This document shows, one piece after another, positions 1 through 64,000 of a stretch of 64,000 nt of DNA; the stretch's first letter is position 1, and each line of letters starts with the position of its first letter. The translations under genes were made by a program, and so were the position numbers. The notes beneath the pieces were generated by a model. It ran no database searches. It saw nothing but the letters and a program-made list of their open reading frames with translations, and had not been told where the DNA came from. The DNA comes from Capsulimonadales bacterium (GTDB taxonomy: Bacteria > Armatimonadota > Armatimonadia > Armatimonadales > Armatimonadaceae). Where the stretch lies: assembly GCA_033762295.1 (NCBI GenBank), contig JANRLW010000071.1, forward strand, positions 8,378 through 72,377. The letters are read 5' to 3'.

Positions 1-1875
1 AACGGCGAATACGCCTATGTGCTGACCTCGCGGCAGATGGGCAAATCCTCCCTGATGCTACGCGTGACGAACCGCCTGCGGGAGGAAGGCATCGCCGTCG
101 TTCTGCTTGACCTCACCCGATTCGGCGCGCACAATATCAGCCCGGACCAGTGGTATGCGGGCATGCTCTCCGAGATCGGGCGCGCGCTGGACCTGCGGTC
201 GCCGGTTCTTGCCTACTGGAAACAGGAGAACGCGCTGCCCGCCGCACAGCGTTTCTTCGGCGCTCTGACCGACATCCTCCTTCGAAAAATGTCCGGTCCG
301 CTGGTGCTTTTCTTCGATGAGGTGGATGTCGTCCGCTCCCTCCCTTTCTGCGCGGACGAATTTTTCGCCGGAATCCGAGAGTGCTACAACCGTCGAACCG
401 AGGACCCGGAGATGTGCCGCCTGATCTTCGGCCTGTTCGGCGTCGCCGCCCCCTCGCAGCTGATTCAGGACTCCCGGATGACCCCGTTCAATATCGGGGT
501 TCGGGTGGAACTCGGCGACTTTACCTTCCCGGATGCGCTCGTACTGGCCGAAGGACTCGGGCCGAACGGTCAGGAGCAATTGAAGCGTGTGTTCCACTGG
601 ACCGCCGGCCATCCCTATCTCACTCTGAAACTGTGCCGCGCACTCGCCGACGATCCCACTGCCCACCGACCGTCCGATGTCGACCGCCTGGCCCACCGGC
701 TGTACTTCACGCCCGCCTCGCGGGAGACCGACGATAACCTTCTGTTCGTGCGTCGCTGGCTGCTCGATGGCGGCGCGGATGTCGCTACCCTGCTCGATCT
801 GTACCGACGCGTCCGCGAGGGCAAACGGATCGAAAACGACAGCGCGAACCCGTTGATCGAGATCCTCCGGCTCTCCGGCATCGTCGCGCCCGGGGAGCGG
901 CATCTCATGGTGCGGAACCGGATCTACCAGCGTGTCTTCGACCCGGAATGGATCGTCGACCACATGCCGGACGCCGAACTGCGACGGCAGAAAGCGGCGT
1001 TTCGCCGGGGTGTGGCGCGTACGGCCTGGGTGAGCGGATCGGTCGCTCTGGCGCTGGGCTGTCTGTCGGTCTACGCTTTCTCCGAGAAATCCCGCGCCGA
1101 CCGTATGACGGCGGAAGCGCAGGCGGAGGCGCAAACCGCCCACGCACGGGAGAAACAGGCGGTCCGTCTGGCCGCCCAGGTCACCGACCTCGCCCGTCAG
1201 CTTTCCCGCAGTCAGGCATCCGCGAAGGAGGCCGCCGCCCTTCGTCGTCGCCTGGAGAAACTGACGGCGACACCGACACCGGCACCGACACCGTCTCCGG
1301 TGGTCGCCGTCACGCCCCCCACTCCCTCGCCGACGCCCCGGGTCGTCGCCGCCGTTACCCGGCCCCGGCCAACGCCCACGCCGCACCCACTCGTTCGTCT
1401 GTCGGCCGTTCGATCGCTTCCCCGACCGACACCGACGCCGGCCCCCGCCCCGATCCCCTCCGCTTCGGAATCGCCCCGGGAAACGCCGACCCCGGCGCCC
1501 TCGACGACCGACGACCCGCTCCCTTCGTCCGGTATCGCCCCCTCTCACCCGGCGCTGGTGGCGCAGCCGGATACTCCCGCCGAGTTGATCCGTCGCCCAC
1601 CGATGATCCTGCCCCCCCGGCTTCAGCGGATGGTCTACCGGGGGAACGCCACCTTCAACGTGACGGTCGGCCCCGGAGGGAAACATCTGGCGGTGCTGAC
1701 GCAGGGAACCGATCTTCCGGCACTGGATCGTTACCTGAAATACTACATGTCGCTGACCCGGTGGAAAGCGGCAACCCTGAACGGCAAACCGGTCCCCACC
1801 CGGGTGGAGTTCACGCTGCCGATCGACCTGCCCCGCCGTCCGCGCACCGGCAGCGCACCGGAACCCGCCCCCTGA
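1..1875 (+). CDS. AAA-like (AAA_35-type P-loop) NTPase with TM helix, Pro-rich linker and TonB C-terminal-like domain; 5'-truncated by window edge
   Basis: Frame open from base 1. Walker A-like SRQMGKSS, Walker B LVLFFDEVD, TPFNIG and WTAGHPYL motifs. Hydrophobic TAWVSGSVALALGCLSVYAF, PT-rich stretch, C-terminal ATFNVTVGPGG...LD...WKAATLNGKPV. Confidence 0.75.
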   Translation, partial: NGEYAYVLTSRQMGKSSLMLRVTNRLREEGIAVVLLDLTRFGAHNISPDQWYAGMLSEIGRALDLRSPVLAYWKQENALPAAQRFFGALTDILLRKMSGPLVLFFDEVDVVRSLPFCADEFFAGIRECYNRRTEDPEMCRLIFGLFGVAAPSQLIQDSRMTPFNIGVRVELGDFTFPDALVLAEGLGPNGQEQLKRVFHWTAGHPYLTLKLCRALADDPTAHRPSDVDRLAHRLYFTPASRETDDNLLFVRRWLLDGGADVATLLDLYRRVREGKRIENDSANPLIEILRLSGIVAPGERHLMVRNRIYQRVFDPEWIVDHMPDAELRRQKAAFRRGVARTAWVSGSVALALGCLSVYAFSEKSRADRMTAEAQAEAQTAHAREKQAVRLAAQVTDLARQLSRSQASAKEAAALRRRLEKLTATPTPAPTPSPVVAVTPPTPSPTPRVVAAVTRPRPTPTPHPLVRLSAVRSLPRPTPTPAPAPIPSASESPRETPTPAPSTTDDPLPSSGIAPSHPALVAQPDTPAELIRRPPMILPPRLQRMVYRGNATFNVTVGPGGKHLAVLTQGTDLPALDRYLKYYMSLTRWKAATLNGKPVPTRVEFTLPIDLPRRPRTGSAPEPAP

Positions 1876-1924
1876 CCGGACCGCCGTTCGGCCGCATCGT
1901 CGCCGTTCGTGGTTTAATTTCCTT

Positions 1925-3256
1925 ATGCTGCCCGTACTCCGGACCCCGATCCCGGGGCCTCGTTCTCGCGCTCTCGCCCGGGAACTCCCTTCGGTGGAAA
2001 ATCCGAATATCACCTACCTTGCGCCCGATGGCGGCTTCCCCGTCTTCTGGGAGTCGGCGACCGGCTGTCTGGTCACCGATGTCGACGGCAATACGTTCCT
2101 CGACCTGACCGCGGCGTTCGGGGTGGCGTCGATCGGGCATTCCCACCCGCGCGTCGTCCATGCGATACGCGAGCAGGCCGGGAGATTGATCCACGGGATG
2201 GGGGACGTTCACCCCACGGCGGTCAAGGTGGAACTGGCGAAGCGAATCGCCGAACGGACTCCCGGCGACCTGTCCGGAGTGATCTTCGGGCAGAACGGCG
2301 GGGATGCGATCGAAGCGGCGATCAAATCGGCGCGGCTCTTCACCGGCAAACCGGGCATCCTCGCCTTTGATACGGGATACCACGGCCTGACGTTCGGCGC
2401 GCTGGCGGCGACCGGCCGCCCGGATTTCAAAGCCCCGTTCTCGGGTCAGATTCCGCCCTTCGCAACCCATGTCCCGTATCCCGAACCGCGATCGTGCCGT
2501 CTCGCCTGCGGTTCCTGTACCCGAAGTTGCCTGCGTTTTGTCGAGGAGGCGCTGGCGGCGGGCCATATCGGCGCGGTGCTGGCCGAACCGATCCAGGGGC
2601 GCGGCGGCATCATCGTCCCGCCGGACGGGTGGCTCGCCGAACTCCATCGTCTCTGCCGACGCCATGACGCCCTTTTGATCCTGGATGAGATCTTCACCGG
2701 ATGGGGCCGGACCGGCGAATGGTTCGCCTGTCAGCGGGACGGCGTCGTTCCGGACATTCTCTGTGTCGGTAAGGCGATGGGCGGTGGGTTTCCGATCTCC
2801 GCCTGTGTCGCCCGACCGGAGATCACCGCCGCCTGGGGCAAATCGACCGGCGAGGCGCTCCATACATCGACCTTTCTCGGCAATCCTCTCGGCTGCGCCG
2901 CGGCGCTGGCCGCCCTTTCCGTTCTCGAGGAGGAGAACCTTCCCGAACGCGCCCGGACCGTCGGCGCGTATTTCCGGCGTCGCCTGGAGGACCTGGCGGA
3001 ACGTTTCCCGGAACGCATCGTCGAAGTGAGGGGACGCGGGCTGATGCTGGGCCTGCGCTTCGATGGTCGGGAAACGGCGCTCTCACTGGTTGCCGACCTT
3101 CTGCGACGCGGGCTGATCGTGCTCCCGGCAGGTCCGGGGGATATACTGGAGTTCGTACCGCCGCTGGTGATCGAAACACAGCAAATCGACTTCGCGGTCG
3201 CCCGCATAGAGGACGCTCTTCGGGATACCGTACCCGAAAGGATATTCGTGCCATGA
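1925..3256 (+). CDS. class III PLP-dependent aminotransferase (GabT/ArgD-like)
   Basis: DVDGNTFLD, YHG, AEPIQGRGG, LILDEIFTGWGRTG, PDILCVGKAMGGG (PLP lysine), STFLGNP. Confidence 0.92.
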   Translation: MLPVLRTPIPGPRSRALARELPSVENPNITYLAPDGGFPVFWESATGCLVTDVDGNTFLDLTAAFGVASIGHSHPRVVHAIREQAGRLIHGMGDVHPTAVKVELAKRIAERTPGDLSGVIFGQNGGDAIEAAIKSARLFTGKPGILAFDTGYHGLTFGALAATGRPDFKAPFSGQIPPFATHVPYPEPRSCRLACGSCTRSCLRFVEEALAAGHIGAVLAEPIQGRGGIIVPPDGWLAELHRLCRRHDALLILDEIFTGWGRTGEWFACQRDGVVPDILCVGKAMGGGFPISACVARPEITAAWGKSTGEALHTSTFLGNPLGCAAALAALSVLEEENLPERARTVGAYFRRRLEDLAERFPERIVEVRGRGLMLGLRFDGRETALSLVADLLRRGLIVLPAGPGDILEFVPPLVIETQQIDFAVARIEDALRDTVPERIFVP

Positions 3257-4197
3257 CTTCCCGCTATTCGCCGGCGACCGCCGTCATCGGTCTGCTTTGC
3301 CTGTCTTCGCTGGCGCTCGCTCAGGAACCGACCGAAGCGCCGAAGCAGGACGCTCCGAAACCGGACCCGGCCACCGTCGCTCCCCCCCTGCCTTCCGGTC
3401 CCCCCGCTCCTCCGGAAAAGAAGATCGATGCGGACGCCAAAAAGGCGCTCGACGAGATGGTGAAGACCTACCAGGACCTCAAATCGCTGTCCGGAAAGAT
3501 GGCGTTCACCGTCGATCGCGGCACGGATAAACAGTCCTCTTCGACCGTCTTTACGCTGGCACGGCCGAACAAGGTCAGTATCGTCGCCACCGTCCCGAAT
3601 CCCCGCGATCCGAAGGGCGCGCCGGTGAAGCGGACCATCGTCTCCGACGGGCAACAGTTCTTCGGTTTCAGCTCCGATCAGCCCAAATCCTATTACAAGG
3701 ACAAGGCCCTGCCCGAGCCGGACAACATCGCACGGGGAATGACGTTCAGCGGTGGAGCCGGGTCCGGGTTGATGCCGCTGCTCCTGACCGATCCGAAGGC
3801 CGCCGATAAGGTGCTTGGCCCTTCGGTCATTCTGGTCGAGTTCGGACCTGACGAAAAGGTGGACAATGTGGACAGCCGGGTGATCAATGCGACCCTCCAT
3901 GAAAACGCGCCCACCGGATCGAACGCCAACGATATTCTTCTCTCGTTCGCCGTCGGTAAGGAGGACAGCCTGCTCCGACGCGTCACCGTCACGGCCAAAA
4001 TGCCGCAGGGAAGCCTGACGATGACGGAATCCTATTCCGAACTCAAGGTGAACGGGGACCTGGCGGCGAACACCTTTGCCTTTACCCCGCCCGCCGGCGC
4101 AAAGGCGGAGGGGCCGGGAATCGCTCCCCCGGCGCCCGCCCCGAAAAAGGACGGCGCGAAGCCCGCTCCCGGTAAGAAGGGCAACGCCAAACCCTGA
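3253..4197 (+). CDS. exported LolA-fold / DUF2092-like protein
   Basis: Signal peptide ending ALA|QE, LARPNK, TIVSDG, AFTPPAGAK. ATGA overlap with the upstream gene. Confidence 0.7.
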   Translation: MTSRYSPATAVIGLLCLSSLALAQEPTEAPKQDAPKPDPATVAPPLPSGPPAPPEKKIDADAKKALDEMVKTYQDLKSLSGKMAFTVDRGTDKQSSSTVFTLARPNKVSIVATVPNPRDPKGAPVKRTIVSDGQQFFGFSSDQPKSYYKDKALPEPDNIARGMTFSGGAGSGLMPLLLTDPKAADKVLGPSVILVEFGPDEKVDNVDSRVINATLHENAPTGSNANDILLSFAVGKEDSLLRRVTVTAKMPQGSLTMTESYSELKVNGDLAANTFAFTPPAGAKAEGPGIAPPAPAPKKDGAKPAPGKKGNAKP

Positions 4198-4209
4198 TCG
4201 GCGCGCCGA

Positions 4210-5349
4210 ATGTCGGTCAACGAACTTTACGTCGCCGGATACCGCTCGGTGCGGGAGATACGACTGCCGCTGACCCGTTTGAACGTCCTGACCGGACCGA
4301 ACGGGTGCGGCAAGTCGAACCTGCACCGGGCCCTTTACCTCCTCCACATGGCCGCGACCGGACGGTTCGCGCCCACGCTCGCCGAGGAGGGCGGCATGCC
4401 GTCCGTCCTCTGGGCCGGCTCCCGTAAAAAAGGTCCGGTTCGCCTGACGCTCCGCGCGGAATTCCGGGAGGGGATCGCTTACGAAATGGTTTGCGGCCTG
4501 CCCGAAGCGAACGATCTCCCCGGTTCGGTCAGGCTGGACCCCCTTTATCCGGGACAGGAAACAACGACCGCCTTTTGCCTCGACCCTCTGTTCAAGGAGG
4601 AGACACTCGCCTTTCGTGAGGGTCGGACCGCCGTTACGCTGATGGAACGGGGGAAAAGCGGCGTTCACCTCCGCGATAACGACGGCCGACGCGTCTCCCT
4701 TCCGATGAGTCTCGCTCGCAGCGAGTCGGTCCTGACGCAGATCGCGGACCCCTATCGCTTCCCCCATTTGAGCGGCTTGCGGGATCGGCTCGCCGGATGG
4801 CGTTTCTATCACGCTTTTCGCACCGATATGGCCGCCCCGTTGCGTCAGCCGCAGGTCGGCGTGTTCACTCCCGTTCTTTCGCACGACGGGACCGACCTGG
4901 CCGCCGCGCTCCAGACGATCCGGGAGATCGGAGACGCCGACGGACTGGACGAAAGCATTCGGGACGGACTGAACGCGAAACTGGAAATCGCGGCGGAAGA
5001 GGGGCGATTCCGCCTTCGTCTCCGAACCGCCGGACTTCTCCGACCGATGGAGGCATGGGAGCTTTCGGACGGCACCCTTCGTTACCTTTGCCTGCTCGCC
5101 GCCCTCCTGTCGCCGCGCCCGCCCGCTCTTCTCGCTTTGAACGAACCGGAAATGAGCCTGCACCCCGACCTGTTGCTACCGCTTGCCAACCGGATCGTCG
5201 ATGCCTCCCACACCTCGCAGATCTGGCTGGCGACGCATTCACGCCCACTGGCCGAGGCCATTTCCCACGCCTCCGGCCTTCCCTCCGTCACGCTGGAAAA
5301 GGTCAAGGGCGAGACCCGCGTCGCTCTCCCGGTTACTCTCCCAGAATGA
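4210..5349 (+). CDS. predicted ABC/RecF-like ATPase (COG4637-type)
   Basis: GYRS, Walker A GPNGCGKS, LSDGT signature, LNEPEMSLHP, ATHS. Confidence 0.85.
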   Translation: MSVNELYVAGYRSVREIRLPLTRLNVLTGPNGCGKSNLHRALYLLHMAATGRFAPTLAEEGGMPSVLWAGSRKKGPVRLTLRAEFREGIAYEMVCGLPEANDLPGSVRLDPLYPGQETTTAFCLDPLFKEETLAFREGRTAVTLMERGKSGVHLRDNDGRRVSLPMSLARSESVLTQIADPYRFPHLSGLRDRLAGWRFYHAFRTDMAAPLRQPQVGVFTPVLSHDGTDLAAALQTIREIGDADGLDESIRDGLNAKLEIAAEEGRFRLRLRTAGLLRPMEAWELSDGTLRYLCLLAALLSPRPPALLALNEPEMSLHPDLLLPLANRIVDASHTSQIWLATHSRPLAEAISHASGLPSVTLEKVKGETRVALPVTLPE

Positions 5350-7678
5350 CGGAGTGCTGCCCACCGCCGAAAAACGGCCTGGTTTCGTTCCGCCAGGTAA
5401 GGAAGACGTCGATACCGTCCGGCACGGCGAACTCGGCGTTCAAACGATCGCCGTCCCGGCGATAGGCCACCTGAATGCGTCCGCGCGGATGCGGCATACT
5501 TCCCGAAGCCTTGGTCAGCGAACCGAGGTGCGGACGCAGTTCCACCCCGACGAACCCCGGTCCGTACGGCAGGATGCCCAGCACGGTCGCCAGAAACTCG
5601 TAGTTCGGGGAGGCGCTCCAGGCATGGCAGTCGGAGCGCGTCGGCTCCGGGTTCTCCGCCCAGGTCGACAGACCCATCACCAGCATGTCGCGCCATGGTC
5701 CGAGCGTTTCCGGATACCGGTCCCCGAGTCCCGCTTTGACCAGCGCGCGATTCAGGTAGAAGCGGAAATAGAAGGTCGCCTGCGGCATGTCCGGATCGGA
5801 CAGCACCCGCTCCATCACCCGTCGGCGGTGGTTCTTCGGCACGACGTCGGTCAGGATCGCGAGAATCGACGAATGTTGTGAATAGGAGGTCTTCGCCGGA
5901 GTGTCGGCGACCCGACCCTCCTTTGCCTCGTAACAGCGCGTCCGCACCGCCTTCACCATTCGCTCTCGCAGCCGTCGGTATCGGGTCATTTCGTCGGAAG
6001 GTCCGGCGACCGCCGCCACAAGTTCGGCCGCCTCGAGCGCCAGCGCGAGTTGAAGCGTCATAAACGCCGAGCCGCCCTCCTTCGCTCCGGGCGGGGTGCC
6101 GAACCGCCATCCACGGGTCCAGTCACCGAAACACCACCACTCCAGTTCCCCGAGAAGTCCGGTCTGCGGATCGACCCGATCAAGAAACCAGCCGAGAACG
6201 GAGCGGATTCCCGGCATCATCGAACGCAGAAAGTCGGTTTCGTCGGGCACCAGCAGGGCGTAGTCGGCCACCATGCAGACCCACCAGAGCGAGAACGGCG
6301 CGATAATCTGCGGAATACGGGACGGATACCGGCTATGTGTCAGGCCATCCGGCAGCCGGGAATCGAACATCTGCGACAGTGCGTTCCGGAACAGGCGGGA
6401 ATCGCCGGTCACATACTGAGTCACCAGCGCCTGAATCCGGGTATCGCCGACGTACTGAAGCTGTTCGTAGTACGGGCAGTCCATATACGTCTCATGGGTA
6501 CAGCGACGAATGGTCCGCCAGCCGACCTCCCATATCCGGTCGACGTCCGGCAGTTCCGGCGCGACGAATTTCGCCTTCTCCTCCCACGGATACCCGGTGA
6601 CGATCGCCCGAATCCCCTCGATCGTCAGGGGGGCGTCCGCCGTCTCGACGGTCAGTTCGGCATAGCGATAGGTTTTCCACCAGAGGGGTCGCAGCAGACG
6701 ATCGTCTCCGTCGGCGATCCAGTAGTCGGCATACCCCAGGAGAACGCGGCCCTCCGTTTCGTTCCGGTCGCCTTTTCGCCCGAGTTCCCACGGTTTCGCA
6801 TCGGCGGGCAACAGCGATTCGGCATAGGCAAGGCGGAGCTTCGCCCCGTTCCCCTCTCGAATCCGTATCTCCGGAAAGGCGCACGTGAGATGCCCTTTAT
6901 CGAAGAGAAGACGGACGGTACGGTGGGCGGGTATAAAATACCGATTCTCCCCGGTCGACGCCTCGCCGTCGATCCGCACGATCCGTCCGAAGGGTTCCGG
7001 TATCTCCTCCATCATCGGGATCGACCGCGGGACGAGCCACCAGTTGGTTTCCCCGTCTTCCAATCCGTAGGGTGCGGAGTACGACCGGTTGACCCGCTCG
7101 GTCGTCGGCCAGTCCGCGACGTCAAATCCGGGCGAGTCCCACCCGTACGGGAACCGCCGGCAGTCCAGAATCTCCGACGGCCCGACGGAACAGTAGGTGG
7201 ACAGCGCGCGCATATCCTCGAGGGAAAAGGTGAAGGCATCGCAACGATGGACCCGCCACTCCTCCGGCGTGTTGACGGCGGATTCCGCTTCCGTATCTCC
7301 CTGAACGACCAGAGCGGCTTCCCAGGTGATCTGCGCGAGCGGAGCGACGGCGGTGTCCATGAAATGGACCTGCACCGCCAGCACGTTCTCACCCGTCCGA
7401 AGAAACGGGGCGATATCCACGGACTCGAACCGCCAGTGGTACAGATCGCCGCGCGCCGGTCCCCAGGCAATCGGCTGTCCGTTGACCAGCAACCGATACC
7501 GCTGATCGGCGGATAGATGCAGGAGAAACCGCTCGGGGACGGTTTCAAAATGCAGGCTCTTTCGAAAAAGAAAGACAGCGGACGACGTATGCGGCCCGCC
7601 GGGGTATCGGCACCAGGCCGCCGGCCACCGCTGTGACAGCAATTGAACGTTTCCCGGAAAATCAGGTATTTTTCGCAC
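5333..7678 (-). CDS. alpha-L-rhamnosidase (GH78)
   Basis: SADQRY, YMDCPYYEQLQYVGD, TWAE...RSDCHAWSA. Start placed at GTG 7678 behind GGGGA (uncertain). No signal peptide seen. Confidence 0.88.
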   Translation of the reverse strand: MRKIPDFPGNVQLLSQRWPAAWCRYPGGPHTSSAVFLFRKSLHFETVPERFLLHLSADQRYRLLVNGQPIAWGPARGDLYHWRFESVDIAPFLRTGENVLAVQVHFMDTAVAPLAQITWEAALVVQGDTEAESAVNTPEEWRVHRCDAFTFSLEDMRALSTYCSVGPSEILDCRRFPYGWDSPGFDVADWPTTERVNRSYSAPYGLEDGETNWWLVPRSIPMMEEIPEPFGRIVRIDGEASTGENRYFIPAHRTVRLLFDKGHLTCAFPEIRIREGNGAKLRLAYAESLLPADAKPWELGRKGDRNETEGRVLLGYADYWIADGDDRLLRPLWWKTYRYAELTVETADAPLTIEGIRAIVTGYPWEEKAKFVAPELPDVDRIWEVGWRTIRRCTHETYMDCPYYEQLQYVGDTRIQALVTQYVTGDSRLFRNALSQMFDSRLPDGLTHSRYPSRIPQIIAPFSLWWVCMVADYALLVPDETDFLRSMMPGIRSVLGWFLDRVDPQTGLLGELEWWCFGDWTRGWRFGTPPGAKEGGSAFMTLQLALALEAAELVAAVAGPSDEMTRYRRLRERMVKAVRTRCYEAKEGRVADTPAKTSYSQHSSILAILTDVVPKNHRRRVMERVLSDPDMPQATFYFRFYLNRALVKAGLGDRYPETLGPWRDMLVMGLSTWAENPEPTRSDCHAWSASPNYEFLATVLGILPYGPGFVGVELRPHLGSLTKASGSMPHPRGRIQVAYRRDGDRLNAEFAVPDGIDVFLTWRNETRPFFGGGQHSVILGE

Positions 7679-7831
7679 TGCAGTTCCCCCAAAAAACCCG
7701 CAACGATGCCCACTAATTTCCGTCATACTTCGCGAAAGCGGTTGTATACTGGAAAAGGTAACCAGGCAAACACTTTCGATTATCGATTTGTGGCGTCGAG
7801 GCCGCATCGCGCGGGGACAAGTATAGCGGTC

Positions 7832-8047
7832 ATGTCTACACGATCTACAGGCTTATTGATGCGCCCGTCGGCCTATCGCGCACCGGACGAACATGGAAGC
7901 AGTCGACGCGCTTCCTTTCTTCCGGCGTCCCGACCCACGGCACGCCCGGTTCTCCCCGACAGCGAGACCGATCAACTTCTCCGCCGCTCCCATGCGCTGG
8001 TGGAACAGCTGCGCCGTGCGGTGGAGGCCCGCCGTAATCTCCTCTGA
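7832..8047 (+). CDS. small hypothetical protein (71 aa)
   Basis: ATG after GGGGA, fills the gap between two minus-strand genes, ends in an amphipathic helix (DQLLRRSHALVEQLRRAVE). Confidence 0.4.
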   Translation: MSTRSTGLLMRPSAYRAPDEHGSSRRASFLPASRPTARPVLPDSETDQLLRRSHALVEQLRRAVEARRNLL

Positions 8048-8056
8048 TTTGCTTTC

Positions 8057-9568
8057 CTAAGTCCGGTCGAAATCGCCCAGACGTTCCAGCAGACGTTCGT
8101 GGCGGGTCCGCGCCTCACGGTAGATGCCATGCGCCCGGAGGTCCGGAAGGACCGTGTCCGTGATCGCCGCCATGGGGGCGTCCCCCACCGGCCCCAGTCC
8201 CAGTTTCTCCCGAAAAACCAGTGCCGCGCCGCGTGCGGACGCCTGACGTTCCGCCGAGAGACGGATCGGTTCTCCGAGAACGTCCGCGATGATCTGCGCC
8301 CAGGCGCGGGAGGACAGAAGGCCCGCGCCGGTCCCGATAATCTCCGCCGTCGGCGCGACCGGACGAAGCGCGTCCCGAAGAATCGCAAACCGGATCGCAA
8401 CCGCCTCCAGGTGCGCCCGAACGATTTCCAGCGGCGTGGTGGCCGCCGACAGGCCGTGGATCACCGCCCGGAGATCGTCCCGCCAGAGCGGCGCACGCTC
8501 TCCGGACAGGAACGGCAGCACGGTCAATCCGTGCCCGTCCGGCGGCAGGGCCGCGAGCGGCTTTTGCAATTCATCGGAGGGGAGCGGCGGCAGGAGAACC
8601 GTTTCCTTCAGCCACGACCAGACCGCCCCCCCGTTGGTCAATGCGCCGCCGAGCAGAAAGGAATCCCGGTCCAGTTGATAACGCCAGAGACCGTTCGGCA
8701 CCTGCGGCGGCGTCGCACCGGGCACCATCACGCGCATTGCCCCCGAGGTACCGATCATCAGCGCCAGTCGATCCGGGCGAACCGCGCCGCAACCCGCATT
8801 GGAACACGCGCCATCACCCAGAGCCGGCAGGAACGGGACGTCGGCCAGGGCGGGAAGCAGCGTTCGCCATTCCGGCAGAAGACCGGATACCGGCGCATCG
8901 GAGACGGGGGAGAAACGGTCGGCGGTCAATCCGGGTATCCGGGCCAGCGTCTCGTCATCCCAGCGGCCTTCCGCCTGATGGAAGAGTCCGGACGCCGAGG
9001 CCATCGAATAGGAGCACGTCACCCGATCGATTCCGAAGAGACGCGCGAAAACGTACTCTCCCGGTGACAGAAACCGGGCGCAGGCGGCGAAGGTAGCGGG
9101 TTCGGTTTCGGCCAGATGCAGCAATCGGCCCGGCAGATAGGAGGTATGGAGCGGACAACCGGTTCGTTGAACATAGGCGTCGACATCGCATCTCGCCTTC
9201 AGTCCGGCGACCTGCGCCGAGGATCGGGTGTCGGACCAGACCAGCACCGGCGTTTGCGGTCGTCCCGCGGCATCCGTTCCCAGAACCGAGTGCCAGAGCG
9301 TCGAGACGGCGACCCCGACGATCGGTCGATCACCGACCCGCGCCAGGACCGATTGCAGACACTCGATCGCCTCACGCAACAGTCCCTCCGGATCGAGCAT
9401 CGAGCCACCGTCCGGCGTGGTCGTCGGTTCGTGGGTCACCGCATGGAAGATATCGCGAAAAGGCGTTCCATCCTCCGCCCGGAATGGGGCGGCCCGAGTG
9501 GAGGACGTGCCGATATCCAGGGTCAGAAGGAGACCATCGGCGGAATCGGAGACGGATGGCGCAGACAC
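8057..9568 (-). CDS. FGGY-family carbohydrate kinase, gluconokinase-like
   Basis: LDIGTSSTRA, WSDTRS, GDGACSN, IGTSGAMR, LPFLSGERAP. GTG start at 9568 inferred. Confidence 0.88.
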   Translation of the reverse strand: MSAPSVSDSADGLLLTLDIGTSSTRAAPFRAEDGTPFRDIFHAVTHEPTTTPDGGSMLDPEGLLREAIECLQSVLARVGDRPIVGVAVSTLWHSVLGTDAAGRPQTPVLVWSDTRSSAQVAGLKARCDVDAYVQRTGCPLHTSYLPGRLLHLAETEPATFAACARFLSPGEYVFARLFGIDRVTCSYSMASASGLFHQAEGRWDDETLARIPGLTADRFSPVSDAPVSGLLPEWRTLLPALADVPFLPALGDGACSNAGCGAVRPDRLALMIGTSGAMRVMVPGATPPQVPNGLWRYQLDRDSFLLGGALTNGGAVWSWLKETVLLPPLPSDELQKPLAALPPDGHGLTVLPFLSGERAPLWRDDLRAVIHGLSAATTPLEIVRAHLEAVAIRFAILRDALRPVAPTAEIIGTGAGLLSSRAWAQIIADVLGEPIRLSAERQASARGAALVFREKLGLGPVGDAPMAAITDTVLPDLRAHGIYREARTRHERLLERLGDFDRT

Positions 9569-9620
9569 GAGTAACCATTCGCGCCGTCCGCCTCCGATTC
9601 CTACTTTCCTCAACGGAGGG

Positions 9621-10574
9621 TCAGAAATCCGTCCCGCTTCCCTCCGCCTTCGCCTTTTCGTAGACCAGAGCGGCGACCGCGATATCCTCCAGCGCGATCC
9701 CGAGAGATTTGAACAGGGTGATCTGATCGAGGTCCGTTCGGCCTTTTTCCCGCCGCGCGGCAATGGCGGACAGCGGATACGCCTGATCCCAGGAGAACAA
9801 ACGCTTCTCATAGGCGAAGATTAACTCGGCCGCCTCCGCTCGCGCCTGCGCCATATCGTCGACAACGACAATGTCCGCGCGGCCGACCACCTGCTCCTCG
9901 ATCTCACGGGCGGTCAGACGATTGGCGCCAACCGCCGCGACAAAATGCCCCTCGGTGAGCCAGTCCGCCATCAGAATCGGGTCCGTCGCCGTGGTCGCGC
10001 ACAGGACGACCTGGGTGCCGCGCACCGCTTCTTCGGCGCTCGTCCGGGGCGTAAATCGAACGTTGGCTCGACGGGTCATCTGCTGGCAGAAGCGTTCCCG
10101 ACGCACGAAATCCCGGCTGTAGACGAATACCTCGCGCAGGTTCGGGCAGGCAAGGAGAATCGCTTCCGCCTGCGCCTGCGCCTGATACCCCGACCCGAGC
10201 AATGCCGCAAAGTGGGAATCCTTCCGCGCCAGATAGCGGGCGGCAACCCCGGTCGCCGCGCCGGTGCGCACCTGACCGAGTTTGTTTCCCTCAATCAGCG
10301 CCAGCAGTTCCCCCGATTCCGACGAAAAAAGGAGAACATAAAAACGCACCTCCCGACCGAACGAGGTATAGGTTTTGGTGCCCATATACCCTTTTCCGGG
10401 AAGCGCGGCCGCCATATGGTGCATGACCCCGTGCGGCAGGAAGAAACGTTGACGAGACTGGGTGGCAGTGCCATCTCCCGAACTCAACGCGCTGAAAGCC
10501 GATTCCAGAGCGCCGATGGCGTCCGACATGGTGATCAGCCGTTGTACATCATTTTCCGATATGAATAGTGGCAT
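9621..10574 (-). CDS. ornithine cyclodeaminase / mu-crystallin family protein
   Basis: RTGAA, GSGYQA, AVGAN, TLFKSLGIALED. Confidence 0.9.
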   Translation of the reverse strand: MPLFISENDVQRLITMSDAIGALESAFSALSSGDGTATQSRQRFFLPHGVMHHMAAALPGKGYMGTKTYTSFGREVRFYVLLFSSESGELLALIEGNKLGQVRTGAATGVAARYLARKDSHFAALLGSGYQAQAQAEAILLACPNLREVFVYSRDFVRRERFCQQMTRRANVRFTPRTSAEEAVRGTQVVLCATTATDPILMADWLTEGHFVAAVGANRLTAREIEEQVVGRADIVVVDDMAQARAEAAELIFAYEKRLFSWDQAYPLSAIAARREKGRTDLDQITLFKSLGIALEDIAVAALVYEKAKAEGSGTDF

Positions 10575-10635
10575 GCCTTTATTGTGGCAGATTCGCCCCG
10601 GACATCCACATCCGCCAGCGTCATACAAATTACGG

Positions 10636-11949
10636 TTAAAAACTATAATTCGTCTGCGTGTAAATCCAGGTGCTGGGGTGCGAATCCCCGCCGTTCACCG
10701 AGCGAACGAACCGTCCCGGCAGAAAGCGGGCGATCCCTCCGCTGACGGTGACCCGATCGGTGGCGCGAACGCTGCCGTATAGATCGAACTCCCGCCCTAT
10801 GTCCGTGCCTGCCGCGCCCGACGGGTCGCGTAACGCCTTCCCGGTCCGATTCCGGTTCGGCGCACCGTTATCCGCGTACCAGAAGTCGCGCGGATCGGCG
10901 AGACGGAAACGATGCCCTTCCAGCGTCACCGTCCCACGCGCATTCGGACGGATTCTCCATCGCAGACAGAGATCCGTCATGTTGCGCCAGCCCTGAACGT
11001 CCGCGATGCCGTAGAGGAAATGGTTGTTCGGGAACATCTGGTCGAACGTGCCGTAGCGTCGCGGGTTCGCCGGATCGCCGCCGGTGGCGAATGCGAATTC
11101 GCCCCATACCCGCATCGGCAGGCGACCGCCGATTTCCCTTCCGGCCTCGACGTACCCGGCGGCGGCCCGGATCTCCTTCCCCGCGTTCCGCCCGATCTGC
11201 CCCGCCAGTTCCACCGTTCCGGACCAGTCGCCGGCATGGCGCTCCGTTCGCATTCCGAACGTCCGAACGGCGACGCCGTTCCCGGAAACCCGATCGGTCT
11301 TGCTCAGGATATAGAGTTCCGACCGGTGTCGGCTGTCCGGGGAAAGGGTCGCATAGATTCCGGCGAGGTACGGGGCATTTGCCTGGTTCGCCGCCTGCCC
11401 GAGGCGTCCGGCGAAGAGATCGATCCGGCTCGTCCCTGACCGGAATCGTCCCCATCCGGCGTCGAAGGCACGTCCGCAGTAGGTCCAGCCCGAGGCCGCG
11501 ATCAGGCGTCCCCCGCCGTATTCCAGTTCCTGCCGTCCCGCCCGCCAGGCCCATCGATCGCCGAACGCCCCTTCCAGCAACGCCTGATGAAAGTCGATCG
11601 TCTCCCGACGGACGTTTCCGGTGGCCGGCAACGCGCCCGTGATCTGCCGGAAAGAAACCTGTGGCTGGAACAGGAAACCGATCCTGGTCGTGGGGGCAAC
11701 GCGTTCCGGACGCAGAGAAAGGCGGAGCCGGGAATAGGTGAAATCCGGGTCGTCACCGGAACCCGAACGATAATCGGCGAAGGTCCGGGATTCGAGCCGT
11801 GTCCACCCGTCGACCGCAACGCGAAACGATACGGGAACGGGTCGGCGGTTCGTCCGGTCCGGCAGCCTCTGAGCGGCGGACGGCAACACCGGAGCGCAAA
11901 GACAGAGCGTGAGAAGTCCGTTCCGGAGGACGGCAAGTTTCGATCCCAT
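10636..11949 (-). CDS. alginate-export-family outer membrane beta-barrel
   Basis: Signal peptide, GRQELEYG...RAFD, DIGREFD, C-terminal YSF beta-signal. Confidence 0.8.
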   Translation of the reverse strand: MGSKLAVLRNGLLTLCLCAPVLPSAAQRLPDRTNRRPVPVSFRVAVDGWTRLESRTFADYRSGSGDDPDFTYSRLRLSLRPERVAPTTRIGFLFQPQVSFRQITGALPATGNVRRETIDFHQALLEGAFGDRWAWRAGRQELEYGGGRLIAASGWTYCGRAFDAGWGRFRSGTSRIDLFAGRLGQAANQANAPYLAGIYATLSPDSRHRSELYILSKTDRVSGNGVAVRTFGMRTERHAGDWSGTVELAGQIGRNAGKEIRAAAGYVEAGREIGGRLPMRVWGEFAFATGGDPANPRRYGTFDQMFPNNHFLYGIADVQGWRNMTDLCLRWRIRPNARGTVTLEGHRFRLADPRDFWYADNGAPNRNRTGKALRDPSGAAGTDIGREFDLYGSVRATDRVTVSGGIARFLPGRFVRSVNGGDSHPSTWIYTQTNYSF

Positions 11950-12120
11950 ACCGAGTAATCCTCATTTTCGATGGTTGTCTTGCCGCGCCGGAAGCCGGAA
12001 ACCGGGGCGGAACATCGCCCCTTCCCCCTCTATCCTTTCATCGTTTGTTCCGTCGGGCATCGCCGGTTCGGCGGATTGGCAGGCGGATTGGCAGGGGTCG
12101 ATTTGCCTGAGCGAATTGCC

Positions 12121-12149
12121 TTGACACCGGGAAACGACCATGGTACACT
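12121..12149 (+). promoter_or_regulatory. sigma70-type promoter of rplJL
   Basis: TTGACA (12121-12126), 17 nt, TACACT (12144-12149) preceded by TGn. Confidence 0.85.
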
Positions 12150-12174
12150 CCACCCCGGACAACGATTTTGCGCC

Positions 12175-12300
12175 TTCCCCGTAGACAGCCGGTGCGTTTT
12201 CCGAACGCTTAAGGACCGTTGAGGTCGCCTGCCGAGGTGAGATGGCCCCGATTCGCTTTTCGACAGGACGATTCGTTCCTGCCGTGAGCGTCTGCGTATG
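12175..12300 (+). ncRNA. ribosomal protein L10 leader (autoregulatory 5' UTR)
   Basis: CCGTAGACAG...CTTAA...CCTGCCGAGG, the characteristic L10-leader core, directly upstream of rplJ. Boundaries approximate. Confidence 0.8.
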
Positions 12301-12301
12301 G

Positions 12302-12338
12302 GCCCCCGATCCTCCTAAGGGTCGGGGGCTTTTCGTTT
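12302..12338 (+). terminator. intrinsic terminator / attenuator in the L10 leader
   Basis: GCCCCCGATCC-loop-GGGTCGGGGGC followed by TTTTCGTTT, before the rplJ start. Confidence 0.75.
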
Positions 12339-12388
12339 GCGCCCCGTTCCGGCCGTCAGGTCGTGCGGGGCAAGGGAGTATCCTTATC

Positions 12389-13408
12389 ATGCCGATCGCA
12401 AAAAAAGACGCGAGCCGGAAAGCCGATGTCGTTTCGGATGTTCAGGAAAACCTTCGCGGTTCCCAGGCGGTGATACTCGCCGAGTATCGCGGCCTGACCG
12501 TGGCGCAGACCAGCGACATTCGGAAAAAATTGAAACCGAGCGGGACCAACTTCGCGGTCGTTAAGAACACTCTGTTCAAGCGCGCCGCGGAAGGTCTGAT
12601 CGACCCCGATCCCGGTCTTGATGCGAGCCTCAACGGAACGACCGCCGTCGCCTTCGCGCAGAAGGATGCCGTCGAAACGGCCAAATTGGTTCTGGAGTAT
12701 ATCGCCGCCAACCGTAACACCCCGTTCAAGGTCAAAGGGGTGGTGGTCGGACGGCGGTTCTTCCCCGGCGACCGCCTGGAAGCTCTGTCCAAAACCCCGC
12801 CGCGCGAACAGCTTCTCGCCGAGGCGCTCGGATATATCCAGGCTCCGCTCTCCGGTTTTGTCGGCGTGCTGAACGGCGTCCTTCGGGATACCGTCACCAC
12901 GCTTCAGGCTATCGTCAACGATTTCGTCTACACGCTTCAGGCCATTGTCGACAAGATGCAGGCCGAAGGAATTACAAACGAGGGTAAAACCATGGCACTC
13001 ACCAAAGAACAACTGATCGAAGGCATCGAAAATATCACGGTTCTGGAGCTGGTCGAACTGGTCAAGCAGCTTCAGGAGAAGTTCGGCGTTTCCGCGGCGG
13101 CCCCGATGCCGATGATGCCGATGGGCGGCATGCCGATGCCCGGAGCGGGCGCGGCTCCGGCCGGCGGCGCTCCGGCCGCTCCGGTCGAGGAAGAGAAGAC
13201 GACCTTTGACGTTATCCTGTCCGCGGCAGGCGACAAGAAGATCGCCGTTATCAAGGTCGTGCGCGAAATCACCGGGCTGGGTCTGAAGGAAGCCAAGGAA
13301 CTTGTCGATAGCGCGCCCAAGGCTGTCAAGGAAGGCGTCAACAAGGACGAGGCCGAAAAGTTCAAGGCCATGCTGTCCGGCGAAGGCGCCACCGTCGAAC
13401 TGAAGTAA
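12389..13408 (+). CDS. rplJ: 50S ribosomal protein L10, reading in frame without a stop into L7/L12 (339 aa fused ORF)
   Basis: [22 protein letters not shown]. No in-frame stop until 13406-13408. Confidence 0.9.
12992..13408 (+). CDS. rplL: 50S ribosomal protein L7/L12 (internal start)
   Basis: SD GAGGGT (12980-12985) 6 nt before [13 protein letters not shown]...[32 protein letters not shown]. Confidence 0.95.
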
Positions 13409-13456
13409 CCGATCTCCCTTACGGCCTGTTTCGGCAGGCTGTATTCAAACCGTCGC

Positions 13457-13484
13457 AAAGCCCGACCCTTCCCGGTCGGGCTTT
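13457..13484. terminator. bidirectional terminator between rplL and alr
   Basis: AAAGCCCGACC-CTTCCC-GGTCGGGCTTT between convergent genes. Confidence 0.75.
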
Positions 13485-13489
13485 CGTCA

Positions 13490-14641
13490 TTACGCCTCGT
13501 CACGGTAGATTCGAGCGATGTGCGCACCCGTCGCCAGACGCAACGCCGGAATCGTCGCCTCATCTCCCACCCCGATCTCCGGCAGGTCGGTTACGTCGAC
13601 CACGGTCAGTTGCATCGAAACCCGCCCCAGAACGGGCGCGGACTTGCCGCCGAATTGCACCGATAGCGTTCGCCGATACTTCCGGGCCAGCAGTTTGAAG
13701 GGGGATTGCCGCCAGATCGGCCCTTCCGGCGCGAGCGTGAATCCGTCGGCGTACCCGACCGGCAGAATCGCGGCGCGGGTCGGGCGTTTGGTCACCGCCT
13801 CTCCGCCATACCCGACGGCGGTTCCGGTTGGCAACTCCCGCACGGACACCACCCGTGCGATCAGTTCCCAGGTCTTTTGCAGGTTCAAGCTCTTCGGAAC
13901 GGACGCCGACGGATACTGACCGTAGAGCAACGTGCCGATCCGCACCATGTCGAAATGCGCCTCCGGAAACCTTAACGCCGCCGCGCTGTTGGCCGCATGC
14001 GCCCATCCGAAGGCGATCTTCTCCGCCTGAAGGTGTGCCAGCGTCTCCTTGAAGACGACCAGTTGCCGACGGCAGGCCGCCGGGTCGCTCTCGCTCGCCG
14101 TGGCGAAATGGGTGAAGATACCCGTCGGCGTCACTCCGTAGATGCCGGCCAGGGCGCGGAAAAATCCGGGGGTCGCCTCCGGCAGCAGGCCGAGACGCCC
14201 CATTCCCGTATCGACTTTTACATGGACCAGCGCCTGCTTTTCCTGTCGCCGCGCCGCCGCCGCCAGCGCCTGACACAGTTCCAGGCTATCCGCCGCGCAA
14301 ATCAGATCGTACCGTACCGCCGCCTCGGAATTCTCCGGCAAAATCGGCGCCATGACCAGAATCGGGGCATCCAAGCCGCCCTGTCGGAGGGTCAGCGCCT
14401 CATCGATCCGGGTGACGCCCAGCATATCCGCCCCCGCCGCCAGGAACGCCCGCGCCGGTTCGACATACCCATGCCCGAACCCGTTGCCCTTGACCACCGC
14501 CAGAATCCGCACCGGAGACGGCACCGTGCGGCGCACCTCGGAGAAGTTGTGACGAAGGGAAGGTAACGAAACCTCCACCCGCACGTCGGGAGTGATCGTG
14601 ATCGTATCCTCGGACTCGGAGGCAGGCAGGGAGGGAAGCAT
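13490..14641 (-). CDS. alr: alanine racemase family protein
   Basis: AVVKGNGFGHG (PLP Lys), HVKVDTGMGRLG, FTHFA, VGYG, GYADG. Confidence 0.88.
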   Translation of the reverse strand: MLPSLPASESEDTITITPDVRVEVSLPSLRHNFSEVRRTVPSPVRILAVVKGNGFGHGYVEPARAFLAAGADMLGVTRIDEALTLRQGGLDAPILVMAPILPENSEAAVRYDLICAADSLELCQALAAAARRQEKQALVHVKVDTGMGRLGLLPEATPGFFRALAGIYGVTPTGIFTHFATASESDPAACRRQLVVFKETLAHLQAEKIAFGWAHAANSAAALRFPEAHFDMVRIGTLLYGQYPSASVPKSLNLQKTWELIARVVSVRELPTGTAVGYGGEAVTKRPTRAAILPVGYADGFTLAPEGPIWRQSPFKLLARKYRRTLSVQFGGKSAPVLGRVSMQLTVVDVTDLPEIGVGDEATIPALRLATGAHIARIYRDEA

Positions 14642-14645
14642 CGGT

Positions 14646-15728
14646 TCAGGCTTCCTGAACCTGTTTCGTCGGCACCCGATTCCGGTTTTTCAGCGCGGTT
14701 CGGATTCGCGGCAACGCACGGGTCCAACCCCAGTACCAGACCGGCGAAAGAACCAGATCGTACTCGCCGACATACTCGACAAAACGGGGCCGGAACCCCT
14801 CCTTGAAGCGGTTCAAACCTTCCAGGTGAGCGTCTCCGGTGCCTTTCTTCGGCGAGACGCCCCGAAAATCGTACCACTTGCACCCCTGTTCCTTCGCCTG
14901 ACGGATCATCTCCCACTGGAGCAGGTGGGGTGCCATAACGTTTCGATTCCGGTTGGAGGACGCGCCGTACAGGTAACACGCCTTGTCCCCGAAAACGTAG
15001 TTAAAAACCCCGGCGATCGGTTCTCCCTCGAAATAGGCCAGAGAGACACGGGCGAACCCGGCGGGACTCAGGCAGTCCCACATGTCGAGGAAATACTTTT
15101 CGCTTCGGACGAGGAACCCGTCCCGTTCGGTGGTTTCGCGCAGCAGGGCGTAAAAGGCAGAAATTTCCTCGCGCCCCCCATGGCGAACGGTCACGCCCTT
15201 CCGGCCCGCAAGCCGAATGTTGTAGCGCCACTTCTCATGGAACGACGCCAGCAACTCGTCTTCCGTCCGTCCGGCAAGGTCCAGTTGCATGACACACTTC
15301 GGTTGTGTCCCGCCGAATCCGGTCGCGGCGATCGGTCGAAAGCCGACCGCGCGCAGGTTCGCGTCGCTCACCGTGTCTTCGATATCGACCGGGGGATCGA
15401 TCTTGATCAGGATCGCGCCGTGCTGACGCGCCGCCTGCTTCATGGCGTCGGTGAAGGAGCGAACGAGGTCGGCGTCTTTCGTGTCCAGAACCGGTCCGCG
15501 GGACGCATAGAGAATACATCGTCCCGTTTTCGGTATCGCCCGTTTGAGGAGAGAGACCGCCGCGATCGTTTCTCCGTCGCGTTCGGCGATCAGGCGGATC
15601 GGTTTCCAGCCCGCCCGGGCCTTGAGGTCGCCCCATTCCCAGGATTGCAGCAGATCGCCCCAGGAGAAGCGGGCGATGAAGTCGTTGAAGCGGGCACGGT
15701 CCTCCGTGCCCGCCACTTTCCATTGCAT
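14646..15728 (-). CDS. FemABX/MurM-family peptidoglycan aminoacyltransferase
   Basis: LLQSWEWGDLK, RGP, KWRYNIR, YLYGAS, YDFRG, GLNRFKEGF, EYVGEYD. Confidence 0.9.
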   Translation of the reverse strand: MQWKVAGTEDRARFNDFIARFSWGDLLQSWEWGDLKARAGWKPIRLIAERDGETIAAVSLLKRAIPKTGRCILYASRGPVLDTKDADLVRSFTDAMKQAARQHGAILIKIDPPVDIEDTVSDANLRAVGFRPIAATGFGGTQPKCVMQLDLAGRTEDELLASFHEKWRYNIRLAGRKGVTVRHGGREEISAFYALLRETTERDGFLVRSEKYFLDMWDCLSPAGFARVSLAYFEGEPIAGVFNYVFGDKACYLYGASSNRNRNVMAPHLLQWEMIRQAKEQGCKWYDFRGVSPKKGTGDAHLEGLNRFKEGFRPRFVEYVGEYDLVLSPVWYWGWTRALPRIRTALKNRNRVPTKQVQEA

Positions 15729-15776
15729 AGCCCCATTATACCGATTCCCCGGGCGGGGCCGCCCGGGGAAACCGCG

Positions 15777-16397
15777 TCAGAACTGGTAACCGAGGCGAAT
15801 CTGTGTTCCGTTCAGGTTGACCCGCTCATCGAAAATGCTCGGATGCGGGGCGAACGTGTAGTCCACTTCGCCGAACAGACCGTTCGGCAGGCTGGCGCCA
15901 AGCGCGATCTTGCCGCCGAGGGTGGTCCGATTCGTTCGCTGGGAGATCGGACGAAGATCCGTTTCACTGATGACGGTTTCCTGTTTCACGCGACCCCAGT
16001 AGATACCGACCCCGGTTCCGAAATACGGGCGGAAACCCTGCAGTTCGCCCTTCGGGTCGAGGGAGTACTTCGCCATCAATCCGACCCCGACCATGGACGC
16101 TTCCACCCGCCCGATGGTCGCTTCGCGATGGTTTTTAATACGGTTAAAGTAGTCGGCGTACACTTCGACCGTTGTCGGCAGAAACGCGTCGAACCGGCGA
16201 AGATTTGCCCCGATACCGAAGGAGAGGAAATTCGTCCCCAAAGCCTCTCTGGTATTTCCGTTGGACGGCAGGTACCCACCGATCCGCACCAGAAACGGTC
16301 CTCGCGGCCCCATCGTCTGCGCCTGTACGGCGCCGCTCCCGATCAGTGTCAATGCACCGATCGCGCACGCTCCTGCCATTGTCCTCAACAAAGCCAT
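15777..16397 (-). CDS. small outer membrane beta-barrel protein
   Basis: SD AGGAGG, signal peptide, PYFGTGVG, C-terminal LGYQF. Confidence 0.8.
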   Translation of the reverse strand: MALLRTMAGACAIGALTLIGSGAVQAQTMGPRGPFLVRIGGYLPSNGNTREALGTNFLSFGIGANLRRFDAFLPTTVEVYADYFNRIKNHREATIGRVEASMVGVGLMAKYSLDPKGELQGFRPYFGTGVGIYWGRVKQETVISETDLRPISQRTNRTTLGGKIALGASLPNGLFGEVDYTFAPHPSIFDERVNLNGTQIRLGYQF

Positions 16398-16533
16398 TCC
16401 AATCCTCCTGAGATTTCCAGCCAAACCGTTTTCTATGAAAGCCGTTCGGCAAAAAGCCCTATGGCTCCTTCTTTCCATTCGTTTTCCGAGCAAAACCCGA
16501 TTTCCTGACAAGGAGTAAGGAAGCATAGTTTCG

Positions 16534-17634
16534 CTATTTTACGACGGAGGACGTCGGGCGTAGCGAGGCGATCGTCACTTCGGCGGACGGATACTTTCGC
16601 CCGGTGCGCGTATCCCACATCATTAGCAGGACTCGCCCACCGACACCACCCGTATAACTGCCGGTGACAACCAGGGTAGCTCCGGCCTTCCGTCCGACCT
16701 CCGTCAGTTCCGGCCCCTCCTCCCGTTCGGGCCGATCCGGACGAAACGCCTCGGTGAGCAGACGCGCACCCTTGCGGTCGACGCTTTTGAAAAGTTCGCC
16801 TCGCCCTTGTTGCGCTGCGAGCAATAACTCCTCAAGAACGGCGCGAACGACCGGTTCCGGCACGGTACCCTCCCGACTGCCGCCGACCTGGCGGAGCGGA
16901 GCGACACCGATCCGGTACGGGGGCATCCGCAATCCGGGCGCGTCCGCCTTCGACATTGCCAGCGCGCCGGCGATCAGCCGGGCGGAGGCAAGGCGCAGGG
17001 CATCTCTCAGAGGATCTCCGGCGCGGTTACCGACGTAACCCGGCCTCGGCGTCAATCGTGCGTTCCCCCAGACACAGCCGCGGGCCCGGTCCATATCCCG
17101 GCCGCGCTGCGGCAGATCGGAGGCGTAGCGGGTGATCAGGGTGAGGCTCAGGACGCCTTCGGTGGACACATCCAGTTCCGTCGGCTCCCGGCGCGTCGGC
17201 TCCTCGGCGGTCCCGATCCCGACGGGCGACCGCAAAGCGCCCGTCGCCTCGGTCCGGGCCAGAAGCCGATCGTCCCCCCAGACCTCGAAATAGACGTACC
17301 CTCGCCCGCGCGACGCCTCCCGCTCCTCCCGCCCGACCGTCGCCCGGAAACGGACGAAATCACCGTTCAGCAGAACCGAAAGTTTCGATAGCTGCTCCCC
17401 CGGACGGATATTGGCGACCTCGGTAACCAGCGCCCGCTCGAATCGACGATCGGCCAGAGTCACGGTCCGTGACTCATACTTGCGGTAACCGCTCTGTCCC
17501 GCGGACAGCCCGTCCAGAAAGGCCGGCAGATCGATCGGGACCGGTTCCCGCACCGGGAGCGGTGTGAGCGGTGCGCCCTGAAACGGCGAAAGACCAGAGG
17601 CCAGGATGCAGAGAACCAGCCGGATAACGTCCAC
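16534..17634 (-). CDS. exported protein with NPCBM/NEW2-like domain and C-terminal CsgG/FlgO-like domain
   Basis: FRATVG...VYFEVWGD...LDVS...L...VWGNARL, then IGVAP...VDR...VGRKAGATLVVTGS...DTRTG. SD AAGGAG. Confidence 0.6.
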   Translation of the reverse strand: MDVIRLVLCILASGLSPFQGAPLTPLPVREPVPIDLPAFLDGLSAGQSGYRKYESRTVTLADRRFERALVTEVANIRPGEQLSKLSVLLNGDFVRFRATVGREEREASRGRGYVYFEVWGDDRLLARTEATGALRSPVGIGTAEEPTRREPTELDVSTEGVLSLTLITRYASDLPQRGRDMDRARGCVWGNARLTPRPGYVGNRAGDPLRDALRLASARLIAGALAMSKADAPGLRMPPYRIGVAPLRQVGGSREGTVPEPVVRAVLEELLLAAQQGRGELFKSVDRKGARLLTEAFRPDRPEREEGPELTEVGRKAGATLVVTGSYTGGVGGRVLLMMWDTRTGRKYPSAEVTIASLRPTSSVVK

Positions 17635-17678
17635 GTCGCACTCCTTCGCTGTATCTTATCGACACGGAACGGGTGTCG

Positions 17679-19139
17679 CTAATGGGTCGCTGATGGGTCG
17701 CTGACGGTTCGGCCCGCATCGACGGATGCCGTGGGTTCGGCGGGCGCGATCGGTGCGACCGGCGCGGAGCCGACCGCTACATCCCAATCCTTCTGAAATC
17801 GCTGCCGCGCCTCCTCCTCGGACGCTCCCTGCGACGACAGTTCCGCCAGACGATCCCGCTCGCTCAGCATCAGGGCCGTCACGTACGCCCGGACGTCCGC
17901 GACATGGGTCAGAAATCCGGTCAGTAGTTCCTCGCCACGAAGCCGACCGTTTCCGAACTGTTCCAGCGCTTCCGCTTTGATTTCGCTCAGGCGGTGACGC
18001 AAATACAGAAGCTCGCCCAGGTCCGGCGTAGCCTTTTCCTCCTCGGCCATCGCCGCTTTCTCCACCTTCGCCACTTCCTGCATGTACAGTTCCATTCCGT
18101 GGTACCGACGGCGGACGGCCCAGCGCCAGAGCAGGTACCCCCCGACCAGCAGAGACGCGATCAGATTTCGCAGACTATCGAGTCCCTGCATATCGTCGGA
18201 AGTGAAGGCGGGATGATTCCGGTGCAAAAAATCGGTCGCGCCGCGATGGATCGGCATCTCCGGGGACCGCAGAAGCGTCTCTTCCGCGATTTCCGGAAGG
18301 TTGGCGCGATGCAGGAAGGTCGGCGAGCGCAACGCCTCGAGTGTTCTTCGCACCGCTTCGGGCGCGACCCGGTCCGCCGCCACCAGCAGCAGGCGATTGC
18401 CCACGGTCGGAACGGTGTTTTCGGGAACGGGCGGTACCGCGCCGTAGGCGAACGCGGGCACGGTCGTCGGCACGATCGCGATGTCCCGAAGATTCAGCGC
18501 TTCTCCGTAGGGGAGAGGAAGAAATCGGTAGCCATGGCGGCGGATCAGTTTTTCCGCGACCGGGGACGGCAGGGTGGAAACCAGGAAGATCGCCTCCGGC
18601 AACGCTCCGGGGGAGAGCGCGTCCAGTTGTACGTACGGCCGGTTCTCCTCGACGAAATCCCGTCCCGCCTCCATCCCGAGGAAGGTCAGCACCCGTTTCG
18701 ACAGACGGCGCGTGCCGCTCTCCGGAGTGCTCAGATTCAGCCGCCTTCCCCGCAATCCGAGCAAACCCTTTCCGACGAACGCCGGCTTCACCAGCAGATG
18801 GAGCGGTTCGACCGTCAGCATCGCCACCTGTTTCACACCGGGGACCGGTTCCTGCCCGCCCTGTATCAACGCCAGGTCCAGGTCGCCGCTTTTCAGCCGC
18901 TTCATCGCCTCGCCCGACCCCATGGTTTCGCGGACCGTGAGTCGGACCCCCTTCGATAACGCCTCCTCCGCCAGCAACGATGCCAGTTGATGGCGTCGTC
19001 CGAGGGTGTCGCCGCCGGTGATTCGCAGCGAATAGGTGCGCGGGCGGAGCAGCGAGACGGCGAAGAACAGAATCACCCCGACGACAACGGCGAAAGCGAA
19101 GACCGTGCGCAGGCGAACGCCGCGAAACAGGGTCGGCAT
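17679..19139 (-). CDS. TAXI-family solute-binding protein with N- and C-terminal TM helices
   Basis: ETMGSGE, DLALIQGG, EPLHLLV, ESGT, PIHRGA. Second TM LIASLLVGGYLLWRW followed by a helical tail. Confidence 0.75.
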   Translation of the reverse strand: MPTLFRGVRLRTVFAFAVVVGVILFFAVSLLRPRTYSLRITGGDTLGRRHQLASLLAEEALSKGVRLTVRETMGSGEAMKRLKSGDLDLALIQGGQEPVPGVKQVAMLTVEPLHLLVKPAFVGKGLLGLRGRRLNLSTPESGTRRLSKRVLTFLGMEAGRDFVEENRPYVQLDALSPGALPEAIFLVSTLPSPVAEKLIRRHGYRFLPLPYGEALNLRDIAIVPTTVPAFAYGAVPPVPENTVPTVGNRLLLVAADRVAPEAVRRTLEALRSPTFLHRANLPEIAEETLLRSPEMPIHRGATDFLHRNHPAFTSDDMQGLDSLRNLIASLLVGGYLLWRWAVRRRYHGMELYMQEVAKVEKAAMAEEEKATPDLGELLYLRHRLSEIKAEALEQFGNGRLRGEELLTGFLTHVADVRAYVTALMLSERDRLAELSSQGASEEEARQRFQKDWDVAVGSAPVAPIAPAEPTASVDAGRTVSDPSATH

Positions 19140-19142
19140 GGT

Positions 19143-19871
19143 TCACTCCCCGGAGGCTTCGGTCGGCACCGGCGCGGCGGCATGCGGTTCGTTCAGATAA
19201 TCGATGCCCGGTTCGACCTCGGAACCGCGCAGGTGCGCATCATCATTATAGCGATCCAGGACCCAGCGCGCCCGATCATGACGGACGATCTGTTTCCAGA
19301 CCGTCAGGGAGGTATTGCGGGTATCGAACCCGGTGGCCGGAACGGAGAACGGATGCAGACCGAAGAAATGGAAAAAGGAGGCATCCACCACGCCGCCATG
19401 ACAGACGATCACGATCCGTTTTCCGGCGTGCGCCTCCAGAATCCGCACCAGGGCGGAATGGACCCGGAGCATGAAGACGGCCCAGCTTTCCCCGCCCGGA
19501 TCGGTCGGCGTGAACGGATAACGCTCCATATCGATCCACCCGAAACGCTTCTTGTACTCCGCCAGCGGCAGTCCGTCGCCCTCCGGCCCGGTCCGGAACT
19601 CCTGAAGGTCGTCGTCGGCTACCGGCGGCACGTCGAAAACCGGAGCCAGAATTTCGGCGGTCTGTCGGGCGCGTGGCAGACTGCTTGTCAGGAAAACATC
19701 CGCCGTCAGCTCGCCGGAGGTTCGCAGTCGGTCGCGCAATCGCTCGGCCTGTCGAACCCCGAGCGGGGTCAGACCGCGATCCCCCTTCATACCGCCAATC
19801 ACCGGCTCGATATTGACGATCGCCTGTCCGTGTCGGATCAAAGTCAGAGAAGTCAGGTCATTGCGGTTCAT
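19143..19871 (-). CDS. histidine phosphatase family protein
   Basis: RHG, SSLPRARQTA, GGES, VCHGG, YNDDAHL. Confidence 0.9.
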   Translation of the reverse strand: MNRNDLTSLTLIRHGQAIVNIEPVIGGMKGDRGLTPLGVRQAERLRDRLRTSGELTADVFLTSSLPRARQTAEILAPVFDVPPVADDDLQEFRTGPEGDGLPLAEYKKRFGWIDMERYPFTPTDPGGESWAVFMLRVHSALVRILEAHAGKRIVIVCHGGVVDASFFHFFGLHPFSVPATGFDTRNTSLTVWKQIVRHDRARWVLDRYNDDAHLRGSEVEPGIDYLNEPHAAAPVPTEASGE

Positions 19872-20069
19872 GGTTTACCTTGGACGTAAATCCGTCGAGT
19901 TTATGTAGTTTCAACAAACCAATATTACTTCTACTAAGTATTCCTGACATGATACAAAAATAAATTTCTTAGCAAATTGCCTATATTTTATGTGAAAAAG
20001 ACGTCACCTCGTGGCAGTATCATACCGGAAATCAATCCAAAACGTTCGACTACCTCTCAGGAGCATTTT

Positions 20070-20429
20070 ATGTCCAACAACACTCGTCGCGCATTCACTC
20101 TCGTCGAAATCATGATCGTCGTTCTCGTCATCGGTATCCTGCTGGCGATCGCCGTTCCGAACTTTGTCAAGGCTCGCGAAACCTCCCGCGCCAATGCCTG
20201 CATCACCAACCTGAAGCAGATCAACTCGGCCAAGCAGCAGTGGGCCATGGACAACAAGAAGAACGGCTCTGACAGCCCGGTCATGACCGACCTGGTCGGC
20301 GTCACCGCCACCGCGGGCTACCTGCAGAGCACCCCGACCTGCCCGTCCAGCGGTTCCTACACCATCGGCAACATCGATACGCTGCCGACCTGCAGCATCA
20401 CCGCCCCGATCGCGCACAAGATCCCGTAG
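20070..20429 (+). CDS. type IV pilin-like protein 1 (119 aa)
   Basis: Class III signal RRA|FTLVEIMIVV, AVP, SD AGGAG. Confidence 0.9.
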   Translation: MSNNTRRAFTLVEIMIVVLVIGILLAIAVPNFVKARETSRANACITNLKQINSAKQQWAMDNKKNGSDSPVMTDLVGVTATAGYLQSTPTCPSSGSYTIGNIDTLPTCSITAPIAHKIP

Positions 20430-20558
20430 GCCGGTACCCACCCGAACCGGCGTTCGGGGTTCGTTCCCGCCCCTTGTCCCTCCGCTCCGGCGCTCCTTTC
20501 GCCCGCGGCCGGGGGGACGGGGGCTTTCGTTTAACCCATTCGACAAAGGAGGCACCTC

Positions 20559-20918
20559 ATGTCCGGCAAACGTCGCCTGGGCTTCACATTGATCGAACTC
20601 ATGATCGTAATCCTGATCCTCGCCATACTGATCGGGATGGCATCCACCAACATGATCCGCGCACGCGCCACCGCCGCCGCGACCTCCTGTATCGCCAACC
20701 TCAAACAGATCACGACCGCCAAGGAGCAGTGGGCGATGGAGAATCGCAAAACCGCAACGGACACCGTTACCCTGGCCGACCTGACCACCGGGCCGGAGAA
20801 CGCCCGGTATCTTCACGGTTCCGTCACCTGCCCGTCCGGCGGCAACTACACCATCGGCAACGTCGATACGCTACCGACCTGCAGCATCACCACCCCGATC
20901 CCGCACGTACTGCCCTGA
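20559..20918 (+). CDS. type IV pilin-like protein 2 (119 aa)
   Basis: RRLG|FTLIELMIV, SD AAGGAGG. Paralog of its neighbours. Confidence 0.9.
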   Translation: MSGKRRLGFTLIELMIVILILAILIGMASTNMIRARATAAATSCIANLKQITTAKEQWAMENRKTATDTVTLADLTTGPENARYLHGSVTCPSGGNYTIGNVDTLPTCSITTPIPHVLP

Positions 20919-21091
20919 CGAATACCGCCCCCTTCGGTTCTCCGCCGATCGCCTCAACAAAGGCTGTCTGTAAGGATGTATATTAAATTCAGGCAGAAAA
21001 GAAAAAAAGGTTGAAAAAATATGTTAAAGGCGTCAACAGGTGTGGCAAGACGAATACGGAAATCAATCCACCCTTACAGGAGAATCGAATC

Positions 21092-21451
21092 ATGTCGAAC
21101 AACGCCCGACGCGCCTTTACGCTCATCGAAATCATGATTGTCGTTCTGATCATCGGCATTCTGCTGGCGATCGCCGTTCCGAACTTCGTCAAGGCCCGCG
21201 AGTCCTCCCGCGCTCGCGCCTGCATCTCCAACCTGAAGCAGATCAACTCGTCCAAGCAGCAGTGGGCCATGGACAACAAGAAGAACGGCGCCGACACCCC
21301 GGCCATGGCCGACCTGGTCGGAACCACCGCCGCCGCCGGTTATATGCAGAGCACCCCGACCTGCCCGTCCAGCGGTTCCTACACCATCGGCAACCTGGAC
21401 ACCCTGCCGACCTGCAGCGTCACCGCCCCGATCGCTCACGTTCTGCCGTAG
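21092..21451 (+). CDS. type IV pilin-like protein 3 (119 aa)
   Basis: RRA|FTLIEIMIVV, SD AGGAG. 101/119 residues identical to pilin 1 by hand alignment. Confidence 0.9.
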   Translation: MSNNARRAFTLIEIMIVVLIIGILLAIAVPNFVKARESSRARACISNLKQINSSKQQWAMDNKKNGADTPAMADLVGTTAAAGYMQSTPTCPSSGSYTIGNLDTLPTCSVTAPIAHVLP

Positions 21452-21478
21452 TCGATCTTTTTCACGTCATCGAAAGAC

Positions 21479-21506
21479 AGCGGGGAAACAAAGGCGTTTC
21501 CCCGCT
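21479..21506. terminator. hairpin terminator between pilin 3 and the NUDIX gene
   Basis: AGCGGGGAAAC-AAAGGC-GTTTCCCCGCT. Confidence 0.65.
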
Positions 21507-21509
21507 TCG

Positions 21510-22028
21510 CTATTTTTGCCCGTCCGTAAACGACGCGAGCGACATTCCCCGCGCCAGATGCGCCTTCTCCCGCCAGGCATACATAAAAACCGCCGCCAGC
21601 AGGTCGTCCCACGAAAAATAGAGCGCGGCGATATCCTCCGCATTCGCCAGTTGACGTCCACGGGACTCGTGTTCCACCGGGACCTCCGTCAGTCCCTGAA
21701 CCGTCGCGATAAACGTCGGAGCGTGCCGAACGCCGCCCGAAGTCGTCTCCGTCAGGATGAAGTAGCCGATATACCGGACCTCTCCCAGGATCGCTCCGGC
21801 CTCCTCCATCGCTTCCCGCCGCACCGCCGCCTCCGCGGTCTCTCCCGATTCGATGTGGCCGCTCGGAATACACCAGCCCCGGGTCACGATATCCGCGAGT
21901 ACGACCCGGTCCCCGTAAAAGGGAAACACCAGCGCCGCCGGGGCGGGAATGTCCGTCACGGGCGGCTCGGACGATGCCACGAAGGTCGCCCACTCCCGCT
22001 TCCAGCGAACCGTCGGAAAGGAGATCAC
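21510..22028 (-). CDS. NUDIX hydrolase
   Basis: Nudix box GHIESGETAEAAVRREAMEEAG. GTG start overlaps the upstream TGA (GTGA). Confidence 0.88.
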   Translation of the reverse strand: MISFPTVRWKREWATFVASSEPPVTDIPAPAALVFPFYGDRVVLADIVTRGWCIPSGHIESGETAEAAVRREAMEEAGAILGEVRYIGYFILTETTSGGVRHAPTFIATVQGLTEVPVEHESRGRQLANAEDIAALYFSWDDLLAAVFMYAWREKAHLARGMSLASFTDGQK

Positions 22029-22273
22029 TCGTTCCCATCCACTTTCAACAGATCCTGTCGGTTCCGGGCATACAGTTCGATCCGGCCGCAATCGGTGCAG
22101 ACACGGGCCGCAATCTGTGAGGTGGTATAGGGGATCACCCCTAGAAAGCCGTCGGGCTTTCCGGCAACGACGATGGTTGCTTCCAGGTTTCCCGCCTTCA
22201 ATACCCCCTGCGCCAACTCGCCTCCGCAGGCCGCGCATCGCTTCGTCTTTTCCGCGCTTTTTCCTTCCGCCAT
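22025..22273 (-). CDS. small zinc-ribbon protein (82 aa)
   Basis: CAACGG ... CTDCG pairs. Translationally coupled to the NUDIX gene. Confidence 0.7.
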   Translation of the reverse strand: MAEGKSAEKTKRCAACGGELAQGVLKAGNLEATIVVAGKPDGFLGVIPYTTSQIAARVCTDCGRIELYARNRQDLLKVDGNE

Positions 22274-22330
22274 CCCCGAATTCTTCCCTTCGAAGCGATG
22301 ATAACCCCCCACGTCCGGCTTGTCAATGCG

Positions 22331-23197
22331 CTACCGGCGCGGGTGGGCCGCCCGGTAGGCCGCCCGGAGACGGTCCGATGCGACATGCGTATAGATCTGT
22401 GTGGTGGTTATCCGGGCATGCCCGAGCATCTCCTGGATAGCCCGCAGGTCGCTGCCCCGGTTCAACAGGTGAGTGGCGAAGGAGTGACGGAGCCAGTGCG
22501 GCGACGGACGGTTCGGCAACCCGGCCAGATCGGCATAGCGTTTGATCCGTCGCCAGACCAGACCGCGCCCCATCGGTTTGCCACCCTGCATAAACACGAA
22601 GTCCCGCGGCCCGGTCCCCGCTCCTTTTTCCCGTCGGTATTCGCTCAGCCGCTCCAGGGTTGGTCGCGCCACCGGAACCACCCGCTGCTTGCCGCCCTTT
22701 CCCGAAACGCGCAGTCGCCCGTGACGGTCGTCCAGATCCGCCCACCGAACATGGACCGCTTCCGACACCCGGAGGCCGCAGGCATACATCAATTCGAGAA
22801 TCAGTCCGTCCCGGCGCGCCCGCACGGTCGTCCTTCCGGGAGCGTCGAGGAGACGACGGACCTCGTCCACGGTCAGAAAGTGCGGCAGTTTGCGCCCGGT
22901 CCTCGTCCGCGCATCCACCCCGGCGACCGGGTTTTCGTCCATTATTCCTTCGCGTTCAAGGAATCGACAGAACGACGACAGCGCCGCCCGTTTCCGCGCG
23001 ACCGTGGCGGTCGACATCTTTCTCACGATTCGCAGTTCGGTCAGGTACGCCTCGATGGCTCCGACAGTCAGTTGTCCGCTCTCGGTCAGCCAGTGACGGA
23101 GGTCGCTTCGATAGGCCGACAGCGTATTCTCCGAGAGGCCACGTTCACCGCGCAGATGCGACAGAAACTCGGACAGGCGCGTCTCGACGTCCGCCAT
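22331..23197 (-). CDS. xerD: tyrosine recombinase XerD-like
   Basis: ERGLSENTLSAYRSDL, GLRVSE, GKGGKQR, HWLRHSFATH, LGH, TQIYTHV. Confidence 0.88.
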   Translation of the reverse strand: MADVETRLSEFLSHLRGERGLSENTLSAYRSDLRHWLTESGQLTVGAIEAYLTELRIVRKMSTATVARKRAALSSFCRFLEREGIMDENPVAGVDARTRTGRKLPHFLTVDEVRRLLDAPGRTTVRARRDGLILELMYACGLRVSEAVHVRWADLDDRHGRLRVSGKGGKQRVVPVARPTLERLSEYRREKGAGTGPRDFVFMQGGKPMGRGLVWRRIKRYADLAGLPNRPSPHWLRHSFATHLLNRGSDLRAIQEMLGHARITTTQIYTHVASDRLRAAYRAAHPRR

Positions 23198-24027
23198 TAT
23201 CGTTCCCCCGATGGCCGCGCGTCCGGGAACGGGTCCTCAATCACGATCGATCGGCCGGATTTTCGCGCGATGAACGCCGCCACCTCCGCCTGGCGCTCCT
23301 TCGGCGGCGCGGCCACCGAACGGAACATATCCCAGACGTCGCCGTTCGCAAACGTCACCTTAAAGGAAGGATTGCGTACCGGTCGGCCATTCGGCGCACG
23401 AAAGGAAACGACATTCGTCACCGCCGTGACTTCCTTCCAGGGGTAGCGAGTGACGCCGAGCGAAGCGTACCGATTGAGTGCGATCCCCTGCTCCGAAACG
23501 ACCGTATACGAATCCAGGGTCAGCGGCAGTGTGATGGCGACGACGATCAGTAGGCTAATCATCAGTCCCTTGCCCACCTTCCGCATATCCAAGCCCGCTG
23601 ACTGCCTCCGGTAGAGGTTCGCGGCCCGAATGGCATCATACAACTGATACTCCCGGAATTTTTCCGGTCCCATCCATCGTTCGAGCAACCGTTCCAGGGG
23701 GAACGCCGGCAGCGCGAGACCGAGGAAAAGCGCGTAAAGAGAGCGAACGGGATCGCCCGGTTGGAAGAGGTAAACCCCGTCCAACCCGGCCGAAATCAGG
23801 CTCGACAGGCCGCGCAGGACGAAAAAGATCAGCAGGCCGCACGGAACGGCAGCCGCGACGTACAGTCCGATGGCTTTCCGCTCCCAGGGGCGATACTCGG
23901 CTTCCAGTCGTTCGACCGAGACATCGGGGGGTATTTCGATGCGCAGCGTCCGAATCCGGCTGAGTCCGAAAAAGATAAGCGGGACAAGAACGGCCGCCGA
24001 TACGCCACCGATCACTCCGGAATCCAT
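23197..24027 (-). CDS. hypothetical membrane protein
   Basis: About four hydrophobic segments. Stop overlaps the xerD start. Confidence 0.65.
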   Translation of the reverse strand: MDSGVIGGVSAAVLVPLIFFGLSRIRTLRIEIPPDVSVERLEAEYRPWERKAIGLYVAAAVPCGLLIFFVLRGLSSLISAGLDGVYLFQPGDPVRSLYALFLGLALPAFPLERLLERWMGPEKFREYQLYDAIRAANLYRRQSAGLDMRKVGKGLMISLLIVVAITLPLTLDSYTVVSEQGIALNRYASLGVTRYPWKEVTAVTNVVSFRAPNGRPVRNPSFKVTFANGDVWDMFRSVAAPPKERQAEVAAFIARKSGRSIVIEDPFPDARPSGER

Positions 24028-24089
24028 CGGGTTCCTCCTGAACGTTTACGGACGGTCGGACCCGACGTTACTCCGTCTCCTTCAATGAA

Positions 24090-24120
24090 GCGGCCCGCCT
24101 TCAAAACGAAGGCGGGCCGC
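24090..24120 (-). terminator. hairpin downstream of ftsZ
   Basis: Perfect 13-bp stem GCGGCCCGCCTTC/GAAGGCGGGCCGC. Confidence 0.7.
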
Positions 24121-24142
24121 CGCAAGGGAGAATCCCGGACGC

Positions 24143-25213
24143 TTAGCGGCGTCGGAGGAACGCGGGAATATCGATATCGTTGTTCGCCGGGACACGGGCA
24201 GGTTCCGGCTCGGACTTCTCCTTCGCCGATCCGGAGAACGGCAGATCGGTCTTCCGGGTCGGACGGCTGTCAAATCCGGTCGCCAGAACGGTGATGCGGA
24301 CCGCCCCTTGCAGGCGCGGATCGACGACCGTACCGAAGATGATGTTGGCATCCTCGGCGTCGGTGCCCTCGCGGATCAGATCGGCGGCCTCATAAACCTC
24401 GGACAGCGTCAGGTCCGGTCCGGCGGTGACGTTGACGAGGACGGCGCGCGCCCCGGAGATATCGGTTTCGAGGAGCGGGGACGAAATGGCCGCCTGCGCC
24501 GCTTCCACGGCGCGATGATCGCCGTCGGCGAAGCCGATCCCCATCAGCGCGGAACCCGCGTCGCTCATGACCGCCTTGACGTCGGCGAAGTCGACGTTGA
24601 TCAGACCGGGGATCGTGATGATGTCGGAGATGCCCGCGACGCCCTGTCGAAGCACATCGTCCGCTTCCTTGAACGCCTCGATCAGGGTCGCTTTCTTTTC
24701 AACGACGTGCAGGAGCCGATCGTTCGGGATGACGATGACCGTATCGACATGGTCCTTCAGGTTATCGATGCCGTCCTCGGCCAACCGTGCCCGGCGCGGT
24801 CCCTCGAACCGGAACGGCTTGGTGACGACCGCAACCGTCAGAATGCCCGCATCCTTGGCGATTTCGGCGATGACCGGGGCCGCGCCCGTACCGGTCCCAC
24901 CGCCCATACCGGCGGTCACGAAGACCATATCGGCGCCTTCAAGGGCCTTTTTGATGTCCGATTTGCTCTCTTCGGCGGACGCGCGACCGATCTCAGGGTT
25001 ACCGCCCGCTCCCAACCCCTTGGTCAGGTTTTCGCCCAGCTGCAGGGTGTTATCGGCAAGCGACGTTTTCAGCACCTGGATATCGGTGTTCATCGCCCAG
25101 AAATCGACGCCGGACAGCCCGGCTTCGATCATGCGATTTACGGCGTTCGTTCCGCCACCCCCCACACCGACGACTTTAATTCGCGCAAACGGTTCTACTG
25201 GATTTGCGGCCAT
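24143..25213 (-). CDS. ftsZ: cell division protein FtsZ
   Basis: GVGGGG, GGGTGTG tubulin signature, INVDFADV, C-terminal DIPAFLR. Confidence 0.99.
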
Positions 25214-25441
25214 ATACCCACGTTCCCCCTGAAGATGCCAACGGTCCTGGCGTCTGCAATCTCATCAACGCCGCCTGACGACGACGGGAAATCGGCATTT
25301 TTATGAACACCACCAGATATGGCGATGTCGTTCCATTATCTTAGCATATATAGTAGGTTTTGCGAATCGCAAAATCATTAATTGCCGAACTTTCTACTAA
25401 TTTTTTGTCGGTAACCGTGCGCGCCCGTAACGCTTCCGTCC

Positions 25442-26683
25442 TCACTTCCGCCCGACGCTCAGACGGATTCGCCGCAGCCAGCCGAGGAGGGCGCCCAGCA
25501 ACCCGCTCTCGGTCTCTCGCCGGACGATACCGGTCTGCAAACGCCCTCCCCAGAGCACCAGGCCGACCGAAGTGGCGAACGTCGGAGAGTTCACCGCTTC
25601 GGAAAGACCGCCGACCCCTCCGGGGTAGCCGACCCGGACCGGCATACCAGTGATATCCCGCCCCAGTTCCCGCATGCCTCCGAGCATGGCGCCGCCACCG
25701 GAAAGAACCATGCCCGCCGGCAAGACGGAGGCGAACTCCGACCGGGCCAGTTCTCGCCGTACGAGTTGGAACGTCTCCGTCGCCCGAGGCTCGATGATCG
25801 ATGCCAGGGTCAGGACCGTCTCGGTGACCTCCTCGCCGGTACCCAGCAGGGTATACCGGAAGGTCGCATCCGGAGACACCGACTTGGCGCGCGTGGTGCC
25901 GTGGGCCAGTTTGACCCGTTCCGCCTCCTCCGGAGACATTCGCAACCCGGCGGCGATATCGCGCGTGACATAGTGCCCGCCGACCGGAACGACCACCGAA
26001 TAACAGATATCCCCGTTCCGAAAGACGGCGACATCGGCCGTTCCACCGCCGATATCGACCAGAACGACGCCCATCTCCTTTTCGGCGTCCGCCAGCACGG
26101 CATCCGCCGTCGCCAGCGGTTCCAGTACCAGGTCCTCGACATGCAGGTGGGCGCGTTCGACACAGGTGACGACGTTGCGTAGGAACGAGGTGGCTCCGGT
26201 GACGATATGCGTCTCCACTTCCAGCCGGGTTCCGCTCATCCCGACCGGGCTGCGAATCCCGTTCTGCCCGTCGATCGCGTACCCACGCGGGATGGCGTGA
26301 ACGATCTCCCGGTCCGGCGGCAGGACGATCACCTTGCTGCTCTCAACGACCCGCGTCACGTCGTCGGGAGTCACCTCCCGGTCGGTATGGGTGATCGCGA
26401 TGACCCCACGGGAGTTCAGCGAGGCAATATGTTCACCGGTAACGCCGACGATGACGGCGTGGATCTCCACCCCCGCCATGCGCTGCGCTTTCCCGATCGC
26501 GTCCTCGATGGCGCGAACCGTCTGTTCGATATCGACCACCACCCCGCGGCGAATGCCGGTCGAGGCGGCGACGCCGACCCCCAAGATATCGACGCGTCCC
26601 GTCTCGCTCGTCACTTCGGCGACGAGCGCGCAGACTTTGGTCGTTCCGATATCGAGACCAACAACGATGTCGCCTTTCGCCAT
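25442..26683 (-). CDS. ftsA: cell division protein FtsA
   Basis: GLDIGTTKV, PVGMSGTRLE, VDIGGGT, C-terminal amphipathic helix. Confidence 0.98.
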   Translation of the reverse strand: MAKGDIVVGLDIGTTKVCALVAEVTSETGRVDILGVGVAASTGIRRGVVVDIEQTVRAIEDAIGKAQRMAGVEIHAVIVGVTGEHIASLNSRGVIAITHTDREVTPDDVTRVVESSKVIVLPPDREIVHAIPRGYAIDGQNGIRSPVGMSGTRLEVETHIVTGATSFLRNVVTCVERAHLHVEDLVLEPLATADAVLADAEKEMGVVLVDIGGGTADVAVFRNGDICYSVVVPVGGHYVTRDIAAGLRMSPEEAERVKLAHGTTRAKSVSPDATFRYTLLGTGEEVTETVLTLASIIEPRATETFQLVRRELARSEFASVLPAGMVLSGGGAMLGGMRELGRDITGMPVRVGYPGGVGGLSEAVNSPTFATSVGLVLWGGRLQTGIVRRETESGLLGALLGWLRRIRLSVGRK

Positions 26684-26722
26684 GATTCCGGGCTCAGAAC
26701 GGCACGGTACGAGACCGACCGC

Positions 26723-27097
26723 CTAAGCCTCCTTTCTCGCCGCCAGTTGCCGCTGTGTCAGGTAGTACCGTCGGATCAGGGAAAGGTTCAGGAAAACGCG
26801 CCCGCCGAGAAGCACGACCGCCGCCAGAAACAGGTCGACCCCGATACGGTCTCCCAGGTAGGCCAGAAACGCGGCAATCAGTGTGTTGATGGCAAACCCG
26901 GAAAGGAAGATGTCGTCCGCGAACTTCCCCTCAAGCCCGGCGCGATACCCGCCGCAGACGGCATCGACGCCTGCCAGCGCGGCCAGGCTGAGATACGGTC
27001 CCAGAAACGGAGGGACGGTCAACTGGGTGAAATAGACGCTGAGGAATCCGACGATCAGGCCGACAATCGGCAGTGCGAGCATACGCCTGGATAACAT
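26723..27097 (-). CDS. sbp: small basic protein Sbp (DUF1290)
   Basis: YLSLAALAGVDAVCGG...F..GF..N...YLGDRIGVDL...GRVF.NL..IRR. Position just before ftsA. Confidence 0.85.
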   Translation of the reverse strand: MLSRRMLALPIVGLIVGFLSVYFTQLTVPPFLGPYLSLAALAGVDAVCGGYRAGLEGKFADDIFLSGFAINTLIAAFLAYLGDRIGVDLFLAAVVLLGGRVFLNLSLIRRYYLTQRQLAARKEA

Positions 27098-27122
27098 CTC
27101 CCAACCTTCCTTACTTCCGAAC

Positions 27123-27989
27123 TTAATTCTGGTGAATGACGCCCTTTTCCGCTTCGGCCGGTACCGGCCCGTTCGCACCCGCCTTCTCCGATGCCTGCTG
27201 CGCCTGCTGCGCCTTGGCGTCCGTGGCCGGCTGAGCAAATCGCAACGGCATGGCTCCCGCATAGGCAGGGAGGGTCAGACCGTTTTTCTTTTCCACCATA
27301 ATCATACTGGGATCCAGGATATTGTACTGCTCCGCGACGCCCCCCTTCATATTCAACGCGTTCAACAGGGTCACCGGATCGCCGATGGCCTGGATACGGA
27401 CCGGCGAACCGTTGGTCGTCACGTTATTCACCAATACGGACGGCCCGACACAGCGCACCGCCGTCGTCGACACGACCCGCTGGTCATTGACCGCCAGCGC
27501 CTCCGCTCCGGCCGCCCGCAGTTCGTTGATGACGGCCTGAATATCCTGATCGTGGATCAGGTAGGAGCGTACCAGTTCGATATAGGATTCCTGACTCATG
27601 TCGGCCGGTTTCGCCGGCGCTTTGGACGAATCCTTCAGGGTCACCACCACGCCCGGCCCGGTCACCGCCACCATTCCGGCCAGCAGATTCGCCTTCTGCA
27701 GGTCGGCCGAAAGCAGTTCGGCGTTGCCGTTGTCCTGCGCCGCCGCTTTCTGGTATTTGGTGAGACGGCTCTGAAGATCCGCGATCTTCTTCATCTGCTC
27801 GACATTGGTATCGCGCAGTTCGGCATAGGCCGCCGCCAGCTGGCTGATACGCATGTTCGGCAACTGGTCTCGCCGTATGCGATCCTGCGTTTTCAAGGAA
27901 AGGGCGAGCAAGGCCCCGAGAATAATGGAGAGAAACGTCACCTGGGTGACCCAGGGTCGATGTCGAACCGGAGACGTAAACACGCTCAT
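27123..27989 (-). CDS. DUF881 family protein (YlxW/YlxX-like)
   Basis: N-terminal TM and coiled coil, AG...VTGPGVVVTLKD, IHDQD...NELRAAGAEALAVNDQR, IQAIGD. Confidence 0.9.
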   Translation of the reverse strand: MSVFTSPVRHRPWVTQVTFLSIILGALLALSLKTQDRIRRDQLPNMRISQLAAAYAELRDTNVEQMKKIADLQSRLTKYQKAAAQDNGNAELLSADLQKANLLAGMVAVTGPGVVVTLKDSSKAPAKPADMSQESYIELVRSYLIHDQDIQAVINELRAAGAEALAVNDQRVVSTTAVRCVGPSVLVNNVTTNGSPVRIQAIGDPVTLLNALNMKGGVAEQYNILDPSMIMVEKKNGLTLPAYAGAMPLRFAQPATDAKAQQAQQASEKAGANGPVPAEAEKGVIHQN

Positions 27990-29128
27990 GGGTGCTCCCG
28001 GGTACGGTCGGTCGCCTCCGTACCGAGGCTGCGGGAAAGAGAACGGTCGGATGAGTGCGCCTTTGCCGACGCGGTGGCGATCGTGTCGCGGGGCATCACC
28101 GCCGGGGCTTCGCAGGCATAAAGATTGACGTAGGCAGCCCGGGAGAGGTCGTATCGCTCCATCACCAGTGCGAGAGCTTTCAGCTTTTTCGACAGGTCCA
28201 CTGCCGACCCGAGCCGGATTTCGGTGCCGCCGTCACTATTAAAGCACAGTTTCCCGGCCCGGTCAATTGTGATGTCTCTCAGGACGAAATCGGTGCGCCC
28301 CCTCGCCCAATCCAGGCATTCGCGGACCTCGGCCAGGCCGCGCGCCTCCAGTTTCCTTCCCGGCGTCACCACCGTTCCGGCCGTCCGCGCCGCCGTCTCT
28401 CCGGCGACGGTCTCCCCGGTCGCGGCCAGCACCACCCTCGGCAGTCCGGGTTCGGGCGCTTTCGCCTTTCGAAACGGCACCAGATGACTATCGATCGTCC
28501 ACCACTCCTCCCGATCGATACGGACACTGGCCCAGGGCTGCCGTTCCCTCACCCGGATTTCCACCTTTCGCGGCAATATCCGTCGCACTTCGACCGATTC
28601 GAAGGTCGGTTCCTGCGCCAGTGCGCCCTTCAGACGGTCGGTCGGGAAAAGGAAAAGGTTGGTTCCCATCCACCGTTGCGCCTTCCCGACGACGACGGCC
28701 GTCGGAATCGCCGCATTTCCGGCGACCGAGACCTCGTGTACGGCAAGCCGGGGCGAGAGGAACAGCGCGGCGACAATCTCCAGAGCCAGTCCGACCGAAA
28801 CGATCCCCAGCGCGATTCGCGCATAGTTCGGTCGCCGTCGATTGAGACGGACCCGCCGTCGTGATGTCGCCCGATCGCGATACCCCGTCGCCTTCCAACG
28901 CTGGGCGGACGGGTTCGGGCGATTCCGGTCCGCCGAGTCCGGACCGGGCGGCGGACCCGGTGGCGGCGGCAGGGGCATCCCCTGCTGCAAGTCACGATAG
29001 GCGCGTTGCTGTCGACTGACGGGCCGGGGACCGGCATCGATCGGCTCCTTGCGGACCTCGCGCGAGTTCGGCCGCAGGCGCGACGCCGGCGCCTCAGGGT
29101 TTCGTCGGGAAGGATCGTTTCGACGCAT
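27986..29128 (-). CDS. ftsQ: cell division protein FtsQ/DivIB
   Basis: Long basic N-tail, TM, POTRA (SP...V.GN...RR.LP...I.VRER.P). Start could be 29176. Confidence 0.85.
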   Translation of the reverse strand: MRRNDPSRRNPEAPASRLRPNSREVRKEPIDAGPRPVSRQQRAYRDLQQGMPLPPPPGPPPGPDSADRNRPNPSAQRWKATGYRDRATSRRRVRLNRRRPNYARIALGIVSVGLALEIVAALFLSPRLAVHEVSVAGNAAIPTAVVVGKAQRWMGTNLFLFPTDRLKGALAQEPTFESVEVRRILPRKVEIRVRERQPWASVRIDREEWWTIDSHLVPFRKAKAPEPGLPRVVLAATGETVAGETAARTAGTVVTPGRKLEARGLAEVRECLDWARGRTDFVLRDITIDRAGKLCFNSDGGTEIRLGSAVDLSKKLKALALVMERYDLSRAAYVNLYACEAPAVMPRDTIATASAKAHSSDRSLSRSLGTEATDRTREHP

Positions 29129-29159
29129 GGTCTTTTCCAGTTCGGAGATCGGGTTTTCG

Positions 29160-30185
29160 CTATTTTTCGACCGCATAGGCGATCAGTCGGTCCATCAGTT
29201 CGGGGAAGGGAATTCCGGCCGCCGCCGCCGCTTTCGGCAACAGGGAGGTCACCGTCATCCCCGGAATCGTGTTGATCTCCAGAGTGATGACCTCGCCGTA
29301 ATCCGTCACGAACATATCGGTACGGCTCATCCCCCGGCATCCCAGCAGACGATGACAGCGAACCGCGATCTCCTGCGCCTCGCGGGCGATCTCTTCGTCG
29401 ATACGGGCGGGCACGATCTCCCGCGCGGCCACGGCCTCGTCCTGAGAATACTTGGACTGATAATCAAAAAATCCGTCCGGAGGGACGATTTCCACGACCG
29501 GAAGCGCGAACGGCTCGCGATTGCCCAGAACCGCGACCGTGATTTCGGTCCCGAAGATTCGCTGTTCCACCAGAACGGTATCATCGTAACGGAACGCCTC
29601 CGTCAGCGCATCGGTCAGCGTTTCGGCGTCGGTCGCGACCGTGCAGCCGTAGGTGCTCCCCTGACGGGACGGCTTGACGACCACGGGGAACCCCAGATTT
29701 CGCGCCACCTCGTTCCCGGCTCTTCGCAGGCGCGGCGCATCGTCCCGGGTCAGCACCAGCCCGGGCGGCGTCACAATGTTTTCGGTTCCCAGAAAAATCT
29801 TGCAACGCATCTTATCCATCGCCAGCGCCGACGCCAGCACGCCGGAACCGGTATAGGGAATGCCGAGCGTCTCCAGAAAGCCCTGCACCGACCCGTCCTC
29901 GCCGCCCGGTCCGTGCAGCGCGATAAAGACGACATTAGGCCTTTCGGCGAGAGCGACCGTCGGCAGCGCCGTCAATGCGTTCACCGGTCGACCATCCACG
30001 GCGGTCAACTGCGCCACCGGACGGTTCATTTCCGCCGGAAGGAAGCGCTCCCCGGAGGCCGTGTCCAGCGCATACACCTCGTATCGGTCCGGGTCCAACG
30101 CGTTCAGCACCTGCAGTCCGGTCGCCAGCGAGACGTCACGCTCCGCCGATCTCCCGCCCATCAGAACCGCCACACGTCTTTTCAT
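29160..30185 (-). CDS. ddl: D-alanine--D-alanine ligase
   Basis: GGRSAERDVSL, LHGPGGEDG, FFDYQSKY, LEINTIPG. Confidence 0.97.
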   Translation of the reverse strand: MKRRVAVLMGGRSAERDVSLATGLQVLNALDPDRYEVYALDTASGERFLPAEMNRPVAQLTAVDGRPVNALTALPTVALAERPNVVFIALHGPGGEDGSVQGFLETLGIPYTGSGVLASALAMDKMRCKIFLGTENIVTPPGLVLTRDDAPRLRRAGNEVARNLGFPVVVKPSRQGSTYGCTVATDAETLTDALTEAFRYDDTVLVEQRIFGTEITVAVLGNREPFALPVVEIVPPDGFFDYQSKYSQDEAVAAREIVPARIDEEIAREAQEIAVRCHRLLGCRGMSRTDMFVTDYGEVITLEINTIPGMTVTSLLPKAAAAAGIPFPELMDRLIAYAVEK

Positions 30186-31648
30186 TGCGTGTCCCTCAAT
30201 CGGGCGAGCAGTTGTTCCCCCGCCTTTCGAATATCTCCGGCTCCCATCGTCAACACGATATCTCCGGGGCGAATCGTTTCCGTCAGGTATGCCGCGATGT
30301 CGTTCTTGTCCGGAATATGAAGCACGGTTCCGTCCGGCTGTCGTGCGCGGACCCGGGCAGCCAGTGTTTCCGACGAGACGCCGGGCAGAGGCCGTTCCCG
30401 TGCCAGATAGATATCCGTCAAGACGATCAGATCGGCTTTCAAGGCGTCGGCGAAATCCTCCATGAAATCCCGGGTGCGCGACGGCAGGTGCGGCTGAAAG
30501 ATCGCGATCAGGCGGCGATCCGGAAACGCGGACCGGGTGGCGGCCAGGGTGGCGCGGATTTCCGTCGGATGGTGGGCGTAATCGTCAATGATCCACGCGC
30601 CGTTCGCCTCGCCCAGTCGCTCGAAACGCCGCCCGGTCCCGGTAAACGAATCCAGTCCCGCCAGGATCGTTTCGTCCGGCAGTCCCAGCGTGAACCCGAC
30701 CGCCGCCGCGGCCAGCGCATTGAGAACATTGTGCTGTCCCGGGACTTTCAGCCGGACATGACCGACGAACACTCCGGGAACGAACTCCGTGTCCTCCCCC
30801 CGGTCCCGATGCAGATCGAACTCCGCCCCCGCCTCGGAAAATGTCATGTTTCGCGCCGAAACCGCTCCCCGCTCGCCGTACGTCAGGAGTCGGGCCTCAT
30901 CTCGTGTCGCGCCTTCCAGCGGATCACGCGCGGACCCCGCCTCCGGAAGAAACGATACGATCGCCGTCCCGCCCGGTTTGATCTGCTGCACGAAACGTCG
31001 AAACGAGGCGAACACGGCCTCCTCGGTACCATGATAATCGAGATGATCGGCCTCGATATTGGTGATGACGGCGATTTCCGGATGCAGATAAAGGAACCCG
31101 TCGTAAGCCTCGCAGGCCTCGGCGAGAACGATGTCGCCACCCGGACGGTCGGGGTCGCCGTTCCGGGCGTTTCCGCCGATGCGCGGCAAATCTCCTCCGA
31201 TCAGGATCGTCGGTTCCCAAGCCGCTTCCAGCAAAAGGGATGCCACCATTCCGGTCGTCGTCGTCTTGCCGTGGGTTCCGGCGATGGCGATTCCCCGCCC
31301 CGCATTGAAGATCGCGCCAAGCGCTTCCGGGCGTCGGAAAACGGGAATACCTCGCTCCCGCGCCGCCCGGATCTCCGGGTTGGTCTCGTCGACGGCATCG
31401 GTCGCCACGACCGCCGCCGCCTCTCCGACCTGCATCGGATCGTGCTGACGATAGACCGTCACACCGACCGATTCCAGTCGTGTCCGGGTGGCTTCCGTGA
31501 TCCCCGGATCGCTTCCGGCGATCTCGCGTCCGCGCTGCGCCAGAACCCGGGCAATCGCGCTCATTCCCGCGCCGCCGATTCCGACGAAGTAGAGAGGGCC
31601 GTCGGGCAAAGGGCGCGGCGTCGCCGGTACCGGTTCTTTTTTCAGCAT
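30182..31648 (-). CDS. murC: UDP-N-acetylmuramate--L-alanine ligase
   Basis: GIGGAGMS, GTHGKTTTT, DDYAHHPTE, FQPH. Confidence 0.97.
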   Translation of the reverse strand: MLKKEPVPATPRPLPDGPLYFVGIGGAGMSAIARVLAQRGREIAGSDPGITEATRTRLESVGVTVYRQHDPMQVGEAAAVVATDAVDETNPEIRAARERGIPVFRRPEALGAIFNAGRGIAIAGTHGKTTTTGMVASLLLEAAWEPTILIGGDLPRIGGNARNGDPDRPGGDIVLAEACEAYDGFLYLHPEIAVITNIEADHLDYHGTEEAVFASFRRFVQQIKPGGTAIVSFLPEAGSARDPLEGATRDEARLLTYGERGAVSARNMTFSEAGAEFDLHRDRGEDTEFVPGVFVGHVRLKVPGQHNVLNALAAAAVGFTLGLPDETILAGLDSFTGTGRRFERLGEANGAWIIDDYAHHPTEIRATLAATRSAFPDRRLIAIFQPHLPSRTRDFMEDFADALKADLIVLTDIYLARERPLPGVSSETLAARVRARQPDGTVLHIPDKNDIAAYLTETIRPGDIVLTMGAGDIRKAGEQLLARLRDTQ

Positions 31649-31652
31649 GGTT

Positions 31653-32951
31653 TTAGCCTGTTCCGTGTTCCGCCCGCATCGCTCGCAACCGCGATTTCGC
31701 CTCTTCGGCGCTGCCTCCTGCCTGATACTCCGGCAGCGTCTCCTCATACGCCAGTCGCTTCGCCGGCTTCTGTTCCCGGTAGAACGGTCGCTGCGAAATA
31801 TTCAGCAGGATGCCGATTCCGAACAGCGTCGGCACCAGCGACGACCCGCCGTACGAAATAAAGGGCAGCGGAATCCCGGTGGTCGGTATCGATGCCGTGA
31901 CCACCCCGATGTTGAGCAGGGCGGGAATCACGATCATCGAGGTGACGCCGGTCGCCAGCAGGGAACCGAAGGGGTCCTTGGCCCGCTGGGCGATATGATA
32001 CCCCCGGGCGGCCAGAAGCAGAAAACCGGACAGAACCCCCAGGGTTCCGACCAGGCCGAACTCCTCCCCGATGATGGCGAAGATAAAGTCGGTACGCTGC
32101 ATCGGGAGATTGCCCAGACGCTTTTCGCGCGATTCGCCGAATCCGAGACCGGTCAGTCCGCCGGAGCCAAGCGCGACCGTGGAATGATAGATCTGGAACC
32201 CTTCGTTGCGCGGATCGGCGGACGGGTTGGCGAAGGTCGTCAGACGTTTCCAGCGGTAGTTACTTTTCCCGCCGTGCGGCCAGACGATCATCAATCCGAC
32301 CACGGTCGCCAGCGCCAGCGTGCCGAGAATCCATCGCGCCCTCGCCCCGGCGACATACAGCACGACCAGCGTCGTCAGGAGCATGGTGATGGCGGTTCCC
32401 ATATCCGGCTCCCGCTCCACCAGGAAGACCGCCAGGAACGCGACCCCGGCCACCGGCAGCAATCCGCCCCAGAGGTCCCGCGCCGCCGACGGACGCGCCG
32501 CCAGCACCTTCGCCAGGTACAGCACCAGCGCCAGCTTGGATAGTTCCGATGGCTGCATCTTGAACGGACCCCAGCCGATCCACCGCTGAGCGCCCAGCGC
32601 GCCATGCCCGAAAAAGTGCACCAGGATCAACAGGACGAAGGCGAAGATGAGGCCCGGCACGGCGACCCGCTGCCACCGGTGAAAGGGCACCGCCATGGCG
32701 AAAAACAGGCCGCAGAGGCCGATCACGGCCGAGACGATCTGCCGCTTGACCCAGTACGCTCCGTCCTGATGCTTTTCAAAAGCATGCGGATAGGAGGCAT
32801 CGAACACCATGACGATCCCGAAACCGAGCAGAACGATCGTTACCAGAAACAGCCACCAGTCGGGCCGAAACGTCTTTTCCTCGCCCGACACCTTTCGGCC
32901 GGACACCCGCCCGTTCGCCGCCTTCCATTTTCCTGCCGTGACGACAGCCAT
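31653..32951 (-). CDS. ftsW: SEDS peptidoglycan glycosyltransferase FtsW
   Basis: GAQRWI, QPSELSK, EPDMGT, TDFIFAIIGEEFG, PLPFISYGGSS. Confidence 0.96.
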   Translation of the reverse strand: MAVVTAGKWKAANGRVSGRKVSGEEKTFRPDWWLFLVTIVLLGFGIVMVFDASYPHAFEKHQDGAYWVKRQIVSAVIGLCGLFFAMAVPFHRWQRVAVPGLIFAFVLLILVHFFGHGALGAQRWIGWGPFKMQPSELSKLALVLYLAKVLAARPSAARDLWGGLLPVAGVAFLAVFLVEREPDMGTAITMLLTTLVVLYVAGARARWILGTLALATVVGLMIVWPHGGKSNYRWKRLTTFANPSADPRNEGFQIYHSTVALGSGGLTGLGFGESREKRLGNLPMQRTDFIFAIIGEEFGLVGTLGVLSGFLLLAARGYHIAQRAKDPFGSLLATGVTSMIVIPALLNIGVVTASIPTTGIPLPFISYGGSSLVPTLFGIGILLNISQRPFYREQKPAKRLAYEETLPEYQAGGSAEEAKSRLRAMRAEHGTG

Positions 32952-32980
32952 TGAAACACCCCCTCACCGTTCTCCGTTTG

Positions 32981-34393
32981 TTACAATGCGCGGACCGCTT
33001 CGCGAAACACCTGTCCGCGCTCCTCAAACCCGCTGAACATATCGAAGCTGGCGCAGCCGGGGACGAGCATCACGGTATCGCCGTCCGCCGCCATTCCGGC
33101 CGCCTTCGCCGTCGCCTCGGCCAGCGTCGCCGCAAACGAATACTCCCCACCGCCCGCGTTTCGTATCGCCGCCGCGAACTCCTCCGCCGACCGACCGATC
33201 AGGATCGTATGGCGCGCACGTTCCGCCAGCGCCTGCCCGACCCCGCTCAGGTCGCCGCCTTTGTGAACGCCTCCGGAAATCGCGATCAGCGGGGTGGTCA
33301 ACGCCGCCACCGACGCGATCAATGCCGCCGGATTGGTACACATCGAGTTGTTGATATAGCGGACGCCGTTCACTTCGGCGACGAACTCCATCCGATGCGC
33401 CACCCCGCCGAACTCGCCCAGCGCCTTCGCGATGACCGGGATCGGATTGCCGATCGGCGTCGTTATCCCGACCGCCGCCATGATGTTGAGCAGGTTATGC
33501 CGCCCGGCGAGACGGATCGACTCGACCGGAGCTTCGATCCACCCCCCGCCGATGAGGGGGTTTTCGTACACCAGTCGGTGCGGTTCCAGCCGGTAAGTGC
33601 CGGTCCCGCGCGTACAGAAGCCGGTTCTTCCCTCCTCATCGACGCCGAAAATGGCGCGGACGCCCCGTCCGACGTCCCGCCCGTAGCGGAGAACGGCCTC
33701 ATCCTCGCCGTTCAAAACCGCGAAATCCTCCTCCGTCTGAGCACGGAAGATGTGGGACTTGGCGCGCGCGTATTCATCCATGTCCTTATAGCGGTCGAGG
33801 TGATCCGCGCTCAGGTTCAGCCAGGCGGCGACCCGGGGCCGGAACCGTTCGACCCACTCCAGCTGGAACGACGAAACCTCCGCGACGATGACCCCGTCCT
33901 CCGGCGCCTCCATGGCCGCTTCGATCAATGGCAGGCGTTTTCCGGCATCCTCGGCGATATTGCCCGCCACCCAGGTCTTGAGTCCGGATTCGCGGCAGAT
34001 CGCGCCGACCAGTGCGGTCGTGGTCGTTTTGCCGTTGGTGCCGGTGATGGCGAGGATGGGCGCGCGCGCGAGCCGATAGGCGACCTCGATCTCGCCCAGA
34101 ATCGGAACGCCCCGCCGCACCGCATCAGTCAGCACGGGGGAATAGGCAGGGACTCCCGGCGACGGAACGATCAGGTCCGTCGCTGTGTCCGTCGTTTCGG
34201 TGTTCGGTCGGAAGGCGACCCCGTCGAGCGAACGCACCTCGGCAACTCGCGCGGCCTCCAGTCTCTCCTCCGGTTTTCCGTCGTAGACCGTGACGTTCGC
34301 TCCCTGCTGACGAAGGACTTTCGCGGTCGCCAGGCCGGTCGCCGCCAGCCCGATCACCGCGACGTTTCTCCCGGCGAATTCGTCCGTCCTCAT
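32981..34393 (-). CDS. murD: UDP-MurNAc-L-Ala--D-glutamate ligase
   Basis: SPGVP, ITGTNGKTTTT, EVSSFQLE, HRME, CASFDMF. Confidence 0.96.
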   Translation of the reverse strand: MRTDEFAGRNVAVIGLAATGLATAKVLRQQGANVTVYDGKPEERLEAARVAEVRSLDGVAFRPNTETTDTATDLIVPSPGVPAYSPVLTDAVRRGVPILGEIEVAYRLARAPILAITGTNGKTTTTALVGAICRESGLKTWVAGNIAEDAGKRLPLIEAAMEAPEDGVIVAEVSSFQLEWVERFRPRVAAWLNLSADHLDRYKDMDEYARAKSHIFRAQTEEDFAVLNGEDEAVLRYGRDVGRGVRAIFGVDEEGRTGFCTRGTGTYRLEPHRLVYENPLIGGGWIEAPVESIRLAGRHNLLNIMAAVGITTPIGNPIPVIAKALGEFGGVAHRMEFVAEVNGVRYINNSMCTNPAALIASVAALTTPLIAISGGVHKGGDLSGVGQALAERARHTILIGRSAEEFAAAIRNAGGGEYSFAATLAEATAKAAGMAADGDTVMLVPGCASFDMFSGFEERGQVFREAVRAL

Positions 34394-35511
34394 CGTCCGC
34401 TCTCCCCGGCGCGAACCCGATGCTCGGCATCCCGACCGATCCCTTCCGGCAGTTCGTGCGGTGTCAGCAGGCCGCAGACCATCAGACCGATCGCCCCGGC
34501 AATCAGGCTGACGACCCAGAAACGGCCCACGACCTGCGTCTCGTGCCAGCCCAGTTCCTCGAAATGGTGGTGCAACGGCGCACGCCGGAAGACGCGGTTC
34601 GCCTTCGCGTAGTCGATCCCGAAACGGATGCGCCGGTACTTGAAGACGTACCGCTGAATCATCATCGAGAGGATTTCCACGATGTAGACGACACCGACGA
34701 TCAGGAAAAGCAGCTCCTGCTTCGCGGCCAGAACGGCGGACGCGATGCCCATTCCCAGGGCCAGCGAACCGGTGTCCCCCATGAATACCCGCGCCGGGTA
34801 GACGTTAAACCAGAGAAACCCCGCACAGGCCCCGGCGACGCTGCCGTAAAACAGACTCATCAGCGGAAATCCGCCCAGCCCCGGAAAAACCCAGCAGGCG
34901 ATCGCAAGCGTGGTCGTGACGATCAGGGTCGTTCCCGCCGCCAGTCCGTCCAGTCCGTCGGTGAAGTTGACCGCGTTCGCAAACCCCATGATGAAAAGGA
35001 CCGCGAGCGGGTAAAACCAGAGACCGATATCCCATCGGAGGTCGCCCACCTGAAAAACCGACACCGTCCCGGCCTGACCGATCAGGAAAAGCAGGGCGAC
35101 GAACGCCAGCGAGACGACCAGTTGCATCACGAGTTTGGCTCGTTCGGACAGTCCCGCTTTGTTCTCCTTCTTTCGCGCCTTGCCCAGATCATCGAGGAAT
35201 CCGATCACCCCCCCGCCGAGAAAGACGAAAAGGACGGCAAAGACATAAATCTTCTCCCGGGCGGAGATCAGCAAACCCGGCCGCCCCGTGAAGTAAAACG
35301 CGGTCTGCGCCAGTACCGAGACGGTGACCGCCGCCAGCAGCAGGACGCCCCCCATCGTCGGCGTTCCGTGCTTCAGACGATGCTTCTCCGGAGCGTCCGG
35401 CGAGATCGGCTGCACCGACTTTCGCGACCGAAGGAACGCGATCGTCGGCCCTCCCGCGACCAGAACGACGGCAAGCGCGACGAGAAACGAAATGGCGACC
35501 GGAAAGTACAT
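34390..35511 (-). CDS. mraY: phospho-N-acetylmuramoyl-pentapeptide transferase
   Basis: GTPTMGG, NAVNFTDGLDGL, FMGDTGS, APLHHHFE. Confidence 0.98.
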   Translation of the reverse strand: MYFPVAISFLVALAVVLVAGGPTIAFLRSRKSVQPISPDAPEKHRLKHGTPTMGGVLLLAAVTVSVLAQTAFYFTGRPGLLISAREKIYVFAVLFVFLGGGVIGFLDDLGKARKKENKAGLSERAKLVMQLVVSLAFVALLFLIGQAGTVSVFQVGDLRWDIGLWFYPLAVLFIMGFANAVNFTDGLDGLAAGTTLIVTTTLAIACWVFPGLGGFPLMSLFYGSVAGACAGFLWFNVYPARVFMGDTGSLALGMGIASAVLAAKQELLFLIVGVVYIVEILSMMIQRYVFKYRRIRFGIDYAKANRVFRRAPLHHHFEELGWHETQVVGRFWVVSLIAGAIGLMVCGLLTPHELPEGIGRDAEHRVRAGESGR

Positions 35512-36948
35512 TTACGGAGCCGCCTCTTCCGGCGGAGCGTTTCCCGTGAGCGACCGAACGATCCCCTCCAGGGCCAGCGCACGGCTGCCCTTGACCAGCA
35601 CGATATCGCCCGGCTGAATGATTTTCGGGACCAGTTCGACCGCTGTCTCGGTCGTTTCGAACGGATGGACTTTTTCCGGCGGGAATCCGGCGGCGATCGC
35701 CGCCGCCGTCAGTTTGGAGGTCAGTTCGCCGACGGTGATAAGAAAATCCGGCTTGATCCGGGCGGCCATTCGCCCGACCGACGCATGCGCCTCCGCGGCG
35801 TAGGGACCCAGTTCCCGCATCTCGCCCAGTACGGCGATCCGCTTCCCGCCCGGTCCGACCGGCATATCCCGGAGCGTCTCCAGAGCGCCGACCATGGAAT
35901 CCGGAGCCGCATTGTACGCATCGGACAGGATGGTCGCGCCGTTCGCCGCCCGGACGATCTCCAGACGCATCGACGCCGGCTTCCATTCGAGGAGCGTACG
36001 GGCGATGCTGTCAAGCGGAATCCCCAGGTGTCCGCCGACCGCCACCGCGAACAGAGCGTTGAGAATGTTGAACCGCCCCGGCGACGGCAGAAACATCTTC
36101 TGCGTCCCCCACGGCGAATAGACGGTGAACCGCCAGCCGTTTTCGTGGCGAGTCACCTTCGTCGCCTGCACTTCGGCGAACCCCTCGACCGCACAGGTCA
36201 GCGCGTCCTGCCCTTTGTACAGGGAACGCAGAAGACCCGCATAATCGTCTCCGGCCGGGTAGACCGCCAATCCGCCATCGGCGGGCAAGCAGGCGAACAG
36301 TTCTCCCTTGGCGCGCGCAATATTCTCTCGCGAGCCGAGCAGTTCGATATGCGAAAGACCGATGCCGGTAACCACCCCGATGGTCGGCGCGGCGATTTCC
36401 GCCAGACGCTGGATCTGTCCCGCGCCGCGCATTCCCATCTCCAGGATGGCGGCGGTATGGTGCTCCTCAAGCGCGAACAGAGTATGAGGGACGCCGATTT
36501 CGTTGTTGAAATTCTCCGCGCTTTTATGGACGGAATACTTCGCCGCCAGCACGGTCGCCATCATCTCCTTGACGGTGGTCTTGCCGACGCTGCCGGTCAC
36601 GCCGATCACCGGGCCGGAAAACCGGTCACGCACGTAGCGAGCGATATCGCCCAGGGCATGGGTGGTATCCGGGACGACGACATGGGGCAGGTGAGCCTCC
36701 TCCAGATGCAGGGCGCGGGCGACGACCAGTCCGGCGGCTCCGGCGTCGCGGGCCGCCGCCAGGTAATCATGGGCGTCGTGCCGGTCCCCCCGAAGCGCGA
36801 CGAACAGTGCGCCCGGTCGCAGGGTTCGGGTATCGGTCGATACCGACGTACAGACCTCCTCGCCGGAGGCCGGCCCGGTTTGCGGACCGTCCACCAGTCC
36901 GCCGCCCGTCACTTCGACAACCTCATCCAGAGTCAGATCGCGGATCAT
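35512..36948 (-). CDS. murF: UDP-MurNAc-tripeptide--D-Ala-D-Ala ligase
   Basis: TGSVGKTTVKE, NFNNEIGVP, DAYNA, GEMRELG, VKGSR. Confidence 0.97.
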   Translation of the reverse strand: MIRDLTLDEVVEVTGGGLVDGPQTGPASGEEVCTSVSTDTRTLRPGALFVALRGDRHDAHDYLAAARDAGAAGLVVARALHLEEAHLPHVVVPDTTHALGDIARYVRDRFSGPVIGVTGSVGKTTVKEMMATVLAAKYSVHKSAENFNNEIGVPHTLFALEEHHTAAILEMGMRGAGQIQRLAEIAAPTIGVVTGIGLSHIELLGSRENIARAKGELFACLPADGGLAVYPAGDDYAGLLRSLYKGQDALTCAVEGFAEVQATKVTRHENGWRFTVYSPWGTQKMFLPSPGRFNILNALFAVAVGGHLGIPLDSIARTLLEWKPASMRLEIVRAANGATILSDAYNAAPDSMVGALETLRDMPVGPGGKRIAVLGEMRELGPYAAEAHASVGRMAARIKPDFLITVGELTSKLTAAAIAAGFPPEKVHPFETTETAVELVPKIIQPGDIVLVKGSRALALEGIVRSLTGNAPPEEAAP

Positions 36949-38477
36949 ATGACGTTCCTTAGCTCCTCGCCCGCCACTTCGACATCGGAGAAATGAATGG
37001 TTTCGTCCCCGAGGATCTGATAATCCTCATGTCCCTTCCCGGCAATGACCACCGTGTCTCCCGCCCGTGCGATGCCGACCGCCAGCGCGATCGCTTTGCG
37101 CCGGTCCGCTTCCCGGTACACGGTTCCCCCGACCGCCATCCCGGTAAAAATCTCGTCGATGATCGCTTCCGGTTCCTCCCGGCGCGGGTTATCGGAGGTG
37201 ACGACGACGATATCGGCCAGACGGGTCGCAATCCCGCCCATGATCGGCCGTTTCGTTCGATCACGGTTACCGCCACACCCGAAAACCGCGATCAACCGCC
37301 CCGGCGTCAGCGGACGCGCCGAGGTCAGAACATTTTCCAGGCCGTCCGGGGTATGCGCATAGTCGACCAGCACCGCGAACTCCTGTCCGACCCGTACCGG
37401 TTCGAAACGCCCCGGCACCGGCGGACAGGTCGACAATCCCCGGGCGATCACCTCGACCGCCAGTCCGCGGGCGATTCCGTATCCGATCGCGGCCAGAGCG
37501 TTCTCGACATTGAACCGTCCGCCGAACGGCAGGTCGATCGGAACACGCCCGTTCGGCGTTTCGGCGACGAACCGGATCGCATCGATTGCAGGGTGGACCT
37601 CGGTCGCGCGAATATCCGCCGGTCCGTCGGTCGCATAGGTAATGGTCCGGTCGGCACGCGTGATGGTCGCGTAGTACCGGCCCGCATCCGATCCCACATT
37701 CAATACGGCGACGAATTTTTTCCCGTCCTCGCGGGCGGCGTCGGCATACTCGGTGAACAGCAGTCCCTTGGCGTCCCGGTACGCTTCCATGGTCCCGTGA
37801 AAATCGAGGTGGTCCTGTGTCAGGTTGGTAAACACGCCGACGTCATACGCGCAGCCGGTCACCCGCCCCGAAACCAGGGCGTGCGACGAGACCTCCATCA
37901 CCGCCGAAACCGCGCCGGCCGCCCGCATCCCGGCAAACAGCCTTTGCAGGTCCGGGGCTTCCGGCGTCGTCCGGTCGTGCGGAATCGCTTCTCCGGCGAC
38001 GGTCGCGCCCAGGGTGCCCACCGTTCCCGTCCTCTCTCCCGCCGCGCGCGCGATGCTGTCGATCATGCGCGTGACGGTCGTTTTCCCGTTGGTCCCCGTG
38101 ACACCGGCCAGATACAGGGCGCGGGTCGGGAAATCGTAGAAGGCTCCGGCGATCGGCCCCAGGGCCGCCCGCACATTCGGAACGATGAGGGTCGGGACGG
38201 ACGGAACCACCGTTTCGGCGACGCGGTCGGCCTGAATCACCACGGCGGCCGCGCCGCTCGCCACCGCCCGGTCAAGAAACGCATGGCCATCGAATCGCTC
38301 TCCGGGAACCGCCAGAAACAAAAAACCCGGCTCGACCGACCGGGAATCGTACGTCAGACCGGTAATCCTCGTTTCCCCGGTCCCGTCTTTCAGATACCCT
38401 TCCGGCGTCGCCCGTGCCAGTTCCTTCAACCCTTTGCTTCGGACCATCGCCCCATCCATCGTACGTCGCCCCTTCAC
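36945..38477 (-). CDS. murE: UDP-MurNAc-dipeptide--diaminopimelate ligase
   Basis: GTNGKTT, TTPE, DHLDFH, DYAHTPD, SDNPR, AGKGHE. Confidence 0.97.
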   Translation of the reverse strand: MKGRRTMDGAMVRSKGLKELARATPEGYLKDGTGETRITGLTYDSRSVEPGFLFLAVPGERFDGHAFLDRAVASGAAAVVIQADRVAETVVPSVPTLIVPNVRAALGPIAGAFYDFPTRALYLAGVTGTNGKTTVTRMIDSIARAAGERTGTVGTLGATVAGEAIPHDRTTPEAPDLQRLFAGMRAAGAVSAVMEVSSHALVSGRVTGCAYDVGVFTNLTQDHLDFHGTMEAYRDAKGLLFTEYADAAREDGKKFVAVLNVGSDAGRYYATITRADRTITYATDGPADIRATEVHPAIDAIRFVAETPNGRVPIDLPFGGRFNVENALAAIGYGIARGLAVEVIARGLSTCPPVPGRFEPVRVGQEFAVLVDYAHTPDGLENVLTSARPLTPGRLIAVFGCGGNRDRTKRPIMGGIATRLADIVVVTSDNPRREEPEAIIDEIFTGMAVGGTVYREADRRKAIALAVGIARAGDTVVIAGKGHEDYQILGDETIHFSDVEVAGEELRNVI

Positions 38478-38543
38478 CGAGATTAAACCACATTCGGCCG
38501 TCGCCCGAAGGGATATGCCAGACCGTCTCCGGTTGGAGCATTC

Positions 38544-40466
38544 TCAATCGCTGGCAGCCGTCGCCACGGATTTCTTGTCGTCGCGCAACACCCCGTCTCT
38601 CGGAACCCGCCAGGCGAGCAACGCCTTTTCGGCGATCTCCTTGAACACCGGACCGGCTACCGCGCCACCGTAATGGATCCCGCCCTTCGGCTTGCTGACC
38701 GAGACGGCGATGACGAAACGGGGTTTTTCAACCGGCGCGATTCCGATGAAGGAGGAGATAAACTCGTCCGGGCTGTAGCCTCGTCCGCCGGTCCGGGCGA
38801 CCTGCGCGGTGGCGGTCTTCCCGCCCGCCGTATATCCATCGAGTCGGGCGGGCTTTCCGGTGCCGACCTCCATCGCCGCCAGGAGCATTTTTCGAACGGT
38901 CCGGGCCGTCCGGGGGGAGATCACCTGCCGTCCCTCCTCCACCTTCCGGAGTTCGGTCTGTCCTACCTCGTCACGAATGCCCCGGACGATTCGCGGCCTC
39001 CGATACATCCCATCGTTGGCGATCGCGCCGTATGCGGCGGCCATCTGAATGGCGTTCACGGTCATTCCCTGACCGAAGGCGATATTCGCCCAGCGGATGT
39101 CGGACCATTTTTCGGGCGCTTCGAGCACGCCGGGTTCCTCGCCCGGCAGACCGCTCTTTGGCCGCTCTCCGAATCCGAACTTCCGCAGATAGTGGTATAA
39201 CCGGGTTTGTCCCAGTCCGAAGCCGATCTCCGCCGTCCCGATATTGCACGAATTGGCCAGCACGGTCGTCACGTCCTGATTTCGATGTTTCTGGCCGTCG
39301 TGGCAGTGAATCGTTCTTCGCCCGATCCGCCTGGACCAGTTACAGAAAAAATGACTCTCCGGAGTAATCTTCCCCTCTTCCAGGGCGGCAGCGATCGTAA
39401 AGACCTTCATCGTCGAACCGGGTTCGAATGTGGCGGTGACGGCCCGGTTCATACGGGCCACGCTATCGGATTTTTCCCAGTGATTGATATCGAAGGTCGG
39501 ATAGTTCGCCAGGGCGAGAATATCGCCGGTCGCAGGGTCCAGAACGACCGCCGTCGCCGCTTCCGCTCTGGCGGCGAGAAACGCTTTGCCCAATGCTTCC
39601 TGCACGGTGTGCTGAAGGTCGGCATCCAGGGTCAGGACAAAGTTCGTGCCGTGCTGGGGCGGCCGATGGTTGCGAATCGTTCCCGGAATCATTCCACGCG
39701 AGTCGAACTCCGCCTGCAGTTCGCCGGGACGGCCCTTCAACGAGTAGGTCGGTCCGTGCTGGAGCGCGGACTCCAGTCCTTCCAGCCCTTCTCCGTCCGT
39801 ACCGGTGATCCCGACGACCTGAGGGGCCAGATCGCCCAGAACCGCCGAACGGCGAACGGCGGGTCGAACGCCGGCTCCCAGAATCTGCTGCTGCTTGATC
39901 CGCTCACCGAGTTTTTCAGGCATCTCCCGGGCGATGACGATGGTCCGGTAGGACCCGGTCGACCCTTTTACGATGCCCCGTTTCTCGACGATTCCCCGAA
40001 CATCGATACCCGGCAGCAGCGCCGACAGACGCTCGATGGCGCTTCGCTTCAGCGTTTCCGCCGTCTCGTCACTGGCGCGCGCGGCGAACCAGAGGTTGGG
40101 GTCGAGGACGATGTCGCAGACCGGCTCGTTACGAACCAGCGGATTGCCGTAGCGATCCAGCATTTCGCCGCGTCGCGCCGGCAATTCCACGGTACGCGAC
40201 CGCAGTTCCCGCGCTTCCCTGACGAAATCGTTCCGTTTCACGACCTGGAGGTAGACGAGTCGGGCGGCCAAGGCGGCGTGCGCCAGCGCCAGCAACAGGA
40301 AAATGGGCAGAACCCGTTCCTGGACCACCACTCCCGTCGTTTCGCGGGCGGCGACCCGGGCGTTCTCCCGTGCCGCGGCGTGAAGCGCATTGAGAGCCGG
40401 GTTCGGACGGCGTCCACGGGTGTACGCGCCGGGGCCGTTCGGCTTCGTCGTTCGAATCGTCGCCAT
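38544..40466 (-). CDS. ftsI: class B penicillin-binding protein (FtsI/PBP3)
   Basis: RGEMLDR, EPGSTMK (SxxK), SCN (SxN), GKTATAQ (KTG variant). Confidence 0.93.
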   Translation of the reverse strand: MATIRTTKPNGPGAYTRGRRPNPALNALHAAARENARVAARETTGVVVQERVLPIFLLLALAHAALAARLVYLQVVKRNDFVREARELRSRTVELPARRGEMLDRYGNPLVRNEPVCDIVLDPNLWFAARASDETAETLKRSAIERLSALLPGIDVRGIVEKRGIVKGSTGSYRTIVIAREMPEKLGERIKQQQILGAGVRPAVRRSAVLGDLAPQVVGITGTDGEGLEGLESALQHGPTYSLKGRPGELQAEFDSRGMIPGTIRNHRPPQHGTNFVLTLDADLQHTVQEALGKAFLAARAEAATAVVLDPATGDILALANYPTFDINHWEKSDSVARMNRAVTATFEPGSTMKVFTIAAALEEGKITPESHFFCNWSRRIGRRTIHCHDGQKHRNQDVTTVLANSCNIGTAEIGFGLGQTRLYHYLRKFGFGERPKSGLPGEEPGVLEAPEKWSDIRWANIAFGQGMTVNAIQMAAAYGAIANDGMYRRPRIVRGIRDEVGQTELRKVEEGRQVISPRTARTVRKMLLAAMEVGTGKPARLDGYTAGGKTATAQVARTGGRGYSPDEFISSFIGIAPVEKPRFVIAVSVSKPKGGIHYGGAVAGPVFKEIAEKALLAWRVPRDGVLRDDKKSVATAASD

Positions 40467-41008
40467 CAGGGAACTACCTCGTCCGAGCCCGCATCCGCTC
40501 CGGTGTTCGAGTCATCGGTCGCCAGCATCCGGACCGTTCCCGGGGTTTGCGGCACCAGCCCCATCTTCCGCGCCAGTTCGGCGATGCGTTCCAGGGATTG
40601 ATGCTCGGAAATGGACGCCTGTAGCGCGTTCCCGCGCTTCTCCGCCTCGGCGATTTCCCGATGGAGCCGTTTGATCGCAAACCCCTCGGCGGTGACCCGG
40701 GCGTACGCGGCAACGTAACAGCAGAGCAGGGAAACGATGAAGGAAGCGAGCAGGACGGCCAGCATTTCGCGACCGACCGCGCGGTTGGCGGGTCGGGAGA
40801 CGGCGGGGGTTCGTTTTGCGCCAAGGACTCGATTGGCTCGATTGGCCGGAACGACCGCGTTTCCGGCCATTCGCGAGGCGTGCGCCCGCGCCTGGGAAGC
40901 GTCAGGGGGGGCCGGGGACCCCACCGACGTCCGTGGAGCGGGCATCGCCCGCGCCCTGGTCGCTCGTGCCGGAGGCACCATTCCCGGTTCGGCCATCATC
41001 CGCGCCAT
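40466..41008 (-). CDS. ftsL: FtsL-like septal protein
   Basis: Single TM plus coiled coil ending LERIAELARKMGL, located between rsmH and ftsI. SD AAGGA. Confidence 0.75.
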   Translation of the reverse strand: MARMMAEPGMVPPARATRARAMPAPRTSVGSPAPPDASQARAHASRMAGNAVVPANRANRVLGAKRTPAVSRPANRAVGREMLAVLLASFIVSLLCCYVAAYARVTAEGFAIKRLHREIAEAEKRGNALQASISEHQSLERIAELARKMGLVPQTPGTVRMLATDDSNTGADAGSDEVVP

Positions 41009-41102
41009 ATTTCGTTCCTTACCTGTGTCCTGTTCGGTATCGTTCGGTATCGTTCGGTCATCCGACCTCGGGCGTTCGTGTCCCGGACGCTGTCCGAACG
41101 CG

Positions 41103-42050
41103 TTATGGCTCGCTCCCGATTCGTTCTGCGACACGCAGTTTCGCGCTTCGGGCGCGGGGATTGGACCGCACTTCCTCCTCCGTCGGGGTAATGGGTTTTC
41201 GAGTCACCGGCATCAGGATCGGCGGCGGCAACGGTTGTGGCGAGGGCAGGTCGGATTCGACCCGTTTGCCCGCCAGTTCCGCCATCACCTTCTTGACGAT
41301 GCGATCCTCCAGCGAATGGTAGGAGATCACCGCCAGTCGCCCTCCGGCCGCCAGTCGCCCGGCCGCCGCCCGTAAGGCGCCTTCCAGAATGTCCAGTTCC
41401 CGATTCACGGCGATGCGAACCGCCTGAAAAACCTTCGTCGCCGGGTGGATCTCTCCCGGTCGGGTCCGGAACGGCATCGCCGCCCGTACCGCATCGGTCA
41501 GATCCTCCGTCGTCTCCAGCGGACGAACGGCCCGCCGCCGGACGATCTCCGCGGCGATCCGCTTTCCTCTGGGTTCCTCCCCGAACTCAAACAGGATTCG
41601 TGCGATCTCCGCTTCCGGCAGGCGGTTCAGCAGTTCGGCGGCGGTTTCCCCGCCGGCCGTTCCCGCCATTCTCATATCCAGGGGTCCGACGTATCGAATC
41701 GCGAACCCCCGCTCCGGCGTATCCAATTGGTGCGACGAAACCCCCAGATCGAAGAGCGCTCCGTCCACCGTTCGTAACCCATCCCCGTCCATCGCTTCGC
41801 TCAAATCGGCGAAGTTTACCTGATGCAATCGAATTTCGGTCTCATCCACCACATCGAGCGTCTTTCGCGCTTCTGCGAGCGCTTCCGCGTCCTGGTCCAG
41901 TCCGATCAACAGCCCGCCCGGAGCGATCCGCTGAGCGATCGCTCGTGCATGGCCCCCGCCACCCAGCGTGGCATCCAGGATTCGCTTTCCCGGCGCGAGT
42001 CGGAGTGCGTCCGTCACTTCGTTCAACAACGCCGGTACGTGATACGTCAT
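41103..42050 (-). CDS. rsmH: 16S rRNA m4C1402 methyltransferase
   Basis: DATLGGGGH, DLGVSS, LDMRM, SYHSLEDR, NPRARSAKLR. Confidence 0.98.
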   Translation of the reverse strand: MTYHVPALLNEVTDALRLAPGKRILDATLGGGGHARAIAQRIAPGGLLIGLDQDAEALAEARKTLDVVDETEIRLHQVNFADLSEAMDGDGLRTVDGALFDLGVSSHQLDTPERGFAIRYVGPLDMRMAGTAGGETAAELLNRLPEAEIARILFEFGEEPRGKRIAAEIVRRRAVRPLETTEDLTDAVRAAMPFRTRPGEIHPATKVFQAVRIAVNRELDILEGALRAAAGRLAAGGRLAVISYHSLEDRIVKKVMAELAGKRVESDLPSPQPLPPPILMPVTRKPITPTEEEVRSNPRARSAKLRVAERIGSEP

Positions 42051-42057
42051 CTCCCGC

Positions 42058-42489
42058 TTACTTTCCGAGTCCGACTTCCGCCGCGGATCGAGCGATCAGT
42101 TCGTCGCTCAAGCTGGCATTAAACGCATCCCAACCGGCCCGCGACCAGATCTCGATCCGACTCCCGGCCCCGACGATGACGACCTCCTCGACGATGCCGG
42201 CGAACTCCCGGAGGTTGCCGGGAATCGCGACCCGTCCCTGATTATCCACCTGTGTCTCCAGCGCCTCCGCCGACAGCCAGCGTTGAAGAAGGATCGTATG
42301 CCGATCCAGCGCCGGTTGCGCCTGCAGTTTCTTTTCCATTTCGACAAAATCGTCCTCGCGGAAAACGAAGAGACATTTGTCTAATCCTTTGGTGATGATG
42401 AAGGTATTGCCAAGTTCATTTCGGAAACGCAAGGGAATAATGACTCGTCCCTTGTCATCGACCGAATGGTAGTGCGCCCCACGAAACAC
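42058..42489 (-). CDS. mraZ: transcriptional regulator MraZ
   Basis: Two DxxGR motifs (DDKGR, DNQGR), IEIWS. Confidence 0.97.
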   Translation of the reverse strand: MFRGAHYHSVDDKGRVIIPLRFRNELGNTFIITKGLDKCLFVFREDDFVEMEKKLQAQPALDRHTILLQRWLSAEALETQVDNQGRVAIPGNLREFAGIVEEVVIVGAGSRIEIWSRAGWDAFNASLSDELIARSAAEVGLGK

Positions 42490-42536
42490 GCTTTAACGCT
42501 CTCCCCGGGGCCGTAATCCACTCGCCACCCCGAACC

Positions 42537-42573
42537 CTCCACCAGGTCACCACTTGCCACCACTCGCCACCAC
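42537..42573 (-). promoter_or_regulatory. MraZ-binding direct repeats
   Basis: Minus strand GTGGTG at 42573, 42563 and 42553 (10-bp period) plus GTGGAG at 42542, just downstream of the predicted TSS. Confidence 0.8.
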
Positions 42574-42580
42574 TGCGAGG

Positions 42581-42609
42581 ATTGTATGACATCCCCCCCG
42601 CCATGTCAA
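42581..42609 (-). promoter_or_regulatory. sigma70 promoter of the dcw operon
   Basis: Minus strand TTGACA (42609-42604), 17 nt, TACAAT (42586-42581). Confidence 0.88.
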
Positions 42610-42850
42610 CGTCTGTCGGTCGAATTACCCGTTTTTTTTATCAAAGCACTACCGTATATGGGTTTTTTGCCACGCCTGGCCCCAACATATAGTGTCCCCG
42701 AACCCGTTCGCGGACAGGGTTCGTACCACCTCCGGACCGCCTGCGGCCTTCCGCCCGGCGAGGGTTCGCCTCCACCTGCCACCACCGGGGCCCTTTTTCC
42801 CCGAGAGTTGCCGTCCCCCCCTTGCGGACGGTGGCGATTTCGGGTGGCCG

Positions 42851-42926
42851 GTGGAGGCCAGGGGAGATTTGGGGAGGTTTGGGGAGGCCGGGGGAGGTTT
42901 GGGGGAGGTTTGGGGGGCCGAAGGAG
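42851..42926 (+). repeat. about 10-bp periodic G(T/G)GGAG repeat array
   Basis: GTGGAG at 42851; GGGGAG at 42861, 42871, 42881, 42891 and 42902; GGGGGG at 42912. Confidence 0.85.
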
Positions 42927-43056
42927 GCACGGAGGGAGGCACGGGGCGAACATCGACCCGTCGCACGGCAAGGCCGCCCTCCGGACGAAGGGATTCATCG
43001 GGCATCGGGAGAATCTATTCCGGCAAAGAACCCTACTTACAGGAAACCGAAATCAG

Positions 43057-44046
43057 ATGCAACCGATTACCGATGCCCCATATATCCTCGGTGTGGACCT
43101 CGGCGGAACGAATGTCCGGGCCGCCGTTCTCGACCGTGCGGGGAAGCTTCTGGGATCGGGACGTGCCTCGTCCTACGCGACGGAGGGCGTCCCCGCGACC
43201 ATCACGCAGATCGTTACCGCCGCCGGCACCGCTATGGAAACGGCCGGCGTCCGCAAGGAAGACGTGGCCGGACTCGGAATCGGTTGTCCGGGACATATCG
43301 ATGACCGGAATGGCGTCGTTCTGTGGGCGCCCAACTTCTTCGAACAGGGACTTCCCTGGCGCAAGGTCACTCTGGCCGAGCCGATCAGCCAGCAGATCGG
43401 TCTTCCCGTCTTCATGGGCAACGATGCCAACGTCGCCGCGCTCGGCGAGTTTCGCTTCGGAGCGGGACGCGCGGTCCGTACCATGGTCATGGTCACCCTG
43501 GGCACCGGCATCGGCGGCGGCATCATCCTGGATGGCAAACTCTGGACCGGTTCCTCCGGCGGTGCCGGTGAGATCGGCCATATCATCGTCGCGGCCGGAC
43601 AGCGGGGCGGGGCCGCAGTCTTCGGCGCGCTGGAAAGCATGGGGCAGATCGCCGCCATCAACGAGTGTGCGGCACGCAAGATCTGCTCCGGACGCAAAAC
43701 CGTCCTCACCGAAAAAGTCGACGACTGGCACTTCCTGGAACCCAAAGTCATCGCCGAGGCGGCGAATGAGGGCGATGCCGTGGCAATCGAAGTTTTTGAA
43801 GAGGTCGGTTATTTTATCGGCCTTGGAATCGCGTCGATGATCAACCTTCTCGACCCGGAGATGGTCGTCATCGGCGGGGGCGTCGCCCAGGCCGGAGAAC
43901 TGATCTTCGACCCGATCCGTCGTTCGACCCGCGCCAACGGCATTCCGTCGCTTGTCGCGCACTGTCCGCTCGTCCCGGCCGAACTGGGCGACGACGCCGG
44001 GATTTACGGCGGGGCGTCGCTGGTGCTGGACGCGATCGAATCCTGA
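43057..44046 (+). CDS. ROK family sugar kinase (glucokinase-like)
   Basis: LGVDLGGT, NDANVAALGE, LGTGIGGG, AGEIGH. No N-terminal HTH. Confidence 0.92.
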   Translation: MQPITDAPYILGVDLGGTNVRAAVLDRAGKLLGSGRASSYATEGVPATITQIVTAAGTAMETAGVRKEDVAGLGIGCPGHIDDRNGVVLWAPNFFEQGLPWRKVTLAEPISQQIGLPVFMGNDANVAALGEFRFGAGRAVRTMVMVTLGTGIGGGIILDGKLWTGSSGGAGEIGHIIVAAGQRGGAAVFGALESMGQIAAINECAARKICSGRKTVLTEKVDDWHFLEPKVIAEAANEGDAVAIEVFEEVGYFIGLGIASMINLLDPEMVVIGGGVAQAGELIFDPIRRSTRANGIPSLVAHCPLVPAELGDDAGIYGGASLVLDAIES

Positions 44047-44077
44047 TCCGACACCGAAAAATCCGTTCGGCGACGCG

Positions 44078-44109
44078 AAACGGCCTGCAAACGCAGGCCG
44101 TTTTTGTTT
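44078..44109 (+). terminator. intrinsic terminator after the ROK gene
   Basis: AAACGGCCTGC-AAAC-GCAGGCCGTTT plus T tract. Confidence 0.8.
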
Positions 44110-44303
44110 CAGGTGTTTGAAACACTTTTAAGCCAAATTTCAGGAACAAACGTTTCGCTCAGTGCGTACATCCCAAAAATTTACGGTTAACGCCCGCTCA
44201 CTTGATGAAAATCGAGAGGAATGATATGAAACAAACGCATCCCCAATCTGCGTAGGAATGAACAGGGTGGCCTTCGGAGGCGCCCTTTCGAAGGAGAATT
44301 GAT

Positions 44304-45161
44304 TTGACTTCCATGACCAAACACCCGGCAACGGGTTTCAATCGGAAGGCGTTCACACTGATCGAGCTGCTCGTCGTCATCGCCATTATCGCGATTCTGG
44401 CGGCCATCCTGTTCCCCGTGTTCGCCCAGGCTCGCGAAAAGGCTCGATCCGTTTCCTGCCTTTCCAATATCAAACAGATCGGTCTGTCCGTTCTTATGTA
44501 CGGACAGGACTACGATGAGGTCTTCCCGATGGGCCTGACCTCGAACTGGCAAAGCGGATGGCCGGTCGCCGTTCAGCCGTATACCAAGAGCGTCGATCTG
44601 TTCCGCTGTCCGAGCGATAGCGACCGCTCCTACGGAGCGTATGGCACGGCGAATGACGCTCAGTACTGGGTCGGCGTTCCGATCTCCTACGCCTCCAACG
44701 GGATCATTATGTGGGACAATAACGCCCAGCAAAATATCAACAAGGGCATTATGAGCATCGCCGACAGTTCCTGGGTCGGCAACAGCGTCACCGCGATGGC
44801 GGGCGTCAATCGACCGGCGGACACCATCCTGCTGACCGAAGTGCACAACGGTGACGCCATGCGTACGACCGGCAATCCGGCCGGCACCTGGGGCAACTTC
44901 AGCAACTTCGGACCCGGTTCGGTCATCGCCAACATCAACTGGGACGACCGGACGATGCCGCGCGGAATTGCGCCGAACGGCACCCGACCGGCCAGCAATC
45001 CGTACCCGACCGGCCCGACCGGTTCGCTGTCCACCCGCCACTCGGAAATGACCAACTTTACGTTCGCCGACGGTCACTCCAAGGCGATGCGCGCGGCGCA
45101 GACCAACCCGGACCCGGATAACCGCCCGCAGGATAACATGTGGGATGCGACCCGCCCGTAA
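44304..45161 (+). CDS. DUF1559 / H-X9-DG prepilin-type protein
   Basis: [65 protein letters not shown] before TTG. Confidence 0.92.
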
Positions 45162-45195
45162 TCACCGGGAGTCATCGAACCGAAAGGAGATCCCG

Positions 45196-45411
45196 ATGCG
45201 TTTCGTTTCCCCGACGCTTCTGGCAGTGACCGTTCTGGGGGCGCTGACCCTGCTGACCGGTTGTTCCGAGCCGGCCAGCAAACCGGCGACGACCAACGAC
45301 GTGAAAAGCTTCCGCGGGGGTGAGATGCCGCCCGAAGTCCGCCAGAAAATAGAGGCCACACGCCGGAACGCCGCTCAGGGCGCCGCTTCCGGCGGTCAGG
45401 CCGTCCGGTAA
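45196..45411 (+). CDS. small lipoprotein (71 aa)
   Basis: SD AAGGAG, hydrophobic leader with lipobox LTGC. Confidence 0.75.
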   Translation: MRFVSPTLLAVTVLGALTLLTGCSEPASKPATTNDVKSFRGGEMPPEVRQKIEATRRNAAQGAASGGQAVR

Positions 45412-45430
45412 GGCGGAAGCCGTCCGGTAA

Positions 45431-46198
45431 TTACCCCGCCCCGTCTCCCCCGATGCGCCCGGCCCGATCCTGTCGGTTACCGGGTGGCACGGAGACGGGG
45501 CGTTCCGGTCCGTGCCTGTACCTCGTCTCCGAACGAACCTTCTCTTCCGCCGCCGCCTGAAGACGATTGATGGCCTCCGTCACCCGCGCCGCCGCCGCCG
45601 TCCAGTCCTCCCCCTCGCGGATGAAGATCGGCTCCCCGAAGATCCATCGGGCGCGCGCGAACGGACGCGGTATCAGGAACCGATCCCAGGAATCCGTTTC
45701 CCAACGGGGCCAGGCGGCGATTCCCGCCGGAATGATCGGCTTTCCGGATTTCAAAGCGAAGTAGACCACCCCCGGCTGCGCGACACCGGCCGGTCCCCGT
45801 GGCCCGTCCGGAGTGAAGGCCAGAACCCCTCCCTTGTCGAGCAGATTCAGCACCTCGCGCGCCGCCGCCGCCCCCCGGCGGTTGGTCGATCCCCGGATCA
45901 CTTTCAGACCGCAGGCCGCAAGATACGCCGCCAGAAAGTCTCCGTCCCGCGACAGCGAAACCAGCGTATGGTAACCGATCCGCCCGCGCCCGCGAAAATG
46001 GTCGATCGGTATCATCGTCCGACCGTGCCAGGTGACGAACAAACAGCCGCCGTGTTGAGCGATCAGCGCTTCGCTCTCCGCCTCGCGCTCAATCGTCAAC
46101 CGGAGGGTCGCGCAGAGGCACCGCACGACGCCCACCGTGATCCGCGCCAGAATCCGATTCTTCGGAGAGACGGGGCGGGGACGTTCCGGTTCCTTCAT
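45431..46198 (-). CDS. DUF374 lysophospholipid acyltransferase-like protein
   Basis: WHGR, SLSRDG, IRGS, FTPDGPRGP, SWDRFLIPRPF. Confidence 0.88.
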   Translation of the reverse strand: MKEPERPRPVSPKNRILARITVGVVRCLCATLRLTIEREAESEALIAQHGGCLFVTWHGRTMIPIDHFRGRGRIGYHTLVSLSRDGDFLAAYLAACGLKVIRGSTNRRGAAAAREVLNLLDKGGVLAFTPDGPRGPAGVAQPGVVYFALKSGKPIIPAGIAAWPRWETDSWDRFLIPRPFARARWIFGEPIFIREGEDWTAAAARVTEAINRLQAAAEEKVRSETRYRHGPERPVSVPPGNRQDRAGRIGGDGAG

Positions 46199-47994
46199 GC
46201 CGCTCCCTCCGACGTTTCGGAGCCAATGGCCGCGGATCGCCGTTGAGTCTCGAAGAGAGCGGCATAGACCCCGTTTCTTGCCATCAGTTCCGCGTGCGTT
46301 CCCATCTCGGCGATACAGCCTCCCCGCTTCAGCACCACGATCTTATCCGCGTTGACAATGGTCGAAAGGCGATGCGCGATGAGGAGGGTGGTCCGTCCTT
46401 TCATCAGCCTTTCCAGCGCCTCCTGCACCATGGCTTCGGTCGCCGCGTCCAGCGCGGACGTCGCTTCGTCGAGGATCAGGATTCGTGGGTCCGCCAGCAG
46501 TGCGCGGGCAATCGCGATCCGCTGACGCTGTCCGCCGGACACGGACGCGCCCCGTTCGGCGATTCGCGACGCGTATCCGTCCGGCAGACTTTCGATAAAG
46601 GGCGCGATATTGGCCGCACGCGCCGCTTCGGCGACCTCGGCGTCGGTCGCCTCCGGTCTGCCGTAGGCGATGTTGTCCCGTATGGTCCCGGAAAACAGCA
46701 GCGTGTCCTGCGGGACGATGCCGATCTGTCGTCGCAAGGAGGCGACGGTCACCGTGCGCAGGTCCACCCCGTCCACCCGTACCGCGCCACCGGTCGGATC
46801 GTAGAACCGGGGAACCAGATCGGCCAGCGTCGTCTTGCCCGCGCCGGTCTCCCCGACCAGCGCGACGACCTGCCCCGGTTCGATCGTCAGGTCGATCCCC
46901 GACAGGACGGGGATGCCGGGCACATAGGCGAACTCCACCCGGTCAAACTCGATACGTCCCTGAATCGTCGGCAGGTCCTTCGCACCCGGTGCGTCCCGGA
47001 TGTCCGGCGTCACATCCAGAATTTCGGAAAAGATGCGGTCGGCCGCGCCCATCATCTCCTCCCATCCCGCCTTCAGGTTTCCCATACCGTTCGCGGCGTT
47101 CGCCACTAAGCTGGCGATTCCGATGAACGCGATCAGGCTCCCTGAGTTCATCTGCTGGGCGACCACCTGCTGGCCGCCGAAGAAGAGGATGGCCGACACA
47201 CCCGCCGCGCCGATCACATCCACGATCGGTCCCAGTCGACCGGAACGACGCACGACTTTCAACTGGCTATTGACGGCCAGGTCGCTGACGGTTTCGAACC
47301 GTTTCAGTTCGCGATCCTCCGCGACGAAGGCTCGAACGATTCGGGGCGCGGAGATGGTCTCCTCCATCACCGCCGAAACGTCCGCCAGCCGTTCCTGGGT
47401 GGTCTGCGAAATACGGCGAAGCCGGCGTGTCAGCCGCTGAATGGCGACGGCGATGAAGGGCACGACCAGCAACGTGAAGAAGGTCATCTGCCAGGAGATG
47501 GAGATCATAAACCCCAGATAGATCACGAGCTGCAACGGCGTCGCGACAATCTCCTTCATCATCATCGCTGCGTTCTGCAGTTTGGCGACATCGTTGGTGA
47601 GGGCGGACATCAACGCGCCGGTCCGTCGCTGATGGAAGTAGGCCAGAGACAGGGTTTGCAGATGGGCGTAGATATCGCGTCGTATGCGTACTCCGACCCG
47701 CTGCGCTACGGTTGCAAGAAGCACGTTCTGGGCATATTTCAAAACGCCCATCACCGCGTACAACCCGACGACACCGACGCAGACCCAGGCCAGCGTTCCG
47801 ACATTCCCCCGGTTCAGGCTTTCGATGTAGACGCTGATTTGCTTCATGATCCATCCCTGAATCGACGCGACGGTCGTTCCGGCCACGAGGCCGCCGATCA
47901 GGGGGAAACGGTACTGTGCCAGATAGCCGAGGAGGCGGCGACGGATCTCCACGGGCGATAGGGAAGAACCGTTTCGGGGGGCGGGAGCAGACAT
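46195..47994 (-). CDS. msbA: ABC exporter, MsbA-like lipid A flippase
   Basis: TMD plus NBD (GETGAGKT, SGGQRQR, ILDEATS), directly after lpxB. Confidence 0.82.
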   Translation of the reverse strand: MSAPAPRNGSSLSPVEIRRRLLGYLAQYRFPLIGGLVAGTTVASIQGWIMKQISVYIESLNRGNVGTLAWVCVGVVGLYAVMGVLKYAQNVLLATVAQRVGVRIRRDIYAHLQTLSLAYFHQRRTGALMSALTNDVAKLQNAAMMMKEIVATPLQLVIYLGFMISISWQMTFFTLLVVPFIAVAIQRLTRRLRRISQTTQERLADVSAVMEETISAPRIVRAFVAEDRELKRFETVSDLAVNSQLKVVRRSGRLGPIVDVIGAAGVSAILFFGGQQVVAQQMNSGSLIAFIGIASLVANAANGMGNLKAGWEEMMGAADRIFSEILDVTPDIRDAPGAKDLPTIQGRIEFDRVEFAYVPGIPVLSGIDLTIEPGQVVALVGETGAGKTTLADLVPRFYDPTGGAVRVDGVDLRTVTVASLRRQIGIVPQDTLLFSGTIRDNIAYGRPEATDAEVAEAARAANIAPFIESLPDGYASRIAERGASVSGGQRQRIAIARALLADPRILILDEATSALDAATEAMVQEALERLMKGRTTLLIAHRLSTIVNADKIVVLKRGGCIAEMGTHAELMARNGVYAALFETQRRSAAIGSETSEGAA

Positions 47995-48016
47995 GGTCAG
48001 GCTATTCTACCGTCTC

Positions 48017-49384
48017 TCAGGTACGTCGGTTCCCGGCGTCCGCCAGTTCCAGAACCATTTCGGCCGTCCGGCCCGCGCCGCCGGGCGTGCCCAGAAGACG
48101 AACGACGTTCCGAAGGTCCTCGCGCATCCGCAAAATCCGATCGGGTTCGAGCAATAGCCCGATCACCTCCCCGGCAAGGTTTTCCGGTGTCGCGGCATCC
48201 TGTACCAGTTCCGGGCAGATGTTGCGGTCGGCCAGCAGGTTCGGCATTCCGATGAAGCGAGGAATCCCTTTCCTCACGAGCATATATTCGAGCCAGTTGC
48301 TGCTGGCAAGGCGGTAGGTGATGACCATCGGCTTGCCAAGGATCGCTCCCTCCAGAGTCACCGTCCCGGAGGTGACCAGAAGGACGTCGGAAACGCCCAT
48401 CACATCGTAGGTCGCATCCTCGACGATCGCGATGGGGACGTCGCTCGAGGGGGTTTCGGGAATATCGGCGGCGCGCGCCAGCCATTTCTTTCGTTGTTCC
48501 TCGAGTTCGGCGGGGGTCAGCGGCGCGCCACGCCCCTCAGCCATCACCGGCAGCGTGCCGACCGGCGGAATCTCCGCCTTGTTGTCGAAGGCCGCGGCGG
48601 CTTTTTGCCGTTCGGTCTCCGCCTGACGCTCCGCGCGTTCGCGCCGAATCGCCGCCTCGATGGCCTCGCGATCGACGGTCGGCGCCAGTCCGATCAGGAA
48701 CTGTACCGCCGGCACACGTTGATGGATGATGCTGGCCGCCGCCAGCTGCGCGGGCAGGATCGCTTCTATCTCCTGCAGGCGGCTTCCGGGGAAGATGCCG
48801 ACCACCGGCTTTTCGCGGTCCACCCCGTGCCGGGCGGCAAACGTTTCCGACGATTCCTGGGGGTGAACCAGGTCCAGCAGCGGATGACCGACGAACGTCG
48901 CCTCGATCCCGAGGCGGCGCAGTTCGGTTTCGCTCCACGGGAAGGGGGTCGCGACTCTATCCGCCAGGTGTTCCAGCGGGCTGCTTTTCAGAGTGCGTCG
49001 CCAGGAACCGGGCGGGAAATAGTAAAGAATCTTGGTGTCGGGCAGGTGTTTACGGACGAACGGGCAGACGCCCTGAAGGCCGGCGAAGCCGATATTGAAC
49101 CCGCCCGCATCGATCGGAATGACGACATCGGGGCGGCGTTTGAGCAGTTCCTTCCGGAGGAACCCCAGGGCGTTCAGAATGCGCGGAAATATCCGGACGG
49201 CGGCAGCCGCGCCGACGACGCCCCAGCGCGCGGAATCGATCGTCACTTCGACGCCGGCGGCGCGCAGGTATTTACCGCCCGTTCCCCAGAGTTCGACGTC
49301 CGGGTGGCGTTTCCGTATCTCCTGCGCCAGCTGGCCACCGACACGGTCGCCGGACGCTTCCCCGGTAATGATGGCGATATTCAT
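48017..49384 (-). CDS. lpxB: lipid-A-disaccharide synthase
   Basis: GEASGD, FVGHPL, PGSR.QE, SGTVTLE, GMPN, PELVQ. Confidence 0.95.
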   Translation of the reverse strand: MNIAIITGEASGDRVGGQLAQEIRKRHPDVELWGTGGKYLRAAGVEVTIDSARWGVVGAAAAVRIFPRILNALGFLRKELLKRRPDVVIPIDAGGFNIGFAGLQGVCPFVRKHLPDTKILYYFPPGSWRRTLKSSPLEHLADRVATPFPWSETELRRLGIEATFVGHPLLDLVHPQESSETFAARHGVDREKPVVGIFPGSRLQEIEAILPAQLAAASIIHQRVPAVQFLIGLAPTVDREAIEAAIRRERAERQAETERQKAAAAFDNKAEIPPVGTLPVMAEGRGAPLTPAELEEQRKKWLARAADIPETPSSDVPIAIVEDATYDVMGVSDVLLVTSGTVTLEGAILGKPMVITYRLASSNWLEYMLVRKGIPRFIGMPNLLADRNICPELVQDAATPENLAGEVIGLLLEPDRILRMREDLRNVVRLLGTPGGAGRTAEMVLELADAGNRRT

Positions 49385-49430
49385 GGTCCGTCGTCGTCCG
49401 TTACGTGGTTCCGGTTCGCTGCGCGGCGGA

Positions 49431-50228
49431 CTATTTGCGGCGCGGCCGATCGTTGGCGCGGCCGAACCCGCCTTCGCCCATCTGCTTGATAAATTCGGTC
49501 AGGTGGACGATTTCCGGGGTCGGTTCCACCTCCTCCTCGATCGCTTCGAGTGCCTGGGAGACATTCAGATTGGACCGGTAGAGAAGTTTATAGGCCTGTT
49601 TCAGCGCCGCGCGCGCCGCCGCCGGGACACCGGCCCGACGCACGCCCCGAACATTGAGGTCCAGAACGTCGGCCGGACGACCGTCCGCCAGCATAAACGG
49701 CGGCACATCGGTCACCACTTTCGAATACCCCCCCAGCATCGCCAGTTTCCCGACGCGGACGAATTGATGGATGCCTACCATCCCGCCGATCACCACGCTA
49801 TCCGCCAGGGTAATATGCCCCGAAAGCCCGGCATAGGACGAAATCATCGATCCGTTCCCGAGGACGCAGTTGTGGCCGACATGTACGTACGCCATGATCA
49901 GGTTGTCATTCCCGACCGTCGTCGCCTGTTCTTCGCCGGTCGCGCGGTGGATCGTTACATACTCACGAATCTGATTCCGATCACCGATCCGAACATAGGA
50001 ACGTTCGCCCTTGAACTTGTTATCCTGGGGAGGACCGCCCAGCACCGCTCCGGCGCGGATCAGGCATTCCTGACCGATCAGGGTATACTCTTCCAGAACG
50101 ACGTGCGGCCCGATCACCGTTCCCTCGCCGATCCGGCAGTTGGGACCGATAACCGTATAGGCGCCGATTTCCACATTCTCTTCCACGACCGTGGAAGGAT
50201 CGATGACGGCGGTCGGATGAATCTTCAA
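49431..50228 (-). CDS. lpxA: UDP-GlcNAc O-acyltransferase
   Basis: IHPTAVID, hexapeptide repeats, PQD, IREYVTIHR, HQF, DVPPF. TTG start inferred. Confidence 0.95.
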   Translation of the reverse strand: MKIHPTAVIDPSTVVEENVEIGAYTVIGPNCRIGEGTVIGPHVVLEEYTLIGQECLIRAGAVLGGPPQDNKFKGERSYVRIGDRNQIREYVTIHRATGEEQATTVGNDNLIMAYVHVGHNCVLGNGSMISSYAGLSGHITLADSVVIGGMVGIHQFVRVGKLAMLGGYSKVVTDVPPFMLADGRPADVLDLNVRGVRRAGVPAAARAALKQAYKLLYRSNLNVSQALEAIEEEVEPTPEIVHLTEFIKQMGEGGFGRANDRPRRK

Positions 50229-50244
50229 GATTTTGCCGTCCTTG

Positions 50245-51618
50245 CTAAATGATCGCATCTCCGTCGACGCTGTCGCGCGCGACCAGGGCGAACGCGATAT
50301 CCGCTTCGCACACCAGTTTCCCCGCCACATGCGCGGTCGCCTTGACCCAGCCCATTCCCGATCGTTCCTTCAACATGGTGATTTCCGCCCGGACGGTATC
50401 GCCGGGCAACACGGGTTTCCGAAAACGGGCTTTCTCGATTCCTGCCAGATAGGCGAGTTTCCCCTGATGCTCCTCGACCAGCAATTGCATCACGCCGCCG
50501 ACCTGCGCCAACATCTCGATAATCAGCACACCCGGCATGATCGGGTGTCCGGGGAAATGCCCGACGAAGAACGGTTCGTTCATCGTGACATTCTTCTCAG
50601 CGACAATGCGCTTCCCGGGTTCCACTTCAAGAATACGATCGACCAGGAGAAAAGGGTAACGGTGCGGCAATATGCGCAGAATGTCCTTCGCCTCCAGGGC
50701 GACGGGCCGCGGTTTGCCCGGTATTTCCTCGTTTTCCAACAGGCTTTCCTTATGGTTCGTACGGATTCGCTGCGCGGCAATCGCTCGCGCCGCTTCCACG
50801 TTTAATCGATGGCTGGGTTTCACTGCGATTATATCAGCAACCGGAAGAGATTGACCGTCACTTAGCAGCAAGTCGCCCAGGAGGTCCAGCAATTTGTGGC
50901 GAGCGAGTTCGTTATCAAACCGCAACGGAGCGGAATAACGATCGGGGTAGACGATCACCGCATTGTCGAGAGATCCGCCCCGGGCCAATCCCGCCGCCCG
51001 CAGCGCTTCGACCTCCTCGATGAACCCGAAGGTGCGCGCCGGCGCAATCTCGCGTTCGTAATCGTCATGATCCGGTTCGAATCGCGCGACCTGGGTTCCG
51101 ACCAGAGGGTGATCGAACGCGGCGGTGACGGTGATTTTCAGTCGATCGGACGGATAACAGGCAACGAAACTGCCGCCTTTCCCGGTGACCAGGACCGGTT
51201 CCCGAAGACGGAACGTCCCGACCGGCACGTCCGAATCGGTGTCACGGAACCCGACCCGCATCAGAGCCTCGGTCCAGATCGACGCGCTGCCGTCACCGAT
51301 GGGCAACTCCGGTCCGTCCGTCTCGATCCGCAGATCGGTGATGCCCAGTCCGGCGCAGGCCGAAAGCAGATGCTCGACCGTCGAGAGACGGAGTTCGTCC
51401 CGCCCCAGAACCGTGCAACGGGCCGTATCGACGACATTGTCGACGGTCGGCGGCAGTTCCGCTCCTTCACGAACGAGGAAAAAGCCGATCCCCGCCTCCG
51501 GCGAAGCCGGGCGCAAAACAACGGTCGCGGATGCGCCGGTGTGGATACCGACCCCCGCGACCGTCACCGGCCCGGCTATCGTGCGACGCGGCCGTCGTCC
51601 GCCGTCCGACGGCATCAT
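50245..51618 (-). CDS. lpxC-fabZ: fused LpxC deacetylase / FabZ dehydratase
   Basis: [26 protein letters not shown], then [27 protein letters not shown]. Confidence 0.95.
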
Positions 51619-51621
51619 CCG

Positions 51622-52701
51622 CTACTCCTCATCGACCGTGGTTTCCTCCGGCCCCGCATCGACCGTCTTTCCTTCCAGCCCCGCCAATCGGCGTTCCATA
51701 TCGCGCACTTTCCGCAGCAGGTCCGGGAGAAAGCTGAGCGCCGCATTCACCTTCAGCGTGTCCTTGTGCGCGCGCGGACCGTAACCGGAAACGAACGCGC
51801 CGGCCGGGACATCCCCCATCACTCCGGCCTGCGCGCCGATCACCACCCGGTCCCCGATCTTGACCTGTTCCTTAACCCCGGACTGCCCGGCAATAATCAC
51901 ATGGTTACCCACTTCGACGCCGCCGGCAAGGCCGACCTGCGCCACCAGGATACAATCCTCGCCGATCTGGCAGTTGTGCCCGATATGGACCATGTTGTCG
52001 ATCTTGGTGCCGTTTCCGACTCGCGTGGTGCCGGTTCGCGCCCGGTCGATCGTTACATTCGCACCGATCTCGACATCGTTCCCGACCTGGACGTTTCCGA
52101 TCTGCGGTATCTTGCGATGCTTGCCTTGCATCGTCAGGTAGCCGAAACCATCGGCGCCGAGAACGGTCCCGGAGTGGAGGATGCAGTTCGACCCGACGAT
52201 CGTCCCGCGCAGCAGGGTTACCTGCGGCCCGATCACGGTGTTGTCGCCGACCTCGACATCGTCTCCGAGATAGCATAGCGGATGGATGGTCACATTCTCA
52301 CCGAGCCGGACGTTCTCGCCGAGAACCGAATTCGCGCCGATGGAGACATTCGCGCCGTACCGAAAGTCCGATCCGTACACGACCGTGGGATCGATGCCGC
52401 GTCGGGCGTACTGCTCCGGGGCGAACAGATCGAGGAGCTGCGCGAAGGCGAGTCGGGGATTGGCGACCTGGATCATCACCTTTCCGCCGTTCACGGCGGC
52501 GTTCTCCGGGGCCAGAATTGCCGTTGCCATCGACTGTTCCGCATTATGCAGGAAACGCACGCTTTCGGCGAACGTAATGTCGCCGTTTCGCGCCTCCTCA
52601 ATGGATGCAATCCCCCGGATGACCGTTTCCGGGTCGCCCTGCACACGCCCTTTGACCACCTGGGCCAGTTCGGCGACCGTACGCTCCCTGCGCTCTTTCA
52701 C
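51622..52701 (-). CDS. lpxD: UDP-3-O-acylglucosamine N-acyltransferase
   Basis: NPRLAF, GADGFGY, KIPQIG, GTKIDN.VHIGHN. GTG start after GAGGAAGGA. Confidence 0.96.
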   Translation of the reverse strand: MKERRERTVAELAQVVKGRVQGDPETVIRGIASIEEARNGDITFAESVRFLHNAEQSMATAILAPENAAVNGGKVMIQVANPRLAFAQLLDLFAPEQYARRGIDPTVVYGSDFRYGANVSIGANSVLGENVRLGENVTIHPLCYLGDDVEVGDNTVIGPQVTLLRGTIVGSNCILHSGTVLGADGFGYLTMQGKHRKIPQIGNVQVGNDVEIGANVTIDRARTGTTRVGNGTKIDNMVHIGHNCQIGEDCILVAQVGLAGGVEVGNHVIIAGQSGVKEQVKIGDRVVIGAQAGVMGDVPAGAFVSGYGPRAHKDTLKVNAALSFLPDLLRKVRDMERRLAGLEGKTVDAGPEETTVDEE

Positions 52702-52882
52702 AACGATTTCCTTCCTCGACCCGCCGCTTCTTCCCCATCGTGCGCCCCGTACGAAAACGGCAGTCCTGACATCGGCAAGTTCTCTGGCGAATTGGAGGTT
52801 ACAGGAAGGAGAAGGTTTCCGCTGTTTTACGAATGCGCCGTTTTTTTGCGACTTCGTCCGGTGTTTCGTCACCGGTGTTTCG

Positions 52883-54241
52883 TCAAAGGGAAGGACGGCT
52901 TACGCCGGACGGCACCCCCGGGAGTTGCCCCGGTTTCATCTCGCTCAGGAACCGGTCGGTCACGTCGGTCCGTCCGATGATCTCCGCCGGCGGGTTACCG
53001 GGGGCGACCGTTCGGACGAGCACGATATCCGGATACCGGGTCGCCGCCATATCCAGCACTCGCCCGCGGACCGCGCGGAGGATGGTCGCTTCAAGGCGGC
53101 GGCGTTGATCCGCCAGACGGTCCGCCGCCGCCGTCGCGTTTTGTGCCAGGAGAGTGGCGGGCGTCGGTCCGCCCGCAGGGCCGGCGAAACGCAGTGTCTC
53201 GGCGCCCTGCCCTGACTCCTGCGCGGCGCGAACGGTCGCCCGGGTGTTGCTGCGTTCGAAGGCGATCGCTTCCGGAATGGCGCGTTCCTGCCGGATCAGT
53301 CGGTTCGGCAGATCCGTATCCGTCACGGACTCTCGCAGAAACTCTCGTATTGCCGCTTCCCGGATCGCCCGGTTCCGCTCGGACAGTTCCGCCAGCAGAC
53401 GATCCCCTTCCTGCCGAATCCGGTCCAGTTTTGCCGTCAACTCGAGCAAAAGGGCATCCTGCGTCTGATATTTCTTTTCCAGACGCGCCCGCATGCTGAC
53501 CCCGTACGCCTCCGGGTTTCGTTCCAGAAGAGCGATCTCCTCCTGAACGATCCGTTCGGCCTCCTCATCAAAGGCCGGGGTACGTGGCGTTCGACGATCG
53601 AGAACCACCAGAGGAACCGCCGGATTCCGCAACTGGCCGTTCAAAACCGCCAGGCGCGACCGTACGGTCGCCACGTCCGTTGAGACCGCTCCGCGAAGGC
53701 GCGCCACCGTTTCATCGATGATCTCCTGGCGTTGACTCTCCTCGCGCTGCAGGCTGGCGGCAATCAGTTCGGCCCGCTTTTCGGTTTCTCGTTGTTCGGC
53801 CAGGCGACGTTCCCGGTCCCGATATTCGGTCAGGAAGGCGTTCCGCTGATTTTCCGCGTTCCTCTGAAGCCGGTCGAAATGCGCCTCCTGTCGGGCGGCC
53901 AGCGACGAGAGGTAAGGGGTCGTGACCGGGCCTGCGGGTAGCGGGGGGAGAACGAACTCCGCAAGTCGGGGTTCGGCCGTTTCCGAACGCTCGTCCCGCA
54001 GACGCGCCTCCAGTTGACGAAGTCGCTCCACTTCCGCCTGGAGAGGGTGTGCGGCGACGAGCGGCGCAAGACGCACAAAAACCGGACGGGGTGCGACCGG
54101 CGGCTCCTTCGCCACCTGTCGACACCCCGTCAACGAAATCGCCCCGAAAATCGCCAGGAACGTCCGGCCGACCCGTCGGTCGGCCGGACGCGTTCCGGTC
54201 GATCCATTTGTTGATCTATTTGTTGATCTGTTTGATGACAT
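52883..54241 (-). CDS. long coiled-coil lipoprotein, possibly Skp/OmpH-related
   Basis: Lipobox LTGC, PVFVRL strand, about 330 aa of E/R/Q-rich helical sequence, C-terminal DVTDRFLSEM. Start uncertain. Confidence 0.65.
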   Translation of the reverse strand: MSSNRSTNRSTNGSTGTRPADRRVGRTFLAIFGAISLTGCRQVAKEPPVAPRPVFVRLAPLVAAHPLQAEVERLRQLEARLRDERSETAEPRLAEFVLPPLPAGPVTTPYLSSLAARQEAHFDRLQRNAENQRNAFLTEYRDRERRLAEQRETEKRAELIAASLQREESQRQEIIDETVARLRGAVSTDVATVRSRLAVLNGQLRNPAVPLVVLDRRTPRTPAFDEEAERIVQEEIALLERNPEAYGVSMRARLEKKYQTQDALLLELTAKLDRIRQEGDRLLAELSERNRAIREAAIREFLRESVTDTDLPNRLIRQERAIPEAIAFERSNTRATVRAAQESGQGAETLRFAGPAGGPTPATLLAQNATAAADRLADQRRRLEATILRAVRGRVLDMAATRYPDIVLVRTVAPGNPPAEIIGRTDVTDRFLSEMKPGQLPGVPSGVSRPSL

Positions 54242-54863
54242 CCTGTGTGATATCGTTCGCGGTCCATATCGCGACCTGGCTGTCGAATACGGCGGAAAGC
54301 CCCTTATCCTGTGCGATTTTTGCGATGACCGCCTTGATTTCGGAGACCGTCTTGTTGTTCAACTCGACCTGTCGGGCGTTGATACGTTTCGAAAAATCGT
54401 CGTTGATCGCTTTCATGACGGCGAGTCCCTTCTCTTCGGTTTCACGCAATTGTCCGAACTGCTGCTGCTGTTCGTCCGTCGGGTTCGCCGTGTTCTCCAG
54501 ATTCCGTTTCCGGGCGGCCTTCGCGTTTCCGCTGTCCTCCAGCGCGGTAATCCGTTTTTTGTCCGCGTCCGTCTTGTTGGCTTTTTCGTACAGGACGGCC
54601 AGTTCCTTGATTTCCGCCTCGGCCAGGAACCGGGCATTCACATTCTGCAGGGATTCGAGAACGCCGTTCAGACCGCTCGCCATCTGGGTCAGTTCGGCGA
54701 CATCCTTCTGACGCGCCTTGGATTCGTTCAGGACTTGCGCCACATCCACATGCCCGAACAGGGGGGCGCCATTCTTCTTCTCCTGCGCCCTCGCCGTGGA
54801 AACCAGTCCGAGCAACCCGACGACCACCGCAACAAAGGTTAACAAACTTCTATTGAGTCTCAA
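54216..54863 (-). CDS. skp: periplasmic chaperone Skp/OmpH
   Basis: Signal peptide, FGHVD, IAKIAQDKGLSAVFD...DITQDVIK. Follows bamA. Confidence 0.88.
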   Translation of the reverse strand: MRLNRSLLTFVAVVVGLLGLVSTARAQEKKNGAPLFGHVDVAQVLNESKARQKDVAELTQMASGLNGVLESLQNVNARFLAEAEIKELAVLYEKANKTDADKKRITALEDSGNAKAARKRNLENTANPTDEQQQQFGQLRETEEKGLAVMKAINDDFSKRINARQVELNNKTVSEIKAVIAKIAQDKGLSAVFDSQVAIWTANDITQDVIKQINK

Positions 54864-54970
54864 GATTTTCTCCTGCGCGATCCGAATGGAAAAGGGATTC
54901 CGGAAAACAAGCGACGAAACCGACCGACGCCGATGGCTAATTCCCCGTCGGCGGACAATCCCCCTCCTGC

Positions 54971-56881
54971 TTAAAACGCCTGTCCGATGGAGAAGTGCGT
55001 CCGGGTGGTCTCTCCCCGCCCCAGGTCGAGGCGCACCGGCCCGACCGGCGTCCGCAATCGAACCCCGAAACCGGCGCCGATACGGGGTCCGAAGCCGCTA
55101 TGCTGGCCGAATCCGGGGATGTTCTCCCGGTTGAGCGAACTGGCACCCCAGGCATCGCCGACATCGAGGAACGTCACCAGAGTCAGGCTCCCGCTTCGTC
55201 GATCCAGCGGAATGCGCAACTCCACCGAGGTCAGGAACAGGTTGTTTCCCCAGAAACGGTCGTCGGCGAAACCGCGCAGGTTATCCGCGCCGCCCATGAA
55301 GAACTGTTCGGCGAACGCCAGGTTTCCGCCCGACGTTCCGAGCAGCGTTCGAACCGCCAGTACGGTTTTCGGTTCGCGCAGGGTGACGCGCGGGGTTCGC
55401 GAGAGGTTGAAGTAACGACGGGAATCGACTACGAACTTGGTGAAGCCCCCCCGCTGGTTCCGTTCGTCGACGAGAACACGCGGAACGTCCGGGGTCTCCG
55501 TCGTACTGATAAAGGCCGGATTCAACCGGGGTTTCTGCGATGAGAACGCCGCCGAACCGACTTCGACCGAGGGAGACAGATAGAACCCGGCCGCCGGGTC
55601 CTGCTCGTTATCCCGCGTGTTCGTCAGATAACGCAACGTCACCGACGAGACATCGCCGTTCTGCACCAGAGCGCCGCGAATGTTATTGATCTCGTCGTTG
55701 GTCAACTGCGAATAATCCGGCTGCAGATTGTTTGCCCGGATCCCTTCCGTACGTAGCGTCGTGAAGGCGCGGGAAAACTCGCTGGTCGGACGAGACAGAG
55801 TGACCGATCCGCCCCGGCGTTCCTCGAAGTAGGGGTTGCTGTTCTGCCCGTTGGTCGCGTTGGAGGAGAGTACCCGGTTGAATCGGAAGTTGAACCGACT
55901 GTACAGATTGATCCCGATCGATGTGTTGTAGCGGTCCAGCCACGGTTCCGAGAACCCGAGTTCGAACTGGTTCCGGGCGACGGTTCCACCGACCGTCCAG
56001 GCCGCATTGACCGTCTGTCCCTTACCCTGAAAGTTCTGTTCCGCCACTTCGACGGTCCCCGTCAATCGCTGGGCGACCGAATAGCCGAATCCCACCTGAA
56101 TCTGCCCGGTCCTCTGCTCCTGTACCGGCACGATCAGTTTGACCTTGCCCTCCTCGGCCGGTTCCGTACGCGGGGTGCCGACATCCTGGAACAGGCCCGT
56201 ACCGAAGATTCGGGTCAGGTCGCGTTTCAGGGTGTTGATGTTCAGGGCGTCGCCGACCTTGGTGCGCATCTCGCGTGTGACGACGTAGCCCTTGGTTTTC
56301 TTCAGTCCCTCGATTTCGATGCTTTCCACCACCGTTTCGGTGACGGGAAACGTCAGGGTCCCGCTTCGGGGGTCGAAAACATCCTCGATTTCGGAAAGGA
56401 ACGCCTCATAACCGGCCTGACGATAAATCCGCTGGATCAGCTGGGCATCTTCACGGATCGTGTTCGTGTTAATGACCGTTCCTTCCCTGGAACTCAGCCG
56501 CTCCTTGATCCGATCCGCCGGGATTTTGGTATTGCCTTTGATGCGAATGTACTGAATAACGGGATTTTCGACGACTTCGGCGGTGATACTGGCCTTTTTA
56601 TCGGCGGTCAGATCGGCGCGGATGTAGATATCGCTATAGTAGCCTTCGGCGAGCACCCGTTGCCGCGCGTCGTTCACCATTTCCCGGCGGTAGATCGCCC
56701 CCGTCTTGATTCCCGCCGCCGCCAGGGCGTTCAGGATGATCGTTCGATTGGTCTTGACATTGCCTTTGACTTCGATCGAACCGATCGGTTGCCCGTCCTG
56801 CGCGGCGGCAGGCAGGGCGCAGACAATGGCTCCCAATCCGTTGAATACAGCGATCGCCGGAGCGACGAACCGACCAGTCAT
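54971..56881 (-). CDS. bamA: Omp85/BamA outer membrane protein assembly factor (3 POTRA domains)
   Basis: Three POTRA repeats, EQNFQGKGQ, FSEPW, GGADNLRGF, TPVGPVRLD, C-terminal GQAF. Confidence 0.95.
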   Translation of the reverse strand: MTGRFVAPAIAVFNGLGAIVCALPAAAQDGQPIGSIEVKGNVKTNRTIILNALAAAGIKTGAIYRREMVNDARQRVLAEGYYSDIYIRADLTADKKASITAEVVENPVIQYIRIKGNTKIPADRIKERLSSREGTVINTNTIREDAQLIQRIYRQAGYEAFLSEIEDVFDPRSGTLTFPVTETVVESIEIEGLKKTKGYVVTREMRTKVGDALNINTLKRDLTRIFGTGLFQDVGTPRTEPAEEGKVKLIVPVQEQRTGQIQVGFGYSVAQRLTGTVEVAEQNFQGKGQTVNAAWTVGGTVARNQFELGFSEPWLDRYNTSIGINLYSRFNFRFNRVLSSNATNGQNSNPYFEERRGGSVTLSRPTSEFSRAFTTLRTEGIRANNLQPDYSQLTNDEINNIRGALVQNGDVSSVTLRYLTNTRDNEQDPAAGFYLSPSVEVGSAAFSSQKPRLNPAFISTTETPDVPRVLVDERNQRGGFTKFVVDSRRYFNLSRTPRVTLREPKTVLAVRTLLGTSGGNLAFAEQFFMGGADNLRGFADDRFWGNNLFLTSVELRIPLDRRSGSLTLVTFLDVGDAWGASSLNRENIPGFGQHSGFGPRIGAGFGVRLRTPVGPVRLDLGRGETTRTHFSIGQAF

Positions 56882-57002
56882 TCTCTGTTGACTCCTGAGG
56901 AATCGGCTGACGTGCCTTTCCCTGATGCGTTTTTCATTTTGGAGAGTTTGTGCGAACCACCGTCCGGACATGCCGCCACCGAGGCGACACAGGGGGACGC
57001 CA

Positions 57003-57806
57003 TCAGGAGTTCCGGCCGGACCAGCCCCGATAATAGGGTTCCAGTCGTTGCCGGACGCGTATACGGGCGCGATGCAGGCGCGTTTTCACGGCGGGAACCG
57101 ACAGATTCGTAATCCGTGCGATCTCTTCGTACGAGTGATCCTCCTGCTCCAGAAGAAGTACCATTCGATACTCCACCGGCAGGGCTTCCACCGCTTTCCG
57201 AACCTGCTCCGCAAACTCTTTGGAAAGAACCATCTGTTCGGGCGCGGCACGCCAATCGGCCACTTCCCTGGACAGTTCTCCCGAATCCGTTTCGATCGAG
57301 TCGTCCAGCGAAATCGGCTCCCGCTCTCGCTGTCGATCCTTCTGTTTGAAACGGTTTTTACAATTGTTGACGGCAATCTGATGGAGCCACGTCGATACCT
57401 TCGCATCTCCGCGGAATCGTCCCCAGGCGCGAAACGCATTATAAAACGTTTCCACCGTCAGGTCTTCCGCATCCTCATGATTGCCCACCAGGCGCAGGAT
57501 CAGGTTATAGATCTTCGCGTAATACTTTTTGGTTATCGCCTCAAAATCGAGCGAGCGATCCTCGTCCGCTTCGGCGATGGTTCTCCCCGCTCCGCGCTCC
57601 TCAGGGCGGTCGCTCACCCTGGCCCCTCCCCAGCCCAGGGTCCACGTCCGACGTGCGTTAGGCTCCGCTGACGTTTCCTCCGGAATCGTCTCGGCATTCT
57701 TTACCGCACGGCTCTCCGTGTCCCCTGAGTAGACAGAATCCACTGGTGAAAGTTTCTCTTTCTTCAGTCGTCCGATGGGATTGTACAGGGGGAATTCCGT
57801 TGCCAT
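57003..57806 (-). CDS. ECF RNA polymerase sigma factor
   Basis: DAEDL, FRGDAKVSTWL..IA.N, SYEEIA...VKTRLHRAR. Start uncertain (57806 has GGAGG; 57617 is an alternative). Confidence 0.9.
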   Translation of the reverse strand: MATEFPLYNPIGRLKKEKLSPVDSVYSGDTESRAVKNAETIPEETSAEPNARRTWTLGWGGARVSDRPEERGAGRTIAEADEDRSLDFEAITKKYYAKIYNLILRLVGNHEDAEDLTVETFYNAFRAWGRFRGDAKVSTWLHQIAVNNCKNRFKQKDRQREREPISLDDSIETDSGELSREVADWRAAPEQMVLSKEFAEQVRKAVEALPVEYRMVLLLEQEDHSYEEIARITNLSVPAVKTRLHRARIRVRQRLEPYYRGWSGRNS

Positions 57807-58080
57807 CTCCGGGCTACCTCCCGCACCGATCCGGACCATCGCCTCGCCAACAATCAACTTTACCCGATATCTTATACAAACATGGGCGGCAGGTAACGGA
57901 CGCCTTCGGTTCCCGAGAAACGATCCCGACAACCCCGGTATCATGTATTGTTAATTGAAGCCAGCGGTTCCCGTTCATGAACTTTTTGACCCCGGAACCG
58001 GGGTCCGGGTTCAAGATTTCGTCCGCCGGAGACGGTTTTTCTTTTTGCCGACGATGGTGGTAGAATTTCCACGGTTCCCC

Positions 58081-59328
58081 ATGCCGCTTTCCACCCGTTT
58101 TCCGGCTCTCGCCAGCCCCGATTTCCGACGCCTCTGGCCCGCCAATATCTTCTCCGCCATCGGGGGGCAGATGCAGATGGTCGCGCTGAACTGGCAGATC
58201 TACGAATTGACGCATGATGCGCTCGCGCTGGGAGCGATCGGTCTGGTCCGGGTCATCCCGATTCTTCTTTTCTCTCTGCTCGGCGGTTCCGCCGCCGATC
58301 ACTACGATCGCCGTAAACTCCTCCTGATGACCCAGGGCTCGCTGACCGTCATCGCCCTCGTCCTCGGCGCTCTCTCGCTCAGCGGTGGCATCACGCCGAC
58401 TGCGATCTATGCCCTGGCCGCGCTGTCGGCCGCGGTCACGGCATTCAATAACCCTGCCTATCAGGCGTTGATCCCCTCCCTGGTCGGCCGTGAAAACCTG
58501 CAAAACGCGGTCACGCTGGGCACGACGGGTTTTCAGGTCGCGACCGTGATCGGTCCGGCGCTGGCCGGAATCGTCATCGGTCGATACGGAATCGCCTGGG
58601 CGTACCTGATCAATGCCGTCACCTTTCTCGCGCCGCTGACCGTGCTCGCGACCCTTCGCTACCGACCGGCGCGTACCGAAGAGACGTCCCCGCCCCTGAA
58701 CTTCCTCGAATCCCTTCGCGAAGGGATTGTTTTTATGCGGTCGACGCCGATTCTGCTGTCCACGATGCTGCTGGACTTTATCGCCACCTTCTTCTCCTCG
58801 GCATCCGCCCTGCTGCCCATCTTCGCCCGGGATATTCTCCATGTTGGCGCGGAGGGTTTCGGCCTGCTCTCGGCCGCGCCCGCCGTCGGTTCCTCCATTA
58901 CCGCCGTGACGCTGGCCCTGCTTCCGCCGATACGGGAGACGGGCAAAACGTTGATCCTCGCCGTCCTGCTCTTCGGTTTCGCCACGATCGGTTTCGGGCT
59001 TTCGACCACCTTCCCGGCCGCTCTGTTCTTTCTCGCCCTGACCGGAGCGACGGACACGGTGAGCACGGTCATCCGTCAAACCGTCCGACAGCTGGTCACG
59101 CCGGATCGCATGCGAGGACGTATGATCGCCATCGGCATGATCTTTTTTATGGGCGGCCCGCAACTCGGCGAACTGGAGGCCGGCGTGGTGGCGCGCTGGT
59201 TCGGCGCAGTCGCCTCGGTCGTGTCGGGCGGTATCCTGAGCGTGCTGGGTACTCTGACCGTCGCCGCCAACGCGACCGAACTACGCCGTTTCCGACTGGC
59301 GGAACATCCTCGTCCGGAGGAACGTTAG
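58081..59328 (+). CDS. MFS transporter (EntS/MFS_3-like)
   Basis: About 12 TM segments, GSAADHYDRRK motif A, TPDRMRGR. Confidence 0.9.
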   Translation: MPLSTRFPALASPDFRRLWPANIFSAIGGQMQMVALNWQIYELTHDALALGAIGLVRVIPILLFSLLGGSAADHYDRRKLLLMTQGSLTVIALVLGALSLSGGITPTAIYALAALSAAVTAFNNPAYQALIPSLVGRENLQNAVTLGTTGFQVATVIGPALAGIVIGRYGIAWAYLINAVTFLAPLTVLATLRYRPARTEETSPPLNFLESLREGIVFMRSTPILLSTMLLDFIATFFSSASALLPIFARDILHVGAEGFGLLSAAPAVGSSITAVTLALLPPIRETGKTLILAVLLFGFATIGFGLSTTFPAALFFLALTGATDTVSTVIRQTVRQLVTPDRMRGRMIAIGMIFFMGGPQLGELEAGVVARWFGAVASVVSGGILSVLGTLTVAANATELRRFRLAEHPRPEER

Positions 59329-60209
59329 TCGCTGCCCGTGACGCCCGGAACCGGGCGTACGACCAGGACGGAGCAGGGAGCATGGTGCAGGATGTGCTCC
59401 GAGACGCTCCCCAGCAGCGCGTCCTCCGCGCCGGTCGTTCCCTTCGAACCCACGATCACCAGATCCGTCCGATCGGCGCGCGCCGCCTCGATCAGCGCCT
59501 CGCCCGCATCGCGATCTTCGACGATATCGGAACCGATCGGCACGCTCACCCCCATCCGTCGCAGTTCGGCGATCATCGGCGGCGCGGCGGCGGCGATTCG
59601 TTCCCGGTCGCGATCCGATAGCCGGTCGGGGTCGGTCCCCGACACTTTCAGAAGGATGCCCGCTCCGCCGGTGAACACCGGATGCGGCAGTACGACGCTG
59701 AAAAGGCGCACCGCACACTGTTCGGAAAGCGGCAATCGCGGCAGCCAGGCCGCAGCGATCCGGGCATGCTCCGAGCCATCGAACCCGATCAGGATACGGT
59801 CGAAGGCGTCGCCCACGACCGGTCCCGCCAGCATGACCGGCAAAGGCGCTTTGCGGACCACCACGTCCGCCACACTGCCGACCAGGAGTCGTCGCCACGC
59901 CGATTGACCGCCGATCCCCAGAACGATCAGATCGGCCGCCACACGCCGCGCTTCAAAAATGATCGTTTCCGCGATTTTCGCGTTCCCGTCGGCATGGGCG
60001 ATCGTCTCATGGATCGCACCGGAAAAAGCCGTCAGGACGGAGCGAACATCAGCCAGAATCCGCTCCCCCTCCCCGTTGCTCCGCTCACCGGTCGGACGTA
60101 CGGTCAGCAGGTGGATCGATACGCTGTCCGGGTGCGGCAGGCGGGCCAGAAAACGGGCCGCGCCCGAAGCGCTCGCCGAACCGTCGGTAGCATATAGGAT
60201 TTTCAACAT
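59325..60209 (-). CDS. tandem-domain universal stress protein
   Basis: ATDGS, DLIVLG, GSVA, second domain GFDGS...GSVSE...APCSVLVVR. Confidence 0.92.
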   Translation of the reverse strand: MLKILYATDGSASASGAARFLARLPHPDSVSIHLLTVRPTGERSNGEGERILADVRSVLTAFSGAIHETIAHADGNAKIAETIIFEARRVAADLIVLGIGGQSAWRRLLVGSVADVVVRKAPLPVMLAGPVVGDAFDRILIGFDGSEHARIAAAWLPRLPLSEQCAVRLFSVVLPHPVFTGGAGILLKVSGTDPDRLSDRDRERIAAAAPPMIAELRRMGVSVPIGSDIVEDRDAGEALIEAARADRTDLVIVGSKGTTGAEDALLGSVSEHILHHAPCSVLVVRPVPGVTGSD

Positions 60210-60237
60210 CACGGTTACCTCCTCATCGGGTCTTCCG

Positions 60238-61065
60238 TCACACCGCCGCAAGCTCGCTGAGGGTCGGAATTCGTTTGACAACCAGAACCGACATGGGCGC
60301 GTGCCGCAGCAACCGTTCGGCAACACTGCCCAGTCGGAAGGCATCGACCCCCGTCAAGCCCTGCGATCCGACGACGATCAGCCCGGCCCCCTGCTCCTCC
60401 GCCACTCGCAGAATCTCCATCGCCGGGTTCCCGAGCGGCGTTTCGCAAACTCCCACCGTCAATCCGCCCGCCCGGGCCGTCTCCGCCATCTCCGCGAGAC
60501 AGGTCTTTGCCGCATCGGTCTCGCGCGACAGTTCCTCCGGGGGACGTCCTCCCGACGGTATGGCCCGGACCAGGTGCAGAACGGCGGAAGGATGCCAAAG
60601 TTCGGAGATCAGGAAGCGCAACGCGTTCCCCGCCTCCTCGGAACCGTCCGCTCCGAGCACGACGGATCGCAGGGGACCGACCGGAGGACGGGTCAGCAGA
60701 ATCGATTGTTCCGCGTATCGAGAAACGGCTTCGGCAATGCTTCCCAGAAAGAAACGAGCCAGCGCCGACTTCCCGCTCGCTCCGAGGGCGATCAGATCCG
60801 CGTCGGTGTAATCCGCCGTGTCGAGGATGGTTCCGACAATGCCGCTGGCGGAATCGCCCCGTCCGACCGCCGTGGTGATATGTCCGGCAAACTCTCCCAG
60901 CGCGGCTTTCGCCGCCGTCAATGCCGCACTCGCCTCCGACGGACGCTCGCTGTCCGCGACCGTCAGTATATGCACGTAAACCTCCCGGCGGTGCGGAAAT
61001 CCGGACAGGAACCGCGCCGCCGTCAGTGCGCGTTCGGAACCGTCCGTCGCCAGTAGAACTCTCAT
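60238..61065 (-). CDS. tandem-domain universal stress protein
   Basis: ATDGS, FLGSIA, ADGS, LGSVAERLLRHAPMSVLVVK. Confidence 0.92.
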   Translation of the reverse strand: MRVLLATDGSERALTAARFLSGFPHRREVYVHILTVADSERPSEASAALTAAKAALGEFAGHITTAVGRGDSASGIVGTILDTADYTDADLIALGASGKSALARFFLGSIAEAVSRYAEQSILLTRPPVGPLRSVVLGADGSEEAGNALRFLISELWHPSAVLHLVRAIPSGGRPPEELSRETDAAKTCLAEMAETARAGGLTVGVCETPLGNPAMEILRVAEEQGAGLIVVGSQGLTGVDAFRLGSVAERLLRHAPMSVLVVKRIPTLSELAAV

Positions 61066-61142
61066 GTCCCTTACTTCCCTTCGTCCCCTGTTTCTTCATA
61101 CGGGACCGCAAACGTAAAGCGTCCGCATCTCGCCGATTTTTG

Positions 61143-63935
61143 CTATTTTTTGCCGTCGTCGCCCCGATTCCGGCGGAAGATCGCGATATAGGCCTCGTGT
61201 CCGATCAGAAGGAGGGAACTGACGCCGAAAGCGAACATCCACTCCACGGCGGTCAACGGGACCGTGCCGAAGGCGACATTCAGGAAGGGCAGATGAAGAA
61301 CGGCCAACTGCAGCAGGACGGCGAGAAGAATCGCTCCGAGCAGGTACGGACTGTGGCGAATCTGATGGAACGCGCTGCGGTCCTCGGCGCCCCGATGCGT
61401 CAGGGCATTGAACACCTGGAACAGAACCAGAGTGGTAAACGCCAGGGATCGGGCATGCGTTTCGGCCGCGCGCAGGTCGTCGAAGCGGACCAGGAAGTTG
61501 AAGAACCCGCCCGGATAGGCGGCATCCAGTGCGAGGAGGGTGCCGGCGGTCATGATCAGTCCGATGATTCCCACCCGTTTCCAGCCATCGGTCGTCAGAA
61601 TCCCGTGGCGAACATCGCGCGGGGGACGGGTCATCGCGTCCGGGGCGGTCGGTTCCACTCCCAGCGCCAGGGCGGGCGGACCGTCGGTGACCAGGTTGAT
61701 CCACAGCAATTGGGAAGCCAGAAGCGGCACCATCAGATCGGCGTTGTTATCGACCGCGACCCACTCGGCCAGCAGTATCCCGAAGAACATGGTAATCACT
61801 TCGGCGGCGTTGCTCTCAAGCAGGTAGAAGAGACAGCGACGAATGTTATCGAAGATGCCGCGCCCTTCCTCTACCGCGACCACGATCGTCGCAAAATTGT
61901 CGTCCGCCAGTACCATGTCGGCCGCCTCGCGCGCCACATCGGTTCCGGTGATACCCATGGCGATCCCGATATCGGCGGCGCGCAGGGCGGGGGCGTCATT
62001 GACGCCGTCACCGGTCATCGCGACGATGTGTCCGTGACGTTGCCAGGCCTGGACGATCCGCAGTTTATGAGCCGGAGCGACCCGGGCGTAAACCTGCACC
62101 TGCTCGACGCGTGCGGCCAGATCCTCGTCGCTCATCGCTTCGAGTTCCGATCCGCTGACCGCCTCGCCACCCTCCGTCAGAATTCCGAGTTCGCGGGCGA
62201 TCGCCATTGCGGTTTCGCGGTGATCGCCGGTGGCCATGACGACCCGGATACCGGCTTTCTTCGCCCTTCGAACGGCGTCCGCGGCCTCGGGGCGCGGCGG
62301 ATCGAGCATTCCCACCATGCCGAGAAAGACCAGTTCCTCCTCGATCTCCTCATCGGTCGGCGCATCGGCCCCGTCCCGCGGCAGAACTCGCTCCGCCATC
62401 GCCAGCGTCCGCAGCGTCTGTCCGCTCAGTTTTGAATTGGCCTCCCGCACCTCACGGAAATGGGTTTCGGTCATCCGCTGACGTTCCCCGTTGACGAGGA
62501 TATACGCGCACCGATCGAGCAGTACGTCGGGCGCTCCTTTGACGAACACGCGCCATTCGTCCGGATGATCGGTGTCATGGTGGACGGTGGTGTGGCGTTT
62601 CCGATCGGAGGTGAACGGAATCTCGGCGCGTCGAGCGAACCGTTCGGCATCGTTATCGGCCCCGATTTTGCGCGCGGCCACCAGCAGCGCGGCTTCGGTG
62701 GGATCGCCCTGGGCATCCTGTCCGCCACGGTCGTTCTCGACCAGCGTGGCATCGTTCGCCATCGCGCCGGCCCGTAATGCCTTGCGGACCGCCTGTCGGG
62801 CGGGTTCGGAGAGACCGGCCAGCGGGTCGTCCTCTTCCAATGACACTTCGGCATCGGCGGTGAAAAGGACGCGCACGCTCATTTTGTTTTGCGTCAGCGT
62901 TCCGGTCTTGTCGGTACAGATCACGGTCGCCGCCCCCAGCGTCTCGACGGCGGGGAGACGACGAACGATCGCGTTGCGGGCGGCCATCCGGCGCGTGCCC
63001 AGCGCCAGGCCGGTCGTCACGATCGTGGGGAGGGCTTCGGGGATGGCGGCGACGGCGATCGCGACCGCGAACAGGGAGAACTCCAGTAAACCGCGCAGAC
63101 CGTGGACCCGACCGGTCAGCAGGCCGGCCACGAAAACGACCACGCAGATGATGAGTACGACCATGCTGAGTCGTTTTCCGACCCGGTCCAGCTCCTTTTC
63201 AAGCGGTGTCTGCTCCTTCTCGGTCTCCGCCACCATCCGCGCGATCTTCCCGACCTCGGTCTTTCGTCCGGTCGCCACGACCAGAGCATGGCCCCGGCCC
63301 AGGGTGACGGCGGTCGCACTGAACAGGGTGTTCCTCCGGTCGCCCAGACTGTCGGCGTCCGCGATCGGGTCGATCGACTTCTCCACCGGCAGACTCTCTC
63401 CGGTCAGAGCCGCCTCCTCGACCCGCAGGTTGGCCGCCTCGGTCAACCGGGCGTCCGCGGGAACGGTATCCCCGGCCTCGACCAGGATCAGATCGCCCCG
63501 AACCAGTTCGCGGGCCGGGATCTTCTGACGACGACCGTCGCGGATCACCGACGCCTGGGGAGCCGACAGCGCCTTCAACGAGCGAACGGCATCATCGGCC
63601 CGCGCCTCCTGTACCAGATCCAGAATGACATTCAACAGAACGATCAGCAGGATAACGATCGCTTCGTAGGGAAGCGCCGATTCGCGCGGGGTTTCGATGA
63701 CCCACTCGACGCCGGAAATGACGGTCGCGGCCAGCAGGATCAGGGTGAGAACGTTGGACAGTTCGCGAACGATTCGTCGCCAGAGCGGCGTGGGCGGCGC
63801 CTCCTCCAGTTCGTTGGCCCCCTCGGACTCCAGACGTCTTGTCGCCTCGGCTACGCTCAACCCTTTCTCGACGTCCGTTTCCAGATGGGCGACGACCGCA
63901 GAGACACTTTCGCGCTCGGACCGGAATTCAGCCAC
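61143..63935 (-). CDS. cation-translocating P-type ATPase (type IIA, Ca2+-ATPase-like)
   Basis: TGES, AIPEAL, DKTGTLT, KGAP, TGDGVNDAPAL, WINLVTDGPPALALG. Confidence 0.95.
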   Translation of the reverse strand: MAEFRSERESVSAVVAHLETDVEKGLSVAEATRRLESEGANELEEAPPTPLWRRIVRELSNVLTLILLAATVISGVEWVIETPRESALPYEAIVILLIVLLNVILDLVQEARADDAVRSLKALSAPQASVIRDGRRQKIPARELVRGDLILVEAGDTVPADARLTEAANLRVEEAALTGESLPVEKSIDPIADADSLGDRRNTLFSATAVTLGRGHALVVATGRKTEVGKIARMVAETEKEQTPLEKELDRVGKRLSMVVLIICVVVFVAGLLTGRVHGLRGLLEFSLFAVAIAVAAIPEALPTIVTTGLALGTRRMAARNAIVRRLPAVETLGAATVICTDKTGTLTQNKMSVRVLFTADAEVSLEEDDPLAGLSEPARQAVRKALRAGAMANDATLVENDRGGQDAQGDPTEAALLVAARKIGADNDAERFARRAEIPFTSDRKRHTTVHHDTDHPDEWRVFVKGAPDVLLDRCAYILVNGERQRMTETHFREVREANSKLSGQTLRTLAMAERVLPRDGADAPTDEEIEEELVFLGMVGMLDPPRPEAADAVRRAKKAGIRVVMATGDHRETAMAIARELGILTEGGEAVSGSELEAMSDEDLAARVEQVQVYARVAPAHKLRIVQAWQRHGHIVAMTGDGVNDAPALRAADIGIAMGITGTDVAREAADMVLADDNFATIVVAVEEGRGIFDNIRRCLFYLLESNAAEVITMFFGILLAEWVAVDNNADLMVPLLASQLLWINLVTDGPPALALGVEPTAPDAMTRPPRDVRHGILTTDGWKRVGIIGLIMTAGTLLALDAAYPGGFFNFLVRFDDLRAAETHARSLAFTTLVLFQVFNALTHRGAEDRSAFHQIRHSPYLLGAILLAVLLQLAVLHLPFLNVAFGTVPLTAVEWMFAFGVSSLLLIGHEAYIAIFRRNRGDDGKK

Positions 63936-64000
63936 GCTTCCTGTTCCCTTCCTTATTGCGACAATGTTGCAATATTCATCACGTTCCTTCCAATGATACC

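Follow-up and report, generated by a model that had tools for sequence, protein, structure and literature searches.

The L12 stalk is where EF-Tu, EF-G, IF2 and RF3 land on the ribosome. In its canonical form, uL10(bL12)4-8, it is held together non-covalently, as a pentamer in E. coli and a heptamer in Thermus and Thermotoga (PDB 1zav/1zaw/1zax), and to our knowledge all textbook bacterial stalks are non-covalent. Unlike the canonical rplJ-rplL operon, however, the 64,000-nt stretch of DNA analysed here (the window) carries the two genes without an intergenic stop codon, so that one L12 is covalently joined to L10 via a seven-residue linker. Is this junction real, how could it have arisen, and which proteins would it yield?

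The frame runs on the plus strand from an ATG at 12389 to a TAA at 13406-13408 and encodes 339 amino acids, within an open frame of 407 codons that is free of stops inside. It comprises, in order, uL10, the linker and a complete bL12 (Table 1). Pfam recognised Ribosomal_L10 (PF00466) at residues 9-104 (87.1 bits against a cut-off of 22.8), Ribosomal_L12_N (PF16320) at residues 205-255 (60.7 bits) and the C-terminal domain Ribosomal_L12 (PF00542) at residues 273-339 (102.9 bits), the latter two likewise above their cut-offs. L10 chains in the PDB matched the uL10 part at E 1e-20, and the bL12 part shows an N-terminal domain for dimerisation and L10 binding, a long hinge of Met, Pro, Ala and Gly, and a C-terminal factor-binding domain. 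The first-pass annotation had claimed that L10 runs without a stop into L12 to give 339 aa, and that the L12 ATG at 12992 keeps its own Shine-Dalgarno sequence (SD); reading frame, Pfam domains and exact coordinates agree on the first claim, and GAGGG is present at 12980-12984 as the second demands. An alternative start at 12242 (388 aa) was rejected because it lies inside the leader described below and because the N-termini of relatives' L10 proteins align with MPIAKKD at 12389. By exact-sequence look-up, an NCBI record carries the 138-aa L12, and the 339-aa and 388-aa ORFs are without a record.

At the junction, the codons GAC AAG ATG CAG GCC GAA(12965) GGA(12968) close uL10, ATT ACA AAC GAG GGT AAA ACC form the linker, and ATG(12992) GCA CTC ACC opens bL12. 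The window thereby shows the feature by which natural fusions were recognised, namely an internal L12 ATG with an SD 6-8 nt 5' of it, inside a coding linker. A TAA in the -1 frame lies at 12985-12987, 4 nt 5' of the rplL ATG, and the RNA around the linker is A-rich and unstructured (z -0.35).

Table 1 Features of the fused rplJ-rplL locus, in coordinates of the window.
Feature	Position	Strand	Basis
Promoter-like site TTGACA, 17 nt, TG-TACACT (sigma-70-like)	12121..12149	+	10/12 consensus matches
Probable L10 leader, RF00557, core CCG.AGACAGC...GCCGAGGU	12161..12343	+	30.8 bits, below gathering score 44
Terminator-like hairpin, 14 pairs, then U-run, inside the leader match	12300-12331	+	Terminator scan
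uL10 part, residues 1-194, ending ...DKMQAEG, where relatives' L10 ends	12389..12970	+	Pfam PF00466
Tandem 33-nt duplication in L10 helix alpha8, adding 11 residues to the L12-binding helix	12890..12955	+	Copy comparison
Linker ITNEGKT, 21 nt, remnant of the rplJ-rplL spacer, in-frame stop absent	12971..12991	+	Sequence
Shine-Dalgarno GAGGG of the internal L12 start, 7 nt 5' of the ATG	12980..12984	+	Sequence
Complete bL12, 138 aa from the internal ATG (MALTKEQ...), TAA stop	12992..13408	+	Pfam PF16320 + PF00542
Two strong hairpins 3' of the stop, between rplL and the convergent alanine racemase gene	13420..13486	+	-38.3 kcal/mol, z -6.3

The fused locus is the only L10/L12 locus of its genome (G000; one match at E<=0.001 in 132 contigs, 94.5% complete). 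Its immediate flanks, an alginate-export-like porin gene upstream and an alanine racemase gene downstream, are on the opposite strand and unrelated to it. It adjoins neither rplK-rplA nor rpoB-rpoC, and rpoB and rpoC reside on another contig (C76), so rplJ-rplL forms a free-standing two-gene unit here. The neighbours between 8057 and 16526 are all on the minus strand and, besides these two, include genes for an FGGY kinase, an ornithine cyclodeaminase-like protein, a FemAB-like protein and an OMP beta-barrel.

The promoter-like site, a consensus match alone, was the only one in 11900-13600, where shuffled sequences gave a mean of 0.3. The leader match covers the full RF00557 model (1-138 of 138) with an E of 0.0021 in a 321-nt search, scores below the gathering threshold, and is probably an attenuator-type L10 leader. 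It lies on the right strand and ends 46 nt 5' of the rplJ ATG, a placement that suggests autoregulation of rplJ by attenuation. At the other end, the hairpins behind the rplL stop, which none of 200 shuffles folded as well, likely mark the end of the operon; a consensus terminator scan did not flag them because their T-run is short.

Among genomes of the same family and order, 40 were searched, 38 gave a match and 29 loci were read on DNA. A stop codon follows L10 (...QAEG, ...QAEGA or similar) in all 28 readable relatives, with spacers of 30-118 nt. The check proposed in the first-pass annotation, for a conserved open frame in related genomes, thus returned the opposite for family and order, and with every readable relative split, the window fusion lacks conservation, which would be the best sign of function. 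L018 (in genome G032), a candidate for a second stop-less junction in the order, was rejected as a run of N, and the window holds the only true stop-less junction among the 30 loci read in family and order. Together with the single-copy status of both halves, this shows that the pattern is not due to chance. Its L10 is 53-61% identical to the L10s of the family, the nearest genome being only about 60% identical. As to closer kin, six peptide patterns taken from the L10 part matched 243 stretches in a metagenome scan, none of them from a relative, and the junction peptide, written as a degenerate DNA pattern, had 0 matches in a metagenome scan, although both scans may lack records that lie very close to the window.

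In a maximum-likelihood tree of 67 L10+L12 rows (71 loci minus an N-masked one, a truncated one and two unparsed ones), the label fused or split changes three times: once for the families f31 and f10 together (22 rows), once for family f3 (2 rows) and once for the window by itself. The window sits inside its own family clade (support 100/100), alone among 20 split kin, which marks its fusion as an independent event on a terminal branch. Taken with the 28 split relatives, this lone position suggests that the fusion is either a recent, lineage-specific event or an error.

Comparison with the relatives also suggests how the stop codon may have been lost. Where the spacer of the nearest relative starts TAG AAA ATT ACA, the window reads ATT ACA, and the distance from ...QAEG to the rplL ATG is 21 nt in the window against at least 30 nt in the family. 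Given the relatives' ...QAEG(A)* ending, the shorter distance points to an in-frame deletion and not a substitution, and loss of the rplJ stop by a small in-frame deletion would be the simplest history. The first-pass annotation had instead placed the window a single substitution (at GAA 12965 or GGA 12968) away from the two-gene state, a proposal that the relatives do not bear out. Split relatives carry AGGAG, AAGGA or GGAGGG at the same distance from the ATG as the GAGGG of the window. Across the 43 parsed split loci, rplL is in frame with rplJ in 33, in a sample that is biased towards in-frame loci, and split spacers go down to 15 nt (family f15). With short in-frame spacers this common, stop loss is an easy step. 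In f15 itself (genus g32, L031-L037), six of seven loci are split by a 15-nt in-frame spacer (TAA GGAGGGAGTAAAACC ATG), the spacer of L032 measuring 24 nt; the f15 spacer closely resembles the GAGGGTAAAACC ATG of the window, and the 15-nt-spacer genomes are one stop-codon change short of a fusion.

The caveat first attached to this locus, that it might be a recent stop-loss or an assembly error, stands for a singleton on a terminal branch, but we regard the error as unlikely. It would mean that the true genome has two genes, a base having been lost from the linker or a stop miscalled in assembly or consensus. The junction is indeed a singleton beside 28 readable relatives in a 132-contig draft, one base missing in 12971-12984 puts the TAA at 12985-12987 in frame just ahead of the rplL start, in the public record only the 138-aa L12 appears to be annotated, and among the database fusions some that have Arg-rich linkers and measure 350-440 aa resemble frame errors. 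Yet rpoB, rpoC, valS, secA, uvrA and gyrA of the same genome are unbroken (1409, 1496, 965, 1174, 1038 and 895 codons), and with about 21 kb of these six long conserved genes showing no frame break, an indel in any particular 14 nt has a probability well below 1%. That the linker has 21 nt where the family has 30 nt or more points to a multi-base change and not a single miscall. Real fusions, moreover, arose at least three times among the sampled genomes of the phylum, and a diverged 33-nt duplication (both described below) shows that the same gene has really been remodelled. A search for sequencing runs that contain the stretch gave one DNA run (X1, stored as contigs, with 10% of the sequence words), two sister runs and no RNA run, and no contig from them spans 12737-13138. 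We infer that the assembly is right at the junction. G000 also has a second uvrA-like gene on contig C117 (matching the profile at 2-800) and a separate fragment on C28 (793-924, in a 154-codon frame), which may together be a paralogue split across contigs.

Within a sample of 301 genomes of the phylum, stop-less full-length matches were present in 26 genomes besides the window, all 26 of them confirmed on DNA and free of N. On DNA, every genome of three families proved fused: 20/20 in f31, 4/4 in f10 and 2/2 in f3. Exact look-up found the fused proteins in clusters with 24 and 27 members, which come from NCBI, ENA, JGI and Logan and lie on many independent contigs. One member of an f31 cluster is labelled Candidatus Fervidibacteria (Fervidibacterota is a candidate phylum of its own in the NCBI ranking), the f3 members are labelled Armatimonadetes/Armatimonadota, and the fusion families f10 and f3 both carry the label Armatimonadota. 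Five fused genomes were checked for further L12 loci, and in all five the fused gene stands alone.

Fusions were also found outside the phylum. A word-indexed protein search gave all three Pfam domains in 102 of the best 120 clusters (counted by hand), and several of these 120 lie on contigs of 2-4.7 Mb and bear the name Nitrospirae, Nitrospirales or Calditrichaeota. Among the best 150 matches of an exhaustive search of representatives, at least 22 were full-length fusions in a single stretch, about 297-332 aa long. Two Nitrospirota species representatives read AAA GGA GAG GGA GAG ATG at the junction on DNA. When a Nitrospirota fusion was used to scan genome contigs, it returned 80 loci from many phyla, of which 79 were parsed (L130 was not), with 2 fused (titled Nitrospirota or Nitrospiraceae) and 77 split, counts that cannot serve as a prevalence estimate because the method favours in-frame pairs. 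Natural fusions are thus much commoner in databases than the first-pass annotation assumed when it took L10 and L12 to be normally separate genes. Some database fusions are nevertheless unreal. The 350-440 aa L10...L12 'fusions' P0033, P0043, P0035 and P0102 have long Arg/Gly-rich linkers, which resemble GC-rich Ala/Glu/Pro spacers read out of frame or through; these proteins are probably artefacts or a different phenomenon. Still other proteins, of 593-1066 aa (P0122-P0124, P0127, P0137 and P0191), have 5-8 separate matches to the L12 C-terminal domain and constitute multi-CTD L12-like proteins.

Does the internal L12 start still work in such fusions? Each fused junction that was read has kept the ATG, preceded by an SD spelled out in codons: GAA CAA GGA GGG TCT CAA ATG in f31, GAT GGA GGT GCA AGC CAA ATG in f10 and GCA GAG GGA GAG GTT GAC ATG in f3. 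Across 18 f31 genes, 13 Gly columns are invariant, and in 11 of these 13 the third codon position holds three or four different bases. The remaining two, which spell the SD, are instead frozen as GGA in 18/18 and GGG in 17/18; they lie 6 nt 5' of the ATG, which is retained in 18/18. That these codons are fixed while the 11 others vary freely indicates selection on the nucleotide sequence, that is, on an internal ribosome-binding site. Since the Gly control comes from the same f31 sequences, relatedness does not explain the frozen codons, which supports internal initiation of free L12. Compared with the GGAGG found in the fixed fusions, the GAGGG of the window makes a weaker SD.

Free L12 is also what stoichiometry would ask for. 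In every bacterium studied, L10 carries 4-8 copies of L12, bound as dimers, as stated in passages of PMC1635324 and PMC12179292. Where the fused gene is the sole source of L12, this requirement points to free L12 from internal initiation, and in the window genome, which has no second rplL, a multi-copy L12 would need the internal start. Judged from its sequence, the organism of the window would hence make both the fused chain and free L12. The absence of a second rplL and the selection on the SD in fusions of sister lineages thus favour the original proposal of a fusion with a retained L12 start. Production of the fused chain alone, with no internal initiation and a single tethered L12 per stalk, strikes us as the least credible reading of the locus: the open frame, and nothing further, speaks for it, against the binding of L12 as several dimers, an SD and ATG that are intact in the window and under selection in fixed fusions, and an alpha8 helix that has become longer, not shorter.

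A recoding event could in principle restore an L10 of normal length, if ribosomes shifted by -1 in the A-rich linker and stopped at the TAA at 12985, close to the rplL ATG. We consider this very improbable, as a canonical slippery heptamer is absent before the TAA, the near-random folding of the linker region offers no stimulatory structure, and the fixed fusions of other families need no such device.

The L10 part of the fusion has itself changed. The two copies of the duplication in alpha8 are identical at 24/33 nt and 7/11 aa; it was found by eye and confirmed by comparison of the copies, Tandem Repeats Finder giving no report. It is unique to the window, as an 11-column gap occupies its place in 50/50 other aligned L10 or fusion sequences, the 1zav chain included. 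The L10 chain 1zav_A aligns with the window L10 only up to the first copy of the duplication. We take 1zav to be the Thermotoga (T. maritima) complex with three L12 dimers. An alpha8 segment of such length reportedly separates 4-, 6- and 8-copy stalks (a finding attributed to Diaconu 2005 and Davydov 2013), and the extra segment may, on these grounds, add a binding segment for an L12 dimer. For the T. maritima stalk, a heptamer is stated in a passage of PMC1635324. Being diverged, the duplication is beyond any assembler's invention and thus marks a genuine remodelling of the stalk in this lineage. The L12 part stands out as well: at 138 aa, and owing to its Met/Pro-rich hinge, it is the longest of the 68 compared, the other 67 ranging over 122-135 aa. 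This hinge (13090-13190) is unusually long and contains a 9-nt tandem repeat at 13105-13123.

An AF2 model of the whole chain (pLDDT 79) gives high confidence to the globular domain of L10 (94-97) and to the L12 C-terminal domain (83-93). In the alpha8 region it predicts helices at 139-163 and 169-192, with a pLDDT of only 55-66; the sequence aligns there with alpha8 of the relatives and of 1zav_A, making this the predicted L12-binding helix. A coil linker is predicted at 193-205 (pLDDT <50 at residues 196-202), followed by N-terminal L12 helices at 206-214 and 218-232 and a disordered hinge at 233-272. With pLDDT of 55-66 on alpha8, the whole-chain model gave no confident placement of the tethered N-terminal domain on that helix.

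A real fusion need not have a function. It might be a neutral or slightly harmful accident, tolerated as such or trimmed by a protease in the linker, and reversible, a reading that we find doubtful though by no means far-fetched. Consistent with it, the change is restricted to a terminal branch, the junction lacks evidence of conservation, the linker is predicted to be disordered, and, short in-frame spacers being common in the split state, stops would often be lost by chance. Against it, the fused state has been kept in whole families (20/20, 4/4 and 2/2) and in Nitrospirota, so fusion is at least not strongly harmful, and in the window it coincides with two other changes to the stalk, an alpha8 helix extended by 11 aa and an L12 that exceeds all others among the 68 compared.

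Overall, we consider it probable that the rplJ-rplL stop-loss fusion is real and recent and yields a uL10-bL12 chain plus free bL12. A small in-frame deletion would have removed the rplJ stop together with part of the spacer, leaving the ribosome-binding site of rplL intact. A single mRNA, starting near 12156, passing through the L10-leader attenuator and ending at the hairpins after 13408, would give rise to both products. Ribosomes that start at 12389 would make the 339-aa uL10-linker-bL12 chain, whereas initiation at the internal SD and ATG (12980/12992) would yield free 138-aa bL12 and would be several times as frequent. The uL10 part would then attach to 23S rRNA and hold free bL12 dimers on its alpha8 in the normal way, and one extra, permanently attached arm would come from the tethered bL12. 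The position of this arm is conjectural: its N-terminal domain could find a partner in a free bL12 at the final segment of alpha8, or the tethered copy could hang as an extra arm.

A bolder proposal, which we put forward only tentatively, is that the window holds a package of three stalk changes amounting to a P0-like permanent arm, and that covalent stalks of base and arm are a recurrent and selected solution. In such a package, alpha8 would have gained an 11-residue segment, perhaps with room for a fourth L12 dimer; one L12 would be tethered covalently, directly after the extra segment; and the L12 hinge would have grown into a long Met/Pro-rich tether. Were this so, the stalk would possess a permanent, non-exchangeable arm beside up to seven exchangeable ones, convergent with P0. 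Covalent stalks would then recur in slow-growing or thermophilic bacteria, by way of an SD within Gly/Glu codons, and at least two other origins in the phylum plus one in Nitrospirota would count towards this recurrence.

Compared with known systems, the window retains most of the canonical design. It has the same two proteins in the same order as the rplJ-rplL operon, an L10-leader-like element and the SD and ATG of L12; the L10 globular domain and alpha8 are present, as are the N-terminal domain, hinge and C-terminal domain of L12. With the f31, f10, f3 and Nitrospirota fusions it shares a single frame, a short Gly/Glu-rich linker and an internal ATG after a codon-written SD, and in the fixed fusions, too, the fused gene is the only L12 gene. 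Unlike these fusions, which are inherited by whole families and use a strong GGAGG, that of the window is independent, arose in an otherwise split family, and combines the linker ITNEGKT and the SD GAGGG with an alpha8 duplication absent from all of them. The window is thus a new, independent and unusually decorated instance of an architecture that is fixed in several lineages.

The closest functional parallel of the window fusion, by analogy, is archaeal and eukaryotic P0, in which the stalk base likewise ends in a flexible, permanently attached arm with a factor-binding module. The likeness is one of function and convergence, not of homology, as aP0/P0 has no more than a hinge and a terminal peptide, both from an unrelated stalk protein family, whereas the chain of the window would carry a whole bL12, dimerisation domain included. 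A passage of PMC7768734 notes that aP0 also has a C-terminal region homologous to aP1, giving seven sites.

Our literature searches returned no paper on a natural bacterial L10-L12 fusion, and the excerpts of PMC3578206 (a table of which lists rplJ and rplL separately) and PMC6375957 that they brought up were unrelated to the matter; the uL10-bL12 architecture is apparently unstudied. According to a passage of PMC12179292, the speed of translation may be tuned by the number of L12 copies, which is 4, 6 or 8. A natural covalent chain bears on whether a non-exchangeable arm is tolerated by the stalk or turned to its advantage, on how an odd tethered copy pairs with free L12, on how a product ratio of 1:5 to 1:7 is obtained from one ORF via a codon-embedded SD, and on whether autoregulation continues at the L10 leader. 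For such questions the phylum offers a natural series, from long-spacer split loci and 15-nt in-frame split loci through the fresh singleton fusion of the window to family-fixed fusions. Annotation pipelines treat fused loci inconsistently, calling either 309-313 aa 'L7/L12' or 128-138 aa L12 alone; in the f3 cluster (L045), some records give the name 'L7/L12' to the 309-aa protein, and others annotate only a 128-aa L12.
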